This document shows positions 1 through 58,567 of a DNA stretch of 58,567 bases, piece by piece. Position 1 is the first letter of the stretch. Every line of letters starts with the position of its first letter. The notes beneath the pieces were generated by a model that saw nothing but the letters and a program-made list of their open reading frames with translations, had not been told where the DNA came from and made no database searches. The position numbers and the translations under genes are program-made. Source of the stretch: Chloroflexota bacterium (GTDB lineage Bacteria > Chloroflexota > Anaerolineae > Anaerolineales > Villigracilaceae); the NCBI GenBank assembly GCA_016866195.1, contig VGNF01000001.1:1-58567 (forward strand), in the 5' to 3' direction.

Positions 1-864
1 CCCCAGGGACGAGCCGCCGCGGATCAACGGATCCAGCGCAGGCTGGTCTGGCGTCTCGTTCAGGTCGCCGAGCACCGCAAGGTATTCGTACCCGGCATTC
101 ATGTATTGGTCATAGATCTCACGTACGCGCCTGGCCTGCCGCAAACGCTTCGCGGCCGCCGCCTTGGCATCGCCGTAACCCTTGCTCTTGAAGTGATTGA
201 TCAGCAACAGCAGGGTGTTTCCCTTTGCAGTGCGGATCTCATACTCGGCGCAATCGCGGCTGAAGATCACACCCTTCTCGTCGACATCATCCACATGGCT
301 GAGCAACCGCTGGATGGTGAAGCCGGGCCGGGTCAGGATGCCGACATCGATGCCGCGCTTGTCGTTTCCATCGATCAACATCACATGTTCATAGACCTTT
401 TGGGAGACCTTCGGGAGGACGGCTTCGTTGAAGTCCTTGAGCAGGATGCGATTTTCCGCCTCTACCACCGAAAGCACGTCGGCATCCAGCAGGTCGATCA
501 CCCGGCCGATGTTCTGGCTGGCCGCCTCGGTGACAGGTTCGCGGGCCAGGTCGAACCAGCCGATCCATTCGCCGCGGCCGCCGGCGGCGATCTCAGCCGG
601 CTTGTTCTTCGGCCGGCGGATGAACTCACCTCGGATCTCGCGCAGGATGATGTATTTGCTCTCGCCGGTCGTGAGCAGTCCCTTGTGCCGCTTCATGATC
701 TCGATCAGGCGGGTCTTGATCGGCTCGGTGTAGATCTCGGACTGGATCAGGTCGTTCAGTTTGGCGAAATCTTCCAGAATCGGGCGGCCTTCAGCCCAGG
801 TGGCGAAGTTCATCGCCCTCGCCCGCTCGAACATGTTCTCGACGTTAAAAGTGGCCAGACGCAT
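1..864 (-). CDS. endonuclease/exonuclease/phosphatase (EEP) family protein; 3' end lies outside the window
   Basis: My own minus-strand translation from the ATG at 862-864 gives MRLATFNVENMFERA...IDLLDADVLSVVEAEN...LLINHFKSKG...LGDLNETPD, an EEP nuclease/phosphatase motif pattern. It is absent from the ORF track because it runs off the edge. The 106..909 + ORF is its antisense shadow. Confidence 0.75.
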   Translation of the reverse strand, partial: MRLATFNVENMFERARAMNFATWAEGRPILEDFAKLNDLIQSEIYTEPIKTRLIEIMKRHKGLLTTGESKYIILREIRGEFIRRPKNKPAEIAAGGRGEWIGWFDLAREPVTEAASQNIGRVIDLLDADVLSVVEAENRILLKDFNEAVLPKVSQKVYEHVMLIDGNDKRGIDVGILTRPGFTIQRLLSHVDDVDEKGVIFSRDCAEYEIRTAKGNTLLLLINHFKSKGYGDAKAAAAKRLRQARRVREIYDQYMNAGYEYLAVLGDLNETPDQPALDPLIRGGSSLG

Positions 865-924
865 CACGACCTCCCGTGGATAAAGCGGAACAAAAGGCCT
901 TGTTCTTGAAGTATAGCATGCTCC

Positions 925-1638
925 TCAGGCCTGAAGTAACAACCGTGCCCCCACGATTACCAACAGGATCAGTACCATCCGCTTGAACAACGCGGGGCTG
1001 ACCCATCGATCCAGCCATTGACCGGCAAGAAAACCGAGCAGCATGGCAGAGAGCGACCACGGCAGCAGGAGCCTGACCTCGGTGGAGAAATTCCCTCCCG
1101 CCAGATGACTGGTTACCACCATGACGCTGTTGATGACGAAGAAGCCTGAGAGGTTGCTCTTGAACTCCTGTGCGCTCCAGCGGCGGCAGTTTCCATAGAT
1201 GACGGCCGGCGGTCCCGCCGTGTTGTACGCGCCGCCCAGCATCCCGCTGACCAGACCCGCTGCCCATGCCCAGAGCGGATGGGACAGCTCCGGCAGGTGG
1301 AACCCAACCAGGGCATAGAGGGCATATCCGCAGATGACCGCTCCAAGCACAGACAGCGCGATGCTTTCATTAATATGACCCAGGAGATACACCCCCAGCG
1401 GTGCGCCAAGCAAGGCGGCGGCCAGCATTCGCCAGACGGCATCCACGCGGATCGAATCGCGGTAACGCATGACCATCAGCGCCTCCAGGCACAAAAAGGT
1501 ACCGGCCACGAGCGGCGCGGTGATCCTGATCCCCAACAAGGGGGGCAGAAGCGCCATGGTCACCAATGCGCTCCCGAAGCCGGTCAGGCTTTGGGTGAAT
1601 GCACCCAGGAATACGATAAAGAAGATGAGGGGATCCAA
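925..1638 (-). CDS. TauE/SafE (TSUP, DUF81) family anion/sulfite exporter permease
   Basis: 237-aa polytopic ORF (MDPLIFFIVFLGAFTQSLTGFGSALV...GMLGGAYNTAGPP...), a two-halves architecture typical of TauE. It is co-directional with the sulfur genes upstream. Confidence 0.8.
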   Translation of the reverse strand: MDPLIFFIVFLGAFTQSLTGFGSALVTMALLPPLLGIRITAPLVAGTFLCLEALMVMRYRDSIRVDAVWRMLAAALLGAPLGVYLLGHINESIALSVLGAVICGYALYALVGFHLPELSHPLWAWAAGLVSGMLGGAYNTAGPPAVIYGNCRRWSAQEFKSNLSGFFVINSVMVVTSHLAGGNFSTEVRLLLPWSLSAMLLGFLAGQWLDRWVSPALFKRMVLILLVIVGARLLLQA

Positions 1639-1786
1639 CCCGTACAGTATACACGCCTCCAGGCCGGGCTTTTAAGGTCTCCTTGTCTCATGCAGGGCAG
1701 GGTCGGAACAGATGGCGGGGAAAAAACCGACCGCCCCGGGTTGGTCCTGCGGGGCGGTTCAAGCACAGGCCAGAGAGAAATACAAG

Positions 1787-2290
1787 TTAGATGAAAATGA
1801 TTTGTGCGCCTTCGGTCATGTCGATGAAATCGCTGGCGGTGACCACGCTTTCGATGCACGGCAGGAAGTCTTCCTTCTTGATGCCGAACATGTCCACGGT
1901 CATTTTGCAGCCGTACATCTTGGCGCCGCCATCCGAGAGCATTTGAAGATATTCGCGGACAGGGGGAACGCCGAGCGCCTTCATCTTCGTTTTCATGAAC
2001 CAACTGGCAAAGGCGGTCATGCCGGGGATGATGCCCATGATGTTTGGGATGCCGAGGTTGCCGGTCGGCAGTCCCATCATGCTCATCTTGAAACTGGTAT
2101 TGGCCACAGGTGCGATCTCCAGACGGTCAACGCGTTTCTTGGTGACGAGGTCAAGTCCCCAAAATGTGAAAAACAAGGTTACGTCAATGCCGTTGCCGAG
2201 GGCGGCCCAGCCCATGATCAGAGCCGGATAGGCCATGTCCAAATCGCCCTTCGAGCAAATGAATGCGATCTTGCGGTTTGCTTCAGCCAT
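1787..2290 (-). CDS. DsrE/DsrF-like sulfur-relay family protein
   Basis: 167 aa with KIAFICSKGDLDMAYPALIMG...FFTFWGL...MYGCKMTVDMFG, resembling DsrE2-type proteins. AGGAG lies upstream of the ATG. Confidence 0.7.
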   Translation of the reverse strand: MAEANRKIAFICSKGDLDMAYPALIMGWAALGNGIDVTLFFTFWGLDLVTKKRVDRLEIAPVANTSFKMSMMGLPTGNLGIPNIMGIIPGMTAFASWFMKTKMKALGVPPVREYLQMLSDGGAKMYGCKMTVDMFGIKKEDFLPCIESVVTASDFIDMTEGAQIIFI

Positions 2291-2345
2291 GTCAATTCTC
2301 CTTTTTCATTCAGCTCCCCAAAGGTATGTCCGGGGATGGTCTGGA

Positions 2346-2654
2346 TTACACACAACCCTCAGGCTTTCCGAGGCCGGCGATTTTCGCCACCTTCTTGGCG
2401 GGACCTTTTGGGAACAGGGCGAACAGATCCTTGGTGGAGATGCCTGTGCCGGTCGTGATCTGGCGCAGGGTGGGGGATTTGCCGGAAGCCAGCCCGGCCT
2501 GGCGGCAGAAATCGATGATCTTCCAGTGCTCGGGCGTGAGGGTTTCAAGGCCCTCCTGTTTGGCCAGCACCTCGGCGATTTCCTTCGTCCACTGGCTGGG
2601 ATCGGTCATAAAGCCTTCCTCGTTGAAGGCGATGGCAGTGAGATCAGCTAACAT
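2346..2654 (-). CDS. TusE/DsrC-family sulfur carrier protein
   Basis: The C-terminus ...KIAGLGKPEGCV has the penultimate Cys characteristic of DsrC/TusE, but the second (CysB) cysteine 10 residues upstream is absent. I moved the start to the internal ATG at 2654, which is preceded by AAGGAG with a 9-nt spacer. The longer track ORF would overlap the upstream gene. Confidence 0.75.
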   Translation of the reverse strand: MLADLTAIAFNEEGFMTDPSQWTKEIAEVLAKQEGLETLTPEHWKIIDFCRQAGLASGKSPTLRQITTGTGISTKDLFALFPKGPAKKVAKIAGLGKPEGCV

Positions 2655-2694
2655 GTTTGTTTCTCCTTTTTGATAATGCTGTGAAGTGACCAGA

Positions 2695-3264
2695 CTAGTC
2701 ACCGATGGCCTTGAGTAAATTCAGCGAGCGGTATAACCCGCGGCGGGTTTTGGGATCGAAGGCGGCGCGCAGCAGGTCGAGCATTGTGACCTTTTCAGGC
2801 GGCTCCGCCTTCAATGCGTCCGCGACGCGAATACCCAGGGATTCAACATCCTCAGGCTTGTAGTCGTGGACGAGGCGGTCGGCAACTTTGATTCCAGCGC
2901 GGGCCAATCCAAAATATCCTTTGCGTTCGAGTCGGTCGAGTTCCATCGTCGCCTGATGAAAGATGCGTTTTCCCATCTGCTGACCTTCCTCGGCCAGCTC
3001 GGCGACGGCTTCCAGCTGATCGAGCAGTCCGACCAGCAGGCGCGTGTCCCGCAGCACCCGTTTGACGAGGAATAGCAGGTCGCCCAATTCGAAGTCGTTC
3101 CCGATTTCCGCCAGCTCATCGATCGACAGCTTGATGACGTGGTTGACCACGGGGATGGCGTCGTCCATCAATTCCTTCATGCCCTCCTGATCCTTGCGCT
3201 GCGCCTCGAACTGCGCGGTCAGATAATCGAGCTTTTGGTTCAGTATGGCGAGATCGTTTTCCAT
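2695..3264 (-). CDS. DUF1641 domain-containing protein
   Basis: 189-aa helical protein. Its C-terminal segment VTMLDLLRAAFDPKTRRGLYRSLNLLKAIG and its position immediately downstream of an SQR-like flavoprotein are the usual DUF1641 context. Confidence 0.65.
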   Translation of the reverse strand: MENDLAILNQKLDYLTAQFEAQRKDQEGMKELMDDAIPVVNHVIKLSIDELAEIGNDFELGDLLFLVKRVLRDTRLLVGLLDQLEAVAELAEEGQQMGKRIFHQATMELDRLERKGYFGLARAGIKVADRLVHDYKPEDVESLGIRVADALKAEPPEKVTMLDLLRAAFDPKTRRGLYRSLNLLKAIGD

Positions 3265-3271
3265 ACGCCTC

Positions 3272-4501
3272 CTATTTCCACTTGCCGGCCATGGACATCT
3301 GCGATTCGAAGGGCATCTCGCCGCCCTTGAGCAGCACGTTCCAATAGACCCATTTGAACATCATCTTGCCCCAGTGGTTGGCGGGGGATTCCTTGAGCAG
3401 GGAGAAGGGTCCAAACCCGGGCAGCGGGAACATGCCGGGCAGGGGTTCGACATCATAGTTGAAATCGATCAGCACGCCCTTGTCGTTGCCGGATTCGATG
3501 AAACAGTTGGCATGACCGTCGAACTTGGGAAGCGGCTCGAGCCCCTCCATGTGGCGCAGGATGTTTTCCACGACCACCTCCAGCATGAAGTGCGCCACCG
3601 ACCCGGCCTTCGAAGCCGGCGCGTTGCTGGCATCGCCGATCAGCCAGACGTTCTCCCACTTGAGGCTTTGCATGGTGTTCTTATTCACCGGCACGAAATT
3701 CAACTCATCCCCCATGCCCGAGGCGGCGATCACCTCCGCGCCCATGTTGGTCGGGATCGTGATGAACAGATCGTAGGGGATCTCCCGTTCGTCGTACGAG
3801 CGGATCACCTGCCTGGCGTTATCCACCTCCATGATCGAATACTCGGTCTCGAGGCGGATGCCGCGGTCCTCCAGCATGTTCCCGAGGATGGAGGAGGCGC
3901 GCGGTTTGGTAAAGGCGCCGGGCAGAGGCGTGACAAAGGTGATCTCCACTTTGTCGCGCATGCCGCGCTGCTTGAAGAACCAGTCCGCCAGGAAGAGGAA
4001 TTCGAGGGGCGCCACCGGGCATTTGATCGGCATCTCAGCCACGTTGAGCACCAGCCTCCCGCCCTTCCAGAATTTGAGGTGACGCGCCAGGGCGGCAGCG
4101 CCTTCGGGCGTGTAAAAGTCGAAAATGTTCCTGCGCCAGCCGCCATCCATCAAACCGGGCAATTGTTCCGGGCGGATGAAGCTGCCCGTGGCAATGACGA
4201 GGTAGTCGTAATGAATCGAGCGGTTGCCGGCCAGCCGCACCCGGTTCTGATCCGGCTCGATCCGCTCGATATCGCTGAAGATCATCTCCACTGAAGGGGG
4301 CAGGAAATTTCGCTTGGGCTTGACCACATCGGAAGGGGAATAGATCCCGAAAGGGATGAACAGGAATCCCGGCTGGTAATAATGGTTCTCGTCCTTGTCC
4401 ACCACCACCACACGCCATTCCTGCGGGTCCAGCGCGGCGGACATTTTGTTGGCGACCATCGTACCGCCTGTACCGCCTCCGAGGATGAGAAGGGTTTTCA
4501 T
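3272..4501 (-). CDS. sqr: sulfide:quinone oxidoreductase-like FAD-dependent pyridine nucleotide-disulfide oxidoreductase
   Basis: 409 aa with an N-terminal Rossmann motif LILGGGTGGTMVA, a conserved KCPVAPLEF cysteine segment and a second Cys in HANCFIESG. Gene neighbourhood includes DUF1641, DsrC and DsrE. Confidence 0.7.
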   Translation of the reverse strand: MKTLLILGGGTGGTMVANKMSAALDPQEWRVVVVDKDENHYYQPGFLFIPFGIYSPSDVVKPKRNFLPPSVEMIFSDIERIEPDQNRVRLAGNRSIHYDYLVIATGSFIRPEQLPGLMDGGWRRNIFDFYTPEGAAALARHLKFWKGGRLVLNVAEMPIKCPVAPLEFLFLADWFFKQRGMRDKVEITFVTPLPGAFTKPRASSILGNMLEDRGIRLETEYSIMEVDNARQVIRSYDEREIPYDLFITIPTNMGAEVIAASGMGDELNFVPVNKNTMQSLKWENVWLIGDASNAPASKAGSVAHFMLEVVVENILRHMEGLEPLPKFDGHANCFIESGNDKGVLIDFNYDVEPLPGMFPLPGFGPFSLLKESPANHWGKMMFKWVYWNVLLKGGEMPFESQMSMAGKWK

Positions 4502-4523
4502 GGAATTGGCTCCTGTCTGCGTC

Positions 4524-4856
4524 CTAGGAAAGCGCGGTCATTAATTCGGCGCGCTTCGCCAGATTGTCGTGCATGACCGCACGCAGCAGGTCCAAAGCCT
4601 GGATCAGGCGTTGATCCGCCAGGCTGTATATCATCACCGTGCCGTGCCTTTCGGTGGTCACCATGCCGCGCTCGCGCAGGACTTTGAGGTGCCGCGAGAC
4701 GAGTGGTTGGGGCATCTTCAGTTCAGTATGGAGTTCGGTGACATTTCGCGTTCCTTGCGACAGGGCGTACAGGATCAGGATACGGTTCGGGTCGGCCAGC
4801 CCGGCGCAGATCTCGGCATGCAACTGCAGGACCTCGGCCTCTAATGTGGAATTCAT
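4524..4856 (-). CDS. ArsR/SmtB family transcriptional regulator
   Basis: wHTH core LADPNRILILYALSQGTRNVTELHTELKMPQPLVSRHLKVLRERGMV. I set the start at the internal ATG 4856, which has AAGGAG 9 nt upstream. There is a single Cys only. Confidence 0.85.
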   Translation of the reverse strand: MNSTLEAEVLQLHAEICAGLADPNRILILYALSQGTRNVTELHTELKMPQPLVSRHLKVLRERGMVTTERHGTVMIYSLADQRLIQALDLLRAVMHDNLAKRAELMTALS

Positions 4857-4876
4857 GGGGTGCAACTCCTTGGCGG

Positions 4877-4888
4877 ATATACGTATAT
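4877..4888. promoter_or_regulatory. perfect 12-bp palindrome ATATACGTATAT, candidate ArsR operator
   Basis: Perfect dyad 21-32 nt upstream of the arsR-like start, inside an AT-rich promoter region with TTGATT / TATAT-like hexamers on the minus strand. Confidence 0.35.
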
Positions 4889-5048
4889 TTGGATAATCTT
4901 GTGAAAATTTTAACAATCAATAACGGGGAAAGGCAGTATTATCCATCATCAACTGACCATGATGAAAGTAACTAGATATTCATTATCTATTTGGTCGTAT
5001 GACGATTCTAACTGGTTTTCCCCTATTATTATGTGCGCGCCCGCTTTG

Positions 5049-5395
5049 TCAGATCTTGTTGCGCGTACAGCGCCATCGGACTGATGGGCAGTTGCGAATC
5101 TTCATCATACCGATCTCGAACTCGTCGAAGGGCAGTATAGATGGGTGCGCTCGCCGCCATCCCTGCGTCAGCCGGTCGCCTAATCCGTTGTAGCTGTTCG
5201 AGACCATGGTCATTCGGTTGGCGGAATCCCTTTGCTTCACTCAGGGTAAACTCCGGCATAGGTATTCGCCCCATCGTTGAGCAAGTTGCCGTTGTTGTCT
5301 CATGTGTAATTGACGGAGTCCACGCTTGCCAGGCGATTGGCATTATCGTACACATACTCGTGAGATTCGTTGTGAGTTTGCTCGGTAAGTAACAA
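5049..5395 (-). pseudogene. decayed Rhs/YD-repeat fragment (in-frame stop plus frameshift)
   Basis: My own translation gives ...HEYVYDNANRLASVDSVNYT*DNNGNLLNDGANTYA. The * is TGA at 5300-5302, where YD repeats have Trp (TGG). It continues in another frame as DSANRMTMVSNSYNGLGDRLTQ. Confidence 0.6.
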
Positions 5396-5398
5396 TGG

Positions 5399-6160
5399 CT
5401 AGGGGTTTAAAATCTTATAGTCGTCCGAGTAAGCATTTATTTCGATCTCAAAAATTCTGGTTGGAGGCAATTCATAAGAGACACTCCAACCAGGATAAGG
5501 ATAGGGGCCTAGGGAGAGGTTGATTCTGCATTGATTCCCAACAGAGATTCGCGCCTTACTTCCGCCATTATCTTCTGCCAGCTGAAGGACATCCTCAGTG
5601 GTTAATAATAGTTTTTCTAAATCAATATTTGCCCACTTAAGAAACAGTGATCGATCGTATCCATTTCCTTCGCCCCACTCGCCCTCACCAACACGTGGAT
5701 AAATCCCTATTTGGTGTACACTATATTTTTGCAATGATGTCAGCTTGTAGTATGTAATAACCACAATATCGAATCCAATCTCATCGCTGCATTCTCCGTA
5801 GAATGACATGCTGTGTAGACTCCAGTCATCTAATGATTCTTCCCAAATATGCTGATGAAGCGCCTTAGCGATCAAAAAATAATCCGCCTGTTTCCATACA
5901 AAGGGTGCTTCGTATGTATGCGGTCCGCTCGATTCGTCAATCGGCGAGAAAACATTCTTGTTCTCCTGCCTTAGGGAGTCGAGGATTGTTCTCGAATCAA
6001 ACTTAATTGTTCCCGAATTACTAAACGAGCTAAATAGAACATCGGGGTATCTGACTTCTTGCCGATCTTTAAGAATGGGGTCGCGCAATATTAAAGGACA
6101 AACTGGAATGGCAATAAGCAAGAAAATGGGTATTAGTATTTTGAGCCGCTTGTTCATCAT
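5399..6160 (-). CDS. hypothetical membrane-anchored protein, candidate immunity protein for the upstream Rhs toxin tip
   Basis: 253 aa with an N-terminal hydrophobic anchor MMNKRLKILIPIFLLIAIPVCPLIL and AT-rich codons. Its ATG lies 3 nt after the toxin stop (TAAactATGATG), with AAAGGA inside the toxin 3' end. Confidence 0.55.
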   Translation of the reverse strand: MMNKRLKILIPIFLLIAIPVCPLILRDPILKDRQEVRYPDVLFSSFSNSGTIKFDSRTILDSLRQENKNVFSPIDESSGPHTYEAPFVWKQADYFLIAKALHQHIWEESLDDWSLHSMSFYGECSDEIGFDIVVITYYKLTSLQKYSVHQIGIYPRVGEGEWGEGNGYDRSLFLKWANIDLEKLLLTTEDVLQLAEDNGGSKARISVGNQCRINLSLGPYPYPGWSVSYELPPTRIFEIEINAYSDDYKILNP

Positions 6161-6163
6161 AGT

Positions 6164-7168
6164 TTATCCTTTGATTAGGTTTTTGATTCGTCTTGTATCT
6201 AGACGACTTGGAATATACCATCCTGTGGGGCTTCTCCTGTGTAACTCCAATGCTACACCAAAGAAATAATCGAGTTGTACTCGGGTATCCCAATATCCTT
6301 GGAATCCTGCATTCTCAATTCGTTTCTCAAAATACAACTCCCAGTTAATTGGCAGATACTTCGCAGGTCGATACGGATTGCCAGCATATGCTTTAGAAAG
6401 GTCTTTCATACCAATTGGATTTAAACCCGGCCCATTTTGCCCTAAAGCAGCAGCGATAAATTTGTCAGTTTCAGTGCAATCAATGCAGAAAGCAAGAACT
6501 TGTTGAATCCTTCTTTTCATATACTCAACTGCCCAAGCCGGATCAGTTTGATCATGAGGATCTTCAAGTTTATATACATCGCCAAAATTCTCTCCCGGCC
6601 TTAATTCATTAGTTAATTCGTCGCGGGTTTTACACTCCGTGCAACCATCAGCAACACGTATGAAGCATCGCAGACCTGTTCCGCGAACTACAACCTCTCC
6701 ATTCTCGTCTCGAGTTTCTATTTTCTCGCCATATTCTGTTCCCTTTTGTTTGTCGGCAATTTGTGCAATTCCTTTTCCTGAATATTCATCACCACCAGAC
6801 CATCCATTGCATTGGACGCCGATACCGGCCGCAGTATATGTATTTAGCAGATCGACATTTTTGGGAGCAACATGCTTCACTACAAAATCCGCTCGTTCTT
6901 CACTATTTGGCAAAATTCCACAAGATATGTGCCCTGACGAGTCAGTAAGATTCACGGAATTTGAGTGAACGTAATTCCATCGATTCATGGACAAGGGATT
7001 ATTGTAATCCCCGCCCGACGTATCCCGCGAAAGGAACCTGCCCACGTCTCCCGAGTAATACCGCGCGCGCAGATACGTCAGCCCATTGGGATCGTTACAA
7101 TGTCTGAAGCACCGATACGGTTGACTTGAGCGATCCGTTCCAGAAACGCTGGCTGTTACGTCAGACAT
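6164..7168 (-). CDS. orphan Rhs-core C-terminal fragment fused to an unassigned ~250-aa toxin-like domain
   Basis: The N-terminal 80 aa carry the end-of-core signature LTYLRARYYSGDVGRFLSRD...NRWNYVHSNSVNLTDSSGH. No YD-repeat body lies upstream. The remainder has no family I recognise. Confidence 0.7.
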   Translation of the reverse strand: MSDVTASVSGTDRSSQPYRCFRHCNDPNGLTYLRARYYSGDVGRFLSRDTSGGDYNNPLSMNRWNYVHSNSVNLTDSSGHISCGILPNSEERADFVVKHVAPKNVDLLNTYTAAGIGVQCNGWSGGDEYSGKGIAQIADKQKGTEYGEKIETRDENGEVVVRGTGLRCFIRVADGCTECKTRDELTNELRPGENFGDVYKLEDPHDQTDPAWAVEYMKRRIQQVLAFCIDCTETDKFIAAALGQNGPGLNPIGMKDLSKAYAGNPYRPAKYLPINWELYFEKRIENAGFQGYWDTRVQLDYFFGVALELHRRSPTGWYIPSRLDTRRIKNLIKG

Positions 7169-7291
7169 TGATGCATGGGCTGGCTGAGGATATTCGCGCC
7201 CTGGACAGGGAGGACATCCGGCGGGAAATTGACCGATTGGATCTGCCGAAAGAGATCGATAGCCTATGGCGGAGGTATTTGGAGTATCTCG

Positions 7292-7440
7292 ATGCCGGAA
7301 ACAATTATGGGTTTTGGCACATTAACTCCGCTTCAAAAAGAATGTATGCGTGTACTGGCCAACCTGCCCGACAAGGAGCAATTCTACCTGGCGGGAGGTC
7401 CCTTTACCTTGATCCTTTGTGCCTTCGTGGTTGGAATTCC
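7292..7440 (+). pseudogene. possible N-terminal stub of an AbiEii/DUF1814-type nucleotidyltransferase toxin
   Basis: MPETIMGFGTLTPLQKECMRVLANLPDKEQFYLAGG... resembles the N-terminus of AbiEii-family proteins. The reading frame runs straight into the 3' end of the convergent ABC permease gene, so at most ~50 aa can be genuine. Confidence 0.3.
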
Positions 7441-9831
7441 CTACTCGTACGCCAGGCTTTCATTGACGCTGATGCGCGTCGCCCGCCGGGAGGGCACCCA
7501 GCTGGCCAGGATCGAAAGCAGGATTACGATCGCCAGCCAGATCCACACGCCGTGATAGGCGGGATGGTATTCCGCCGGGAATTCGATGACCTGACCCAGG
7601 GTCAGGACGAAGGCCGGGCCGGCGCTCAAACCGATGGGCAGCGCCAAGATCCAGCTGATCAGCCCCAGCATCAGGCTTTCGCCGGTGAAGACAAACCCAA
7701 CCTCCCTTGAAGAGGCGCCCACCGCCCGCATCACGCCGATCTCCCGCCGCCGTTCGATGACGTTGATCGAAAGCGTGCCGGAGAGCCCCATGCTGCCGAC
7801 GATCGCCATCAGGACCGTCATGAACATCAAAAGCTGGGTCAATATGCTGAACTGCGCGCTGGCATTGGCGCGGCTTTCGGCGGCGACGTCGGAATAACCG
7901 ATCTCAATTCCCCTCCCCTTGAAGTATTCGATCAGGTCCGCCTCGATTGCCTTCTGGGTCGCCAGGCTTTGATCCGTGCCCTGGACCATGGCCACCGCGG
8001 CCTTGCCCACGTTCCGCAAAGCCAGGTTGAGCGTTTCGATGTTGGCAAAAGCCGTATTCTGGTCGCGTCCGTTCAGGTCGAAGACCAGCCCGACGATGGT
8101 CCAGCGGGTTTCGCCGACCTCGGGGAAATCGATGATGAGCTCGTCGCCCACGCCCACCCCCATTTTCCCCGCCAGCTTCTGGTTGAGCAGGATCGCCTCT
8201 CCGTCCGCCGAATGGAGCATCCGCCCGGCGGTGATCTCCGGTTTGAAGATGGGCGATTCGGAAGGGACGCCGCGCACGAAGACCTCGTACTCGCTGCCGG
8301 GTCCGCTGGTGCCGGGGATCTTCGTGTTCGCGGTGCGGAACACCCACATCTCGGCATTCTTCACGTTCGGGCGCGATTCGATCATCGGAATGACCTCATC
8401 GATCCGCTGACGCTGCTCGAAATCGATCTCCACTTCGTACCCGAATCCGGCGAAGATGCTGTCGATGGTCTGCTCGAAGGAGTGCTGGGTGTTGAGAATC
8501 ATGATGAAGAACGCGCCGGAGACGGTCAGGGTTAATAAGGTGAGCACCACCCGCCCGGGCCGCCGGAACGTGTTTCGCAGCGAGAGGGCAGCCAGGACCG
8601 GCAGGCCGCGGATGCCGGAGATCAGGCGGTCGATGAATCGCCTCCCGTATTGCCCGCGCCCCAACCCGGTCTGGCTGATGGCGCGCGCCGCGGGGACGGC
8701 CACCCCCTGCAGGACCGGGGCAAGGCCCGCCAGCAGGGGAGTCAGCAATCCCACCAGGGCCTGCAGGAGAAATACATTCGGCAGGATTTCAAAGGCGGGA
8801 ATGGGAACGTTCAACAAGTACAGCATCCACCGCGCCAGGGCGTTCCCGGCGTACGCGCCGATCGGGACGGCGATCACCAAACTCAGGAAGCCGTAGACGA
8901 AGATGGCTGAAAGGTACATCGTGGTGATCTGGTTGCGGGTGGTGCCGATGGCTTTCATGATCCCGATCTGGGGGATCTGCTGGGCGATCAGGGCATTGAT
9001 GGTGTTGATCACCAGCATGACGCTCAACCCAAGCGAGGCCACCGCCATGACAGTCAGCACCATCCCGACGCCGTTGATCATATCCTGCAGGAAATGCTCC
9101 TCGGGATGCAGGATCTCCGAATACGCCACGGAGGCACCCTGGGGTTCCAGTTTGTCGTTGATGTCGTCGATCGCCTGCTGGACGTTCGCCTCGCTGTATT
9201 CCGGGACCGTGATCTGCAGCACGTTAAAACCGTAATACCCCGCGATGCGGGTGAAATCATCCTGGGTGACGTAAAAAGCCGCATTCTGGCCGAACGGCTT
9301 GGGGAACTCCCACGGATTGCGCAGGGTCCCATCGACGGTGTACGCGCGGGGATGTTCGTTGATCTCGAAGTACACCGTTCCCCCGATGCCGGGCGCATGG
9401 AAAGAGTCGATGTGGGCGACTTCCACACCGACCCTTTTCTTATCGGGCCAGGTTCCGTCCAACAGGGTCATCCGATCGTAGGTCTGGTGCTCCCCATCAG
9501 TGTAGGCGATGAGGCGCCCATCCTGCCAATCGTCGCTGAGGGAAGCCTTCCAATGAATGTTGGAATCCGAATAGCCCTCGATTCCATCCACGCCGGGAAG
9601 CCGTTCCAGGCTTCGGATCATGTCCTCATCCACGACGCCCCGCAGCCACAGGATGGCATGAGCCGGGTTGCTTTCCACATGCGATTCCGCCATCTGCCCG
9701 ATCACGAGCGAATTGCCCGATACCACCATGCCCACAGACATCACCCCCACGGAAATGCTCATGATCACCATGGAGGTACGGCTCTTGTTCCTCCACAGGT
9801 CGCGCCAGACCTTTCGAAATGCCATGTTCAT
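7441..9831 (-). CDS. ABC transporter permease, MacB/FtsX-type with two FtsX domains
   Basis: 796 aa. The N-terminal MAFRKVWRDLWRNKSRTSMV is typical of the FtsX family, and there is a large extracytoplasmic domain. Its ATG overlaps the stop of the upstream ATPase (ATGA). Confidence 0.9.
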   Translation of the reverse strand: MNMAFRKVWRDLWRNKSRTSMVIMSISVGVMSVGMVVSGNSLVIGQMAESHVESNPAHAILWLRGVVDEDMIRSLERLPGVDGIEGYSDSNIHWKASLSDDWQDGRLIAYTDGEHQTYDRMTLLDGTWPDKKRVGVEVAHIDSFHAPGIGGTVYFEINEHPRAYTVDGTLRNPWEFPKPFGQNAAFYVTQDDFTRIAGYYGFNVLQITVPEYSEANVQQAIDDINDKLEPQGASVAYSEILHPEEHFLQDMINGVGMVLTVMAVASLGLSVMLVINTINALIAQQIPQIGIMKAIGTTRNQITTMYLSAIFVYGFLSLVIAVPIGAYAGNALARWMLYLLNVPIPAFEILPNVFLLQALVGLLTPLLAGLAPVLQGVAVPAARAISQTGLGRGQYGRRFIDRLISGIRGLPVLAALSLRNTFRRPGRVVLTLLTLTVSGAFFIMILNTQHSFEQTIDSIFAGFGYEVEIDFEQRQRIDEVIPMIESRPNVKNAEMWVFRTANTKIPGTSGPGSEYEVFVRGVPSESPIFKPEITAGRMLHSADGEAILLNQKLAGKMGVGVGDELIIDFPEVGETRWTIVGLVFDLNGRDQNTAFANIETLNLALRNVGKAAVAMVQGTDQSLATQKAIEADLIEYFKGRGIEIGYSDVAAESRANASAQFSILTQLLMFMTVLMAIVGSMGLSGTLSINVIERRREIGVMRAVGASSREVGFVFTGESLMLGLISWILALPIGLSAGPAFVLTLGQVIEFPAEYHPAYHGVWIWLAIVILLSILASWVPSRRATRISVNESLAYE

Positions 9832-10541
9832 TTGTGACCGTTCCCGTTGTGGCCGTTCCCATTATCGAACAGGTCCCCGTCCAGCACTTCCACCACGCGC
9901 GGGATTCGACCGGCCAGGCCCAGATCGTGGGTCACCATCATGAAGGTCTTGCCATCCTTGACGAGATCCTCGAACAGGTAGAAGACCTTGTCCGCGGATT
10001 TGCTGTCCAGGTTGCCGGTGGGTTCGTCGCCCATGACCAGCGCAGGGTCGTTGGCCAATGCGCGGGCGATGGCCGCCCGCTGCTGCTGCCCGCCGGAGAG
10101 GGTGTTGGGGAGTTTGTGCGCCTGATCCGCCAGCCCCACATGATCGAGCAGCTGCATGGCCCGTTCGGCGCGCTCGCGCGGCTTCCAGACCCGGCTGCAT
10201 TCCATCGGAAGAATGATGTTCTCCAGCACGGTCAGGGTGGGAAGCAATTGAAAGAATTGGAAGATGACACCCACCCCTTTACCCCGCCAGCGGGCGAGCT
10301 GGTTTTCATCTAAATCATTAAGACGCGTGCCGGCGACGAAGACATCTCCGCGGGTGGGACGGTCGATGCCGGTGATCATATTGATCAGGGTGGATTTCCC
10401 GCTCCCGGAGGGTCCGCGCACCCCGACAAATTCCCCCGCATACACCTTGAGGGTGACTTTCTTCAACGCCTCGATCGGTCCGGCCGGACCGTCGAAGGTC
10501 TTGTTCACTTCCTGAAGATCGACAATGGCATTTCCGTTCAT
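9828..10541 (-). CDS. ABC transporter ATP-binding protein (MacB/LolD-like)
   Basis: Walker [10 protein letters not shown], signature LSGGQQQR and Walker B LVMGDEPT are present. The true start is the internal ATG at 10541 ([12 protein letters not shown]...); the upstream 125 codons of the track ORF are non-coding. The tail is an odd [11 protein letters not shown]. Confidence 0.9.
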
Positions 10542-10848
10542 GGCTTGCTCCTGTAAAAGGTGTCTGAAGTACTTACGGGAGGGTTTCGGCAAGGTTGCAC
10601 GATAAAAGTGCCTCTTCATTTTAAAGGAAACAAGCGGCGGTGAAATCCCCTGCCTGTCGGACATTCCCCCCTCTTTGTGGGGGTGGACACCCCACAATTT
10701 TCGTACGTGGGAATACACCGGGAACAGGACCATGTTCAATTTCAGAGGCAATCCGGGCTGGCATGGGCGGGAAAAGCGGGTGGGGATATTACAGCGAAAT
10801 GCTGATCTTGCGTGAGGAGGGCAGGTGCCTTTTATGGCGGGCGAGATA

Positions 10849-10882
10849 GAAAAACGGGACGATGATCTCCGACCATCGTCCC
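10849..10882 (-). terminator. Rho-independent terminator after the SH3b lipoprotein gene
   Basis: Minus strand GGGACGATG-loop-CATCGTCCC followed by GTTTTTC. Confidence 0.6.
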
Positions 10883-10909
10883 GCATGGCAATCCAGTTTG
10901 CTTTACCAG

Positions 10910-11734
10910 CTAACATTTGATCTCATAGGTCGCGCTGGCAAGCGTAAGTCCCTTGGTCTCGAGAGTAACGGTATGCACCCCGTCGATCACCTGCGGAGTG
11001 AAACTGGACGATATCTGCCCGATATCGGCGCGCGGGAAATACAGGTTTTTCTTCTTCTGCTCGCCGGCTGTATCATCCCAAAACCAGACCGTGATCTCGA
11101 GTTCACCGTCGGTGTGGATGAACGCCCAGGCCGTCACCGACTGGATCGGCCCGACGCAGCCCGGCACTTCGATCACATCCGGATCCACCCCCATGTCGAT
11201 GCGGGTGATCGAAGGCTCGGGCGTGGGATAGATCAGCGGCGCTGGTGAAGCCGCGATCTTCGGCACGTTGTTGACGTTCCCTGTGACCTTGGCGAACTCA
11301 GCCGAGATCCAGCAAAAACCCCCGGGCTGGACGGGATTCTTCACATACCACCAGGCGCCATCCTCGCTCTGGCCGGCGATCTCGACTCCTTGATCCGGGG
11401 GCAGCACGGTCACAACCTGCCAGGCCTTATGCGGACCCGTTCGGCAGTTAAGCGCCACGCCGGCAGGGATTGCCTGCGCACCTGTCAACACGGGCAGCCC
11501 GGGAAGCACAGGACCCGCGGGAACCGCGGGAAGTGTGATCGTGACCAGCGGGTTCTGCGGCGGCGGCAGGGGAATGGTGGTATTCGTGGGTCCGGCTTCG
11601 AGCGGTGCGGACGTGATTACAACCGCCTCCGCGGGCGGCAGAGCTTCCGCAGCCGTCGGCGTGGTCCCTGCCGTACAGGCAGCGATGAAGATGCAGGTGA
11701 TGGATAGACCAATCAGGGCTCGGTTTCTCATCAT
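10910..11734 (-). CDS. secreted lipoprotein with SH3b-like domain and C-terminal Ig-like domain
   Basis: Signal/lipobox ...LSITCIFIAAC, a Pro/Thr linker, then NCRTGPHKAWQVV...GAWWYVKNP...CWISA (bacterial SH3 pattern). It is a paralog of 14882..15625. The start is uncertain (11746/11734/11731). Confidence 0.65.
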   Translation of the reverse strand: MMRNRALIGLSITCIFIAACTAGTTPTAAEALPPAEAVVITSAPLEAGPTNTTIPLPPPQNPLVTITLPAVPAGPVLPGLPVLTGAQAIPAGVALNCRTGPHKAWQVVTVLPPDQGVEIAGQSEDGAWWYVKNPVQPGGFCWISAEFAKVTGNVNNVPKIAASPAPLIYPTPEPSITRIDMGVDPDVIEVPGCVGPIQSVTAWAFIHTDGELEITVWFWDDTAGEQKKKNLYFPRADIGQISSSFTPQVIDGVHTVTLETKGLTLASATYEIKC

Positions 11735-11825
11735 GCCTCCTTCCACCTACTCTCTCATCTTACACCATCTGCAGCGAGTTTGGGACAGGCCGTTGGTACC
11801 TGTCCGTTGACTGCCGCCTTCCGGA

Positions 11826-12035
11826 TCAGGTGATTTTTTTCTTCAACTCCTGCGGATCCAGGTACATCTCCACATAGCCGCAGGCCGGGCAGGCGCGCGC
11901 GGTGCTGATCTTCGTCACCACCCGCAGCATTCCGGTCTGTTGTTTCGATACGTATCCGGAAGAGCCGCTGCCGGACCAACTCATAGAGCCTTCATCCATC
12001 GGTTCCTTGCATTTGGGGCAGGGTTGGGCCTTCAT
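11826..12035 (-). CDS. small zinc-ribbon protein (CPxC...CPxCG-Y-x-E-x-Y)
   Basis: 69 aa with CPKC near the N-terminus and ACPACGYVEMY near the C-terminus, like Zn-ribbon nucleic-acid-binding proteins of the DUF2082 type (recalled from memory). Confidence 0.55.
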   Translation of the reverse strand: MKAQPCPKCKEPMDEGSMSWSGSGSSGYVSKQQTGMLRVVTKISTARACPACGYVEMYLDPQELKKKIT

Positions 12036-12210
12036 TACTAATCTCCTTTGATAACGATAAACAGGGCGCCGGTTGTTTGCCGATTATAAGGGGACATTCC
12101 CGATTCCGGCATAGCTGAGCAGCGCCAATCTGTCATCCGTTTGGTGGATGGTCTCTCCCGCCTCGTGCAGGTACACTTCGATAATAACTAACACCAGGAG
12201 GAGCAAGAAG

Positions 12211-12507
12211 ATGATGAAGAAATGCCCGGAATGCGGTTCGGGCGAGATCGTCCCGAACCTGATCGTTTTCGCTGACGACTCTGCCAATGGGCTGAATCCG
12301 CCCTACGTCAAACTGGTGGAGCCGGAGCCGGTGAAGCGTCCCTTCGTCTGGGTACCGAAGCATGTCGCCAGCGGCTTCCGTGCCGCGGTCTGCGGCGCGT
12401 GCGGCCACACCGAATTTTACACAAACCGCCACGCCGAGATCCTGGAGGCGCACAGGAAGGGATATACCAGCCAGACCTGTTCGTTGAACGTCATACCCAT
12501 TCCATGA
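12211..12507 (+). CDS. small zinc-ribbon protein, paralogous architecture to 11826..12035
   Basis: MMKKCPECG...VCGACGHTEFY. I chose the ATG at 12211, 9 nt after AGGAGG. It is divergent from the other zinc-ribbon gene. Confidence 0.55.
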   Translation: MMKKCPECGSGEIVPNLIVFADDSANGLNPPYVKLVEPEPVKRPFVWVPKHVASGFRAAVCGACGHTEFYTNRHAEILEAHRKGYTSQTCSLNVIPIP

Positions 12508-12853
12508 ATCGAAATAATGGTTGGGCAAAGGATTGCGCGTGACCTGTTCGGTACCAGATCAAGGAATACATAACTCACCTTACGCACTTTTCCGTGACCT
12601 TCGCCGTGATTCCCTCCCGACGGCCGTTCGCCCCGCGAGGGCACTGGCCCGAGACGGGGACACACCGTACCTGCACTGCCACGTACGCACGAAGTCCCCG
12701 AGCGAAGCGAGTGGGGGTGCGGTGCAAGTGTCACTCCCAGAGTTAACCCTGAGCTTGTCGAAGGGGTCGTTCAGCATGACACTGCGTATGGTGAGTACAT
12801 AATTCAAAATCCACCTGTTGGATGTAAAATAGGGATGACAGACTGGAGATATC

Positions 12854-14077
12854 ATGAAAACTTCGCGACGCATCAGGTTTCTGACGCTTGTATTCGTCCT
12901 GCTGACAGCCTTCGTGTTGCCCGCCTCAGTCCGCGCCGACGACGGCATCGTCTACGGCGAGACGATCCCCGACGGCGTGGTGGTCGATCACGACGTGATC
13001 CTGATCGGCCGGAACGTGTCCGTTGCCGGCACGGTGAACGGAAACGTCTTCATCCTCGGCAACCAGGTGCTGGTGACGGGGGACGTGAACGGCAGCCTGA
13101 TCCTGATCGCGCAGAACGCAGCCGTGGGAGGGAATGTGAGCGGCGCCGTGTATTCGACCGCGCTCACACTCGACCTGCCGCAGGAGGCTTCGCTCGCGCG
13201 TGACCTGTACGCGCTTACCGTCAGCCTGACGAGCAAGCCCGAATCACAGATCGAGCGCCACCTGTTCGCACTCGGGCTGGATGCCGGCCTGAACGGGCGG
13301 ATCGGCGGCGACCTGCACACGGTCATCGGGCCGATCCAGCTGTACAACGGGTTGATGCGCCTGCTCGGATTCGAGGAGTTGACCCTCGAACTGCACTTCG
13401 AGATCCCCGAAGGAACCGCTCCCTCCACACAAGGCGGCGGACCGCTCCCGCGCCTGCGCTTGAGGCTGCAGGCCCCGCTCCCCGCATTTGACTGGTCCGC
13501 CTGGAGCGTGAACCAGCTGCGCGCGTGGAGTGTGCTGTTCGTCGTCGGCCTGATCATGCTGTGGCTGACGCGCAAGCCGCTCGACGCGACCGCCTCCCCT
13601 CTGGCGGCGCGCCCCTGGCGGACCACCGCCCTCGGCCTGCTGGTGCTGGTGGTGACGCTGAACCTGTTCCTTGTGGCGCTGCTTTTGATCGCCTTGATCT
13701 TCGCCCTCGGCCTGGGATTGAACGCCCTCGGCTTGTGGCACGTATCCGCAGCCGTGTGGATCCTGGCCTACTCCAGCCTGGCCATTGCTCTCACCTTGTT
13801 ATGGCTTTTCATTGTATATGGCACCAAGGTGATCGTTTCCTACCATTTCGTCGGCTGGGTATTTGGGAGGTTCAACCTGCAGCGCACCGTCTGGATCGAC
13901 GTCCTGATCTTGCTGCTCGGCGCGCTGCTGTACACTCTGCTGCGTTCCATCCCCTACGTGGGTTGGGGGATCGGCCTGCTGGTCATCGCGGCCGGCATGG
14001 GCGCCGCGTGGACCGCCTGGCGCGAATCCCGCGCACCCACACCCGTGGTTAGACCGGTCCGGGCTGTGAAAAGATGA
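12854..14077 (+). CDS. membrane protein with N-terminal bactofilin-like (polymer-forming beta-helix) repeats and a C-terminal multi-TM domain
   Basis: Signal peptide, then repeated V-x-G-x-V-x-G-x-V turns (VSVAGTVNGNVFILGNQVLVTGDVNGSLILIAQNAAVGGNVSGAV), then about 5 hydrophobic helices. Confidence 0.6.
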   Translation: MKTSRRIRFLTLVFVLLTAFVLPASVRADDGIVYGETIPDGVVVDHDVILIGRNVSVAGTVNGNVFILGNQVLVTGDVNGSLILIAQNAAVGGNVSGAVYSTALTLDLPQEASLARDLYALTVSLTSKPESQIERHLFALGLDAGLNGRIGGDLHTVIGPIQLYNGLMRLLGFEELTLELHFEIPEGTAPSTQGGGPLPRLRLRLQAPLPAFDWSAWSVNQLRAWSVLFVVGLIMLWLTRKPLDATASPLAARPWRTTALGLLVLVVTLNLFLVALLLIALIFALGLGLNALGLWHVSAAVWILAYSSLAIALTLLWLFIVYGTKVIVSYHFVGWVFGRFNLQRTVWIDVLILLLGALLYTLLRSIPYVGWGIGLLVIAAGMGAAWTAWRESRAPTPVVRPVRAVKR

Positions 14078-14108
14078 ATTGCTGAGCGGACGTTCTTCTT
14101 TAAACGGA

Positions 14109-14139
14109 CAGGGACACAAAGGCGATCTTTGTGTCCCTG
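14109..14139. terminator. 13-bp perfect hairpin between convergent genes
   Basis: CAGGGACACAAAG-gcgat-CTTTGTGTCCCTG. There is no strong T-run on either side. Confidence 0.45.
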
Positions 14140-14161
14140 TGGATTGCAGGCAGCCCAAATT

Positions 14162-14290
14162 CTACAGATAGGATTGCCGGTCCCTGCTCGCGACCTCGCT
14201 GGTCTGACGGGCTTCGATCATGTTATCCGTCAGGCGGGTCAGCCCGAAAAGGATCAGGGCGGTGACAATGAATGGAATAACGAGACTCAT
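14162..14290 (-). CDS. small (42-aa) single-TM protein
   Basis: My own translation gives MSLVIPFIVTALILFGLTRLTDNMIEARQTSEVASRDRQSYL, with GGAGAAAAGT immediately upstream. It is below the ORF-track length cutoff. Confidence 0.35.
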   Translation of the reverse strand: MSLVIPFIVTALILFGLTRLTDNMIEARQTSEVASRDRQSYL

Positions 14291-14378
14291 ACTTTTCTCC
14301 TTGTCTGATAAAGCCATGGTACGCAGTGGATACACTAACTGGACGACTTGGCAGGCGCCATATCTTACACTTGCATGC

Positions 14379-14822
14379 TTAATGGATGATTAATTCCCGC
14401 GGATTTAGTTTCACACTCACCGGCTCCCCATAACCGATACCCGGAATCGGCATCGCGATCACCTCCAAAAGCGAGGGATTCTGGAAATGCCTCCGCTTGG
14501 TCTCCGGGTGAGGGTAATACACCCAGCCTTCGTATTCCACTCCGCGAAACACCACCCGGCAACGCGAAAACGAGAAATGTTCGGGCGGGTGCAGATCCGT
14601 CCATTCGACTTCTCGAAAGGTGAACTCGGGACGGATCAGCTCAAAGGTCAGGGGCCGGATATCGATGTTGAGCGTGCCGTTGAAAAACCCTTCCAGGTCC
14701 AGGCCGCGCGCCTTGAAGATCGGCCGCTGCCGGTCCAGCGACCCGTAGGGATACTCCTTCGAAGGGCCGGAAGCCACGCGATAACCCTGAACGACGCGGC
14801 CTTGAACCAATGACCCATCCAT
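14379..14822 (-). CDS. DUF120 / CTP-dependent (archaeal-type) riboflavin kinase-like protein
   Basis: GRVVQGYRVASG...FFNGTLNIDIRP...GWVYYPHPETK...SLLEVIAMP parallels, from memory, the M. jannaschii RibK pattern GEVVSGLGEG...YEGTLNLKL...EIIEIIAP. Confidence 0.5.
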   Translation of the reverse strand: MDGSLVQGRVVQGYRVASGPSKEYPYGSLDRQRPIFKARGLDLEGFFNGTLNIDIRPLTFELIRPEFTFREVEWTDLHPPEHFSFSRCRVVFRGVEYEGWVYYPHPETKRRHFQNPSLLEVIAMPIPGIGYGEPVSVKLNPRELIIH

Positions 14823-14881
14823 GGAACGATTCTAGCCCCGTTTTCTTACCTCGGCGCCTGTCGTTCACACGCGCGGGCGCC

Positions 14882-15625
14882 TCATGGGCATTCGATCTTG
14901 TAGCTCTTCTCGCCAACCTTGTCGTTCGGGCCGGTGACGATCAGCTTTACCCAAAATGACCCGGCGCTTGCGGTCGGATTGATCGTGACCTGGACGTTCT
15001 TCGAATCCGCGCCATTGAAGTTTATGCTTTGCGGAGGCAGCGCGCCTCCCTGCTGGGACTCAAAATAGTAGTTGACCTTGGCCGGTCCATTCGTCTCGAT
15101 CGTGCCTGTGACTTCGATCGGCTTTGCTGGACCGATGCAGCCCGGCAGACTACTCTCCTTCGGATCCAATTTCAAGTCCACCTTGGTTACCGAGGCCGTC
15201 GGCGGATTGATCAGCGGCAGGTTGGCCAGGTTGCCAGCCGTGACCGTGACGCTGGCTGCCACCCAGCACGGTGTGCCCGGCGCATCCTTGGTCACCACAT
15301 ACCACCAGGAAGAGTCTCCGTTCCGTCCCTGAATCGCGGCTGTATCACCCACCAGCAGGTATCCGGTGACAATCCACTCCAGGCCCGGACCGAGGCGGCA
15401 GTTCACTCCCTTGTCCAACGGCCAGGCAATTGGAATGGTGGGAGTCGCCGTCAATGTGGGAAGCGGCGTCTCCGTAGGCAGGGAGGTGGGGAGGGGCAGC
15501 GGTGTATTCGACGGAAAGAACGAAGTCTGGGTCGCCTCCACTTCCGGCGGCTCATTCGATGGCAGGTTGCATGCCGCAAGAGACACGGCAAGCATGAGAC
15601 ACGCAGCGCGTATATATGCCTTCAT
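14882..15625 (-). CDS. secreted lipoprotein with SH3b-like domain and C-terminal Ig-like domain (paralog of 10910..11734)
   Basis: The internal ATG at 15625 gives MKAYIRAACLMLAVSLAAC (lipobox), preceded by GAGAGGAG. It contains NCRLGPGLEWIV...SSWWYV...CWVAAS and a conserved PGCIGP motif. Confidence 0.7.
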   Translation of the reverse strand: MKAYIRAACLMLAVSLAACNLPSNEPPEVEATQTSFFPSNTPLPLPTSLPTETPLPTLTATPTIPIAWPLDKGVNCRLGPGLEWIVTGYLLVGDTAAIQGRNGDSSWWYVVTKDAPGTPCWVAASVTVTAGNLANLPLINPPTASVTKVDLKLDPKESSLPGCIGPAKPIEVTGTIETNGPAKVNYYFESQQGGALPPQSINFNGADSKNVQVTINPTASAGSFWVKLIVTGPNDKVGEKSYKIECP

Positions 15626-15769
15626 TGATACTCTCCTCTCTAAGGTTGGGGATGCATGATAACCCGTAATGGAATTGGCAGGCAATGGGAAAATCGGTGG
15701 ATCGAACCTGGGAGGTGCGTGCAACCCGTTCACAGTCCCCGGCGTATGTCCCCCAGAAGGAGTACCACA

Positions 15770-16621
15770 ATGAAGAAGGAATTCATAGTTGCATTTCTCG
15801 CGCTGGGGCTGGCGAGCCTGGCCTGCGGGATCAACATCAATCTGCCCGAGGCACCCGAGCCCGGCCCGCTGGTCATCGACCAAATCTCGTTGGACCCGCC
15901 TGCCTCCGGGGAGGCGCGGCTCGAACTGGCCTTCGGTGCAGGGGAATTGAAATTATCCCCCGGCACAAAGGATAAATTGGTGGAGGGCACCGCCACATAT
16001 AATTATGAAAGATTCAAACCTGTCATCGATGTCGAAGATGGCAGGGTAAAGGTCGGCCTGGACCAGGAGGACTTTGCCAGCATACCTCACCTGCGTGAGC
16101 TCCGGAACGAATGGGATTTCAAACTCGGGACCGAACCGATGGAACTGGCGGTCCGCGCCGGCGCCTATGAGGCTTCCTACGAGTTTGGCGGACTGTCGCT
16201 CACCGACCTTTCCATCAAAGACGGGGCCGCGGAGGTCGAACTGTCTTTCTCCAAGCCCAACCCCGTCGAAATGACCCTCCTCCATTATGAAAGCGGCGCC
16301 TCGAACATTAAAATGGAAGGGTTATCCAATGCCAACTTCAACGCCATGTCCTTCGAAGCCGGCGCCGGCGATTACACACTGGATTTTTCCGGTGAACTCC
16401 AGCGCGATGCCGCGGTGACGATCGAAACCGGCTTCGCCAACCTGATCCTGGTGATCCCGGACGGCTTGAGTACAACCGTCACGGTACAAAGCGGCGTATC
16501 CAATGTCAACGCCGGACCCGGTTGGGACCAGAATGGGAATCGATACACAAAGGATGGCGAGGGAGCGGAGCTTACGATCATAATCGAAATGGGAGCCGGG
16601 AACCTGACTCTCAGCCGTTGA
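15770..16621 (+). CDS. toast-rack (DUF2154/LiaF-C-like) lipoprotein
   Basis: MKKEFIVAFLALGLASLAC lipobox with AAGGAG upstream. Repetitive beta-strand rungs (GAGELKLSPG..., GAYEASYEFGG, GAGDYTLDFSG, VTVQSGVSNVNA) are typical of toast-rack putative adhesin domains. Confidence 0.7.
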   Translation: MKKEFIVAFLALGLASLACGININLPEAPEPGPLVIDQISLDPPASGEARLELAFGAGELKLSPGTKDKLVEGTATYNYERFKPVIDVEDGRVKVGLDQEDFASIPHLRELRNEWDFKLGTEPMELAVRAGAYEASYEFGGLSLTDLSIKDGAAEVELSFSKPNPVEMTLLHYESGASNIKMEGLSNANFNAMSFEAGAGDYTLDFSGELQRDAAVTIETGFANLILVIPDGLSTTVTVQSGVSNVNAGPGWDQNGNRYTKDGEGAELTIIIEMGAGNLTLSR

Positions 16622-16780
16622 GCGCAAACCATCCAATCGGGCGCGGCAAAGTCCGCGCTCGTTTGATTCGGAGTAGAAGGTCATATTTTATGGGTGACCT
16701 CCATCACTTGCCTTGTTCCCAATTGCACAATAAAATCGTGATTGACGGTAAATTTTACCTTTTTACAAGAAAGAGGCTGT

Positions 16781-17185
16781 ATGCAGATCACCCGCCAAGC
16801 TGATTACGCCGTGCGTGCCGTACTGCATCTGGCGCGCAACGGGGATCAGCGCACCCCCACCAGTTCAATCGCCGAGGATCAAAAGATCCCCCCGTCGTTC
16901 CTCGCCAAGATCATATCCCAGTTGTCGATCGCCGGGTTGCTGCATACTTCCCGCGGCGCCCGCGGGGGCGTGACCCTGGCCCGCGAACCGAAGGACATCA
17001 CCCTGCTGGAGGTCATCGAAGCCATCGACGGACCCATCCAGTTGAACGAATGCGTGGGCGAAAGCAGCGCCTGCACCTTTGATGAGAACTGTCCCCTGCG
17101 TCCGGTATGGTGCGAGGCGCAGGAGGAATTGGTCAACCGGCTGCGGGGCACCAACTTCGCCAGCATGAAAACGAAGGCAGCCTGA
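16781..17185 (+). CDS. Rrf2 family transcriptional regulator, three-Cys (Fe-S type)
   Basis: MQITRQADYAVRAVLHLA...SSIAEDQKIPPSFLAKIISQL, plus CVGESSACTFDENCPLR (C-x7-C-x5-C). Confidence 0.85.
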   Translation: MQITRQADYAVRAVLHLARNGDQRTPTSSIAEDQKIPPSFLAKIISQLSIAGLLHTSRGARGGVTLAREPKDITLLEVIEAIDGPIQLNECVGESSACTFDENCPLRPVWCEAQEELVNRLRGTNFASMKTKAA

Positions 17186-17263
17186 CGTACGAGATTTCCA
17201 CGCGGCCTCTCGGCTATAATAGCCGGGAGGCTTTTTCATTTATCTGGCGGAAGGATAAACATC

Positions 17264-18109
17264 ATGCAGAATCGCCGATCGTTCCTGACCATCCTGCTGG
17301 TTTTGATGATCACACTGGGTTGTGCCGTTCCGGGGCTCCCCACGATTTCCGACGCCACGCCGGTTGCGCAGGCCGGCCGGCTCGAAACCATGGTAGCCGA
17401 AATGGTGGATGCCGCCATCGCCCAAACCCAACAGGCAGCCCCGCCTCCTGTTGAACCCCCTGTTGCCGCGACAGAACTTCCGGCTGCCGCGCCGCAGCTG
17501 GATCTCGCCGGTTCGCTCACGCCGCAAAGCGACGGCACCATCCTGTTCAAGGACGAGGCCGCGCGCTACGAATTGAACGTCTCACCCGGCTGGCTGCCCG
17601 TCCGTTTGAATCAACAGGAGTATTACGATGCCTTCTCGCTGCCGGCAGCAGCCGACCCCGCCGCACAACGCGCCCTTTCCGGGGTCGCCTCGCTCGATCC
17701 GCAAACCTTCCGCCTGTTCATCTTTGACCTGCAGGACGGCCACCTTGTCAACCGCGTCGTCACCAAAATCAGCCTGGAGTGGGATCCGAATGACAGTATT
17801 TCCCTTTCGGACGAGACCGGAATACAGGCGATCGCCGAGTCCCTGCCCGCCTCGATCCCCGGCCTGACCGTGACCGATACCTCGGTCATTCAATCCACAA
17901 ACGGGTTGGCGCTCGGGGTGATCCTTTCCGAATTCCCCGGTAAGAATTTCGATGAGGCGGACGTGGTGCTCTACCAAAAACAGGTTCACTTGAACCTGCC
18001 GCTTGGTACGCTGGCGCTCACCTTCACCACCGAGACCAACTTCAAGGATGCCACCCTGCCCTTCTTCGATGCGATGGTGGATACGTTGAAAATCGAAAGC
18101 AGTCAGTGA
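17264..18109 (+). CDS. hypothetical lipoprotein
   Basis: 281 aa with signal/lipobox [10 protein letters not shown] recognise no family. A TATAAT sits at 17215-17220 upstream. Confidence 0.6.
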
Positions 18110-18128
18110 ATCTACAGGAGAAAAGAGG

Positions 18129-19790
<1,662 letters not shown>

Positions 19791-19791
19791 G

Positions 19792-20817
19792 ATGAATCGA
19801 AAAATCCAGGCCTTGTTCGTTCTGGGGATCTTTCTGCTTGCTTGCGGCGGGTCGCTCGCATCGCTCCCGCAGGCAACCGCGTCCTTTCCAACCGCAACGG
19901 AAACATCCTCGCCATCGGCCACGCCGAGCTTCACGGCCGCGCCTCCCACCGAGACCCCCCTGCCGACCGCGACGGCCACTCCCGTCCCGCTGGCTTCCCG
20001 TGTGTTGATCGTGGTCTTCGACGGGCTGCGACCGGATGCGATCCTGCCCGCGAACATGGTCAACGTGCTTTCCCTGATGCACAGCGGCGCCTCCACTCTC
20101 TCCGCACGGACGATTATGCCGAGCTCGACCCTTCCATCCATCTCCTCGATGCTGGTGGGGACCTGCCCCGCCAAGCACATCGTGCGCTGGAACGAATACG
20201 TCCCTCAAAACGGATATGCACTCGGAAAGGACATCTTCGATCTCGCGCACGGCGCCGGCCAGCGGACCGTGATGGTGGTGGGCAAGGAAAAACTGCGCCA
20301 GGTGACCGAGCCGACCAGCACCGATTTCTTTCAATTTGTGGACGACACGGATAAGATCGTCGATCCGTACCGCATCGAACAGCTGGCCATCCAGCAGATG
20401 GGACAGGGCTTCGGCCTTATGCTGGTGCACTTCCCCAACGGCGACCTGGCCGGTCATGAATACGGATGGATGTCGCGCAACCAGCTGGAGACGTATGCCA
20501 ATGACGATGAATCGCTTGGATTCATCCTGCAATCCCTGAGGGCGCGCGGCCTTTACGAGAGCACGATGATCATCGTCACTGCGGATCACGGCGGGCACGA
20601 CACCACCCACGGATATGATGTCCCCGAGGACATGACCATCCCGTGGATCGTCAGCGGGCCGGGTGTACTGCCGTTGCAGCTGACCACACAGGTCCACACG
20701 ATGGACACGGCCGCCACAGCCGCTTTCGTCCTCGGCCTGCCGGTCCCCCCGGAGTGGGACGGGGTGCCTGTGTATGAGGCTTTCGGCCTGCCTGCCGTCC
20801 CTTCCGCGGGTTGTTGA
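19792..20817 (+). CDS. alkaline-phosphatase superfamily protein (nucleotide pyrophosphatase/phosphodiesterase-like), secreted
   Basis: Signal peptide and Pro/Thr linker, then VLIVVFDGLRPDA, GDLAGHEYG and TADHGGHD metal-site motifs. Confidence 0.8.
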   Translation: MNRKIQALFVLGIFLLACGGSLASLPQATASFPTATETSSPSATPSFTAAPPTETPLPTATATPVPLASRVLIVVFDGLRPDAILPANMVNVLSLMHSGASTLSARTIMPSSTLPSISSMLVGTCPAKHIVRWNEYVPQNGYALGKDIFDLAHGAGQRTVMVVGKEKLRQVTEPTSTDFFQFVDDTDKIVDPYRIEQLAIQQMGQGFGLMLVHFPNGDLAGHEYGWMSRNQLETYANDDESLGFILQSLRARGLYESTMIIVTADHGGHDTTHGYDVPEDMTIPWIVSGPGVLPLQLTTQVHTMDTAATAAFVLGLPVPPEWDGVPVYEAFGLPAVPSAGC

Positions 20818-21117
20818 CCCGCCCTTTGCATTTTTGTTAGGCGGTGTCAACCTGTCTCCTTTCCAATACCGATTGGATGGGATAACATTACTAAACGTGA
20901 AATCGGGAAATGCCATAGCCTTCGTTTTTCACCGCAGAGAGCGCCGAGATCGCTGAGCTTTCTTTGGATTTTCTCCACGTTCTTCGCGAAGCACACCCGA
21001 AAGGGTACAGCGGGCTTTGCGGTTAAATTCCTCATCCCAAACTGACGTTACTTGGTTTTAATTTCATTTGACCAATTCTTTGGAGAAATCAAGATTATCA
21101 AGAGACTGAATCAATTC

Positions 21118-23184
21118 ATGCTCACGCTGACCGTGCTGGTCGTGGTGCTGGTCGGCGCCGTAAGCACGACGCCGGCATATGCCGACGACGGTACGACCGG
21201 CGAGCCGACCCCCGCCCCTACCGAGGAAAGCCCGCCCGCGGAGGAACCCGCTATCGAACCCGCGCCTGCGGAGACGGTGGAGACGATCCTCGAAGGGATT
21301 CCTGAGGGCACGGAAGTCGTTGTAATAAACGAGGGCGTTGTTGAGCCTCTGGCGACCGAGGCGGCCGCGCAGATCATCCTGCAAAATGATCCTATTTGGT
21401 GCCCTGGCGCTGCACTTCCGAGCGATCCTGGGTGTACCGCCGGCTATGCCACAGTCACGGAATTGATTGCCAACCTAGGAACGAAAAGTGGCGCGGGTAC
21501 GATATATTTCACCTCCACGTATGCGACGAACGACGCGTACCTTGATCACTCCAATCCCAACCTGGCCAACCTGACCGACCTTTCCATCCAAGGTGGTTGG
21601 AACGGCTCGACTGCAGCTCCAACGGTCGGCGGAATCACCACCTTCAACAGCGTCCCCTTATCAATTGTCAACTGGATCGGCAACGTGACCTTGAACGATA
21701 TCATCGTTGACGGGGCAGCCATTGACTCGGGAATCTACGTACAAACCGCCGGAAACATCATCCTGGACAATACCAGTGCAACGGACAACGGCTTCGATGG
21801 CGCCGACCTGATCAATTATGGTGGCACCGGAAACGTGACGGTCAATGGTGGAAACTTCTCTGGCAACGATCAGGCCGGGCTGTACATTGCCAGTCAGGGG
21901 GTGGTCAATCTCACCGACGTCATCGTCGATAACACAAGCGCCCTGGTCAACGACAGCTATGACGGCGCGATCATCGACAACTCCTACGGCACAGAGAACG
22001 TAAGTGTAACGGGGAGCACCTTCACCCAGAACTTGTGGGACGGTTTGTACGTGAAATCCGCCGGGATCATCACTCTGAATGGTGTAATTGCTTCCAATAA
22101 TCTTGAAACCGGTGCCTATTTGAACGCTCTTAGTGGAACTGGCGGCATAACCATCAGCAACAGCACCTTCTCCTCAAATGGCGACTGGGGCATCAACGCC
22201 TTCGCCGACGACGGATCCATCACCGTCTCCAATGTTTCAGTGAACGGCGGAGGGACTGGTGAGAACGGAGCCTGGTTCAAATCCTTCCAGGCGAATGTCT
22301 CGGTCAGCAACAGCACATTCAGCAACCATACGAAAACCGGCCTGCTGGCGGTTGCCGGCGGACAGGTAACCTTGGACGGCGTCATCGCCTCATCGAACGC
22401 TGCCGGGAACGGAGCCGAGATCTACAGCATTAACAACTTCGCCTGCTTCGGCACGCAGGATATCACTGTGAACGTAAACAACGGCACGTATTCTGGCAAT
22501 GGGGAGTACGGGCTATATGCTGAACCCGGCTCAGCCGCGACTGTGACCTTTACCGGCACGCAAACCTACTCCCCGGCTAACGGCCTCGGGAACACATTTA
22601 TTAATCCCTTCGTGAATCCCTGCCCGCCGCCGGATCCGAACAAGCCGACGAATGAAGGCAAGCCTTCGAACGTGGTCAATGTACCGAACACGGGCGGTGA
22701 GCCTGTTCTGCAGGACTGCGAGAACTTCTCTAGCACCACACTCCGGCTCGAAGCGGGCACATCAGTGAAAGTTAGATGCCCGTTCAGCGGCACCAGCCGG
22801 CTTTCGGAGATAACAAATGATGAACTTCCTGGCAGGTTACCCAATGTGTTCACCTTCGGTTCTGCCATAGAGATCGGATTGGCAGACGAGGCAGGTGATC
22901 CCGTTCCCGTTATGACCGAAGGCGGTCTGCTTACCATTTCCTTCGTAATCCCCGAGGAGTTAAAGGACAAACGTTTGTCCATTCTCTACTGGGACCCGAC
23001 AGCGAACAACGGGCAGGGAGATTGGATTGAACTGCCACTGGAGCGGTTCGGGGGTGAGAACTTCCCGCTCCACCCGGATGACCCGGACGATTGGCGCATG
23101 ATATCTTCAGGGCTTGAGCAATCCGGAAACACAGTCTCTGTGACCGTCAACTTCCCCGGCCTGTTCGTCCTCGTCGCCCGATAA
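21118..23184 (+). CDS. secreted right-handed parallel beta-helix repeat protein
   Basis: Signal peptide MLTLTVLVVVLVGAVSTTPAYA from the internal ATG. There are many about 22-aa rungs (NVTLNDIIVDGA, GNIILDNTSATDNGFDGADL, VSVTGSTFTQNLWDGLYV...) and a distinct C-terminal domain. Confidence 0.7.
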   Translation: MLTLTVLVVVLVGAVSTTPAYADDGTTGEPTPAPTEESPPAEEPAIEPAPAETVETILEGIPEGTEVVVINEGVVEPLATEAAAQIILQNDPIWCPGAALPSDPGCTAGYATVTELIANLGTKSGAGTIYFTSTYATNDAYLDHSNPNLANLTDLSIQGGWNGSTAAPTVGGITTFNSVPLSIVNWIGNVTLNDIIVDGAAIDSGIYVQTAGNIILDNTSATDNGFDGADLINYGGTGNVTVNGGNFSGNDQAGLYIASQGVVNLTDVIVDNTSALVNDSYDGAIIDNSYGTENVSVTGSTFTQNLWDGLYVKSAGIITLNGVIASNNLETGAYLNALSGTGGITISNSTFSSNGDWGINAFADDGSITVSNVSVNGGGTGENGAWFKSFQANVSVSNSTFSNHTKTGLLAVAGGQVTLDGVIASSNAAGNGAEIYSINNFACFGTQDITVNVNNGTYSGNGEYGLYAEPGSAATVTFTGTQTYSPANGLGNTFINPFVNPCPPPDPNKPTNEGKPSNVVNVPNTGGEPVLQDCENFSSTTLRLEAGTSVKVRCPFSGTSRLSEITNDELPGRLPNVFTFGSAIEIGLADEAGDPVPVMTEGGLLTISFVIPEELKDKRLSILYWDPTANNGQGDWIELPLERFGGENFPLHPDDPDDWRMISSGLEQSGNTVSVTVNFPGLFVLVAR

Positions 23185-23203
23185 CGTCACAATTCAATGA
23201 AAA

Positions 23204-23245
23204 AGAGCCCCTCGCTGATTTCAGCCTGAGGGGCTCTTTCATTTC
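23204..23245 (+). terminator. Rho-independent terminator of the beta-helix gene
   Basis: AGAGCCCCTC-loop-GAGGGGCTCT followed by TTCATTT. Confidence 0.6.
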
Positions 23246-23565
23246 GCGGCGCTTCGTAGTTTCAGGACAGTACTTTTGTACATTGATTTTTTCGCGGCTT
23301 TCAGATATAGTTGGTCGTGTTTCTCGAATACATCACATGTTTCCCATGTGATGTAGATTTAACGGTGACTTTATCGGTAGGAGAGAGTGTGGCGGACCTC
23401 GACGGTCCGCCACAAGCTTTAACTTCCTTAATTTGGCATCCATACAACCCAGCCTTCCGGGCCAAGAGTATCCGTAACACCATAGTGGGTTCGGATGTAC
23501 TCGACCAACGGCCAGGCTGTTGGATCCTCCCGCCATGCCTGCGAATCAATGGAATCGATGATCAA

Positions 23566-24591
23566 TCAGGTTTTCGGCCAGTCGAACAGAAGGACCTCGG
23601 CCAGCAGGCGGGTGTTGACGTTGCGTTCCATCTTCTCCAATGCGGATTCGAGATCGGTCACCACGCGCTTCACAGTGGATAGATTCAGCCGCCCGGCGAG
23701 GAATTCGATCTCCATGTTGCGGTCGATGTTCACCAACGGAGCATTTGCACCCGCGGCGCGCAGCATCACATCCCGCCAGTATGAAAGCCAGATCAGGATG
23801 GTCTGACGCATCGAATCCCTGTCCTTCGAGAGTTTATCGGCATAGGAAAATTTTTCCACGCGCGGCGCGGGCAGCAGGGTTTGCAGGTCGTTCAGCCGTT
23901 GCTCGCGCTGGTCGAGCAGGGTGGGATCTTCCACCAGGCGGCGCGCGTACCCCGGCCGCCCGCCGGAGATGTGAGCCAGCAGGCGCGCTTGCTGCGGGTC
24001 CACACCGCGCCCGGTCAGATCCTCTTCGATCTGCCGAACGGGGATCGGGCGCAGGCGCAGGACCTCGCAGCGCGAGACGATCGTCGGCAGCAGCCCTTCC
24101 GGATTGTCGGCGGTCAACATCAGCACCGCGTAGGCTGGGGCTTCCTCGAGGGTCTTCAACAAGGCGTTGGACGCTTCTTCATTCGCTTGGTGAAATTGCA
24201 AAAACACAAGTATGCGATGTTTGGATTGATAGGGTCGCAGGTTGATTGATTTTCTTAAATCTCTAATTTGTCTAATGCGAATTTCTCCACTGGGGGCAGG
24301 GATCAATTCATTGCGGTTGTGTGGATCAATGATGGTGGGTTCTATGACGCTCAGATCCGGATGGCGCATGGCTTCGATCTGTTTGCATTCGCGGCACGCG
24401 CCGCAGGGAACTCCTGCTTTGACAGGCGAAGCGCAGATCAACGCCTGGGCCAGGCGCAAGGCCAGGGTGCGGCGTCCCAGGCCGGGAGGTCCGCAGAAGA
24501 GATACGCATGGCGCACCTCGCCGCTGGCCGCGTGGCGGCGAAGCATATCCACCGCCCATTCGTGTCCAAGGATGTCCCAGTTGTCGTTCAT
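23566..24591 (-). CDS. holB: DNA polymerase III subunit delta'
   Basis: MNDNWDILGHEWAV...HAYLFCGPPGLGRRTLA...CGACRECKQI (zinc module) and AAA+ clamp-loader pattern. I set the start at ATG 24591, because the track's N-terminal 29 aa are the translated heptamer repeat. Confidence 0.85.
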   Translation of the reverse strand: MNDNWDILGHEWAVDMLRRHAASGEVRHAYLFCGPPGLGRRTLALRLAQALICASPVKAGVPCGACRECKQIEAMRHPDLSVIEPTIIDPHNRNELIPAPSGEIRIRQIRDLRKSINLRPYQSKHRILVFLQFHQANEEASNALLKTLEEAPAYAVLMLTADNPEGLLPTIVSRCEVLRLRPIPVRQIEEDLTGRGVDPQQARLLAHISGGRPGYARRLVEDPTLLDQREQRLNDLQTLLPAPRVEKFSYADKLSKDRDSMRQTILIWLSYWRDVMLRAAGANAPLVNIDRNMEIEFLAGRLNLSTVKRVVTDLESALEKMERNVNTRLLAEVLLFDWPKT

Positions 24592-24612
24592 CTTCCCTTC
24601 ATCATAAATCTT

Positions 24613-24731
24613 CAATCGCCAATCGGCAATCCACAATCGCCAATCCTCAATCGTCAATCCCCAATCGGCAATCCACAATCGTCAATCCCCAATCGTCAAT
24701 CCACAATCGAAAATCCTCAATCGTCAATCGC
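24613..24731. repeat. 17 tandem heptamers CAATCNN (alternating CAATCG-N / CAATCC-N, i.e. 14-nt super-period)
   Basis: Read directly: CAATCGC CAATCGG CAATCCA CAATCGC CAATCCT CAATCGT CAATCCC CAATCGG CAATCCA CAATCGT CAATCCC CAATCGT CAATCCA CAATCGA AAATCCT CAATCGT CAATCGC. Confidence 0.9.
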
Positions 24732-24737
24732 ATACCC

Positions 24738-25655
24738 CTACTCCTGTCCGGCCCTCAACCTCAGATAGGAATCGTACCGCTCCGCGTGCACCTCCCCGGC
24801 CTCCACGGCAGCCCGAACCGCGCAGCCCGGCTCATGCACATGGGTGCAATCGCTGAACTGGCAGTCCGCCACCCGCGGCGCGAGCTCTGGAAAGTATGCA
24901 TCGATCTCCTCCGGCTGTGTATCCCACAAGGCGAGCGATCTCCAGCCGGGCGTATCGGCCACATACCCTCCGATCTCCAGCTTGAACATTTCGCGCGTGA
25001 CCGTGGTGTGTACTCCCTTGTTCACCGCGGCGCTGACTTCATTGACCTCCAGCCCCAGCCCGGGCTGGATGCAATTCAACAGGCTCGATTTGCCCACACC
25101 GCTCGGCCCAACCAGGGCGCTGATCCGGCCGGTGAGCGCCGAGGCTAGTTCATCCAGCCCTTTGTGCTGCACCACCGAGGTGTAGATCACGCGATAGCCG
25201 ATCTCCGGGTAAAGGCCGAAGAGTTTCGTCGCATCCTGCACCAGATCGATCTTGTTGGCCACGATCACGGGAGGGATTTTCTGTTTCTCCGCGATGACCA
25301 GAAAGCGGTCCAGCATGCGCCGCCTGGGATTCGGGTGCGCGCAGGCAAACACAAATAGGACCTGGTCCGCATTCGCCAGCAGAATCTGCTGATATTCCCC
25401 CTGCGGCCTCGGGTCCAGGCGAACGAGCGCTTGCTTGCGCGGCTGGATGGATTCGATCATGCCGCTGCCATCCGGGAGTGCGATGATCTCCACCCGGTCC
25501 CCCAGCGCAGCGATGTCGCCCGTCGCTTTCCCCTGCTTCAATTTTCCGCGCAGCTGACAAATGATAAGACCCGCAGCGGTCTCCACCGTAAAGAAACCGG
25601 ATTGGGCCTTGACGATCAAACCATTCTGGGTCGAGTCGCTCACAGGGAGGACCAA
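24738..25655 (-). CDS. rsgA: ribosome small-subunit-dependent GTPase A
   Basis: OB-fold N-terminus, circularly permuted GTPase motifs VANKIDL ... GPSGVGKSSLLN, and a C-terminal zinc knuckle C-x2-C-x-H-x5-C. Confidence 0.9.
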   Translation of the reverse strand: MVLPVSDSTQNGLIVKAQSGFFTVETAAGLIICQLRGKLKQGKATGDIAALGDRVEIIALPDGSGMIESIQPRKQALVRLDPRPQGEYQQILLANADQVLFVFACAHPNPRRRMLDRFLVIAEKQKIPPVIVANKIDLVQDATKLFGLYPEIGYRVIYTSVVQHKGLDELASALTGRISALVGPSGVGKSSLLNCIQPGLGLEVNEVSAAVNKGVHTTVTREMFKLEIGGYVADTPGWRSLALWDTQPEEIDAYFPELAPRVADCQFSDCTHVHEPGCAVRAAVEAGEVHAERYDSYLRLRAGQE

Positions 25656-25663
25656 TGATTGAG

Positions 25664-27901
25664 TTAAGGGATGGGCGGCAGGCCCCCCGGCGGAGTCGGG
25701 GTATACGGTGGTCTGCCGATCTCGCCGAACTCGTAATTCTGCCTCTGCGGACTCCCGTAATAATACGTCTCGACCAGGGCGCGGAAGATCGGCACAGCGT
25801 AGTCGGATCCCTCGCCGCGGTTTTCGACGATCACAGTGATGGCAATATCCGGAACGTTGGTGTTATCCTGGTTCAGCGTATAACCTGAAAACCAGGCATG
25901 CGGCGGGCCGTTGCCGGATTCAGCCGTGCCGGTCTTTCCGGCGGTTGTGAATTGCAGGCCGCGGATGTTAAAGCGCGCCGTCCCGCGCCCGTTCTGGGTT
26001 ACCATCAACATGGCCTCGCGCAGGGTCTCGAGGTTTTCATCGCGCAGCGGCAGTGTGCCGCGCGCTTCCGGTTTGAAGACCAGGGTCGGATCGCCCTCCA
26101 CAGGCTGGATCTTCTCCACGAGCTGCGGCCGGTACAGGGTCCCGCCGTTGGCAATGGCCGCGGTAAAGGTTGCCACCTGCAGCGGGGTCACGAGCACAAA
26201 ACCCTGGCCGATGGCCTGGTTGACCACATCCACGGCGTTGGCCGGGTCAAGGATCTGACCGGTGGCCTCGGACACCTGTTGAATGCCGGTGGACGCGGCC
26301 AGCCCGAACCCGCGCGCCATCTTGGCGATGTCGGATCCGCGATCCCAATTCGAGAACAGGTCGTTCCCGATATGCCAGAAGTACGGATTGCACGAACGCA
26401 TCAGCCCTTCTTGAAGCGTCACCACGCCGGAGGGCGTGCTGTCCGAGGTATTGCAGAAATCGCCGGCCGCCAGCCGGTCGCGGCAGTGTTCATACGTCCA
26501 ATCGTAGCGGATCTTATCCGGCAGTTCGGTGAATTCATACTGGCAGTCGTACTCCGTATCCTTGAGATACAGTCCGCTCTCCAGCGCGGCGGACAAGGTG
26601 ATGACCTTGAACACCGAGCCGAGCGGGTACTGCCCTTGCGCGGCGCGGTTGAGCAGCGGCTGGTTGGGATCGTTTAACAGATTGGTCAGCCCGAGGTTGT
26701 TCGGATTGTTCGGCTCGAACAGGTTCGGGTCGAAATCCGGCGCGGAAGCCATGGCCAGCACCCGCCCGGTTTCCACCTCCATGATTACGACCGCGCCGCG
26801 GAAGAACTCGACCGCCCGCTGTGCATGGTACTGCAGGTTCTGGTCGAGCGTCAGGTAGATCGAGGAGGCTGGTTCTGGCAGGCTTTGCCCGAGCGTGGCA
26901 ATGATCTGCCCGCCGGGATTGACCACGCGCAGCACTCCGCCGTGTCTGCCGGCGAGATAGTCCTCGCCCCACTTTTCGATGCCGGCCTGGCCGACCTTTT
27001 CATCGCCGCGGTATCCCAGCCGGCGATATTGATTCAACTGCTCCGGGGAAATCGAGAGGGTGTATCCCACCGCCTGGGGAGCCAGCCCGGTTTCGAAGTA
27101 ATAGCGCGAACTGTACTCGGACCACACCAGTCCGCCGGGGCTGATGGACAACAGGCGCTGGGCCTCCTCCCTTGTGCCCTCGCACATGGGCAGGTACCAG
27201 CCGGGGCCGGCGGCGTCGATCTGATCCTGGATGTATTCCGGATCGTATCCGCAGTACAGGCCGAGTTCGCGTGTCAGGGTGCCAATCGTCTCGAAATTGA
27301 TCTGGTCCGTCTGAATTCCAAACGCCAGCGCTTCGGACTGCGACACGATCGGCAGACCGTTTCGGTCGTAGATATCGCCGCGGGCCGGCACACTGTATTC
27401 CATCACCAGTTGATTTCCGCCGGCCAGTTCCGGCAGGATCTGGGAATCCTCCCAGACGATCCTCCATTCGTTCTCCTCGTTCTTCATGCGGATCAGGATG
27501 TTGCGCTGGATATCGCCCACCAGGGCGGTCTTGTAGACGGCGGCGTATCCGATCTCGGCGTTGTAGGGGCTGATCTGCGAGGAGTTGATGGTGTACTCGA
27601 TGCCCGAGGCGCTCATGTTGTTGAGCGCGTCGTTCCAGCGCCTGGAGAAATCCTCCAGCGTGATCGCCTCGCGGCTGGCCTGGGTCAGCATGTTGTACAT
27701 GGTCTCGAAATCGTCCGCCTGCAGAGCCGCCAGGTATTGGGTGATCGCCGCGGTGGCGTCCGGCGCGGGGATGATTGTCACGGGTGGGGTGGGTAGAGGC
27801 GTGGGCGAGGCGAAGAAATTAGGTACACCCGGCACGCCCGAACTGCAGGCCGGGAGAAACATCAGGATCAGGATCAGATTTATCCGGCGAAGAACCTTCA
27901 T
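25664..27901 (-). CDS. class B penicillin-binding protein (peptidoglycan D,D-transpeptidase) with N-terminal NTF2-like domain
   Basis: 745 aa. SxxK (GSVFK), SxN (RSCN) and KTGTA motifs are all present. Confidence 0.85.
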   Translation of the reverse strand: MKVLRRINLILILMFLPACSSGVPGVPNFFASPTPLPTPPVTIIPAPDATAAITQYLAALQADDFETMYNMLTQASREAITLEDFSRRWNDALNNMSASGIEYTINSSQISPYNAEIGYAAVYKTALVGDIQRNILIRMKNEENEWRIVWEDSQILPELAGGNQLVMEYSVPARGDIYDRNGLPIVSQSEALAFGIQTDQINFETIGTLTRELGLYCGYDPEYIQDQIDAAGPGWYLPMCEGTREEAQRLLSISPGGLVWSEYSSRYYFETGLAPQAVGYTLSISPEQLNQYRRLGYRGDEKVGQAGIEKWGEDYLAGRHGGVLRVVNPGGQIIATLGQSLPEPASSIYLTLDQNLQYHAQRAVEFFRGAVVIMEVETGRVLAMASAPDFDPNLFEPNNPNNLGLTNLLNDPNQPLLNRAAQGQYPLGSVFKVITLSAALESGLYLKDTEYDCQYEFTELPDKIRYDWTYEHCRDRLAAGDFCNTSDSTPSGVVTLQEGLMRSCNPYFWHIGNDLFSNWDRGSDIAKMARGFGLAASTGIQQVSEATGQILDPANAVDVVNQAIGQGFVLVTPLQVATFTAAIANGGTLYRPQLVEKIQPVEGDPTLVFKPEARGTLPLRDENLETLREAMLMVTQNGRGTARFNIRGLQFTTAGKTGTAESGNGPPHAWFSGYTLNQDNTNVPDIAITVIVENRGEGSDYAVPIFRALVETYYYGSPQRQNYEFGEIGRPPYTPTPPGGLPPIP

Positions 27902-27914
27902 TCACTTCCTTTCA

Positions 27915-28586
27915 CTAACCAACCGTATCACCGCGCAGAATTCGCTGTGATACGGGACATTCATATTTCAATAAGGCCTGGCAGGCTCGAGGGACGTCCG
28001 CCGAAGGGCGCACAGCCAATTTTTGCAGCGCCCGCACCGCGTGGCACATCGGCAATCCCATCACGCTGGCATAACAACCCCGCATGGATTCGACCGGCTG
28101 AAACTGCGGATGCTGGATGGCATACCCGCCGGCCTTGTCCAACGGGTCGCCTGTTTCGACATATGCATGGATCTCAGCGTCCGAATAGTCGCGCATCGGG
28201 ACGTCCGTGATGCACAGTTCGGCGAGCATCTTCCCGTCACGAACGCGGCAGATCGCCAGCCCGGTGTACACGCGGTGCACATGCCCTCGTAATTGGTCCA
28301 GCATGCGGAATGCGTCGGCTTCATCCCTGGGCTTGCCGAGGATCTGCTCGCCATCGATCACCGCGGTGTCCGCGCCGACGACGATTGAATCCGATCTGTC
28401 TCCCGGGAATACAGCCAGCGCTTTCTCCCGGGCGAGCCGCAGCACATAATCCGCCGGTGTCTCTCCGGCCCGCGGCTCCTCGTTGATATCCGGGACGGTG
28501 ACCGTGTACTCCCAATTCCCAAGCCCGAACAGCTGCCTGCGCCGGGGCGAATTGGAGGCCAGCACAAGCCTTGCCGATTCAATCAC
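27915..28586 (-). CDS. maf: Maf family nucleoside-triphosphate pyrophosphatase
   Basis: LVLASNSPRRRQLF..., ADTAV, KAGGYAIQ. It has a Cys-containing C-terminal extension of about 30 aa. Confidence 0.85.
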   Translation of the reverse strand: MIESARLVLASNSPRRRQLFGLGNWEYTVTVPDINEEPRAGETPADYVLRLAREKALAVFPGDRSDSIVVGADTAVIDGEQILGKPRDEADAFRMLDQLRGHVHRVYTGLAICRVRDGKMLAELCITDVPMRDYSDAEIHAYVETGDPLDKAGGYAIQHPQFQPVESMRGCYASVMGLPMCHAVRALQKLAVRPSADVPRACQALLKYECPVSQRILRGDTVG

Positions 28587-28840
28587 CCGAAGAATTCTAA
28601 CACACCGTCTTTTTCAACCTTAATCATGATTAACCTCTGGCCGCATCCCGATTCGCGTTGTACAATCCAAAAAATCCATAGAGGGCTTCCAATAGTTGCG
28701 CACAAAGGTAACCGGTGCCAGGATTTGTCTTACAAATCATTCGGGCTCAAGTCGCTGCCACTTCGACGGCTCCGGGCCGGCCTCGGCGGAGAGTCAATTG
28801 CCTGGCATTCAACGTGATTCACAATCGATGAGGAGGTGCC

Positions 28841-29413
28841 ATGAACGAACTGCAGGAACGGATTTTGAGGGAGGGACAAATATTGGGGAACGGAATTCTC
28901 AAAGTGGACAGTTTCGTCAACCATCAGGTGGATCCAAGATTGATGGACGCCTGTGGAAAGGAATTTGCTCGGCGCTTTTCGCGTCTCGGCGCGACGAAGG
29001 TGTTGACCGCCGAGATCTCCGGCATCGCGCCGGCGGTCACCACCGCCCTGCACCTCGACCTGCCGGTGGTGTACGCACGCAAGACCAAACCCATCACCAT
29101 GCCGGACCAGGTCTATCTCACGCTGGCTCCTTCGCACACCAAAGGCCGCATGGTGGAACTGATCGTCTCGCCGGAGTACCTTGCCAACGGGGAAAGGGTG
29201 TTGATCATCGACGATTTCCTCGCCAGCGGCCAGACCATCCTTGGCTTGGCGCGCCTGGCCGAAGCCGCCGGCTCGAGGATCGTGGGCGTCGGCGCCCTGA
29301 TCGAGAAGGTGTTCGAAGGCGGCCGCACGGTGTTGAAGTCCCTCGGCGTGCCGATCGAATCGATCGCCTGCATCAAATCGCTGGAGGATGGCAAGATCGA
29401 ATTCGTCGAATAG
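28841..29413 (+). CDS. xpt: xanthine phosphoribosyltransferase
   Basis: MNELQERILREGQILGNGILKVDSFVNHQVDP... and the PRPP loop VLIIDDFLASGQT. Confidence 0.9.
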   Translation: MNELQERILREGQILGNGILKVDSFVNHQVDPRLMDACGKEFARRFSRLGATKVLTAEISGIAPAVTTALHLDLPVVYARKTKPITMPDQVYLTLAPSHTKGRMVELIVSPEYLANGERVLIIDDFLASGQTILGLARLAEAAGSRIVGVGALIEKVFEGGRTVLKSLGVPIESIACIKSLEDGKIEFVE

Positions 29414-29426
29414 AGAAACCGGATGG

Positions 29427-29455
29427 AAAATAAAAAAGGCACGCAAAAGCGTGCC
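29427..29455 (-). terminator. Rho-independent terminator (minus strand), possibly bidirectional with xpt
   Basis: GGCACGC-aaaa-GCGTGCC; on the minus strand it is followed by TTTTTTATTTT. Confidence 0.6.
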
Positions 29456-29465
29456 CGCATAAACC

Positions 29466-29708
29466 TCAGCCCTTCAGCGGCGGCGCGTCCTTGTCGTACA
29501 CGAAGACCTGAACGTCCAGGCCGTCCTTGTTCAGCAGGTCGATCGCGGGCTGAAAGGTGGCGTCCTTGATCTTCTGTATCTCCCCGGCCGGCGCGTAGAC
29601 CGAAAGCCGTGCCTCTTCCTCCGACATTTTGGCGGTCTTGACCTCGGCGCCGGCGCAGGCAGCCTTGATCTTGTCCGTCATCTGTTTGATGGCTTCATCA
29701 ATTGACAT
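29466..29708 (-). CDS. hypothetical 80-aa protein
   Basis: Clean ORF with host-like codon usage, bracketed by a terminator. No family recognised. Confidence 0.5.
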   Translation of the reverse strand: MSIDEAIKQMTDKIKAACAGAEVKTAKMSEEEARLSVYAPAGEIQKIKDATFQPAIDLLNKDGLDVQVFVYDKDAPPLKG

Positions 29709-29761
29709 CCGAATTTTGTCTCCGGGTGGGAAGATTATAGTCCAACTTCAAACGCGGCAGC

Positions 29762-32143
29762 CTAGCCGGCCTTTAACTTGGCAATCGTCACGCCCTCACC
29801 ACCCTCGTTCTCACGACCCTCCTCGAAGGATTTCACGTACTCATGACCGCGCAGGGCTTCACGCACGGCCTGTCTTAACTTGCCGGTGCCCTTGCCGTGA
29901 ATGATGCGGACGAACGGCAGGCCCGCGAGATACGCCTGTTCCATGTAACGTTCCATCTTAACCAGCGCATCCTCGGACATCAACCCGCGCAGGTCCACTT
30001 CCATGCCGGGCGATTTCGACGCGGTTGCAGACGCCGCGGGATGGACGGTCGTTTGTGGTCCACCTTCCGCGGCCTGCCTTCTCTGCAAATCGGAATACCG
30101 CGCCCTCAGGCGCAGCGTGCCAAAAAGAACCTCCGCCTCGGACTCGCCCAAGGCGGTCACCACCCCTTCCGCATTCAGCGTTCCGACGGCGACGCGTTCT
30201 CCCAGCTTCAAGGAGGTCGACCCCCCATCGTCCGCGGTCGCTCGTCTCTCGACCGGAGCCTCGGTTAGTTCCTCGATCGTTTCGATCCGCCCTTCGAGCG
30301 CACGGATCGCATCCAGAGGCTGGCGGGCCTTCTTTAATTGATGCTTCAGCGAGTCGAGGTTTTGCTTGAACACCGCCACCTCCAGCTCGCCCTCGGCGCG
30401 CGCCCGGGCGATGGTCTCGCGGCGCTCGTCCTCGATCTGTTCCAGACGCTTTTGCAGTTCGCGCGTCTCGGCTTCCAGTTTGCCCCGCGCCCTCTCGAGT
30501 TTCTCGCGCTCGCGCGCCGTGCGGTTGCGTTCCTTGCGGATGTCATCCAGCAGTTTGTCGGCGCGCAGATCCAGCGGATTGATCTCCGCCCGCGCCGCGT
30601 CGATGATCGGCTGCGGCAGGCCAAGCCGCTGCGCGATCAGCAGCGCGTTCGAACGCCCGGGCAAGCCCAAAGTCAATTTGAAGGTCGGGCGCAGGGTCTG
30701 GATGTCGAACTCGAGCGAGGCGTTGACCACGCCCTCCGTGCTGTGGGCGAAGGTCTTGAGTTCCGGAAAGTGCGTCGCTACCAGGGTCATGGCGCCGCTT
30801 TCGAGCAGGTGGCTGAGGATCGCCCGCGCGATGGCCGCGCCCTCCTGCGGATCCGTTCCCGAACCGAGCTCGTCGAAGATCACCAGCGAACGCGCGTCGA
30901 TCTTCTTTAATATGCGGATGATGTTGGTAATGTGTCCGCTGAATGTGGAAAGCGACTGCTCGATGGATTGCTCGTCGCCGATATCGGCGTACACCGCGTG
31001 GAAGCACGGCAGCTCCGAGCCGCTTTGCCCGGGAATGTGCAGTCCGCTCTGGGCCATGAGGGCCAGCAGGCCGACGGTTTTCAACGAAACCGTCTTGCCG
31101 CCGGTGTTGGGTCCGGTGATCACGACCGCCCGCGTACCAGGCGCGGGATCCACGTCGATGGGCACGACCGTCTCCGGATCGAGCAGTGGATGGCGCGCTT
31201 TCAGCAAGCGGATGATGGATGACAGACGATTGACCGTGGTCTGTTGTCCATCGTCCGTCGTCCGATGAAGGACCGGCTCGCTGGCGTGCAGTTCTTCCGC
31301 ATATTTCGCCTTTGCGAAGGCCAGGTCAAGCACCGCCAGGTTCTCGACGCCGTATTTCAGATCGGCCGCATGTTCGCCCACCTGTGCAGAGACCTCGGCC
31401 AGGATGCGCCGTTCTTCGTCCCGTTCCGCCAGCTGCAATTCACGGATTTCGTTGTTGGCCTCCACCACCGGCAAGGGTTCCACGAACAGGGTCGCGCCGC
31501 TGGAGGACTGGTCGTGCACGATGGACTTGATCCTCCCTTTGAATTCCGCCCGCAGCGGGATTACATAGCGTCCATCGCGCTGCGTGATGATCGGCTCCTG
31601 CAGCATCGAGACCGTCTTCGAATCCGTGACGTATTTCTGCAGGCGGCTCATCAGCCGGTCGTGCGCGGTGCGCAGGCTTCGGCGCAGATCGGCCAGCTTC
31701 GGCGATGCGGAATCCAGCACCTCGCCGCGCTCCGAGAGAATGCGCGTAATCGCATCCACCAGGCCATAGGTGTCGGGCAGGCCGACGGCAATGCGCGCCA
31801 GGTGCGGGTAATCTTCATTCTTCCTATCGAAGGTCTTCTTGAGATCGCGGCAAGAAATCAACGTGGACTTGATATCCAGCAGCGCCTGGGGATCGAGCAC
31901 GCCGCTGCGCGCCGCCAGGTCGGCATGTGCGCGGATGTCGTGCGCCGCGCCGACACCTATCTCCTGAATCGAAAGCAGCCGGCGCGCCTCGGTCGTTTCC
32001 GCCAGGCGCGCAAGCGCCAGCACATGCGACTCGGTGGGCTCGAGCGCGCGCGCAAGTTGCTGTGACGCGGAAAAATCGCAGAAGCCCGCCAAACGCTCGA
32101 GGATTTTCGGATATTCGAGGACATGCAGCGTTTTCGAATCCAT
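29762..32143 (-). CDS. mutS2: endonuclease MutS2 (MutS domain plus C-terminal Smr)
   Basis: Walker A GPNTGGKT, DELGSGTD, a long coiled coil and an Smr domain (DLRGLMSEDA...IIHGKGTGKLR). I set the start at ATG 32143 (MDSKTLHVLEYPKIL). Confidence 0.9.
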   Translation of the reverse strand: MDSKTLHVLEYPKILERLAGFCDFSASQQLARALEPTESHVLALARLAETTEARRLLSIQEIGVGAAHDIRAHADLAARSGVLDPQALLDIKSTLISCRDLKKTFDRKNEDYPHLARIAVGLPDTYGLVDAITRILSERGEVLDSASPKLADLRRSLRTAHDRLMSRLQKYVTDSKTVSMLQEPIITQRDGRYVIPLRAEFKGRIKSIVHDQSSSGATLFVEPLPVVEANNEIRELQLAERDEERRILAEVSAQVGEHAADLKYGVENLAVLDLAFAKAKYAEELHASEPVLHRTTDDGQQTTVNRLSSIIRLLKARHPLLDPETVVPIDVDPAPGTRAVVITGPNTGGKTVSLKTVGLLALMAQSGLHIPGQSGSELPCFHAVYADIGDEQSIEQSLSTFSGHITNIIRILKKIDARSLVIFDELGSGTDPQEGAAIARAILSHLLESGAMTLVATHFPELKTFAHSTEGVVNASLEFDIQTLRPTFKLTLGLPGRSNALLIAQRLGLPQPIIDAARAEINPLDLRADKLLDDIRKERNRTAREREKLERARGKLEAETRELQKRLEQIEDERRETIARARAEGELEVAVFKQNLDSLKHQLKKARQPLDAIRALEGRIETIEELTEAPVERRATADDGGSTSLKLGERVAVGTLNAEGVVTALGESEAEVLFGTLRLRARYSDLQRRQAAEGGPQTTVHPAASATASKSPGMEVDLRGLMSEDALVKMERYMEQAYLAGLPFVRIIHGKGTGKLRQAVREALRGHEYVKSFEEGRENEGGEGVTIAKLKAG

Positions 32144-32194
32144 TGCGCTGGAATTATAAACCACAGATAAAATAGAGGCTCAAGGAGAGATCGC

Positions 32195-32968
32195 ATGAGA
32201 CTCAAGGAGAAAACGGCCATCATCACCGGCGCCACCAGCGGGATCGGCAAAGCCACGGCATTGCGTTTTGCCGAGGAGGGCGCCTCGCTCGTGATCACCG
32301 GCCGGCGGGCGGAGTTGGGAAAGGCAGTCGAGGCGGATTGCAGGCAGAGAGGCGCGCACTGCGTCTTCGTTCAGGCGGATCACACCAAGGAAAGCGATTG
32401 CCGCAAGGTCGTGGAGACCGCGCTCACGGAGTTCGGCCGGGTGGACATCCTGTTCAACAATGCCGGCATCGTCATGAAGGGCATGGCGGATACAACTCCC
32501 GAGGACGTCTGGAATGACACCATCGCCATCAACATCACCGCGGTCTGGCGCATGTCCAGCCTGGTGATCCCACAAATGAAGAAGCAGGGCGGCGGTGTGA
32601 TCGTGAACAACGGCTCGGACTGGTCCGTGGTGGCCGGCAGGAACGCCTTCCCGTACGTTATGAGCAAGGGCGCGGTCGGCATGATGACCAAAGCCATGGC
32701 GCTCGATTACGCGCGCGAGAACATCCGCGTCAATGCCATCTGTCCCGGCGACACTCTCGTGGACCGCTGGCTGGAAAAGGGATATTTTGAATACTCCGAC
32801 CCCGTGACCCTAGGGCAGGCCATCCAAGAATCCAGCGCCTACATTCCCATGGGACGCTTCGGCAAGCCCGAGGAGATCGCCAACGCGGTTTTGTTCCTCG
32901 CTTCCGACGAATCCTCCTTCGTCACCGGCCACCTGCTGCTGGCGGATGGCGGCAACACGGCGCAATGA
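32195..32968 (+). CDS. SDR family oxidoreductase
   Basis: TGATSGIGKA, NNAG and Y-x3-K (YVMSK) motifs. Confidence 0.9.
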   Translation: MRLKEKTAIITGATSGIGKATALRFAEEGASLVITGRRAELGKAVEADCRQRGAHCVFVQADHTKESDCRKVVETALTEFGRVDILFNNAGIVMKGMADTTPEDVWNDTIAINITAVWRMSSLVIPQMKKQGGGVIVNNGSDWSVVAGRNAFPYVMSKGAVGMMTKAMALDYARENIRVNAICPGDTLVDRWLEKGYFEYSDPVTLGQAIQESSAYIPMGRFGKPEEIANAVLFLASDESSFVTGHLLLADGGNTAQ

Positions 32969-34527
32969 CACGGATTTTCCTTCGCATGCATCGGTGGTTC
33001 GTACCAGGCTGCCTCCTCCTTGCGCTCCTCTCATGCCAGGTCCTGCCGTCCCTGCAGTCGAACCGCCCCAACTTCATCCTCATCCTGACCGACGACCTGG
33101 ATGACAGCCTGATGCCTTACCTCGGAAACACCAATGCCCTTATTGCAGACCAAGGCCTCAGTTTCACAAATTATTTCATCACCACGCCCATGTGCTGCCC
33201 GTCACGCACCTCCATGTTGACCGGCCGGTTTGCGCACAACACCGACATCCTGGATAATTTCCCGGCCTTCAAGCGTTTCTTCCAGAGAGATGAGGAGGCA
33301 GAAACGCTGGCCGTCTGGCTGAAGCGCGCCGGCTACGAAACCGCCATGATCGGAAAATATCTGAATTTGTACCCGATCGACGCCGGCCGGAATTACATCC
33401 CGCCCGGTTGGACGGACTGGCATGCCTTTCTGTATGAGAAGAGTGCGGACAACTTCTACTTCGATTACATGATGAACGAAAACGGCGAGGTGGTTGAATA
33501 CGGGGATGCCGCGGCGGAGTACAGCACCGACGTGATCCGCGATCGGTCCCTCGAATTCATCAATCAAAGCATTGACGGGAATTCCCCCTTCTTCCTGCTC
33601 ATCTCGGTTTACGCCCCTCACGGACCCGCTACACCTGCGCCCCGCCATGCGGATTTGTTCGCGGATCTCGAGTATCCCAAAGGGCCTTCGTTCAACGAGC
33701 CGGACGTGAGCGACAAGCCGGCCATCCTGCAAACGCTGGTGCAGAGCGGCGACGAATTCGACCCCGGCGATGCGGATAACTTCTTCCGCGGGCGCGCCCG
33801 TTCCATGCAGGCGGTGGATGAAATGGTCGCAGAAGTATTCGACCTGCTCGAGAAAACCGGGCAATTGGAGAATACCTTCATCCTCTTCACCTCGGACAAC
33901 GGCTTTCGTAATGGCGAACACCGCCTCGCCACCGGCAAGGGGCTGCCCTACGAGGAGGACATTCGCGTGCCGCTCCTGATTCGCGGTCCGGGCATCGAGC
34001 CGGGTTCTACCAGTTACTGGCTGACCGCGAACATCGACCTGGCGCCGACGATCGCGGAGCTGTCCGGCGCCCGCACCGCCGACTTCGTGGACGGCCGGTC
34101 CCTGATGCCGTTGTTGGAGCAACCGTTGCAGCAACCCCCTGAATGGCGCAATGGCGTATTGATCGAAGCGGGGTATTGGGACCCGCCGGCCTCCTTCGCG
34201 GTTCACGCGGCATCCTACACCGGCACCGGCCAGCAGGCGGAGATGTTCCATTATCTGGAGGCCATGGGCGATGAGTCGCTGCGCCAGATCGGCGGAGTCG
34301 CCTATCGTGGTTTCCGCACCGAGGGCTTCAAGTACGTCGAGTACATCAACGGCGAGATCGAGCTGTATGATTTGAAGAACGACCCCTACGAACTGGAGAA
34401 CCTCGCCGGCCGCACCGATCCCGAAGTGCTCTCGCGCCTGCACGATTGGGTGGAACGACTGGCGACTTGCACCTCGGAGGATTGCAGGGGCATCGAATCC
34501 CAACTACCAATGACATTGGATGAATAG
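32965..34527 (+). CDS. Cys-type sulfatase (arylsulfatase/GlcNAc-6-sulfatase-like), secreted
   Basis: ILILTDDLD, CCPSRTSMLTG (C-x-P-x-R formylglycine motif) and SDNG. Its ATG overlaps the SDR stop (ATGA). Confidence 0.9.
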   Translation: MTRIFLRMHRWFVPGCLLLALLSCQVLPSLQSNRPNFILILTDDLDDSLMPYLGNTNALIADQGLSFTNYFITTPMCCPSRTSMLTGRFAHNTDILDNFPAFKRFFQRDEEAETLAVWLKRAGYETAMIGKYLNLYPIDAGRNYIPPGWTDWHAFLYEKSADNFYFDYMMNENGEVVEYGDAAAEYSTDVIRDRSLEFINQSIDGNSPFFLLISVYAPHGPATPAPRHADLFADLEYPKGPSFNEPDVSDKPAILQTLVQSGDEFDPGDADNFFRGRARSMQAVDEMVAEVFDLLEKTGQLENTFILFTSDNGFRNGEHRLATGKGLPYEEDIRVPLLIRGPGIEPGSTSYWLTANIDLAPTIAELSGARTADFVDGRSLMPLLEQPLQQPPEWRNGVLIEAGYWDPPASFAVHAASYTGTGQQAEMFHYLEAMGDESLRQIGGVAYRGFRTEGFKYVEYINGEIELYDLKNDPYELENLAGRTDPEVLSRLHDWVERLATCTSEDCRGIESQLPMTLDE

Positions 34528-34602
34528 ACTGGCCGAACGCATGGCGGACAACAACCGCTCGATCGAAGCCCTGCTGGATTAGACAAGAATGGAGTGAAGA
34601 AC

Positions 34603-35124
34603 ATGGATGCAGATTCCCTGACCCAGACGCTGCTGACCGCCTTCCTGAGCAGCGCGGTCCTGTCGACGGTGGTCGGATTGATCTTCCGTGGATGGGCGGC
34701 GCGCCTCGAAATGCGCGTCAAATCACAGCACTCGTGGAAGGAGCAGTCCGTAACGGAATTGCTCGCGCCGTTGAACATGCAGTTCGCCCGCACCGAGAAG
34801 GCCTTCCGCCGCTGGAACAGCAAAAACCTGTATTTGGAAATGAAGGTGGTGAAAGCCGGCAACGAAACCATCCGCGATCTGCTGCTGGCCAAGGGCCACC
34901 TCATACCACCCGAGCTGCGCGAAGACGCCGGCAAATTGATCGAACATTACGACGTGTGGCTCGAAAAGTTCGAAAAACAGCGCCTCTCCGAAAACCCGGA
35001 TTTGAACGCGCCGTTCGTGTTCGTCGGACCGGATGGGTATCCCTTCCCGACCGGGGCGGAAAGGAACTTCCGGGAGACTTTTAAAAGGTACTGGATCGAA
35101 CTGTATGGCGATTCAGGAAAATGA
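34603..35124 (+). CDS. hypothetical protein with one N-terminal TM helix
   Basis: ATG 34603 is preceded by a GGAG-like site. No family recognised. Confidence 0.5.
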   Translation: MDADSLTQTLLTAFLSSAVLSTVVGLIFRGWAARLEMRVKSQHSWKEQSVTELLAPLNMQFARTEKAFRRWNSKNLYLEMKVVKAGNETIRDLLLAKGHLIPPELREDAGKLIEHYDVWLEKFEKQRLSENPDLNAPFVFVGPDGYPFPTGAERNFRETFKRYWIELYGDSGK

Positions 35125-35168
35125 TCCATCGTTCAAAGATCCCTGGAGGCGTATTTTGTTTTTCACAC

Positions 35169-35183
35169 GCCGGGTGCTATAAT
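35169..35183 (+). promoter_or_regulatory. extended -10 promoter module GCCGGGTGCTATAAT (amidase gene)
   Basis: TG-n-TATAAT consensus 78 nt upstream of the amidase ATG. The identical 15-mer recurs at 42815-42829. Confidence 0.45.
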
Positions 35184-35260
35184 CCAACAGGATTTACGCC
35201 TCGCATCGAATCGGAATTCTTTCACGGATTGCACTTGGGGCCTGGAAAGGAGAAACAGGC

Positions 35261-36748
35261 ATGGCTTTCGCTGAGTATGGAAAATATGACGGCCTGGGGC
35301 TGGCCGAACTGGTTCGCAGGAAAAAAGTCTCACCCGCCGAACTTGTGGAGGAGGCGATCCGCCGCATCGAAGCACACAACCCGAAGCTGAACTCGGTCAT
35401 CCTGCCCTTGTATGAACGGGCGCGCAAGATGGCAAAAGGAAAGCTACCCGAAGGTCCCTTCAAGGGTGTGCCCTTCTTAATGAAGGATCTGATCTCCTCG
35501 CTGGAAGGGGTTCCCACCAGCAGCGCCAATAAATTATGGAAGGACATCCCGGCCAGGGTCACCACGGAGATCGCACGGCGCTGGGAGAACAGCGGCGTGA
35601 TCGTGGTCGGCAAGGCCAACACCCCGGAATTCGGCCTTACCCCGTTCACCGAATCGGACACATTTGGACCAGCGCGCAATCCTTGGGATACGACGCGCAC
35701 CCCGGGCGGTTCCTCCGGCGGATCGGGCGCGGCGGTGGCCGCGCGCATCGTCCCGCTCGCCTCGGGCGGCGATGGAGGCGGTTCGATCCGCATCCCTTCC
35801 TCCGCGTGCGGCTTGTTCGGGCTGAAACCCACGCGCGGGCGCAACCCGACAGGCCCGCTCATCGGAGAGGCCTGGGAGGGATTCACCGTGGAGCATGTGC
35901 TCACCCGTTCGGTGCGCGACTCGGCCGCCATGCTGGATGCCACCAAGGGAGCCGACGTGGGCGCGCCGTTCATCATCCCCGATGCAGGACCGTTCCTGCG
36001 CGAGATCGGCAGGAATCCCGGCAAGCTGAGAATCGCATACACCACAAAACCCATGCTTGGGAAAAATGTGCATCCGGACTGCGTCAAGGGCGTGGATGAG
36101 ACCGTGAAACTTTTGCGGAAACTCGGCCATGCCGTGACGGAGGATGCGCCGGCGATCAACGGCGAGGAATACTCGTTGCATTTCCTAACGATCGTCGCCG
36201 CGCACATGCGCGCAGACATCGAAGAAGCCGCAGAGGCTGCCGGCAAGCGTGTTTCACCGGACGACTTCGACCTCATCACCTATGGCCCGGGCCTATTCGG
36301 GACGATTTTGAAAGCCTCGGACTATGTGCGTGCCCTCCGCTACCTGCAATCGATTTCCCGCGAAATCGGCCGCTTCTTTGAAAAATACGACATACTGTTG
36401 ACCCCTGTGCTCAATCAGCCGCCCCCGAAAGTCGGCGAACTCCAACCCTCGGCGGCGGAACAAGCCCAGCTCAAATTGATCGCGCGCACCGGCCAGACCT
36501 GGATCCTTAAAGCATTGGGCGTGATCAAACCGCTGGCCGCGCAGGTGTACGAGTTCATCCCGTGGACCCCGGTGTTCAACGTCACCGGCCAGCCGGCCAT
36601 GTCGGTTCCGCTGCATTGGAACGCGGCCGGCCTGCCGATCGGCATGCACTTCGTCGGCAAGTGGGGCGATGAAGCGACTCTCTTCCGCCTGGCCGGGCAG
36701 CTCGAGAAGGCCAAGCCATGGATCGATAAAGTACCGGCGGGGTATTGA
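35261..36748 (+). CDS. amidase (amidase-signature family)
   Basis: GGSSGGSGAAVA signature and a Ser-cisSer-Lys family layout; 495 aa. Confidence 0.9.
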   Translation: MAFAEYGKYDGLGLAELVRRKKVSPAELVEEAIRRIEAHNPKLNSVILPLYERARKMAKGKLPEGPFKGVPFLMKDLISSLEGVPTSSANKLWKDIPARVTTEIARRWENSGVIVVGKANTPEFGLTPFTESDTFGPARNPWDTTRTPGGSSGGSGAAVAARIVPLASGGDGGGSIRIPSSACGLFGLKPTRGRNPTGPLIGEAWEGFTVEHVLTRSVRDSAAMLDATKGADVGAPFIIPDAGPFLREIGRNPGKLRIAYTTKPMLGKNVHPDCVKGVDETVKLLRKLGHAVTEDAPAINGEEYSLHFLTIVAAHMRADIEEAAEAAGKRVSPDDFDLITYGPGLFGTILKASDYVRALRYLQSISREIGRFFEKYDILLTPVLNQPPPKVGELQPSAAEQAQLKLIARTGQTWILKALGVIKPLAAQVYEFIPWTPVFNVTGQPAMSVPLHWNAAGLPIGMHFVGKWGDEATLFRLAGQLEKAKPWIDKVPAGY

Positions 36749-36814
36749 TCAGCAAACAAACGCCGAATTTAATGGTCCGAGACGAGCGCATGATCCTTCT
36801 GCCCCCACCCTGAG

Positions 36815-36960
36815 TCCCTCCCCTCGTGTAGCACCCCCGTAGGGGGCGCAGCGGGGGAGGGATGTTCATAGGGAGTGCGGGACAACTTTGTTGTCCCGCA
36901 CTCCCGCAAGCCTCATCCCCCTTCATGGAAGGGGGGACCACAGGGGGGATGAAGCGCATT
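36815..36960. repeat. cluster of three GC-rich hairpins (REP-like)
   Basis: TCCCTCCCC...GGGGAGGGA enclosing CCCCC-gta-GGGGG. A perfect 16-bp stem GGGAGTGCGGGACAAC-ttt-GTTGTCCCGCACTCCC lies at 36871-36905, followed by CCCCCTTC-atg-GAAGGGGG. Confidence 0.55.
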
Positions 36961-36994
36961 CGATCCTCGCGTCTGGAGGTAGTATCACTCAACC

Positions 36995-37242
36995 ATGGTT
37001 GATGCACAAGCACGAGCCAAAAGCCTGCGCTTCGATGAAAACTCTCTTCCCATTCTGCTTAGCGATGGGTGTGAAATCAGCCTTCCGTTGGATCGCGTGG
37101 ATTGGTTGAGCTGGCTGGCAAAGGCCACCCCGCAGCAACGTGAACATGGACCATCGAGCCCGGTGGGGATGCAATCTACTGGAAGGGTCTGTACAACGGG
37201 ATCGAGATCACGCACTTACTCAGTATGCAGCCGCTGGTCTGA
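36995..37242 (+). pseudogene. DUF2442 family gene disrupted by a 1-nt frameshift
   Basis: Frame 1 reads MVDAQARAKSLRFDENSLPILLSDGCEISLPLDRVDWLSWLAKATPQQREH. After about 37146 the homologous continuation WTIEPGGDAIYWKGLYNGIEITHLLSMQPLV* is in another frame. Confidence 0.65.
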
Positions 37243-37255
37243 TTATATTTTTCTG

Positions 37256-38302
37256 CTACTTAGATCGTTGCTTTATTTCTTCGGGTTTTTGTTTCGTTGT
37301 TGATTCTTCTGGCGCATTGTCGGTAATCATTTTGATCAACGTCATAAATGGCCAGAATACTGCAAGGATTGGAGTGGTAATGATCCAAACTACAATATCA
37401 ATTAGAACATGTATTAACCGATAAAGAACATCGAAAACAAAAGGAAGGAGGGAACTCAATAGGGTTAGAATGAAGTTTACGACATGCAACACTCCCTCAA
37501 CGATATATCCCACAACCGCAAAGACAAGCACCGATCCTCTAATTGCTTCGTTAAAAATCATCGCGGCTGCCAACGCGCTGTTAAATGGCACTACAAACAC
37601 AACCACAAATGTAACAAATCGGTCTAGAAATGTACTGTTCAGATTTTCAACAACGTCAAGTCTCGCAAGTCCCCATGCGACCAATGAAGTTATGGATAAG
37701 AGACAAATAAACGCAGCCATTGCGAACATTGCCTTCCGCACCCTTGGCTCTCTTTCAGACATCGCTGTAAACTCACTTTTACTGCTCATGGTTTCAAATA
37801 AGAAGGCAAAACCAAGAATTAGGGCGATCAATGAGCCCGCAAATATCGCGATATCAAAGTTTGAAAGAAAGGGCAGGATTTCCGATAACAAACCTAGGAC
37901 GAACAATGTGTTTGCAACGGCAACAGCATCAGAGTATATGAGTAGCAAGAAACAAAGTAACAATACTACATACCCCACTGTTCTAAAGGGGTGCTCGGGG
38001 TCATATACGAGCTTCATTAGGTTGCCCAACCAATGATGAAGCGAATCGGTAACGCGCGACAATGGTTTCGTAAGTGCATCGCGGAAAGAACTCGCGCTAT
38101 CCTCAAAGAATTCTCTGGGATAGGTCGGCACATTATCTGGTTGGGAATCCTTGCGGAAAATTATTGGTTTTTGGATGAGTTTAATCGTCCTCTCCAATAC
38201 GGCTGCCCACTTCTCCCGCCAGACAATAAGAATTATGAACCAAATTACAGCTACCACTTGAAAGATGCTCGAATTCAGCAAGTTAAATAGTTGAACACCC
38301 AT
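37256..38302 (-). CDS. unassigned polytopic membrane protein (AT-rich islet)
   Basis: 348 aa with at least 7 hydrophobic segments, a soluble segment of about 70 aa after TM1 and a Lys/Glu-rich tail. It starts 10 nt after the stop of 38313..38675. Confidence 0.7.
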   Translation of the reverse strand: MGVQLFNLLNSSIFQVVAVIWFIILIVWREKWAAVLERTIKLIQKPIIFRKDSQPDNVPTYPREFFEDSASSFRDALTKPLSRVTDSLHHWLGNLMKLVYDPEHPFRTVGYVVLLLCFLLLIYSDAVAVANTLFVLGLLSEILPFLSNFDIAIFAGSLIALILGFAFLFETMSSKSEFTAMSEREPRVRKAMFAMAAFICLLSITSLVAWGLARLDVVENLNSTFLDRFVTFVVVFVVPFNSALAAAMIFNEAIRGSVLVFAVVGYIVEGVLHVVNFILTLLSSLLPFVFDVLYRLIHVLIDIVVWIITTPILAVFWPFMTLIKMITDNAPEESTTKQKPEEIKQRSK

Positions 38303-38312
38303 CTCAACCTCC

Positions 38313-38675
38313 TCATTTCTTGTTTCGCAATTCCGTGACCCTTGAGATCAGTTTTTCTTCAAGCCTAATTCCGTCAAGATAGAATGTGGACTTTGCCCCA
38401 AGTAGAGTGAATTTGCCGTCCCAACGATTCTCTCGACTCCGACAAGCCGGATCTTGTATTGGCGCACAGTCTGTTATCACGACAATAACATCAACATTGT
38501 TTAGTCGGAAAGTGATGTCGGCGGGAATTTTCGTCAGTTCACTTGGATTTCTCCAATCGATCAATTCGTCAAAAATAATTAGAATGCACTTCTCATATTT
38601 TTTGAGGCTGGTCGTGTGCATAAATAATCTAAATCTGTTGCTGCATGCATCAAACCGTAATAAACTTCCTGCCAA
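38313..38675 (-). CDS. C-terminal portion of the split lipoprotein gene (no credible independent start)
   Basis: The track ORF starts at TTG without an SD. It overlaps the upstream ORF by 97 nt in the -1 frame, joined at A_AAA_AAT (38597-38603). It contains CILIIFDELIDW and VDVIVVITDC beta-strand-like motifs. Confidence 0.5.
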   Translation of the reverse strand: MAGSLLRFDACSNRFRLFMHTTSLKKYEKCILIIFDELIDWRNPSELTKIPADITFRLNNVDVIVVITDCAPIQDPACRSRENRWDGKFTLLGAKSTFYLDGIRLEEKLISRVTELRNKK

Positions 38676-39385
38676 GGGATAGGAGCAGGTCTTTCTTCTG
38701 GTTCGTTCAAACCAATATCTTCTTCCAGTTGCTTGGCTATTTGTGAGATTTCAGCCGCCTTGGTTACCTCCCAAACTGTGTTCGTGGCAGCAATCTGCGT
38801 TCCTACTACAGTTTTATTGCATTGCTCTTCGAATGCTTTGCTTTCGTTTTCTTGTTGTTGAATACTCAGGTTATAAGCATATTCGTTCCTTGCCCTCAAC
38901 TTATCAAGATCTAATAATTTGGAAACATCTGGTGTTGGTAAGGGAGTGTATGTAACAAAGGGGACAGGTGTTTCTGGTCTTGGTGGAGAACTGGGCAACC
39001 TTGACTCAAACCCGCTAAGTCTCGCAATACTATAATCATAGTAACCGAATTCAAATAGTGAGTACTGATCTCCCGGCCCGGACATTTCAGGAGTAATTTT
39101 ATTAATAAACTCAACAAGATCGAATGTTACTTCACCATTTTTGTATTCTAAGCCATCTCCATTCGCAACACTTCCTTGATCTATCACAAAAACAAACAAG
39201 GTTGGAGAAGTCTCCAATTCCTCGCCGATTTCCAGCTCATAATCCTTAGGACAAACCCTCGGCGTGGCAGTAGGTGTAATCGTAGGACCCCAAATAAAAG
39301 TTGGGATCGCGGTACAGCTAGAAACAAATATTGTGACAAGCAGCAATGAGAGAACTGACCTTGCTGCATATCTCTTGGCTATCAC
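38579..39385 (-). CDS. unassigned lipoprotein (N-terminal portion of a probable frameshifted gene)
   Basis: I chose GTG 39385, which lies 6 nt after AAGGAGA. This gives M-IAKRYAARSVLSLLLVTIFVSSC (n-region, h-region, lipobox) followed by a Pro/Thr linker. LFVFVIDQGS weakly resembles a vWA beta1/MIDAS strand. Confidence 0.6.
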   Translation of the reverse strand: MIAKRYAARSVLSLLLVTIFVSSCTAIPTFIWGPTITPTATPRVCPKDYELEIGEELETSPTLFVFVIDQGSVANGDGLEYKNGEVTFDLVEFINKITPEMSGPGDQYSLFEFGYYDYSIARLSGFESRLPSSPPRPETPVPFVTYTPLPTPDVSKLLDLDKLRARNEYAYNLSIQQQENESKAFEEQCNKTVVGTQIAATNTVWEVTKAAEISQIAKQLEEDIGLNEPEERPAPIPWQEVYYGLMHAATDLDYLCTRPASKNMRSAF

Positions 39386-39547
39386 GGTAATCTCCTTTGA
39401 AATTCCAAGAGTAAGACCTTTTAATCTCCCATTAATATTCGCAATCATATTCTATTTTTTTTTTTGACAAGTGACATCGCTCCTTGTTCCTTTTACTATT
39501 ACCTCCCCTGACACCGTCCTGCCACAAAAGCGTGATATGCTTCGCGC

Positions 39548-40231
39548 ATGCCCCAGCGCATCCTGGTCGTGGACGACGAACCGGCGGTCACCGATCTGCT
39601 GGCCTACAACCTGCGCAAAGCGCATTTCGAAATCTCGATCGCATCCGACGGGCGGGCAGCCTTGCGGCTGGCCGGGGAGTTTAACCCTGACCTGATCCTG
39701 CTCGATCTGATGATCCCCGAGGTGGATGGCCTCGACGTCTGCCGCGAACTCCGCAAATCGAATAACGTCCCCATCATCATGATCACCGCCCGCGGCGAGG
39801 AGACCGACCGCGTGGTGGGTCTCGAACTGGGCGCGGACGATTACGTCACCAAGCCGTTCAGCGTGCGCGAACTGATGGCGCGGGTCAAGGCCGTGCTGCG
39901 CCGCGTGGAAAACAAGGCCTCGGGATCCTCCACGATCCTCTCCGCCGAGGGCGGCCTCCGCATGGACGTGGAACGCCGGGAGGTGATCGTCAACGATGCG
40001 CCGCTCGAACTCACACGCCTCGAATTCGACCTGCTGCATCGGTTGTTGATCAACCCAGGCCGCGTGCTGACGCGCGAGCGCCTGCTGGAGCAGGCCTGGG
40101 GCTACGACTTCGTCGGCGACACGCGCGCGGTGGACAGCGCCGTCAAACGTCTGCGCGCCAAGCTGCGCGCCGCCTCCCCGCAAGCCGATTGCATCGAATC
40201 CGTGCGCGGCCTCGGCTATCGGATCGGCTGA
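39548..40231 (+). CDS. OmpR/PhoB-family response regulator
   Basis: Receiver domain (ILVVDDE, DLILLDLMIPEVDG, K105-like) plus a winged-helix C-terminus (VDSAVKRLRAKL, GLGYRI). Confidence 0.9.
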   Translation: MPQRILVVDDEPAVTDLLAYNLRKAHFEISIASDGRAALRLAGEFNPDLILLDLMIPEVDGLDVCRELRKSNNVPIIMITARGEETDRVVGLELGADDYVTKPFSVRELMARVKAVLRRVENKASGSSTILSAEGGLRMDVERREVIVNDAPLELTRLEFDLLHRLLINPGRVLTRERLLEQAWGYDFVGDTRAVDSAVKRLRAKLRAASPQADCIESVRGLGYRIG

Positions 40232-40232
40232 C

Positions 40233-41678
40233 ATGCAGAGCATCCGCTCCCGTCTTTCACGCAATCATCTGCTCGTGCTTGCACTCGGCATGACGCTCGC
40301 AGCCGGGCTCACCTGGCAGGTGGTCTCGAACCTCTATATCGAAACCCAGCGCGCTAACCTATTGGAGCAGGCCCGATTGATTGCCGCCGCGCTTCAGGGC
40401 GCGGCACTCCCTGAAAATTCCCAACCCTATTCACAAGCTGCAAACATCGCGCCGGGAATCCACACCCGCCTGCTGACCGAGGGTGGCGCGGTCGCCATCG
40501 GGCTGCCGCTGGTAAACACGGCCGTGCAAATGCCTCTCGCAGAAGGAACCACCCTCGTCACGACCGCTGAGCTGCTTCAACGTCCCGAGATCGAATCAGC
40601 CCTCAGCGGCAGCCCCTCGACCGCTGTACGACGTGTGCTCGATAACCGGCGCTTGCTGTACGCTGCCGCGCCCATCCAGACAGACGACGGGCGGGTCAGC
40701 GGTATCATCTACCTCGCCACGCCACTGCCCGGCTCCGGCCTGCCGACGGATGTCATCCTCCAAATGATCGGCGCAAGCATCCTGGCGATATTCCTGGCAG
40801 TGCTCGCCGGGCGACTCCTGGCGCGGCAGATCGCGCGTCCCCTGGAGGGACTCGCACAGGCTGCATCGGGAATCGCAGGCGGCGACCTGAATGCCCGCTC
40901 GACAACGGAGGATCACATCAAGGAATTGCACGATCTGGCAGGGACCTTCAATCACATGGCCGATAGCCTGCAGCAGTCGGACCAGACCAAAAAGGCTTTC
41001 ATCGCCGATGTGGCACATGAACTGCGCACTCCTCTGACCGTCATCAAGGGCACGATCGAAACCCTGGAGGACGGCGCGCTCGACGATCGCGAGGGGCGCG
41101 GGCCACTGCTGGCGTCCATGCAGCGCGAAACCGACCGCTTGATCCGGCTGGTGAACGAACTGTTGATCCTCACCCGCGCCGACGCCGGGCAACTCCCGTT
41201 GGAACTTGAACAGGTGGATCTGGTCGACCTGGCGCGCGGCCGCTGCGAGAACCTGAACCGGCTTGCCGGGCGCAGCCGGGTCCAACTAAGAATGGAAGAC
41301 CTCACCGGTGGGAATACCCACATCCCCGCCGACCCCGACCGGCTGGTGCAAGTGTTCGACAACCTGCTCGACAACGCGGTCCGCCACTCTCCGCAGGACT
41401 CGATGGTCACCGTTACGATCCGTGAGGCCGGCGGCGGAATCGAATGTTCCGTCAGCGATCAGGGACCGGGCATATCCGCCCAACACCTGCCGTACATCTT
41501 CGAGCGTTTCTACCGCGTCGAAAAGTCACGTGACCGTTCCAGCGGCGGCACCGGGCTGGGTCTCGCCATCGTGCGTGCGCTGGTAAGTGCTCACGGAGGC
41601 CGTGTCTCCGCGGACAGCGCCGAAGACAAGGGGACAACAATCACGTTCTGGCTGCCTCATTCCCCCTCACCTCGCTGA
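40233..41678 (+). CDS. sensor histidine kinase (2 TM, HAMP, HisKA, HATPase_c)
   Basis: H-box FIADVAHELRTPLT, N-box DNLLDNAVRHS, and G-boxes DQGPGI and GGTGLGLAIV. Confidence 0.9.
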   Translation: MQSIRSRLSRNHLLVLALGMTLAAGLTWQVVSNLYIETQRANLLEQARLIAAALQGAALPENSQPYSQAANIAPGIHTRLLTEGGAVAIGLPLVNTAVQMPLAEGTTLVTTAELLQRPEIESALSGSPSTAVRRVLDNRRLLYAAAPIQTDDGRVSGIIYLATPLPGSGLPTDVILQMIGASILAIFLAVLAGRLLARQIARPLEGLAQAASGIAGGDLNARSTTEDHIKELHDLAGTFNHMADSLQQSDQTKKAFIADVAHELRTPLTVIKGTIETLEDGALDDREGRGPLLASMQRETDRLIRLVNELLILTRADAGQLPLELEQVDLVDLARGRCENLNRLAGRSRVQLRMEDLTGGNTHIPADPDRLVQVFDNLLDNAVRHSPQDSMVTVTIREAGGGIECSVSDQGPGISAQHLPYIFERFYRVEKSRDRSSGGTGLGLAIVRALVSAHGGRVSADSAEDKGTTITFWLPHSPSPR

Positions 41679-41917
41679 GCGGAGCAAGCCGGAGGCGGGC
41701 GAAGTCGAAGCGAGGCGAGGTGCATGCCTTTGTGGTTGAAAAGGTGTCCCCGTAAAAGCGGTGGAACCACAATTTTAAGGTTGTTTCGTCTGGGAAAACA
41801 CCCTCCTCGCAAGGACATATACTCTGCCTCCCAACTGCCCGGAACCTGACACACGCCTGACAAGGCAGGGGAATATCCTGTAGTCGAAATCACGATTCGC
41901 ATTACAAGGAGGTTCCC

Positions 41918-42751
41918 ATGAAACAAGTTCAAACCATCGTCAACACAGCCCTGGCCTGTACGCTGATCTTCATCCTGCTCAGCGCCGGCCTGCCGAACAT
42001 CACTGCGAGCGCGGCCATGCCGACTCCCACTCCCGAAGCGGTAAGTGAAGCCGAATCCACCTGCGATCCGACCCGCACCATTAACGTCAGCGGCACCGCG
42101 GTCGTTAATGTCGTCCCCGACCGCGCCCTGGTGCAGCTGGGCGTGCAATCCAACGGTCGATCACCCAAGGAGGTACAGGCGAGGAATGCCGCAGCCATCA
42201 GCCAGGTGATCAAGGCGGTCAAGGCGCAGGGAGTGGAAGCCAAAGACATCACGACGGACTGGTACGTGATCGAGCCCCTGTACGAGGATTACGACTCGCT
42301 GTACATCAAGGGTTATCGCATTTACAACGTCGTAGCCATCACCATGCGCGACGTGTTCAAGACCAGCGATGTGATCGCGGCCGCCTTCCAGGCTGGCGCG
42401 AACCAGGTCGTGAACGTCGAGTTCTACACCAGTGAATTGAGAAAATACCGTGACCAGGCGCGCGAAATGGCCATGCAGGCGGCCTCCGAGAAAGCCGGAG
42501 CCCTGGCGGAAACGGCGGGCGCGGAAACCGGCTGTGTGCTGTCGATCAACGAAAACTCCTGGTCCTACTTCAATGGCTGGGGATGGGGCTGGTGGTGGCG
42601 CGGAAGCAACAACCAGAATCTGTGGACGCAGAACGCAGTGCAGAATGCAGCCCCCAGTGCAGGGGAAATGCCCTCCGGCGAGGGCGAACCGGTCAGCACC
42701 GGAAAGATCTCCATTCGCGCCGAGGTCAACGCAACCTTCAGCCTGAAATGA
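41918..42751 (+). CDS. SIMPL (DUF541) domain-containing secreted protein
   Basis: TINVSGTAVVNVVPDRALVQLGV..., GYRIYNVVAITMRD..., ISIRAEVNATFSL. It contains a Trp/Gly-rich insertion. Confidence 0.85.
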   Translation: MKQVQTIVNTALACTLIFILLSAGLPNITASAAMPTPTPEAVSEAESTCDPTRTINVSGTAVVNVVPDRALVQLGVQSNGRSPKEVQARNAAAISQVIKAVKAQGVEAKDITTDWYVIEPLYEDYDSLYIKGYRIYNVVAITMRDVFKTSDVIAAAFQAGANQVVNVEFYTSELRKYRDQAREMAMQAASEKAGALAETAGAETGCVLSINENSWSYFNGWGWGWWWRGSNNQNLWTQNAVQNAAPSAGEMPSGEGEPVSTGKISIRAEVNATFSLK

Positions 42752-42770
42752 TTATTTCCGTCCAGTGTAT

Positions 42771-42815
42771 GATCATCCCGCAGGGAGACTCTCTGCGGGA
42801 TGATCGTGCGTTTTG
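42771..42815 (+). terminator. Rho-independent terminator after the SIMPL gene
   Basis: 13-bp stem GATCATCCCGCAG-loop-CTGCGGGATGATC followed by GTGCGTTTTG. Confidence 0.6.
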
Positions 42816-42829
42816 CCGGGTGCTATAAT
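42815..42829 (+). promoter_or_regulatory. extended -10 promoter module GCCGGGTGCTATAAT (methyltransferase operon)
   Basis: Identical 15-mer to 35169-35183. The TATAAT lies 24 nt upstream of ATG 42854. Confidence 0.45.
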
Positions 42830-42853
42830 GAATCCGAAAGCCCGAGGCACGCG

Positions 42854-43546
42854 ATGTCTGAAGTTCTCGATGAAATCTCGCGCGTCACCCCCTCCAAAAC
42901 CGCCGCGCAGGCGGCCTACGACCGCATGAGCCGCTGGTACGATTGGCTGGCAGCGGGGGCCGAGAGACGGCTCACCAGTCTCGGGCTGCATAAGCTCGAT
43001 GTTCAAAAGGGCGAGAAAGTCCTCGAGATCGGATGCGGGACCGGTCATGCCCTGGTTGAACTGGCAAAGGCAGCGGGCGAACCTGGCCTTGTGTGCGGAA
43101 TCGATATTTCGCAGGGGATGATCAATGTGGCCGGTGATCGACTCAAAGCCATTGGACTGGCCGACCGCGTGGAACTGACCTGCGGGGATGCGACCCAACT
43201 GACCTACGAAGAGGATTTCTTCGATGCGATCTTCATGGGCTTTGTGCTGGAATTGTTCGACACGCCGGAGATCCCGCCCCTGCTGGCAGAATGCCGCCGC
43301 GCGCTGCGCCAGGGCGGCCGCTTGTGCGTAGTCGCCCTGGCCAGGAGGGATCGATCGGCGGTACGCTTGTACGAGTGGTTCCATCGCAGGTTGCCCTCAT
43401 ATGTGGATTGCCGCCCGATCTATGCAAGACAGTCCATCCAATCAGCAGGGTTTGACCTTCTGGATTCGACAGAGGGGAAAATGTGGGGACTGCCGGTCGA
43501 AATCGTGCTGGCAATCGTCCCGCAGAAAAGGAACGGAATACGATGA
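42854..43546 (+). CDS. class I SAM-dependent methyltransferase
   Basis: Motif I VLEIGCGTGH and post-I/II motifs (GIDISQGM, FDAIFMGFVLE). The start is at the internal ATG 42854. Confidence 0.85.
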   Translation: MSEVLDEISRVTPSKTAAQAAYDRMSRWYDWLAAGAERRLTSLGLHKLDVQKGEKVLEIGCGTGHALVELAKAAGEPGLVCGIDISQGMINVAGDRLKAIGLADRVELTCGDATQLTYEEDFFDAIFMGFVLELFDTPEIPPLLAECRRALRQGGRLCVVALARRDRSAVRLYEWFHRRLPSYVDCRPIYARQSIQSAGFDLLDSTEGKMWGLPVEIVLAIVPQKRNGIR

Positions 43547-43755
43547 ATCTGAAATCCCAAATCAAGTGGACCATGATCCTCGGCATGCTGTCGCTGATCG
43601 CCGGATCCTTCGGTCATCTGGCATTGACCGACATATATCATGGCGAGGGAGACCTTTTCACCGAGTGGAACATCCTGCGCGCCTGCGCCATCGTCCTTCT
43701 ATTTTTCATCGGCTCGGCGCTGCTTACCCTCAACCGTGCCCTGAAAGCAGTGTGA
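43543..43755 (+). CDS. small 2-TM membrane protein
   Basis: MNLKSQIKWTMILGMLSLIAGSFGHL... Its ATG overlaps the methyltransferase stop (ATGA). Confidence 0.5.
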   Translation: MNLKSQIKWTMILGMLSLIAGSFGHLALTDIYHGEGDLFTEWNILRACAIVLLFFIGSALLTLNRALKAV

Positions 43756-43814
43756 CGAGGCTGGTCATAGGTTGGAATGATCAAATTCCATGTTGACTTC
43801 GGAGGCCGGATTCC

Positions 43815-44498
43815 ATGAACACGCTTTCTTCAATCCTGCGCGGGATGGGCGGAATGCTGACACGGCCCGCGCGCACAGGCAAGTCCCTGGCAAGCGAGAA
43901 GAGCCTGAAACCCATCGCGGTCTTCGTGATCGCCTTCGGCCTGCTGCAATCCCTGCTGTTTCTGATTTCCTATCTGAGAAAAGATTACCCGCCTCCAGCG
44001 GAAGTGCTCGAAGTGTGGGTGGAGCACTGGGGCGAGGGGGTGATGCTGCCGTTCTTCAACATCCCCGCCGAGAGCTACCGCGGCTTCCAGGCGGCCATCC
44101 TGCTGCCCTTCTGCCTTGCGCTCTGGCTGCTGATGGGGGGCAGCGCGCGGCTGGTCGCTTTGCTGTTTGGCGGCCGGCACAGCTTCGAGACCTATCTAAG
44201 GATCACTGGGTTCACGTTCTTCACGATCTGGCTGATCGCGGCGTTCATTGACTTCCTGTACTCCGGCATTTTCCAGGATGCGGTGTTGAGAGGCTTGCGC
44301 GGTGAATACGGCGCGGCCGTGGATTTTCTGCTTCAGATCTTCATGCCGATCGAGTACACCATCTTATACGGGCTGGCCGGGGTGAACATTTTCATCGCGA
44401 CCCGAACGATCGAGAGGTTTGCATGGTGGAAGGCCGCGCTGGTCGGACTCGCCGCCTTCGCCTGGCCGATGGCCCTTGTTTCGAGCGTGGTGAGGTGA
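43815..44498 (+). CDS. Yip1-domain membrane protein
   Basis: 227 aa with 5 hydrophobic helices after a short cytosolic N-terminus; the layout is typical of the YIP1 family. Confidence 0.65.
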   Translation: MNTLSSILRGMGGMLTRPARTGKSLASEKSLKPIAVFVIAFGLLQSLLFLISYLRKDYPPPAEVLEVWVEHWGEGVMLPFFNIPAESYRGFQAAILLPFCLALWLLMGGSARLVALLFGGRHSFETYLRITGFTFFTIWLIAAFIDFLYSGIFQDAVLRGLRGEYGAAVDFLLQIFMPIEYTILYGLAGVNIFIATRTIERFAWWKAALVGLAAFAWPMALVSSVVR

Positions 44499-44569
44499 GA
44501 TCCATTCCCCCGGCAGAACAACAGGCAGATCAAGAGACCTGCCTGTCCTAGCGAACGTTCCGTCAACGA

Positions 44570-45052
44570 CTATTGATTGATGCCCAGGTAGGCATAGGCA
44601 GCCGCGACGGCCAGCCCCAGCCACGACTGTCCGAGGTCCGTCAGCGGCTGCAGCACTCCCGGATGCTGGAGAAAACCCACGATGAAGGCCAGCAAGCCGA
44701 ACAGGGTCCACACCAGGAGATAGGCAATGGTCGTGGTCTGCAGGATCGATTTTGCCTGCTCGCTGGGATTGTTATCGAGCACGCGTGCGGCCGGCGTCTT
44801 GCCCGGTTCGGTGATGGCCAATTCGGCGATGACCAGAGCCGATACCAGGCCGCCCACCGTGGCCATGGTCACGCTCATCCCGCTGGTGAAACTGTCCTTG
44901 GTGTAGGTCTTGCATTCAGCTCCCTGACTCATGCAGCTCGTGACCAGCAGCGCCACGATCACCGTAACACATACAGCCCCAGCAGGATCACTGCGATCAC
45001 CCCTCCAAAAATGCTTTTTTGAGACCTGGGTTTCGCATCCTGTTCCGGGCAA
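44570..45052 (-). CDS. hypothetical membrane protein
   Basis: About 160 aa with 3-4 hydrophobic segments. The start (TTG 45052) is uncertain. Confidence 0.5.
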   Translation of the reverse strand: MPGTGCETQVSKKHFWRGDRSDPAGAVCVTVIVALLVTSCMSQGAECKTYTKDSFTSGMSVTMATVGGLVSALVIAELAITEPGKTPAARVLDNNPSEQAKSILQTTTIAYLLVWTLFGLLAFIVGFLQHPGVLQPLTDLGQSWLGLAVAAAYAYLGINQ

Positions 45053-45218
45053 TGAACAGGAATGCCTCCTCCTTTCCTTCAGAACCCGGATTGCCCTCCG
45101 TGAAAGAACCGCCCATTTCCTGCATCGGGAATGGGATTACGTCATTTTGATTTTATAACAATCTGCCTTCAGAATCAACGCAAGGTCTCATTTCAGAAGC
45201 ACTCACCCATAGAAGGCG

Positions 45219-47174
45219 TCATGCCTTTTCCCCCCTGAATTGCGTTTCGTACAGCTGGGCATATAGTCCATTGTACGCAAGCAGTTCCTCGTGCGTGCCG
45301 CGCTCGACGATCTTTCCACGGTCCATCACCAGGATCAAATTCGCGGCGAGAATGGTGGACAGGCGATGGGCAATCACAATTGAAGTGCGTCCAGCCATCA
45401 CGCGCTTCAAGGCCTCCTGGATCAACGATTCAGATTCGCTGTCGAGGTGGCTGGTGGCTTCGTCGAGCACGAGGATGCGCGGATCCTTGAGGATCACGCG
45501 CGCCAGGGCGATGCGCTGTTTCTCGCCTCCGCTCAGGCGGTAACCGCGCTCACCCACGATCGTGTCATAGCCATCGGGCAGGTCGGCGATGAAGCTGTGG
45601 ATGTTGGCGGCGTGCGCCGCGGCCTCGATCTCCGCCTGCGAGGCATCCATCTTCGCGTAGGTCAGGTTCGTGCGGATGGTGTCGTGGAAGAGATAGGTCT
45701 CCTGAGTCACCATGCCGATGGCGGCGGAAAGCGATTCGAGCGTGACCTCGCGCAGGTCGTGCCCGTCGATGCGGATGGTGCCGGCGGTCGGATCGTAAAA
45801 TCGCGGAATCAAATAGGTCACTGTGGTCTTGCCCGCGCCCGACGGACCGACCAGGGCAATCAGACTCCCGGCCGTGGCTTTGAAGGTTATTCCATCGAGG
45901 GCGACCTCTCGCGCTTGCGAGATGGATTCGGATTCGTCGGAGTCCGATGCGTCATCCATCCCCCGTCGCCCATCATCAGTGGACTGTTGTTTATCCGCAA
46001 GCGACATCACCGCTTTCACATTCTCCATGCTGCCGTAGCGTTTGACTTCGCTGAGCAGTTTCGCCTCGTCGATGCTGTAGTCGAAATATACGTTCTCGAA
46101 TTCGAACCCGCCGCGGACCTCGTGAAGTCTCACCGCATTCTCCCTCTCGACGATGTCTTGCGGCAGGTCGAGCACCTCGAAGACACGTTCGAAAGAAACC
46201 ATGCTGGTGCTGAAATCCACCGGCGCGGTGGCCAGGCCCTGCAGCGCGCCGTAGAGCCGGCCGAGATAGGCGCCAAAAGCAACGATGGTGCCGACCGTGA
46301 ACGTGCCCTGGATGACGTACCAGCCGCCCAGGCCGTAGACCAGCGCCGTGCCAACCGCGCTGACCAGTCCAAGGATGATAAAGAAGGCCGAGCCGATCAC
46401 CGCGCGCTGCACGCCGATGTCGCGCACTCCCGCGGCGCGGCTGCGAAAACGCGCCTCCTCCTCGCGGGCGCGGCCGAACAACTTGACCAGCAGCGCGCCG
46501 CCGATATTGAGGGTCTCGTTCATATGCGCGTTCATCTGCGCGTTCAGGTCCATCGCCCGCCGCGCGATCTCGCGCAGCGACAGGCCGAGCTGCCGCGCGA
46601 CGATCAGGAAGAGCGGCAGGACGATCACGCTGAGCAGGGTCAGCTTCCACTCGAGCGCCAGCATGACGGACAGGATGGCGGCTGCCTCGATGATATTGGT
46701 GACGATGTTGACAATGGTGCTGGAGATGGCGTTCTGCGCGCCGACCACGTCGCTGTTGAGGCGGGACATCAGTTCCCCGACCTTGGTGTTGGTGAAGAAC
46801 CGCAGCGACATGCGCTGCAGGCGCGCGAAGAGCGAGGAACGCAGGTCGTAGATCACGCCCTCGCCCACGGCCGCGTTCAGGCGGCGCTGGATCACCGAGA
46901 TCCCGCCGTTGAGGATCGGCAGGAGCAGCAGCGCCAGCGCCAGCACGACCAGCCGATTCAGATCCTTCTGCGGCAGCACCGAATCGATCATCGTCCGGAA
47001 GATCAGCGGCGAGACCAGTCCCACCGCCGTGCTGAACAGGATGGTCACCAGCATGCCGCCGATGTGCCCCCAGTACGGCCGCGCGTAGGCGAGGACGCGC
47101 AGCAGCAGATCCCGGGTCACCCGGGGTTTTTGGTCGCCCTGGCGCATGGCCATGAACCAGCCGTATCCGTGCAT
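45219..47174 (-). CDS. ABC exporter, fused permease/ATPase (MsbA-like)
   Basis: Six-TM ABC_membrane domain, Walker A GPSGAGKTT, signature LSGGEKQR and Walker B ILVLDEATS. An unusual acidic insertion of about 55 aa precedes Walker A. Confidence 0.9.
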   Translation of the reverse strand: MHGYGWFMAMRQGDQKPRVTRDLLLRVLAYARPYWGHIGGMLVTILFSTAVGLVSPLIFRTMIDSVLPQKDLNRLVVLALALLLLPILNGGISVIQRRLNAAVGEGVIYDLRSSLFARLQRMSLRFFTNTKVGELMSRLNSDVVGAQNAISSTIVNIVTNIIEAAAILSVMLALEWKLTLLSVIVLPLFLIVARQLGLSLREIARRAMDLNAQMNAHMNETLNIGGALLVKLFGRAREEEARFRSRAAGVRDIGVQRAVIGSAFFIILGLVSAVGTALVYGLGGWYVIQGTFTVGTIVAFGAYLGRLYGALQGLATAPVDFSTSMVSFERVFEVLDLPQDIVERENAVRLHEVRGGFEFENVYFDYSIDEAKLLSEVKRYGSMENVKAVMSLADKQQSTDDGRRGMDDASDSDESESISQAREVALDGITFKATAGSLIALVGPSGAGKTTVTYLIPRFYDPTAGTIRIDGHDLREVTLESLSAAIGMVTQETYLFHDTIRTNLTYAKMDASQAEIEAAAHAANIHSFIADLPDGYDTIVGERGYRLSGGEKQRIALARVILKDPRILVLDEATSHLDSESESLIQEALKRVMAGRTSIVIAHRLSTILAANLILVMDRGKIVERGTHEELLAYNGLYAQLYETQFRGEKA

Positions 47175-47301
47175 TAATTAATCTCCCGAATAAAGGTCTG
47201 ATGAACGCGAAGTCAACGGTGATCTGCAGACCATCCGACTATAAGACCATTTGACCAACAGTGCAACTGGAAAATAGGAGAAGTTAATCGAAGTCTGATT
47301 T

Positions 47302-47362
47302 ACTGCTTTTTGCATAAATCTCTAAACTGAATGGAGTTGACATAATGCAGGAAATAGACACT
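47302..47362. repeat. left copy of an imperfect ~60-nt direct repeat
   Basis: ACTGCTTTTTGCATAAATCTCTAAACTGAATGGAG... aligns without gaps to 50061-50121. There are 28/32 identities at the 5' end and about 72 percent overall. Confidence 0.6.
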
Positions 47363-47570
47363 CGAGTATAGATATTTACTCAGCACCCTGTAGGGGGCTT
47401 TAATTTATCAGGACTGACAAATTACATATAGTTTTCATGCCCCAACTTGCAAGAACGAAATCATAGAACAAGTGGGACGCAAATCCCGACGAGTTTCTCA
47501 GGTGCTGCACGCGATTTCTGTCGTTTGAAATGGAAAAGCACAGAGGTGCAAACAACGGTAAAATACAGAT

Positions 47571-47903
47571 ATGAACAAGAAAATGCCGGCGCGAATCAAA
47601 AAACTTATGCAGGAGTTGAAAGAAGGACTCGACCGCATTTATGGCGGCAAATTAAGAGGCGTTTATCTGTACGGCTCCTATGCACGCGGGGATTATCGCC
47701 GCGGGTCAGATGTGGATGTAATGATCCTTTTAAGCGATTATGTGGATTACTGGGAAGAGTGGCGGCGCTCGAGCAATTATGTCAGCGATATTTCGCTGGA
47801 ACATGATGTAACCATCAGCTGTATTCTTATCAAGGAAATCCAGTGGAATCATGCGGACAGGCCTGTGATTTACAATATCCACAGGGAGGGGATAGCAGTT
47901 TGA
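47571..47903 (+). CDS. minimal nucleotidyltransferase (MNT), antitoxin-type partner of HEPN
   Basis: GSYARGDYRRGSDVDVMIL (G-S-x9-13-D-x-D) motif; 110 aa. It overlaps the downstream HEPN gene. Confidence 0.85.
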   Translation: MNKKMPARIKKLMQELKEGLDRIYGGKLRGVYLYGSYARGDYRRGSDVDVMILLSDYVDYWEEWRRSSNYVSDISLEHDVTISCILIKEIQWNHADRPVIYNIHREGIAV

Positions 47904-48274
47904 AGGAATATACCCGGAAGTTGCTCAATAAGGCGCTGGACGCCATCGAAGCGGCAGAGGGCCTACTGAATATGGATAAAGCGGAAATTGCGGCGGGGCG
48001 CGCCTATTACGCGATGTTTTATATGGCTGAAGCGCTGCTTTATGAGAAAGATTTACAATTCAACCAACACGGACAGGTAATTGCCGCCTACGGAAGAGAG
48101 TTTGCGAAAACAAACGAACTTGACCCCAAATTCCATCACTGGCTGAGATCGGGGTTTGACACCCGTATATCGGGGGATTACGATGTGGATACGGGGATCA
48201 GCAGTGAAATCGTCTCGGAAATGATCGCTCATGCACGGGAATTTTTATCTGCAGCACAAAACTACCTGGGTTGA
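47900..48274 (+). CDS. HEPN domain protein
   Basis: All-helical, about 124 aa (AGRAYYAMFYMAEALL...FDTRISGDYD). I chose TTG at 47900, which is preceded by GGGAGGGG and overlaps the MNT stop (TTGA). The track ATG 47843 would overlap MNT by 60 nt. Confidence 0.8.
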   Translation: MKEYTRKLLNKALDAIEAAEGLLNMDKAEIAAGRAYYAMFYMAEALLYEKDLQFNQHGQVIAAYGREFAKTNELDPKFHHWLRSGFDTRISGDYDVDTGISSEIVSEMIAHAREFLSAAQNYLG

Positions 48275-48290
48275 GGTCTTTCGATTAAAA

Positions 48291-48626
48291 ATGCCTGGCA
48301 ATAAATCTGCGTCGATAGCTGTCATCTTGACCGTAATCCTGCTTCTTGTCATTGCCGTGTTTTCAATTTTCATGCAGCTGGTGGCCTTCAACGGCGCAGG
48401 CGAGCGGCAGGGTATCACCGCCATGGGGATCTCGCTCATCTGCCAGGCGGCAGGGATCGTTGTCCTGACTGTGCTTGCGCGCCGGCTGACCGGCCTTTTG
48501 ATCACGAAATTGAACTGGAATGGGACGCTGGCAGTTGCCGCTGCTGTATTCTTAAGTGTCTTGTTCGGCGCAGGGTTATCGTTCCTTTCGATCATCATAT
48601 CCGCTCTGGCGGCTGGAATTGAATAA
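48291..48626 (+). CDS. small 4-TM membrane protein
   Basis: MPGNKSASIAVILTVILLLVIAVF... contains four hydrophobic helices. The SD is weak. Confidence 0.5.
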   Translation: MPGNKSASIAVILTVILLLVIAVFSIFMQLVAFNGAGERQGITAMGISLICQAAGIVVLTVLARRLTGLLITKLNWNGTLAVAAAVFLSVLFGAGLSFLSIIISALAAGIE

Positions 48627-48728
48627 AACAGGACGTAAAATAACGATCGAGACTTCGCCGCCTTCCCGCCCATCATTCTAGCAGGTATGGAGAATGCTTG
48701 TTCCGGGGGATATAATGAAAACATCCCG

Positions 48729-50048
48729 ATGAAAAAACTTGCGCGCATTCTCGCAGCATTATCAGCAATTGCCGGCATTTTGGTCCTCATCCGATCCCCC
48801 AAGGGACGGGCCGGCGGCTACTTGTGGCTGCCCAAGCTGCTGGCCGGCGCGTGGGCGCCGTTCCTAGCCATAGCCGGCGCGGTCGGCGCGCTGCTCGGCT
48901 TGCTGCGCGGCGATCTCACTTCCATGCTGACGGGTGCATTCGGCGCGTTCGCCGCGACGCGGCACACGGTCCGCGTGACGAGACGCAGGCATGATCCTTT
49001 CGAGGCAGCCTTCGGCAGGGATTGGGAACAGCGCATCCCGGCGGACTTGTGGATGCGGTTGTCGCGTCCCTATGAATTGATCCAGCCTTCGAAACCGTTT
49101 GGTCCGCATCAACAGAATGTGGATATCGGAACAAAACATCCCCTGCTGTGCGACCTCTGGCTGCCGCCGTTCGAAGCTCAGCGCAGCGGACTCGGTCTGA
49201 TCTTCCTGCACGGCACGTGGTGGCAGGCGGTGGACAAGGATTTTCTCATCCGCCCATTGTTCCAGCGCCTGGTGAATCAAGGACACGTAGTGATGGAGGT
49301 GGCCTACTCGCTCGCGCCCGCGGCGACAATCTACATAATGTTGGATGAGGTGAAACAATCCATAGCCTGGATGAAGGAGCACGCCGCGCATCTGGGAGTT
49401 AACCCCGAACGAATTGCCCTGATGGGCGGCTCGGTTGGCGGCGGACACCTTGCCCTGATGGCCGCGTACACCCCGAACTTTCCGGAGTTCCAACCCAAAG
49501 ATGTGAAGGCGGATACCTCTGTGCGCACCGTGATCTCGATGTACGGCGTCACGGATATGACCGCCTACTTCCAAGAATACGGCGTTTTGAATCCCGGCCA
49601 GCCGGAGATCAGCTCACAGATCACGGAGGAGATGCGCCCGTCCGTGCATGACAAAACATTGATGGACAGGCTGCTCACACGTCTGCGATTCTTCCCCGCC
49701 TATCGTTATTCGAACATGCCCGGCGGCGCGGCGCTGCTGATCGACCTGCTCGGCGGGACGTTGGAGGAAATCCCGCACGCGTACGAACGCTTCTCCCCGA
49801 TCACGCACGCCGGGGCGCACTGCCCCCCAACCCTGCAGATCTTCGGAGACCAGGATTTCGCCATCGAGGTTTCACACGGCCGGCGGCTGCACCGGGCTCT
49901 GCAAGCCGCAGGCGTGGAATCGGTTTACATCGAGTTTCCGGACACCGTGCACGCCTTCGATCAATACTTCGGCGTCTCGCGGCGCGTGGCTCCCGCGGCA
50001 CAAATGGCGACCAACGACATCGAGCAGTTCCTGGCGATAATGGTTTGA
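48729..50048 (+). CDS. alpha/beta hydrolase (esterase/lipase-like) with N-terminal TM helices
   Basis: HG oxyanion motif (IFLHGTWW) and nucleophile elbow GGSVGG. GATATAAT lies 15 nt upstream of ATG 48729. Confidence 0.8.
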   Translation: MKKLARILAALSAIAGILVLIRSPKGRAGGYLWLPKLLAGAWAPFLAIAGAVGALLGLLRGDLTSMLTGAFGAFAATRHTVRVTRRRHDPFEAAFGRDWEQRIPADLWMRLSRPYELIQPSKPFGPHQQNVDIGTKHPLLCDLWLPPFEAQRSGLGLIFLHGTWWQAVDKDFLIRPLFQRLVNQGHVVMEVAYSLAPAATIYIMLDEVKQSIAWMKEHAAHLGVNPERIALMGGSVGGGHLALMAAYTPNFPEFQPKDVKADTSVRTVISMYGVTDMTAYFQEYGVLNPGQPEISSQITEEMRPSVHDKTLMDRLLTRLRFFPAYRYSNMPGGAALLIDLLGGTLEEIPHAYERFSPITHAGAHCPPTLQIFGDQDFAIEVSHGRRLHRALQAAGVESVYIEFPDTVHAFDQYFGVSRRVAPAAQMATNDIEQFLAIMV

Positions 50049-50060
50049 TTGGCGAATCCC

Positions 50061-50121
50061 ACTGCTTCTTGCATAAACCTATAAACCGAATGAGGTCGAA
50101 TGATGGCAGCAAATCGCCACA
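50061..50121. repeat. right copy of the imperfect ~60-nt direct repeat
   Basis: ACTGCTTCTTGCATAAACCTATAAACCGAATGAGG...; see 47302-47362. Confidence 0.6.
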
Positions 50122-50161
50122 CGGGTTAAGATGTTAACGCAGCATCCTGCAACTTCGTCTG

Positions 50162-50215
50162 GGAAACGAACAAAACAGCGCACCCCATGGTTTCAGACCA
50201 CGGGGTGCGCTGTTT
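50162..50215 (-). terminator. Rho-independent terminator of the M28 peptidase gene
   Basis: 14-bp stem AAACAGCGCACCCC / GGGGTGCGCTGTTT, followed on the minus strand by TTGTTCGTTT. Confidence 0.6.
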
Positions 50216-50250
50216 CGATCTTCAGGGAATTTACCGATCGATATAAACGG

Positions 50251-51759
50251 TTACTCGGTCTCTTCGTGCTGACCCGAATTGCCGGGATCCAGCTGGAAGT
50301 TGCCCTTCCCCTTCTGTCCGTTGACATCCGCGGTGTTCATTGCGTATTGAAGCACAGAATAGGCAATGGCATCCGAGTTGACATCCAGTGCGTAATCATT
50401 GTTGTTGGCATACGTATCGCATGCCAGGTGATAGCACTGATCATACTGCTGACCGGCGACACCGCCCCAAATCGCGACTTCCTGGGCAGTCTTGATCCCC
50501 TCGGCTCCCGTGAAGAGACCACCGGAGGGAATGTTGTTGGCGATAAACGGACCATAGTCCGAACGACCGCTGAAATCCGTGCCCTTGAACGGCACTCCGA
50601 CGCTGTTAAAATATCTCTCGAAGGTCTTCTCGATCTCCGCCGAACCGGAGGGGCCGGGCCCGGCTCCCTGGGCGTCCGAGTCATCGCCGTCATAGATGAA
50701 GAATACGTGGTTCGGCGAGCCGACCATGTCGAAGTTCAGGTACAGGGTGATGCGGGCCAATTCCGCCGCGCTCAGGCCGTTGACGTAAGCCGTCGAGCCG
50801 ACCAGCCCGGCCTCTTCCGCACCCCACCAGGCAAAGCGCACCTTATTACGCGGTTTGACCTTGGCCATCTGTTCCGCCACTTCGATTAGTACAGCGGAGC
50901 CGGAGCCGTTGTCATTGATGCCTGGCCCGCGCTGGACCGAATCCAGATGCGCGCCCGCCATGACCACGTTGTTCGGATCACCCTGCTTCGATTCAGCGAT
51001 CACATTGTATTGAATGATATCCTGAGCCGGATCGACCCTGACGTGTGCAGTCGTGCCCGCCTGCGAAAGCGCAACTCCGTTGGCAAACGAACCGCCGACC
51101 ACGGGGATGCTTGCGATGAAGGGCAGGAGCGTTCCGACGATCAGATCTTCACGCTGAGGGGTGTTGCCTTGGTTGAAGATGATCACGGCCGAGGCGCCCG
51201 CCGCCTGTGCATTTTGGGCCTTGAGCGCGAAGGTGCAGGTGCCGCGCTGGATCAGAGCGATGTTACCGGCGGGGAACCCTGCAAAATCTGCGGCTTCGCA
51301 TCCACTGTTGCTGGCGCGCGGCGGCACGAGATTGATATCGACCGCGGTCACGGCCGCAGTCACATCACCATACCCCGTACCGGTAAAGGCGCCGGTCTCA
51401 TACGTGGCCGAGATGGGTGTTAGTTGCTGAAGCACCGCCGGGGGAACGTAAACAAACGGGAAGGCGTTGAGCGTCACGTTATACCCGGCCGCGGTCATGC
51501 GGTTCACAACATATTGAACGGAGGCGTCGTACCCCGGAGTTCCGGAGGCGCGGATACCCCCATTGGCATCGGCAATGGCCTGGAAGGCCGCCTGATGTTC
51601 CCGCACACCCCCCAGGGTCACACACTCCAGAAGCTTGGCGAAGGTGTTGTTTACCCGTGTGTCACAAGCCGCGGGGCCGGCCATGGCACCGGGTACGAAA
51701 GCCAGCGTTGAGGCGATGACTGCCAACAGGCTCAGAATACGGATGGATTTAATGAACAA
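50251..51759 (-). CDS. secreted M28 family aminopeptidase with PA domain
   Basis: GAHLDSV...GINDNGSGSA, EE (WWGAEEAG) and a later His site; a PA-domain insert is present. I chose TTG 51759, 6 nt after AGGAG, which gives the signal peptide M-FIKSIRILSLLAVIASTLAFVPGAMA. The track start 51795 is also TTG. Confidence 0.85.
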   Translation of the reverse strand: MFIKSIRILSLLAVIASTLAFVPGAMAGPAACDTRVNNTFAKLLECVTLGGVREHQAAFQAIADANGGIRASGTPGYDASVQYVVNRMTAAGYNVTLNAFPFVYVPPAVLQQLTPISATYETGAFTGTGYGDVTAAVTAVDINLVPPRASNSGCEAADFAGFPAGNIALIQRGTCTFALKAQNAQAAGASAVIIFNQGNTPQREDLIVGTLLPFIASIPVVGGSFANGVALSQAGTTAHVRVDPAQDIIQYNVIAESKQGDPNNVVMAGAHLDSVQRGPGINDNGSGSAVLIEVAEQMAKVKPRNKVRFAWWGAEEAGLVGSTAYVNGLSAAELARITLYLNFDMVGSPNHVFFIYDGDDSDAQGAGPGPSGSAEIEKTFERYFNSVGVPFKGTDFSGRSDYGPFIANNIPSGGLFTGAEGIKTAQEVAIWGGVAGQQYDQCYHLACDTYANNNDYALDVNSDAIAYSVLQYAMNTADVNGQKGKGNFQLDPGNSGQHEETE

Positions 51760-51856
51760 ATCTTTCTCCTCTTTGGTGAATGGATGGTCGTGCAATTTTC
51801 GAGCATCTTGCGATTTTCCATACAGATTGTGCCCTTCCTTCGAATCACCTCCTTAT

Positions 51857-51896
51857 AAACAAAAAGGCTGCCAGAAAAGGATCCCTTTCGGCAGCC
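51857..51896 (-). terminator. intrinsic terminator forming the expression platform of the c-di-GMP riboswitch
   Basis: Minus strand GGCUGCC-GAAAGGGAUCCUUUUCU-GGCAGCC followed by UUUUUGUUU. The 5' half of the stem is shared with the 3' end of the aptamer. Confidence 0.65.
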
Positions 51897-51966
51897 CGGC
51901 TGTCTGTCCTGTGTGACAGACCCGTGACTTTGCGTCCCCGCCTCGCGGCAGGTTGCCAGTTCGTGA
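51888..51966 (-). promoter_or_regulatory. class I cyclic-di-GMP riboswitch (GEMM-I)
   Basis: The minus strand reads CACGAACUGGCAACCUGCC-GCGA-GGCGGGGACGCAAAGUCACGGGUCUGUC...GACAGACAGCCGGGCUGCCGA. It matches the GEMM-I core as I recall it from Vc2 and clostridial examples: GGCAAACC, a GNRA-capped P1b, GGGACGCAAAGCC-CGGGUC and CAGCCGGGUUGCCGA. Confidence 0.78.
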
Positions 51967-51994
51967 CAGATGAATTAACCCTAAATTCATCCGA

Positions 51995-52023
51995 ATTATA
52001 TTAATCATGCCTTAAAGCCTCAA
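51995..52023 (-). promoter_or_regulatory. sigma-70-type promoter for the riboswitch-M28 transcript
   Basis: Minus strand TTGAGG, a 17-nt spacer, then TATAAT. It lies about 25 nt upstream of the aptamer. Confidence 0.5.
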
Positions 52024-52134
52024 GGTGAGGATAGAAATTGGATGGTCGGCCTGGAGCCGTATTTGCGGTTTCATCCTTGTTGCAGCTAATGATGGACTTG
52101 CTCAAGAATCGGCGTATACTGAGGGATAAACAAC

Positions 52135-52827
52135 ATGTTCGAAATCACCACCGCCTGGAAATCTGCTTTCCCCGGCGCTCACGCCGGAGTGCTTGTCATG
52201 CGCGATGCTTTCAACCCGGCGCAGCATCCGTCGCTGGAAAAGCAAAAGGCTGAGCTGGAACAGACTTTGCGGGAACAGTATGCCGGGCGGGACCGAAGCG
52301 CGCTCACAGGGCTTCCGATATTGAAGATCTTTCGTGAGTACTATCTTCGATTCAAGAAAACCTATCACGTTCAGCTGCAGCTTGAATCGATCCTCTTCAA
52401 GGGCAAGTCCATCCCAAGCGTGGCTGCGCTGGTCGAGGTCATGTTCATGGCTGAGATGAAGAACCTGCTGCTGACCGCCGTCCACGATCTGGATGCCGTG
52501 CAGCTGCCCCTCGTACTTGATGTCACACGCGGCACGGAGAGCTATCAAACCCTGCAGGGCGAAACGAAAACCGTCAAACCCGGCGACATGATGATCAGCG
52601 ACGGAACTGGGATCGTCTCGAACATCATCTACGGCCCGGACCGGCGCACGCAGGTCACTCCGCAAACGCGCAATGCAGTATTCACCGTGTATGCCCCCTC
52701 CGGTATCGACGAGGCGGTGATTCTCAACCATCTGCAGGATATGGAGATCTACGTGAAGGGGTTCGCGCCGCGGGCGCAGACCGAGGTGCTGCAGGTCCTC
52801 GGTGCCGAGCACAACGTGGTGCGTTAA
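52135..52827 (+). CDS. B3/B4 tRNA-binding-domain protein
   Basis: 230 aa. IPSVAALVEVMFMAEMKNLLLTAVHDLD...GDMMISDGTGIVSNIIYGPDRRT..T..T.N follows the B3_4 domain pattern. Confidence 0.65.
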   Translation: MFEITTAWKSAFPGAHAGVLVMRDAFNPAQHPSLEKQKAELEQTLREQYAGRDRSALTGLPILKIFREYYLRFKKTYHVQLQLESILFKGKSIPSVAALVEVMFMAEMKNLLLTAVHDLDAVQLPLVLDVTRGTESYQTLQGETKTVKPGDMMISDGTGIVSNIIYGPDRRTQVTPQTRNAVFTVYAPSGIDEAVILNHLQDMEIYVKGFAPRAQTEVLQVLGAEHNVVR

Positions 52828-52903
52828 TGTGTAAACCCCATCCGCCGCTTGGGAATGAAAATCACAAGACGGTATTTGGATACGTATGCAAGGAGGAGCA
52901 GGC

Positions 52904-53806
52904 ATGACCGCCAAGGTCGTCCTTAATCCATATTCCAACCGCTGGAACGCGCAGGCGCGCTGGCCCGAAGCGGAAGCGGCGCTCAAAGCCGCGGGCGTGG
53001 AATTTGAAGTGGCAATTTCACAAAACAAAGGTGGGATCGTCGAGCTGGTTGCACAGGCTGTCCGAGACGGCTTTTCGCCGATCATCATTGCTGGCGGCGA
53101 CGGATCCATAGGCGATGCGGTCAATGGACTGGCCCAGGCCGCCAGGTCGGGCGAGGAGCCGCTGGGTCCGCTGGGGATCATGCCGCTGGGCTCGGCCAAC
53201 GATCTGATCTTCAACCTGAACATGTCCGCCGACCTGGGGGAGGCCGCCCGGGTCATTGCGGCCGGCAAGATCCGCAGGGTCGACCTGGGCATGCTCAACA
53301 GCCGCTATTTCGCGAACAACTCCGCCGCGGGGCTGGAGCCCTACGTCACCACCAAGCATGAACGCATCCACTGGATCAAGGGCATGGCGCGCTACCTGGT
53401 CGCCGCGGTCTGGGCCATCATGGACAAGCCGGAATGGCAGGGCGAAGTCCGGTGGGACGACGGCGAATACAAGGGCCCGCTCTCCCTGGTCTCGATCGGC
53501 AACGGCAGGCGCACGGGAGGGTTCTTCATGACGCCTCACGCCGACCCGACGGATGGCAAATTAACCCTGGCCTTCGGATACCGCGGCACGCGGCTGGGAC
53601 TGTTCCAGGCGCTCCCGCGCGCCTTCAAGGAAGGGGAGGGCAGCTACGTGGAAATGGACGGCATGCACGAAGTACATTCGACAAAGGTCAGCATTCACCT
53701 CGACCATCCCTCCCCCGCCCACACGGATGGTGAGTTGTTCACCGATCAAGTGAAGGATTTCGAGTACTCGATCCAGCCCGGACGGTTGCAGATCCTGGCT
53801 CCATGA
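52904..53806 (+). CDS. diacylglycerol/lipid kinase family protein (YegS/BmrU-like)
   Basis: GGDGSIGDAVNGL and GSANDL motifs. ATG 52904 lies 7 nt after AGGAGG. Confidence 0.85.
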   Translation: MTAKVVLNPYSNRWNAQARWPEAEAALKAAGVEFEVAISQNKGGIVELVAQAVRDGFSPIIIAGGDGSIGDAVNGLAQAARSGEEPLGPLGIMPLGSANDLIFNLNMSADLGEAARVIAAGKIRRVDLGMLNSRYFANNSAAGLEPYVTTKHERIHWIKGMARYLVAAVWAIMDKPEWQGEVRWDDGEYKGPLSLVSIGNGRRTGGFFMTPHADPTDGKLTLAFGYRGTRLGLFQALPRAFKEGEGSYVEMDGMHEVHSTKVSIHLDHPSPAHTDGELFTDQVKDFEYSIQPGRLQILAP

Positions 53807-54237
53807 ATTTCGGACACGCATCGGGCGCGATCGCCGGCATGCTTCCCATTCATCGAGTGGAGACCTACCTTCAGCACTTTCCATCCCATCTGCGGGATAT
53901 CGTGCTCGAACTGCGGAACATCATTCTCTCGGTCGCACCGGACGCGGTGGAAGTGATTCGTTGGAAGGGTTTGAGTTACTTCCACGCGGGACGCGGAGGC
54001 ATCGTCAGCGCCGGCATCTGTCAGATCGGGATCCAGGACGACCGGGTTCACCTGGGATTCATCCACGGCGCATTTCTGCCCGATCCGCGCGGACTGCTCC
54101 AAGGGACGCGCAAGGCCAAACGCTTTGTGCGGATCGAATCCTTTGACCGGGCTCCATGGGAGGATTTAAAGAACTTGATCCTCGCCGCCTCCAACTTCGA
54201 CCCACGCGCACTTCATCCGCAACAATATGAAATCTAG
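53803..54237 (+). CDS. DUF1801 (YdhG-like) domain protein
   Basis: LRDIVLELRNIILSVAPDAVEVIRWKGLSYF...VHLGF pattern. Its ATG overlaps the upstream stop. Confidence 0.7.
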   Translation: MNFGHASGAIAGMLPIHRVETYLQHFPSHLRDIVLELRNIILSVAPDAVEVIRWKGLSYFHAGRGGIVSAGICQIGIQDDRVHLGFIHGAFLPDPRGLLQGTRKAKRFVRIESFDRAPWEDLKNLILAASNFDPRALHPQQYEI

Positions 54238-54249
54238 GAGCCAAACCTC

Positions 54250-54477
54250 ATGCCTCCACGCCCGCGCCACCCGATGCCGGAGTTCGTACGCGAGGCGCTC
54301 ACCACCCGCGGCCTGATGGACCTGTACCGCGCCCGTCCGCCATACCAGCGGAACGACTACATCGGCTGGATCACGCGCGCCAAAACCGAGGTCACACGGC
54401 AGAAACGCCTGAACCAAATGCTGGACGAACTCGAACGCGGCGGTATGTATATGAAAATGAAGTGGATGGGCAAATAA
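54250..54477 (+). CDS. YdeI/OmpD-associated family small protein
   Basis: PPYQRNDYIGWITRAKTEVTRQKRLNQMLDELERG matches the conserved C-terminal YdeI module. Confidence 0.6.
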   Translation: MPPRPRHPMPEFVREALTTRGLMDLYRARPPYQRNDYIGWITRAKTEVTRQKRLNQMLDELERGGMYMKMKWMGK

Positions 54478-54493
54478 CGTTTACAATGGGGCA

Positions 54494-55150
54494 ATGGATC
54501 AAGCGGACATCATCCAAAGAACGGCTGATCACATCGAACAGGAATTTCAAGATGATTCCTCAGGCCATGATTGGTGGCACGTTCACCGCGTATGGCGGAC
54601 TGCGCTTTTCCTGTGCGAACGCGAAAAAGCAGACGCCTTCGTGGTCCAGTTAGCCGCTCTGCTGCACGACCTCGACGATTGGAAGCTCAACCAGGATGGG
54701 GATAAAACGCCGCGCCGCGCCAGGAAATGGATGGAATCCTGTGGTGTCGACCCCAAGATCATCGAACAGGTCTGCGAGATCATCGAGCACATATCCTTCA
54801 AGGGCGCGGCGGTGGAGGAGACCATGCCCAGCCTTGAGGGAAGGATCGTGCAGGACGCCGACCGACTGGATGCCATCGGCGCCATCGGCATCGGCCGCGC
54901 CTTCGCCTTCGGCGGAACCAAGAACCGCATGATATTCGATCCCGCGTCACCACCGCGGCAGCATGCGAGCTTCGAGGAGTACAGGAGCAGTACAAGCGCC
55001 ACGATCAATCACTTTTATGAAAAATTGCTGCTTCTGAAAGATCGCATGAACACACCCACCGCGAAAAGTATCGCCGAAGCCAGACACGCAATCATGCTTC
55101 GCTATCTCGAACAATTCATGGGCGAGTGGGAGGGCAGGGACATCAAATAA
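54494..55150 (+). CDS. HD-domain phosphohydrolase
   Basis: HDWWHVHRVW...LLHDLDDWK...QDADRLDAIGAIG. Confidence 0.85.
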   Translation: MDQADIIQRTADHIEQEFQDDSSGHDWWHVHRVWRTALFLCEREKADAFVVQLAALLHDLDDWKLNQDGDKTPRRARKWMESCGVDPKIIEQVCEIIEHISFKGAAVEETMPSLEGRIVQDADRLDAIGAIGIGRAFAFGGTKNRMIFDPASPPRQHASFEEYRSSTSATINHFYEKLLLLKDRMNTPTAKSIAEARHAIMLRYLEQFMGEWEGRDIK

Positions 55151-55183
55151 AATCCCCTGCGGTGGGCAGGGGATCGTATTCTG

Positions 55184-55993
55184 TCACGGTATGGCTTCAA
55201 AGGGCAGGTTGGCGCTGATCTCGTAATCGAACGAACCCACGTTATCTGCATAACATGTGGGCGGGCCGAAAAAGAATGAGCCGTCCACAAGGCCGACGAA
55301 CAGCCTCGTGGCTGCGGCTGGAGCGACAAAGTTCTGCCGCGCTCCGGCGCTGTTGGCGCCGTCTCCGATAAAGAACACCTGCCCGATTTGCGGCTCGAGG
55401 CGCATGAACTCAACTCCAGTGGCATCCGCCGTGAAGCGGATCAGGTCCGGCGCGGGCTCCAGCGGTATGGCATCGGTGAGAAACACACCCGCCAGCGCGC
55501 CAGCCGGGCCTTCGTAACCGCTGATGCCTCCGAAGGACTCGATACCAGCCATCGAACCGTTCGGGTCGCCATCCGGTGGATAGCCCTGATCGAGCGGACC
55601 GCCATAAAAATTGATCAAGCCCGTGGCTTTGAACGTAAACTCGCTTCCCGCGCTCACGCGATACCCAGGCGGGAAGGCCTCCTGAATCACGCCACCATCA
55701 CGGCAGGAGAACACGGGAATTTCCGATGGCTCTCCGAGGGGTGGGATGGTGATGTCGCTGCGACCGGCAAGATACAATACCGGCGAAGCCCCGGTGGCTC
55801 GCACCACGCTCGTGGGTGCGGCTGCGGGAATTTGTTCCAAAGCCGGGGCCGGCGGCAGGGAAAGCCCGTATTGCCCGAGCAGTTCACTGCCCGTGTACCA
55901 CAGATACAATCCAACACAAGCCGTCAGCAGACAGCATAGAACGATCAAAACGAGCAGGATGATACCGATCCTTGAACCACGTTTTCTTTGCAT
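55184..55993 (-). CDS. membrane-anchored hypothetical protein with PA-IL/LecA-like beta-sandwich signature
   Basis: N-terminal TM anchor. GALAGVFLTD...QVFFIGDG...RLFVGLVDG...YADNVGSFDYEI resembles, from memory, the LecA-type pattern GALVMKIG...YNDVPGTYGNNSGSFSV. Confidence 0.45.
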   Translation of the reverse strand: MQRKRGSRIGIILLVLIVLCCLLTACVGLYLWYTGSELLGQYGLSLPPAPALEQIPAAAPTSVVRATGASPVLYLAGRSDITIPPLGEPSEIPVFSCRDGGVIQEAFPPGYRVSAGSEFTFKATGLINFYGGPLDQGYPPDGDPNGSMAGIESFGGISGYEGPAGALAGVFLTDAIPLEPAPDLIRFTADATGVEFMRLEPQIGQVFFIGDGANSAGARQNFVAPAAATRLFVGLVDGSFFFGPPTCYADNVGSFDYEISANLPFEAIP

Positions 55994-56226
55994 AAATCAA
56001 CCTCCTTGGCTGCTGAATTGTATCAAACTAACGATTCAAGGATCAATGCCCCCATGGTCTTATGGAGGCTGAGGTACGAGGCCTGGGTCCGCAGGGATCC
56101 CGCCAGGCTTGCTCGGCGCGGGACTTCGCGAAACATCCCCCTGGGCACGATCGTCAAAGGGCAGGTCAATGCTCGGCCAGGTCCAAAGGCCTTAGCCGAG
56201 CAGCGCAGCTACCTCGCAAGTCATGA

Positions 56227-57798
56227 TTACCTGGTTAATTTAGAAACCATCGCGTTCGGGGATTCATAGACCATAATCAGGGAGTCTGAACTGCGTACCG
56301 ATAAGCCCAGATCGCGCAGGGATTTCGCAAGGTCGCGTTCGTCATTTTCTCGGGGGATCAAAACCACCAGATAATCGTAGCCCACACCGTTGCGTATGCT
56401 CCATTCCTCGACGCATTGAACATCCGCGCAGCCCTGGAAGGCGATTAGCTCGTCGTACCACGGGAAGAAGCGCTCGCCCAATGTCCACTCCAAACCCTGC
56501 ATGGTCGTGAGACTCCTTTGGCCTGTCAGCGCGGGGAACCACTCCTGCAACGGATCGGACATGGAGTATTCACGGCCGGTGGCAAGCAGAAACATCTTTT
56601 CGCCGGAAATGTTTCCCTTTACCCATTCGATCATCTCAAGGTCGGCGCGTTTCAGGCTGGTATTGATCAACTGGAGGTCGGAGATGCCCGCCGCAAGTAC
56701 CAGGTAGGTCGTCGTCAGGCCCGGGAGCAGCAGGCGGGTCATTCGATGTCCAAATGGATCATCGGACCGGTTGAGCCGCATCCCGATCTTGTTCAAACCG
56801 ATCCCTGCCAGCATCGAAAGGGGCAGCAGGGCGATACCGCCGGCACCGCGCGGGTCGGCGAGGAACACCAGCAACGGCCAGACGGACAGAAAGTATTCGC
56901 GTTGCCGGATTTGGATCCAGGCGCCCACAGCGGCAAGCAGCAGGGCGGGGAGGAAGAGAACATTCCCCAGGTTGTCCAATTGCAGCAGCGCGAGATAAGC
57001 CTCCAGCGTGCGCTGGCTGGTCTGGCCCGCGGAGAGCAGCGGTGCAAGACCGTATCGGGAGAGGACCAGCCCCCACCAGGGCAGGGTGAGAAGGGCCACG
57101 CCCAAGCCGATAAGGGCTGCCGAAAAAACGCCGCGCCTGGTTCTCCCATAAAAAATGAAGATCAAAACACCTCCTAAAGCAGCGTGCAGCGCGGTCTGCG
57201 GATTTTTTAACACCGCGCCCGCGCCGAAGAGCATCGTGAGCACAAGCTGCCGGGGTTTATCATCTTTGAACAGGGAGATCACCTGCCACAGCATGAGCAG
57301 AAGGAAGAACATGCCCAAGGCGCGCGTGATCCCTCCGCCCATCACCTGCCACAGGAAGGCGCGCGGGGAAAGCGCGTAGATCAGGGCCGCCAGCGCCGCC
57401 TCAGAACGGGAGGGGAGGAGCGATCTGGAAAATTTGTAGAAGGCCAGGATCGAGATCGTATTGACCAGGGCCGGCAGCCAGGTCAGGACGGTCAACTCGG
57501 AGAGGTGCAGCAGGTCCGAAAGCGCGGCTGCCATGTAAAATCCCAACGGTGGGTAGGCAAAGGGAATCCCGGCTTGATTGAAGCTGGTGTACAAAGGCAG
57601 AAGGTAGCGGTTCGCCTTCAAATCCTGGATCATGACGTGAAACATACCCCCGTCGTTGAGCGGGAATCCGTTCGAGGCCGCCGGCGCAAAGCGGACAGCC
57701 GCGCCGAACACCACTGCGCTCATCAAAACCAGCGCAGGCCAGTCAGGCTTGCGATCCACAGCCACCTCATTGGACACAGGCAGATTGTACATCACCAC
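56227..57798 (-). CDS. polytopic glycosyltransferase-like membrane protein (GT39/ArnT-like fold) with C-terminal soluble domain
   Basis: 523 aa with about 11 TM segments, an early loop NDGGMFHVMIQD and PFAYPPLGFY. The assignment rests on the pattern only. Confidence 0.55.
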   Translation of the reverse strand: MVMYNLPVSNEVAVDRKPDWPALVLMSAVVFGAAVRFAPAASNGFPLNDGGMFHVMIQDLKANRYLLPLYTSFNQAGIPFAYPPLGFYMAAALSDLLHLSELTVLTWLPALVNTISILAFYKFSRSLLPSRSEAALAALIYALSPRAFLWQVMGGGITRALGMFFLLLMLWQVISLFKDDKPRQLVLTMLFGAGAVLKNPQTALHAALGGVLIFIFYGRTRRGVFSAALIGLGVALLTLPWWGLVLSRYGLAPLLSAGQTSQRTLEAYLALLQLDNLGNVLFLPALLLAAVGAWIQIRQREYFLSVWPLLVFLADPRGAGGIALLPLSMLAGIGLNKIGMRLNRSDDPFGHRMTRLLLPGLTTTYLVLAAGISDLQLINTSLKRADLEMIEWVKGNISGEKMFLLATGREYSMSDPLQEWFPALTGQRSLTTMQGLEWTLGERFFPWYDELIAFQGCADVQCVEEWSIRNGVGYDYLVVLIPRENDERDLAKSLRDLGLSVRSSDSLIMVYESPNAMVSKLTR

Positions 57799-57837
57799 GC
57801 CATGTTATACTGATTCCAAGCATTGAGGAAACAACCG

Positions 57838-58567
57838 ATGAATCACACTTCACATGGTCGTCTCACTGCGCTCTTCCTGATCGCTTCCGCGATTCTTGCC
57901 TGCGGGCAATTCAATTGGATTTCAACCGCCACTCCCGAACCGACGGAGACCGAGACTCCCTCGCCTCTCCCGATCCCATCCGATCCGGAAGCCGGCTCGG
58001 CCGGGCTGGGTGATTCGCTCTATCCCGGGTTCGGCAACGGCGGATATCAGGTGGAACACTACACGCTGGACATCACCGTGCATGACGTGTCCACGAGCGA
58101 CATGACCGCGGTGACCTCCATCGAGGCGAAGGCGACCCAGGACTTGCGCCAATTCAACCTGGATTTCATCGGCTTTGAGATCAATTCGATCACAATCGAC
58201 GAGGAGCCGGCGGAGTACGAGCGTTCCGGCCAGGAGCTGACAATCGTCCCATCCAAACCGATCGCGAACGGTCATTCCTTCGCAACGGAGATCCAGTATG
58301 CCGGATCCCCCGAACCGCTGTACTCACAGGCGCTGCCCTTCCAGACCGGCTGGGTGACCATCGAAGGCGGCAGTTTCGTGCTCAGCGAACCGGACGGCTC
58401 TGCAAGTTTCTACCCGGTGAACGACCATCCGTTGGACAAAGCAACCTACACCTTCCGCGTCACCGTCCCCAGACCGTTCGAGGTGGCAGCGAACGGCGTG
58501 CTGACCGAGACCATCGAGGAGGAGGATTCAACCACCTTCGTGTTCGAGATGCGCGATCCCATGGGGG
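57838..58567 (+). CDS. M1 family metallopeptidase (aminopeptidase N-like), N-terminal part; continues beyond the window
   Basis: My own translation gives MNHTSHGRLTALFLIASAILAC (lipobox), a Pro/Thr linker, then GDSLYPGFGNGGYQVEHYTLDITV..., the typical start of bacterial M1 peptidases. It is not in the ORF track because it is open-ended. Confidence 0.8.
   Translation, partial: MNHTSHGRLTALFLIASAILACGQFNWISTATPEPTETETPSPLPIPSDPEAGSAGLGDSLYPGFGNGGYQVEHYTLDITVHDVSTSDMTAVTSIEAKATQDLRQFNLDFIGFEINSITIDEEPAEYERSGQELTIVPSKPIANGHSFATEIQYAGSPEPLYSQALPFQTGWVTIEGGSFVLSEPDGSASFYPVNDHPLDKATYTFRVTVPRPFEVAANGVLTETIEEEDSTTFVFEMRDPMG

Follow-up and report, generated by a model that had tools for sequence, protein, structure and literature searches.

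We analysed a stretch of 58,567 nucleotides of Chloroflexota DNA (hereafter the window), in which an AT-rich islet at positions 37256-39470 carries a lipoprotein gene and, just downstream, the gene of a polytopic membrane protein. Among Anaerolineae-type Chloroflexota, these two genes form a cassette whose members evolve together, uncoupled from the flanking genes, and purifying selection acts on both (dN/dS about 0.1). According to structure modelling, the body of the lipoprotein has a vWA-like alpha/beta fold. As a tentative best explanation, we propose that the pair is an extracytoplasmic sensing or binding module that is horizontally exchanged and tied to signalling genes. In the window itself, a genuine deletion of one base, fixed here and in four other assemblies of the strain, splits the lipoprotein gene, and this copy is most likely inactive, or made only at trace level by -1 slippage on A_AAA_AAU.

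The islet has a GC content of 41.8%, against 58.6% in the remaining window, with sharp transitions at its edges (about 37250 and about 39470), and GC3 is 0.36 and 0.44 in the cassette genes and 0.74-0.85 in the flanking genes. As the preliminary description reported, this block holds a single minus-strand unit, the split lipoprotein gene followed by the membrane protein gene. One flank carries an amidase gene (35261-36748) and, adjoining the 3' end of the islet, a frameshifted DUF2442 remnant (36995-37244, plus strand; PF10387 match with E 7.7e-11 after repair). This remnant, which corresponds to the toxin-antitoxin-like debris noticed earlier, is context of the islet, outside the module, and is mostly deleted in L012, a relative of 93% identity that carries the islet at the same site. 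On the other flank, divergent from the cassette and of host-like composition, are an OmpR-type response regulator (39548-40231, plus strand) and a HAMP/HisKA histidine kinase (40233-41678, plus strand), in an arrangement that is the same in L012 and L030. A search of the flanks for direct repeats, att sites and target duplications gave nothing convincing, and Rfam gave no match within the islet or next to it, whether in the window or in L001, L005 and L009. A 188-aa ORF on the plus strand (37470-38036) was discarded as an antisense shadow of the membrane gene.

The composition of the islet was at first described as foreign. It is indeed atypical for the host, but a recent one-off import was rejected as the cause of the AT-richness because the islet occupies the same site in the relative and because low GC3 is found family-wide. 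In four hosts, GC3 is 0.29-0.46 in the pair and 0.56-0.72 in its neighbours, and in all hosts whose flanks could be used for comparison the cassette is rich in AT, which makes this composition a trait of the cassette itself.

In the window, the lipoprotein gene appears as two ORFs on the minus strand. The N-terminal one (38579-39448, 289 aa) comprises the signal peptide, the lipobox, a Pro/Thr linker, strands beta1 to beta3 and a long helical insert (HMM positions 6-253, E 6.7e-64), and is ended by a premature TAA (38581-38579). The C-terminal one, of 120 aa, lies in a shifted frame (38313-38675), and its part past the break (38313-38597) supplies beta4 to beta6 and helices, the conserved Cys288, Cys328 and Cys336 and a DWR motif (HMM positions 253-338, E 1.8e-31). 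Since each homologue is encoded by one uninterrupted ORF (330-373 aa), the two ORFs are one gene, and the earlier reading of the second as a continuation of the first in another frame was correct. The lesion is a 1-nt deletion, A6 at 38603-38598 (minus strand) where relatives have A7; the A7 is in frame in L010, L011 and L012, and all relatives are in frame. An assembly error was rejected because four independent assemblies from different samples (L030-L033) are 100% identical to the window, all with A6.

It is somewhat probable, in our judgement, that the window copy is a decaying remnant without current function, a reading that fits any functional interpretation of the family. The frameshift, fixed in the window and the four assemblies, removes half of the vWA-like fold, and a second frameshifted gene, that of DUF2442, lies next door. 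However, the membrane gene shows no damage, no other disabling mutation is present, and dN/dS past the break is 0.093 against an intact relative, which indicates that the lesion is recent. Moreover, the break falls exactly on an in-frame slippery heptamer of the X XXY YYZ type (tcA AAA AAT in the 0 frame; candidate -1 slippage sequence CCTCAAAAAATATGAG) that could allow low-level -1 read-through; a -1 shift at this place would give ...PASKN-YEKC... as read from the sequence. Against such recoding, and in favour of decay, folding of the RNA 3' of the heptamer revealed no stable stimulatory structure (z +0.44 against shuffles). The frameshift itself is not conserved, the relatives of 93% identity being in frame. 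Since the fixed deletion truncates the lipoprotein, the module of the window is probably inactive, and any function of this protein would be idle here unless recoded.

The true start of the lipoprotein gene is more likely the GTG at 39385-39383 (minus strand) than the ATG at 39448, because the latter abuts a -10-like TAGAAT. Homologues also begin near this GTG, which is preceded by a putative Shine-Dalgarno sequence AAGGAG (39397-39392, minus strand), and the product would then have a signal peptide of 23 residues, MIAKRYAARSVLSLLLVTIFVSS followed by C. The codon of the lipobox cysteine (39316-39314, minus strand) follows VSS and precedes the Pro/Thr linker, both features having been recognised from the start, and the window sequence, ...LLLVTIFVSS followed by C, matches the pattern [LVI][ASTVI][GAS]C. 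In the alignment of 71 members this cysteine is nearly invariant, with the consensus LxGC, and six more cysteines are nearly invariant as well. The lipobox predicts that the protein is anchored by lipid.

Upstream, a consensus scan found a promoter-like site, ATGTCA-17 nt-TAGAAT (39449-39477, minus strand), such sites being no more numerous in the region than expected by chance. Its spacer contains an A11 tract (39465-39455, minus strand) and a second -35-like hexamer, TTGTCA, and an element made of TTGWCA plus an A-run recurs 5' of the homologues in L005, L017 and L001. An A tract placed between -35-like and -10-like hexamers recalls phase-variable surface proteins, and slippage in the promoter and coding tracts could in principle toggle the lipoprotein, which is fast-evolving and predicted to be surface-exposed. 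Over 2.48 kb of 92.7% identity, the window and L012 differ by indels solely in these two poly-A tracts (A11 and A14 in the spacer, A6 and A7 in the gene). Nevertheless, we consider phase variation quite unlikely: at the consensus level the window and the four assemblies from other samples all have A11 and A6, the family as a whole does not conserve the tracts, homopolymers are anyway the likeliest sites of neutral indels, and A6-A7 is short for efficient slippage in simple-sequence contingency loci. For the surface variation that had been suggested for this locus, these identical lengths give no support by way of the A tracts.

Using the 71-sequence alignment, AlphaFold produced a model of the fused lipoprotein with pLDDT 89.7 and pTM 0.76, against a pLDDT of only 45.7 with an alignment of 6 sequences. 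Nearly all of the top 50 Foldseek matches of this model in the PDB are vWA domains, with a probability of up to 1.00, modest E values (best 1.6e-3 to 2e-3) and a TM-score of about 0.5 normalised to the target; they include integrin I domains, MERIT40, ITIH1, factor B, a BatA-like protein and two adhesins of pili, PitA and SpaC. The BFVD matches are also VWFA proteins, and weak, sub-threshold profile matches to the vWA domains of collagen VI (E about 0.02) were obtained among PDB sequences. The strands singled out in the preliminary description are beta strands in the model (LFVFVID, E83-89; CILIIF, E287-293; VIVVI, E320-324), and the vWA-like domain is split by a helical insert of about 130 residues (Pro/Thr plus helical). 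The description of the protein as weakly vWA-like therefore holds for the confident model and its vWA-dominated matches. By contrast, the strand LFVFVIDQGS, once thought to be possibly MIDAS-like, is a beta strand of the model without a conserved MIDAS: the motif DxSxS...T...D is not conserved in the 71 sequences, with no conserved Ser at +2 or +4, and the residue after beta1 is D in 41/71 and E in 16/71, the window reading DQGSV. As this motif is not conserved, the classic vWA ligand-binding mode is unlikely. None of the 71 members matches the Pfam VWA, VWA_2 or related HMMs, and the domain probably holds three disulfides.

The stop of the lipoprotein gene (38313) and the ATG of the membrane gene (38302) are separated by a gap of 10 nt that contains the Shine-Dalgarno sequence GGAGG (38312-38308, minus strand). 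The membrane gene (37256-38302, minus strand) encodes a protein of 348 aa with 8-9 TM segments, where at least 7 had been counted earlier, a basic loop of about 80 residues after TM1, predicted to be cytoplasmic, and the Lys/Glu tail already described. No internal repeat was found in it, and profile and sequence searches of the family against PDB sequences gave only noise. Many polar residues within the TM segments are invariant, and so are acidic or polar residues at the predicted membrane boundaries (D125, N131, T132, E170, N241, D291 and R295). The protein may be an enzyme or a transporter, and the boundary residues would suit a role in envelope biogenesis or transport, in which it would act on a polyprenyl-linked or other substrate with the lipoprotein as accessory. 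A polyprenyl-synthase-like gene in the conserved block of L001, L009, L019 and L023 points in the same direction, and low GC is frequent among surface-polymer genes. However, this role appears improbable to us, as the protein resembles no transporter or glycosyltransferase family, neither the window locus nor L005 has the polyprenyl synthase, and there are no consistent ATPase or sugar-activation genes nearby.

Searches of Pfam, NCBIfam, PADLOC and PDB sequences gave no match for either protein, in agreement with the initial impression that the ORFs belong to no characterised family, and the literature searched contains no description of such a pair; the Lipocone paper was checked as a source of a relationship and proved unrelated. 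The lipoprotein family comprises about 116 clusters at 50% identity, and a second, word-indexed protein search with alignment yielded two further membrane homologues. In every checkable locus, that is, one with enough sequence (about 16 distinct lineages), the membrane partner lies directly 3' of the lipoprotein gene, and the two genes are thus strictly co-conserved, as had been supposed. This pairing is kept at about 24% lipoprotein identity (L019), in the tandem-duplicated L036 and in the fused L034, and the identities of lipoprotein and partner co-vary (Spearman 0.88). The dN/dS values of 0.116 for the lipoprotein and 0.077 for the membrane gene suggest that function is retained in the lineage. 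The identities of the pair and of the regulator beside it are uncoupled. The lipoprotein is fast-evolving, at about 25% identity in cases in which the regulator retains 51-58%. The persistent AT-richness of the cassette would be explained by its exchange as one piece among Anaerolineae-type Chloroflexota.

Among the loci examined, the commonest neighbour of the pair is a two-component system and not defence genes; in the roughly 10 neighbourhoods inspected two-component genes dominate and TIR-like or HEPN-like genes occur in three, many homologue contigs being too short to judge adjacency to two-component genes. A NarL-type response regulator is divergent from the pair in L001, L009, L013, L015, L019 and L023, an OmpR-type regulator with its kinase stands beside it in the window, L012 and L030, and the block formed by histidine kinase, polyprenyl synthase, response regulator and pair is syntenic; no response regulator adjoins the pair in L005. 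Other neighbours are SecA, aconitase and Hsp70. In one lineage, the protein P0026 is a fusion in which a TM helix links a KGGVGR ATPase (NF047398, E 1e-37) to the lipoprotein domain, and its gene directly follows a TIR-like one, the TIR matches being far under curated cut-offs (34.9 vs 130 bits); the ATPase part of P0026 matches the PADLOC candidate PDC-M28B, and a methyltransferase-like gene adjoins this fusion locus.

This last locus bears on the defence or conflict role expected in the preliminary description, in which the surface lipoprotein of an anti-phage or inter-bacterial system would detect an invader or neighbour and the membrane protein would be the effector, for example a depolarising one. 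Such a role would be consistent with an AT-rich, horizontally exchanged cassette and a fast-evolving lipoprotein, with the DUF2442 remnant that adjoins the islet, with genes for a Ymh-family protein and a HEPN-like-motif protein downstream in L037, and with a TIR_2 gene 8 kb from the pair in L001. Yet we regard it as unlikely, since PADLOC gave no match for the pair or its distant homologues (PADLOC-DB 2.0, window proteins and four homologues, E<=0.1), the neighbourhoods are mostly regulatory or housekeeping, and the core pair is without nuclease, NTPase or other recognised effector domain. The invariant polar residues of the membrane protein also fit an enzyme, transporter or transducer better than a simple pore.

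As an extracytoplasmic sensing or binding module, our preferred reading, the cassette could work as follows. A lipid anchor and the Pro/Thr linker would attach the lipoprotein to the outside of the cell membrane, and its vWA-like domain, devoid of a conserved metal site, would bind an extracytoplasmic ligand or a component of the envelope or surface. It would form a complex with the membrane partner, which would pass the signal across the membrane, and the signalling genes next door would provide the module with input or output: in the window and most relatives a two-component system, in one lineage a TIR-like protein and a KGGVGR ATPase. The OmpR-type regulator and kinase are a possible functional neighbour of the cassette. 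The data establish the fold class, the structure of the genes, their co-inheritance under purifying selection, the frameshift and the neighbourhoods. Complex formation, the sensing role and the coupling to signalling genes are what we infer; adjacency to a regulator could instead reflect regulation of the pair, or coincidence, because the regulator is of the NarL or the OmpR family depending on the lineage and is missing in L005. A bolder proposal, which we offer with little confidence, is that the MIDAS-less lipoprotein senses a foreign or neighbour-cell surface cue and that its partner relays this to interchangeable cytoplasmic outputs, two-component or TIR/KGGVGR, which would make the pair a novel type of conflict or kin-recognition system that works by surface sensing in filamentous, multicellular Chloroflexota.

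If our reading is true, the cassette would add two protein families new to Pfam, NCBIfam and PADLOC, as a portable envelope module in the Anaerolineae, organisms that are abundant and almost genetically intractable. Its vWA fold is extremely divergent, split and without metal site, and the recurrent link of the module to two-component, TIR-like and ATPase genes would open up a new mechanism of surface sensing to testing. The composition is a puzzle in itself, as GC3 of the cassette remains about 0.3 below that of its hosts across deep divergence, with a history decoupled from that of the neighbours. For the window, the analysis establishes that the lipoprotein gene is a frameshift mutant.

The closest comparison by place is a second pair of vWA lipoprotein and membrane protein found downstream in L009, L023, L025 and L026, which has the same layout, lies in the same AT-rich islet and adjoins the cassette. 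Its lipoprotein differs in that the MIDAS is canonical (DxSxS/TDG) and Pfam VWA is matched weakly, and hhalign detected no relationship between the lipoprotein family and the canonical vWA lipoprotein of L009, or between the membrane family and the second membrane protein of L009. With the pairs of TIR and KGGVGR AAA ATPase (FxsC-like; PDC-M28) the family is connected by L034 and L035, in which the gene that directly follows a TIR-like one joins the same domain to a KGGVGR ATPase, whereas the cassette of the window has neither a TIR gene nor an ATPase. Compared with vWA and integrin I-domain proteins, among them the BatA/BatB-like proteins of bacterial envelopes and the adhesins SpaC and PitA of pilus tips, the lipoprotein is alike in its predicted Rossmann-like alpha/beta fold, extracytoplasmic place and strand order, and shares hydrophobic beta1 and beta4 strands that end in acidic residues; it differs from them by the lack of a Pfam VWA/VWA_2 match and of a DxSxS MIDAS, by its insert of about 130 residues, by its six conserved Cys and by its pairing with a specific membrane protein. 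RcsF-IgaA and NlpE, the functional analogy on which our preferred reading draws, are lipoprotein or membrane accessories of phosphorelay or two-component systems (RcsCDB and CpxAR, respectively). Although kinase coupling is here read from the gene neighbourhood and the host is a member of the Chloroflexota with a different envelope, the layout is alike in all of them, a surface lipoprotein and a polytopic membrane protein that are encoded next to a histidine kinase and response regulator or act together with them.

The block at 37256-39470 on the minus strand holds an undescribed, strictly co-inherited pair of genes encoding a vWA-fold lipoprotein and its membrane partner. Its GC content is 41.8%, versus 58.6% in the rest of the window, and its edges are sharp. 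The block encodes the N-terminal part of the lipoprotein (289 aa, 38579-39448), the C-terminal part in a shifted frame (120 aa, 38313-38675) and a membrane protein (348 aa, 37256-38302), the latter starting 10 nt past the preceding stop with a ribosome-binding site, GGAGG. The two cassette genes have GC3 values of 0.36 and 0.44, the surrounding amidase, response-regulator, kinase, sulfatase and SIMPL genes 0.74-0.85; the flanks are the amidase gene (35261-36748) and an OmpR-type response regulator with a HAMP/HisKA kinase (39548-41678). The re-derived ORFs, coordinates, composition and flanks therefore agree with the preliminary description in every factual element.

Convergent with the cassette and abutting it is a frameshifted DUF2442 gene (36995-37244, plus strand), which after repair matches PF10387 (E 7.7e-11) and of which the 3' end alone is kept in the relative L012; with it, this strain carries two real frameshifts within 1.5 kb. 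A perfect 16-nt inverted repeat, GGGAGTGCGGGACAAC / GTTGTCCCGCACTCCC, with a 3-nt loop (36871-36905), lies in the GC-rich spacer that follows the amidase gene and could act as a terminator or as a binding site. Elsewhere in the window, a c-di-GMP-I riboswitch aptamer (RF01051; 51887-51967, minus strand) scores 58 bits against a gathering score of 35.

Using homologous loci from other contigs, we found that wherever a locus was long enough (the window, L012, L001, L005, L009, L013, L015, L017, L019, L022-L027, L034/L035, L036 and L037) the membrane gene comes immediately 3' of the lipoprotein gene and in the same orientation, with a spacing ranging from overlapping up to about 60 nt; the two genes, which had been proposed to form a module, are indeed conserved together. 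This pairing is kept where the lipoprotein is at ~24% identity (L019), where it is tandem-duplicated (P0124, L036) and where it occurs in a fused form (P0026), and the pairwise identities of lipoprotein and membrane partner co-vary (Spearman 0.88). The genome matches (n=3) are Anaerolinea or Anaerolineales MAGs. A tmRNA gene lies 4 kb from the cassette of L005 (11246-11629, minus strand; Anaerolinea MAG GCA_964591425).

In the homologues, one ORF of about 330-373 aa covers both lipoprotein ORFs of the window, which, as the earlier reading of a split gene continued in another frame had it, are one gene with a genuine 1-nt deletion. The break lies in an A6 run (38603-38598), where three contigs of ~93% nucleotide identity (L010, L011, L012) have A7 and read in frame through ...PASKKYEKC.... 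An assembly artefact as the cause of the split is ruled out by four contigs from different samples and assemblers, L030 (JGI 3300020220), L031 (SRR16108672), L032 (SRR7052952) and L033 (SRR7053050), which share 100% identity with the window across 2.7-3.8 kb, its A6 run included. Measured against L012, whose allele is intact, dN/dS comes to 0.116 (lipoprotein), 0.093 (its part past the break) and 0.077 (membrane gene), values by which purifying selection acts on the family and the lesion is recent. The break creates the 0-frame heptamer tcA AAA AAT (X XXY YYZ type), on which a -1 slip would give back the full-length lipoprotein. Programmed -1 recoding is unsupported, because no stable RNA structure was found 3' of the heptamer (RNA fold, z +0.44) and the frameshift is present in none of the relatives. 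A-rich slippery sites are known, for example in IS1, and by analogy with these, trace-level read-through would be expected at most. The window copy is probably non-functional, its frameshift genuine and fixed.

The true start of the lipoprotein is likely GTG 39385, which is preceded by a Shine-Dalgarno-like AAGGAG (39397-39392) and yields a classic 23-residue lipoprotein signal peptide ending VSS/C; the alternative upstream ATG (39448) abuts a -10-like TAGAAT. The latter belongs to a promoter-like site, ATGTCA-17 nt-TAGAAT (39477-39449, minus strand), the spacer of which is an A11 tract. Promoter-like sites are no more numerous in the region than by chance; a TTGWCA plus A-run element is also found upstream in L005, L017 and L001, with normal spacers of 16-17 nt. 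Over 2.48 kb, the sole indels between the window and L012 are in these two A tracts (A11 vs A14 in the promoter-like site, A6 vs A7 at the break), a confinement suggestive of slippage, by which phase variation would be possible; it is unsupported, because four other assemblies of the strain do not differ from the window and the A tracts are not conserved across the lipoprotein family. Between a small DUF2292-like ORF and the lipoprotein gene, close to the latter, L001 (8809-8880) and L009 (8779-8850) carry an identical 31-nt element, GGCTTTGGCRAGGACGAAAGATTTCCGGAAG, followed by a terminator-like hairpin; the element has no Rfam match and is absent from the window.

No match to the lipoprotein was obtained with Pfam, NCBIfam or PADLOC models, nor to the membrane protein with these or with PDB sequences, in agreement with the earlier failure to recognise a known family. 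A profile search of 1.84 billion representatives retrieved 116 lipoprotein clusters at E<=1e-3, mostly of 330-370 aa, and a Pfam match was found for 0/71 full-length members. The AlphaFold model (pLDDT 89.7, pTM 0.76, 71-sequence alignment) has strands at 83-89, 128-133, 143-148, 287-293, 320-324 and 354-358, flanked by helices; a very long helical insertion (180-247 plus 262-278) separates the two halves. With this model, the top 50 Foldseek matches in the PDB are almost all vWA domains, including CD11b and other integrin I domains, MERIT40 of the BRCA1-A complex, the pilus adhesins PitA and SpaC, ITIH1, factor B, TFIIH p44, Ku80, collagen VI, a BatA-like Bacteroides protein and VWF A2; the BFVD matches are VWFA proteins too, and weak profile matches to collagen VI vWA domains point in the same direction. 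The protein had been called weakly vWA-like, which the model bears out, with a possible MIDAS-like strand, which the family does not: no DxSxS is conserved, and Asp/Glu alone is common after beta1. Nearly invariant are the lipobox Cys, six further Cys (66, 210, 277, 288, 328, 336), a PGD motif ahead of beta2 and a DWR motif past beta4. By its fold matches, unconserved MIDAS and long insert, the protein is thus a new lipoprotein of vWA fold, highly divergent and lacking the MIDAS.

In the membrane protein there are 8-9 hydrophobic segments, and the N-terminus is probably on the outside; TM1 is followed by a basic loop of ~80 residues (12-13 Lys/Arg), and the tail is Lys- and Glu-rich. Across 20 sequences with identity down to 25%, many polar residues, namely D125, N131, T132, S176, R214, N241, D291, R295 and T310, are invariant and sit inside or beside membrane segments; no internal repeat was found.

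The pair is AT-rich wherever flanks permit comparison (GC 34-43% vs 47-60% in most flanks; GC3 0.29-0.46 vs 0.56-0.72 in L001, L005, L009 and L019). L001, L009, L019 and L023 share a syntenic block composed of a multi-pass histidine kinase (GAF, HisKA_3), a polyprenyl-synthase-like gene, a divergent NarL-type response regulator and the pair. Whichever loci are compared, the adjacent regulators are separated by about the same distance (50-65% identity), and the pair ranges from 23% to 83% over the same comparisons, uncorrelated with the regulator (Spearman 0.10-0.14): at 58% regulator identity, the membrane proteins of L009 and L023 are 83% identical and those of L009 and L019 32%. The pair therefore behaves as a unit exchanged or replaced independently of its neighbours; such behaviour would account for the lasting low GC more readily than one recent import would. 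The cassette of the window lineage is at a different site, between the amidase and the OmpR-type system, common to the 93%-identical L012; here the cassette diverges to a similar extent as its flanks, and no att-like repeats were found around the window cassette. Horizontal exchange spreads the pair among Anaerolineae-type bacteria, where it mostly lies next to signalling genes.

The response-regulator gene divergent from the pair is of OmpR type in the window/L012/L030 lineage and of NarL type in six other lineages, and is absent at L005. Conserved motifs GGGTAACARAAA ... AGTACAAATGYCTAYGCC adjoin the NarL-type regulator start (L001 ~8065-8130, L009 ~8100-8165, L019 ~5760-5825, L013 ~535-600) and may be an autoregulatory operator or leader; beyond them lies a GC-rich conserved stretch in L001, L009 and L015. 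Directly after the L019 cassette, a MvdD/RimK-like ATP-grasp gene and the 56-aa ORF that follows it (8085-9295) may form a graspetide (RiPP) pair. A second AT-rich gene or gene pair lies past the cassette in L009 (11072-14124), L023 (4563-5345), L025 (2789-3796) and L026 (2544-4481); it encodes a second lipoprotein with a canonical vWA domain and MIDAS, recognised by DxSxS and TDG motifs and, in L026, by a VWA_2 match (E 4.9e-5). In L009 a membrane protein of 381 aa comes next; in L025 the second lipoprotein gene is directly followed by a transposase-like ORF in opposite orientation that overlaps its 3' end.

The fully AT-rich contigs L034 (163-6335) and L035 show a variant architecture: a methyltransferase-like gene, a 354-aa unknown, a TIR-like gene (weak FxsC-N and ThcB4 matches), directly followed by a gene in which the extracytoplasmic domain is fused via a TM helix to a KGGVGR-motif AAA ATPase (NF047398, E 1e-37, above cut-off), and then the membrane partner. 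Downstream of the L037 pair are a Ymh-family gene and a protein with a HEPN-like motif. These few contexts are consistent with a defence or conflict role, which the pair may have and which the preliminary description expected; no PADLOC model matches the pair. That interpretation is partly supported: the undescribed, co-inherited pair stands, the MIDAS does not and the defence role is left without a PADLOC match. All the neighbourhoods described, those with a response regulator included, combine an extracytoplasmic domain and a membrane protein with adjacent genes for cytoplasmic signalling or effectors; for this reason we favour a role in sensing or transduction, to which they would point. 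Envelope proteins with a vWA domain and a membrane partner are a known kind, and the pair is a very divergent variant of these, not a categorically new system.
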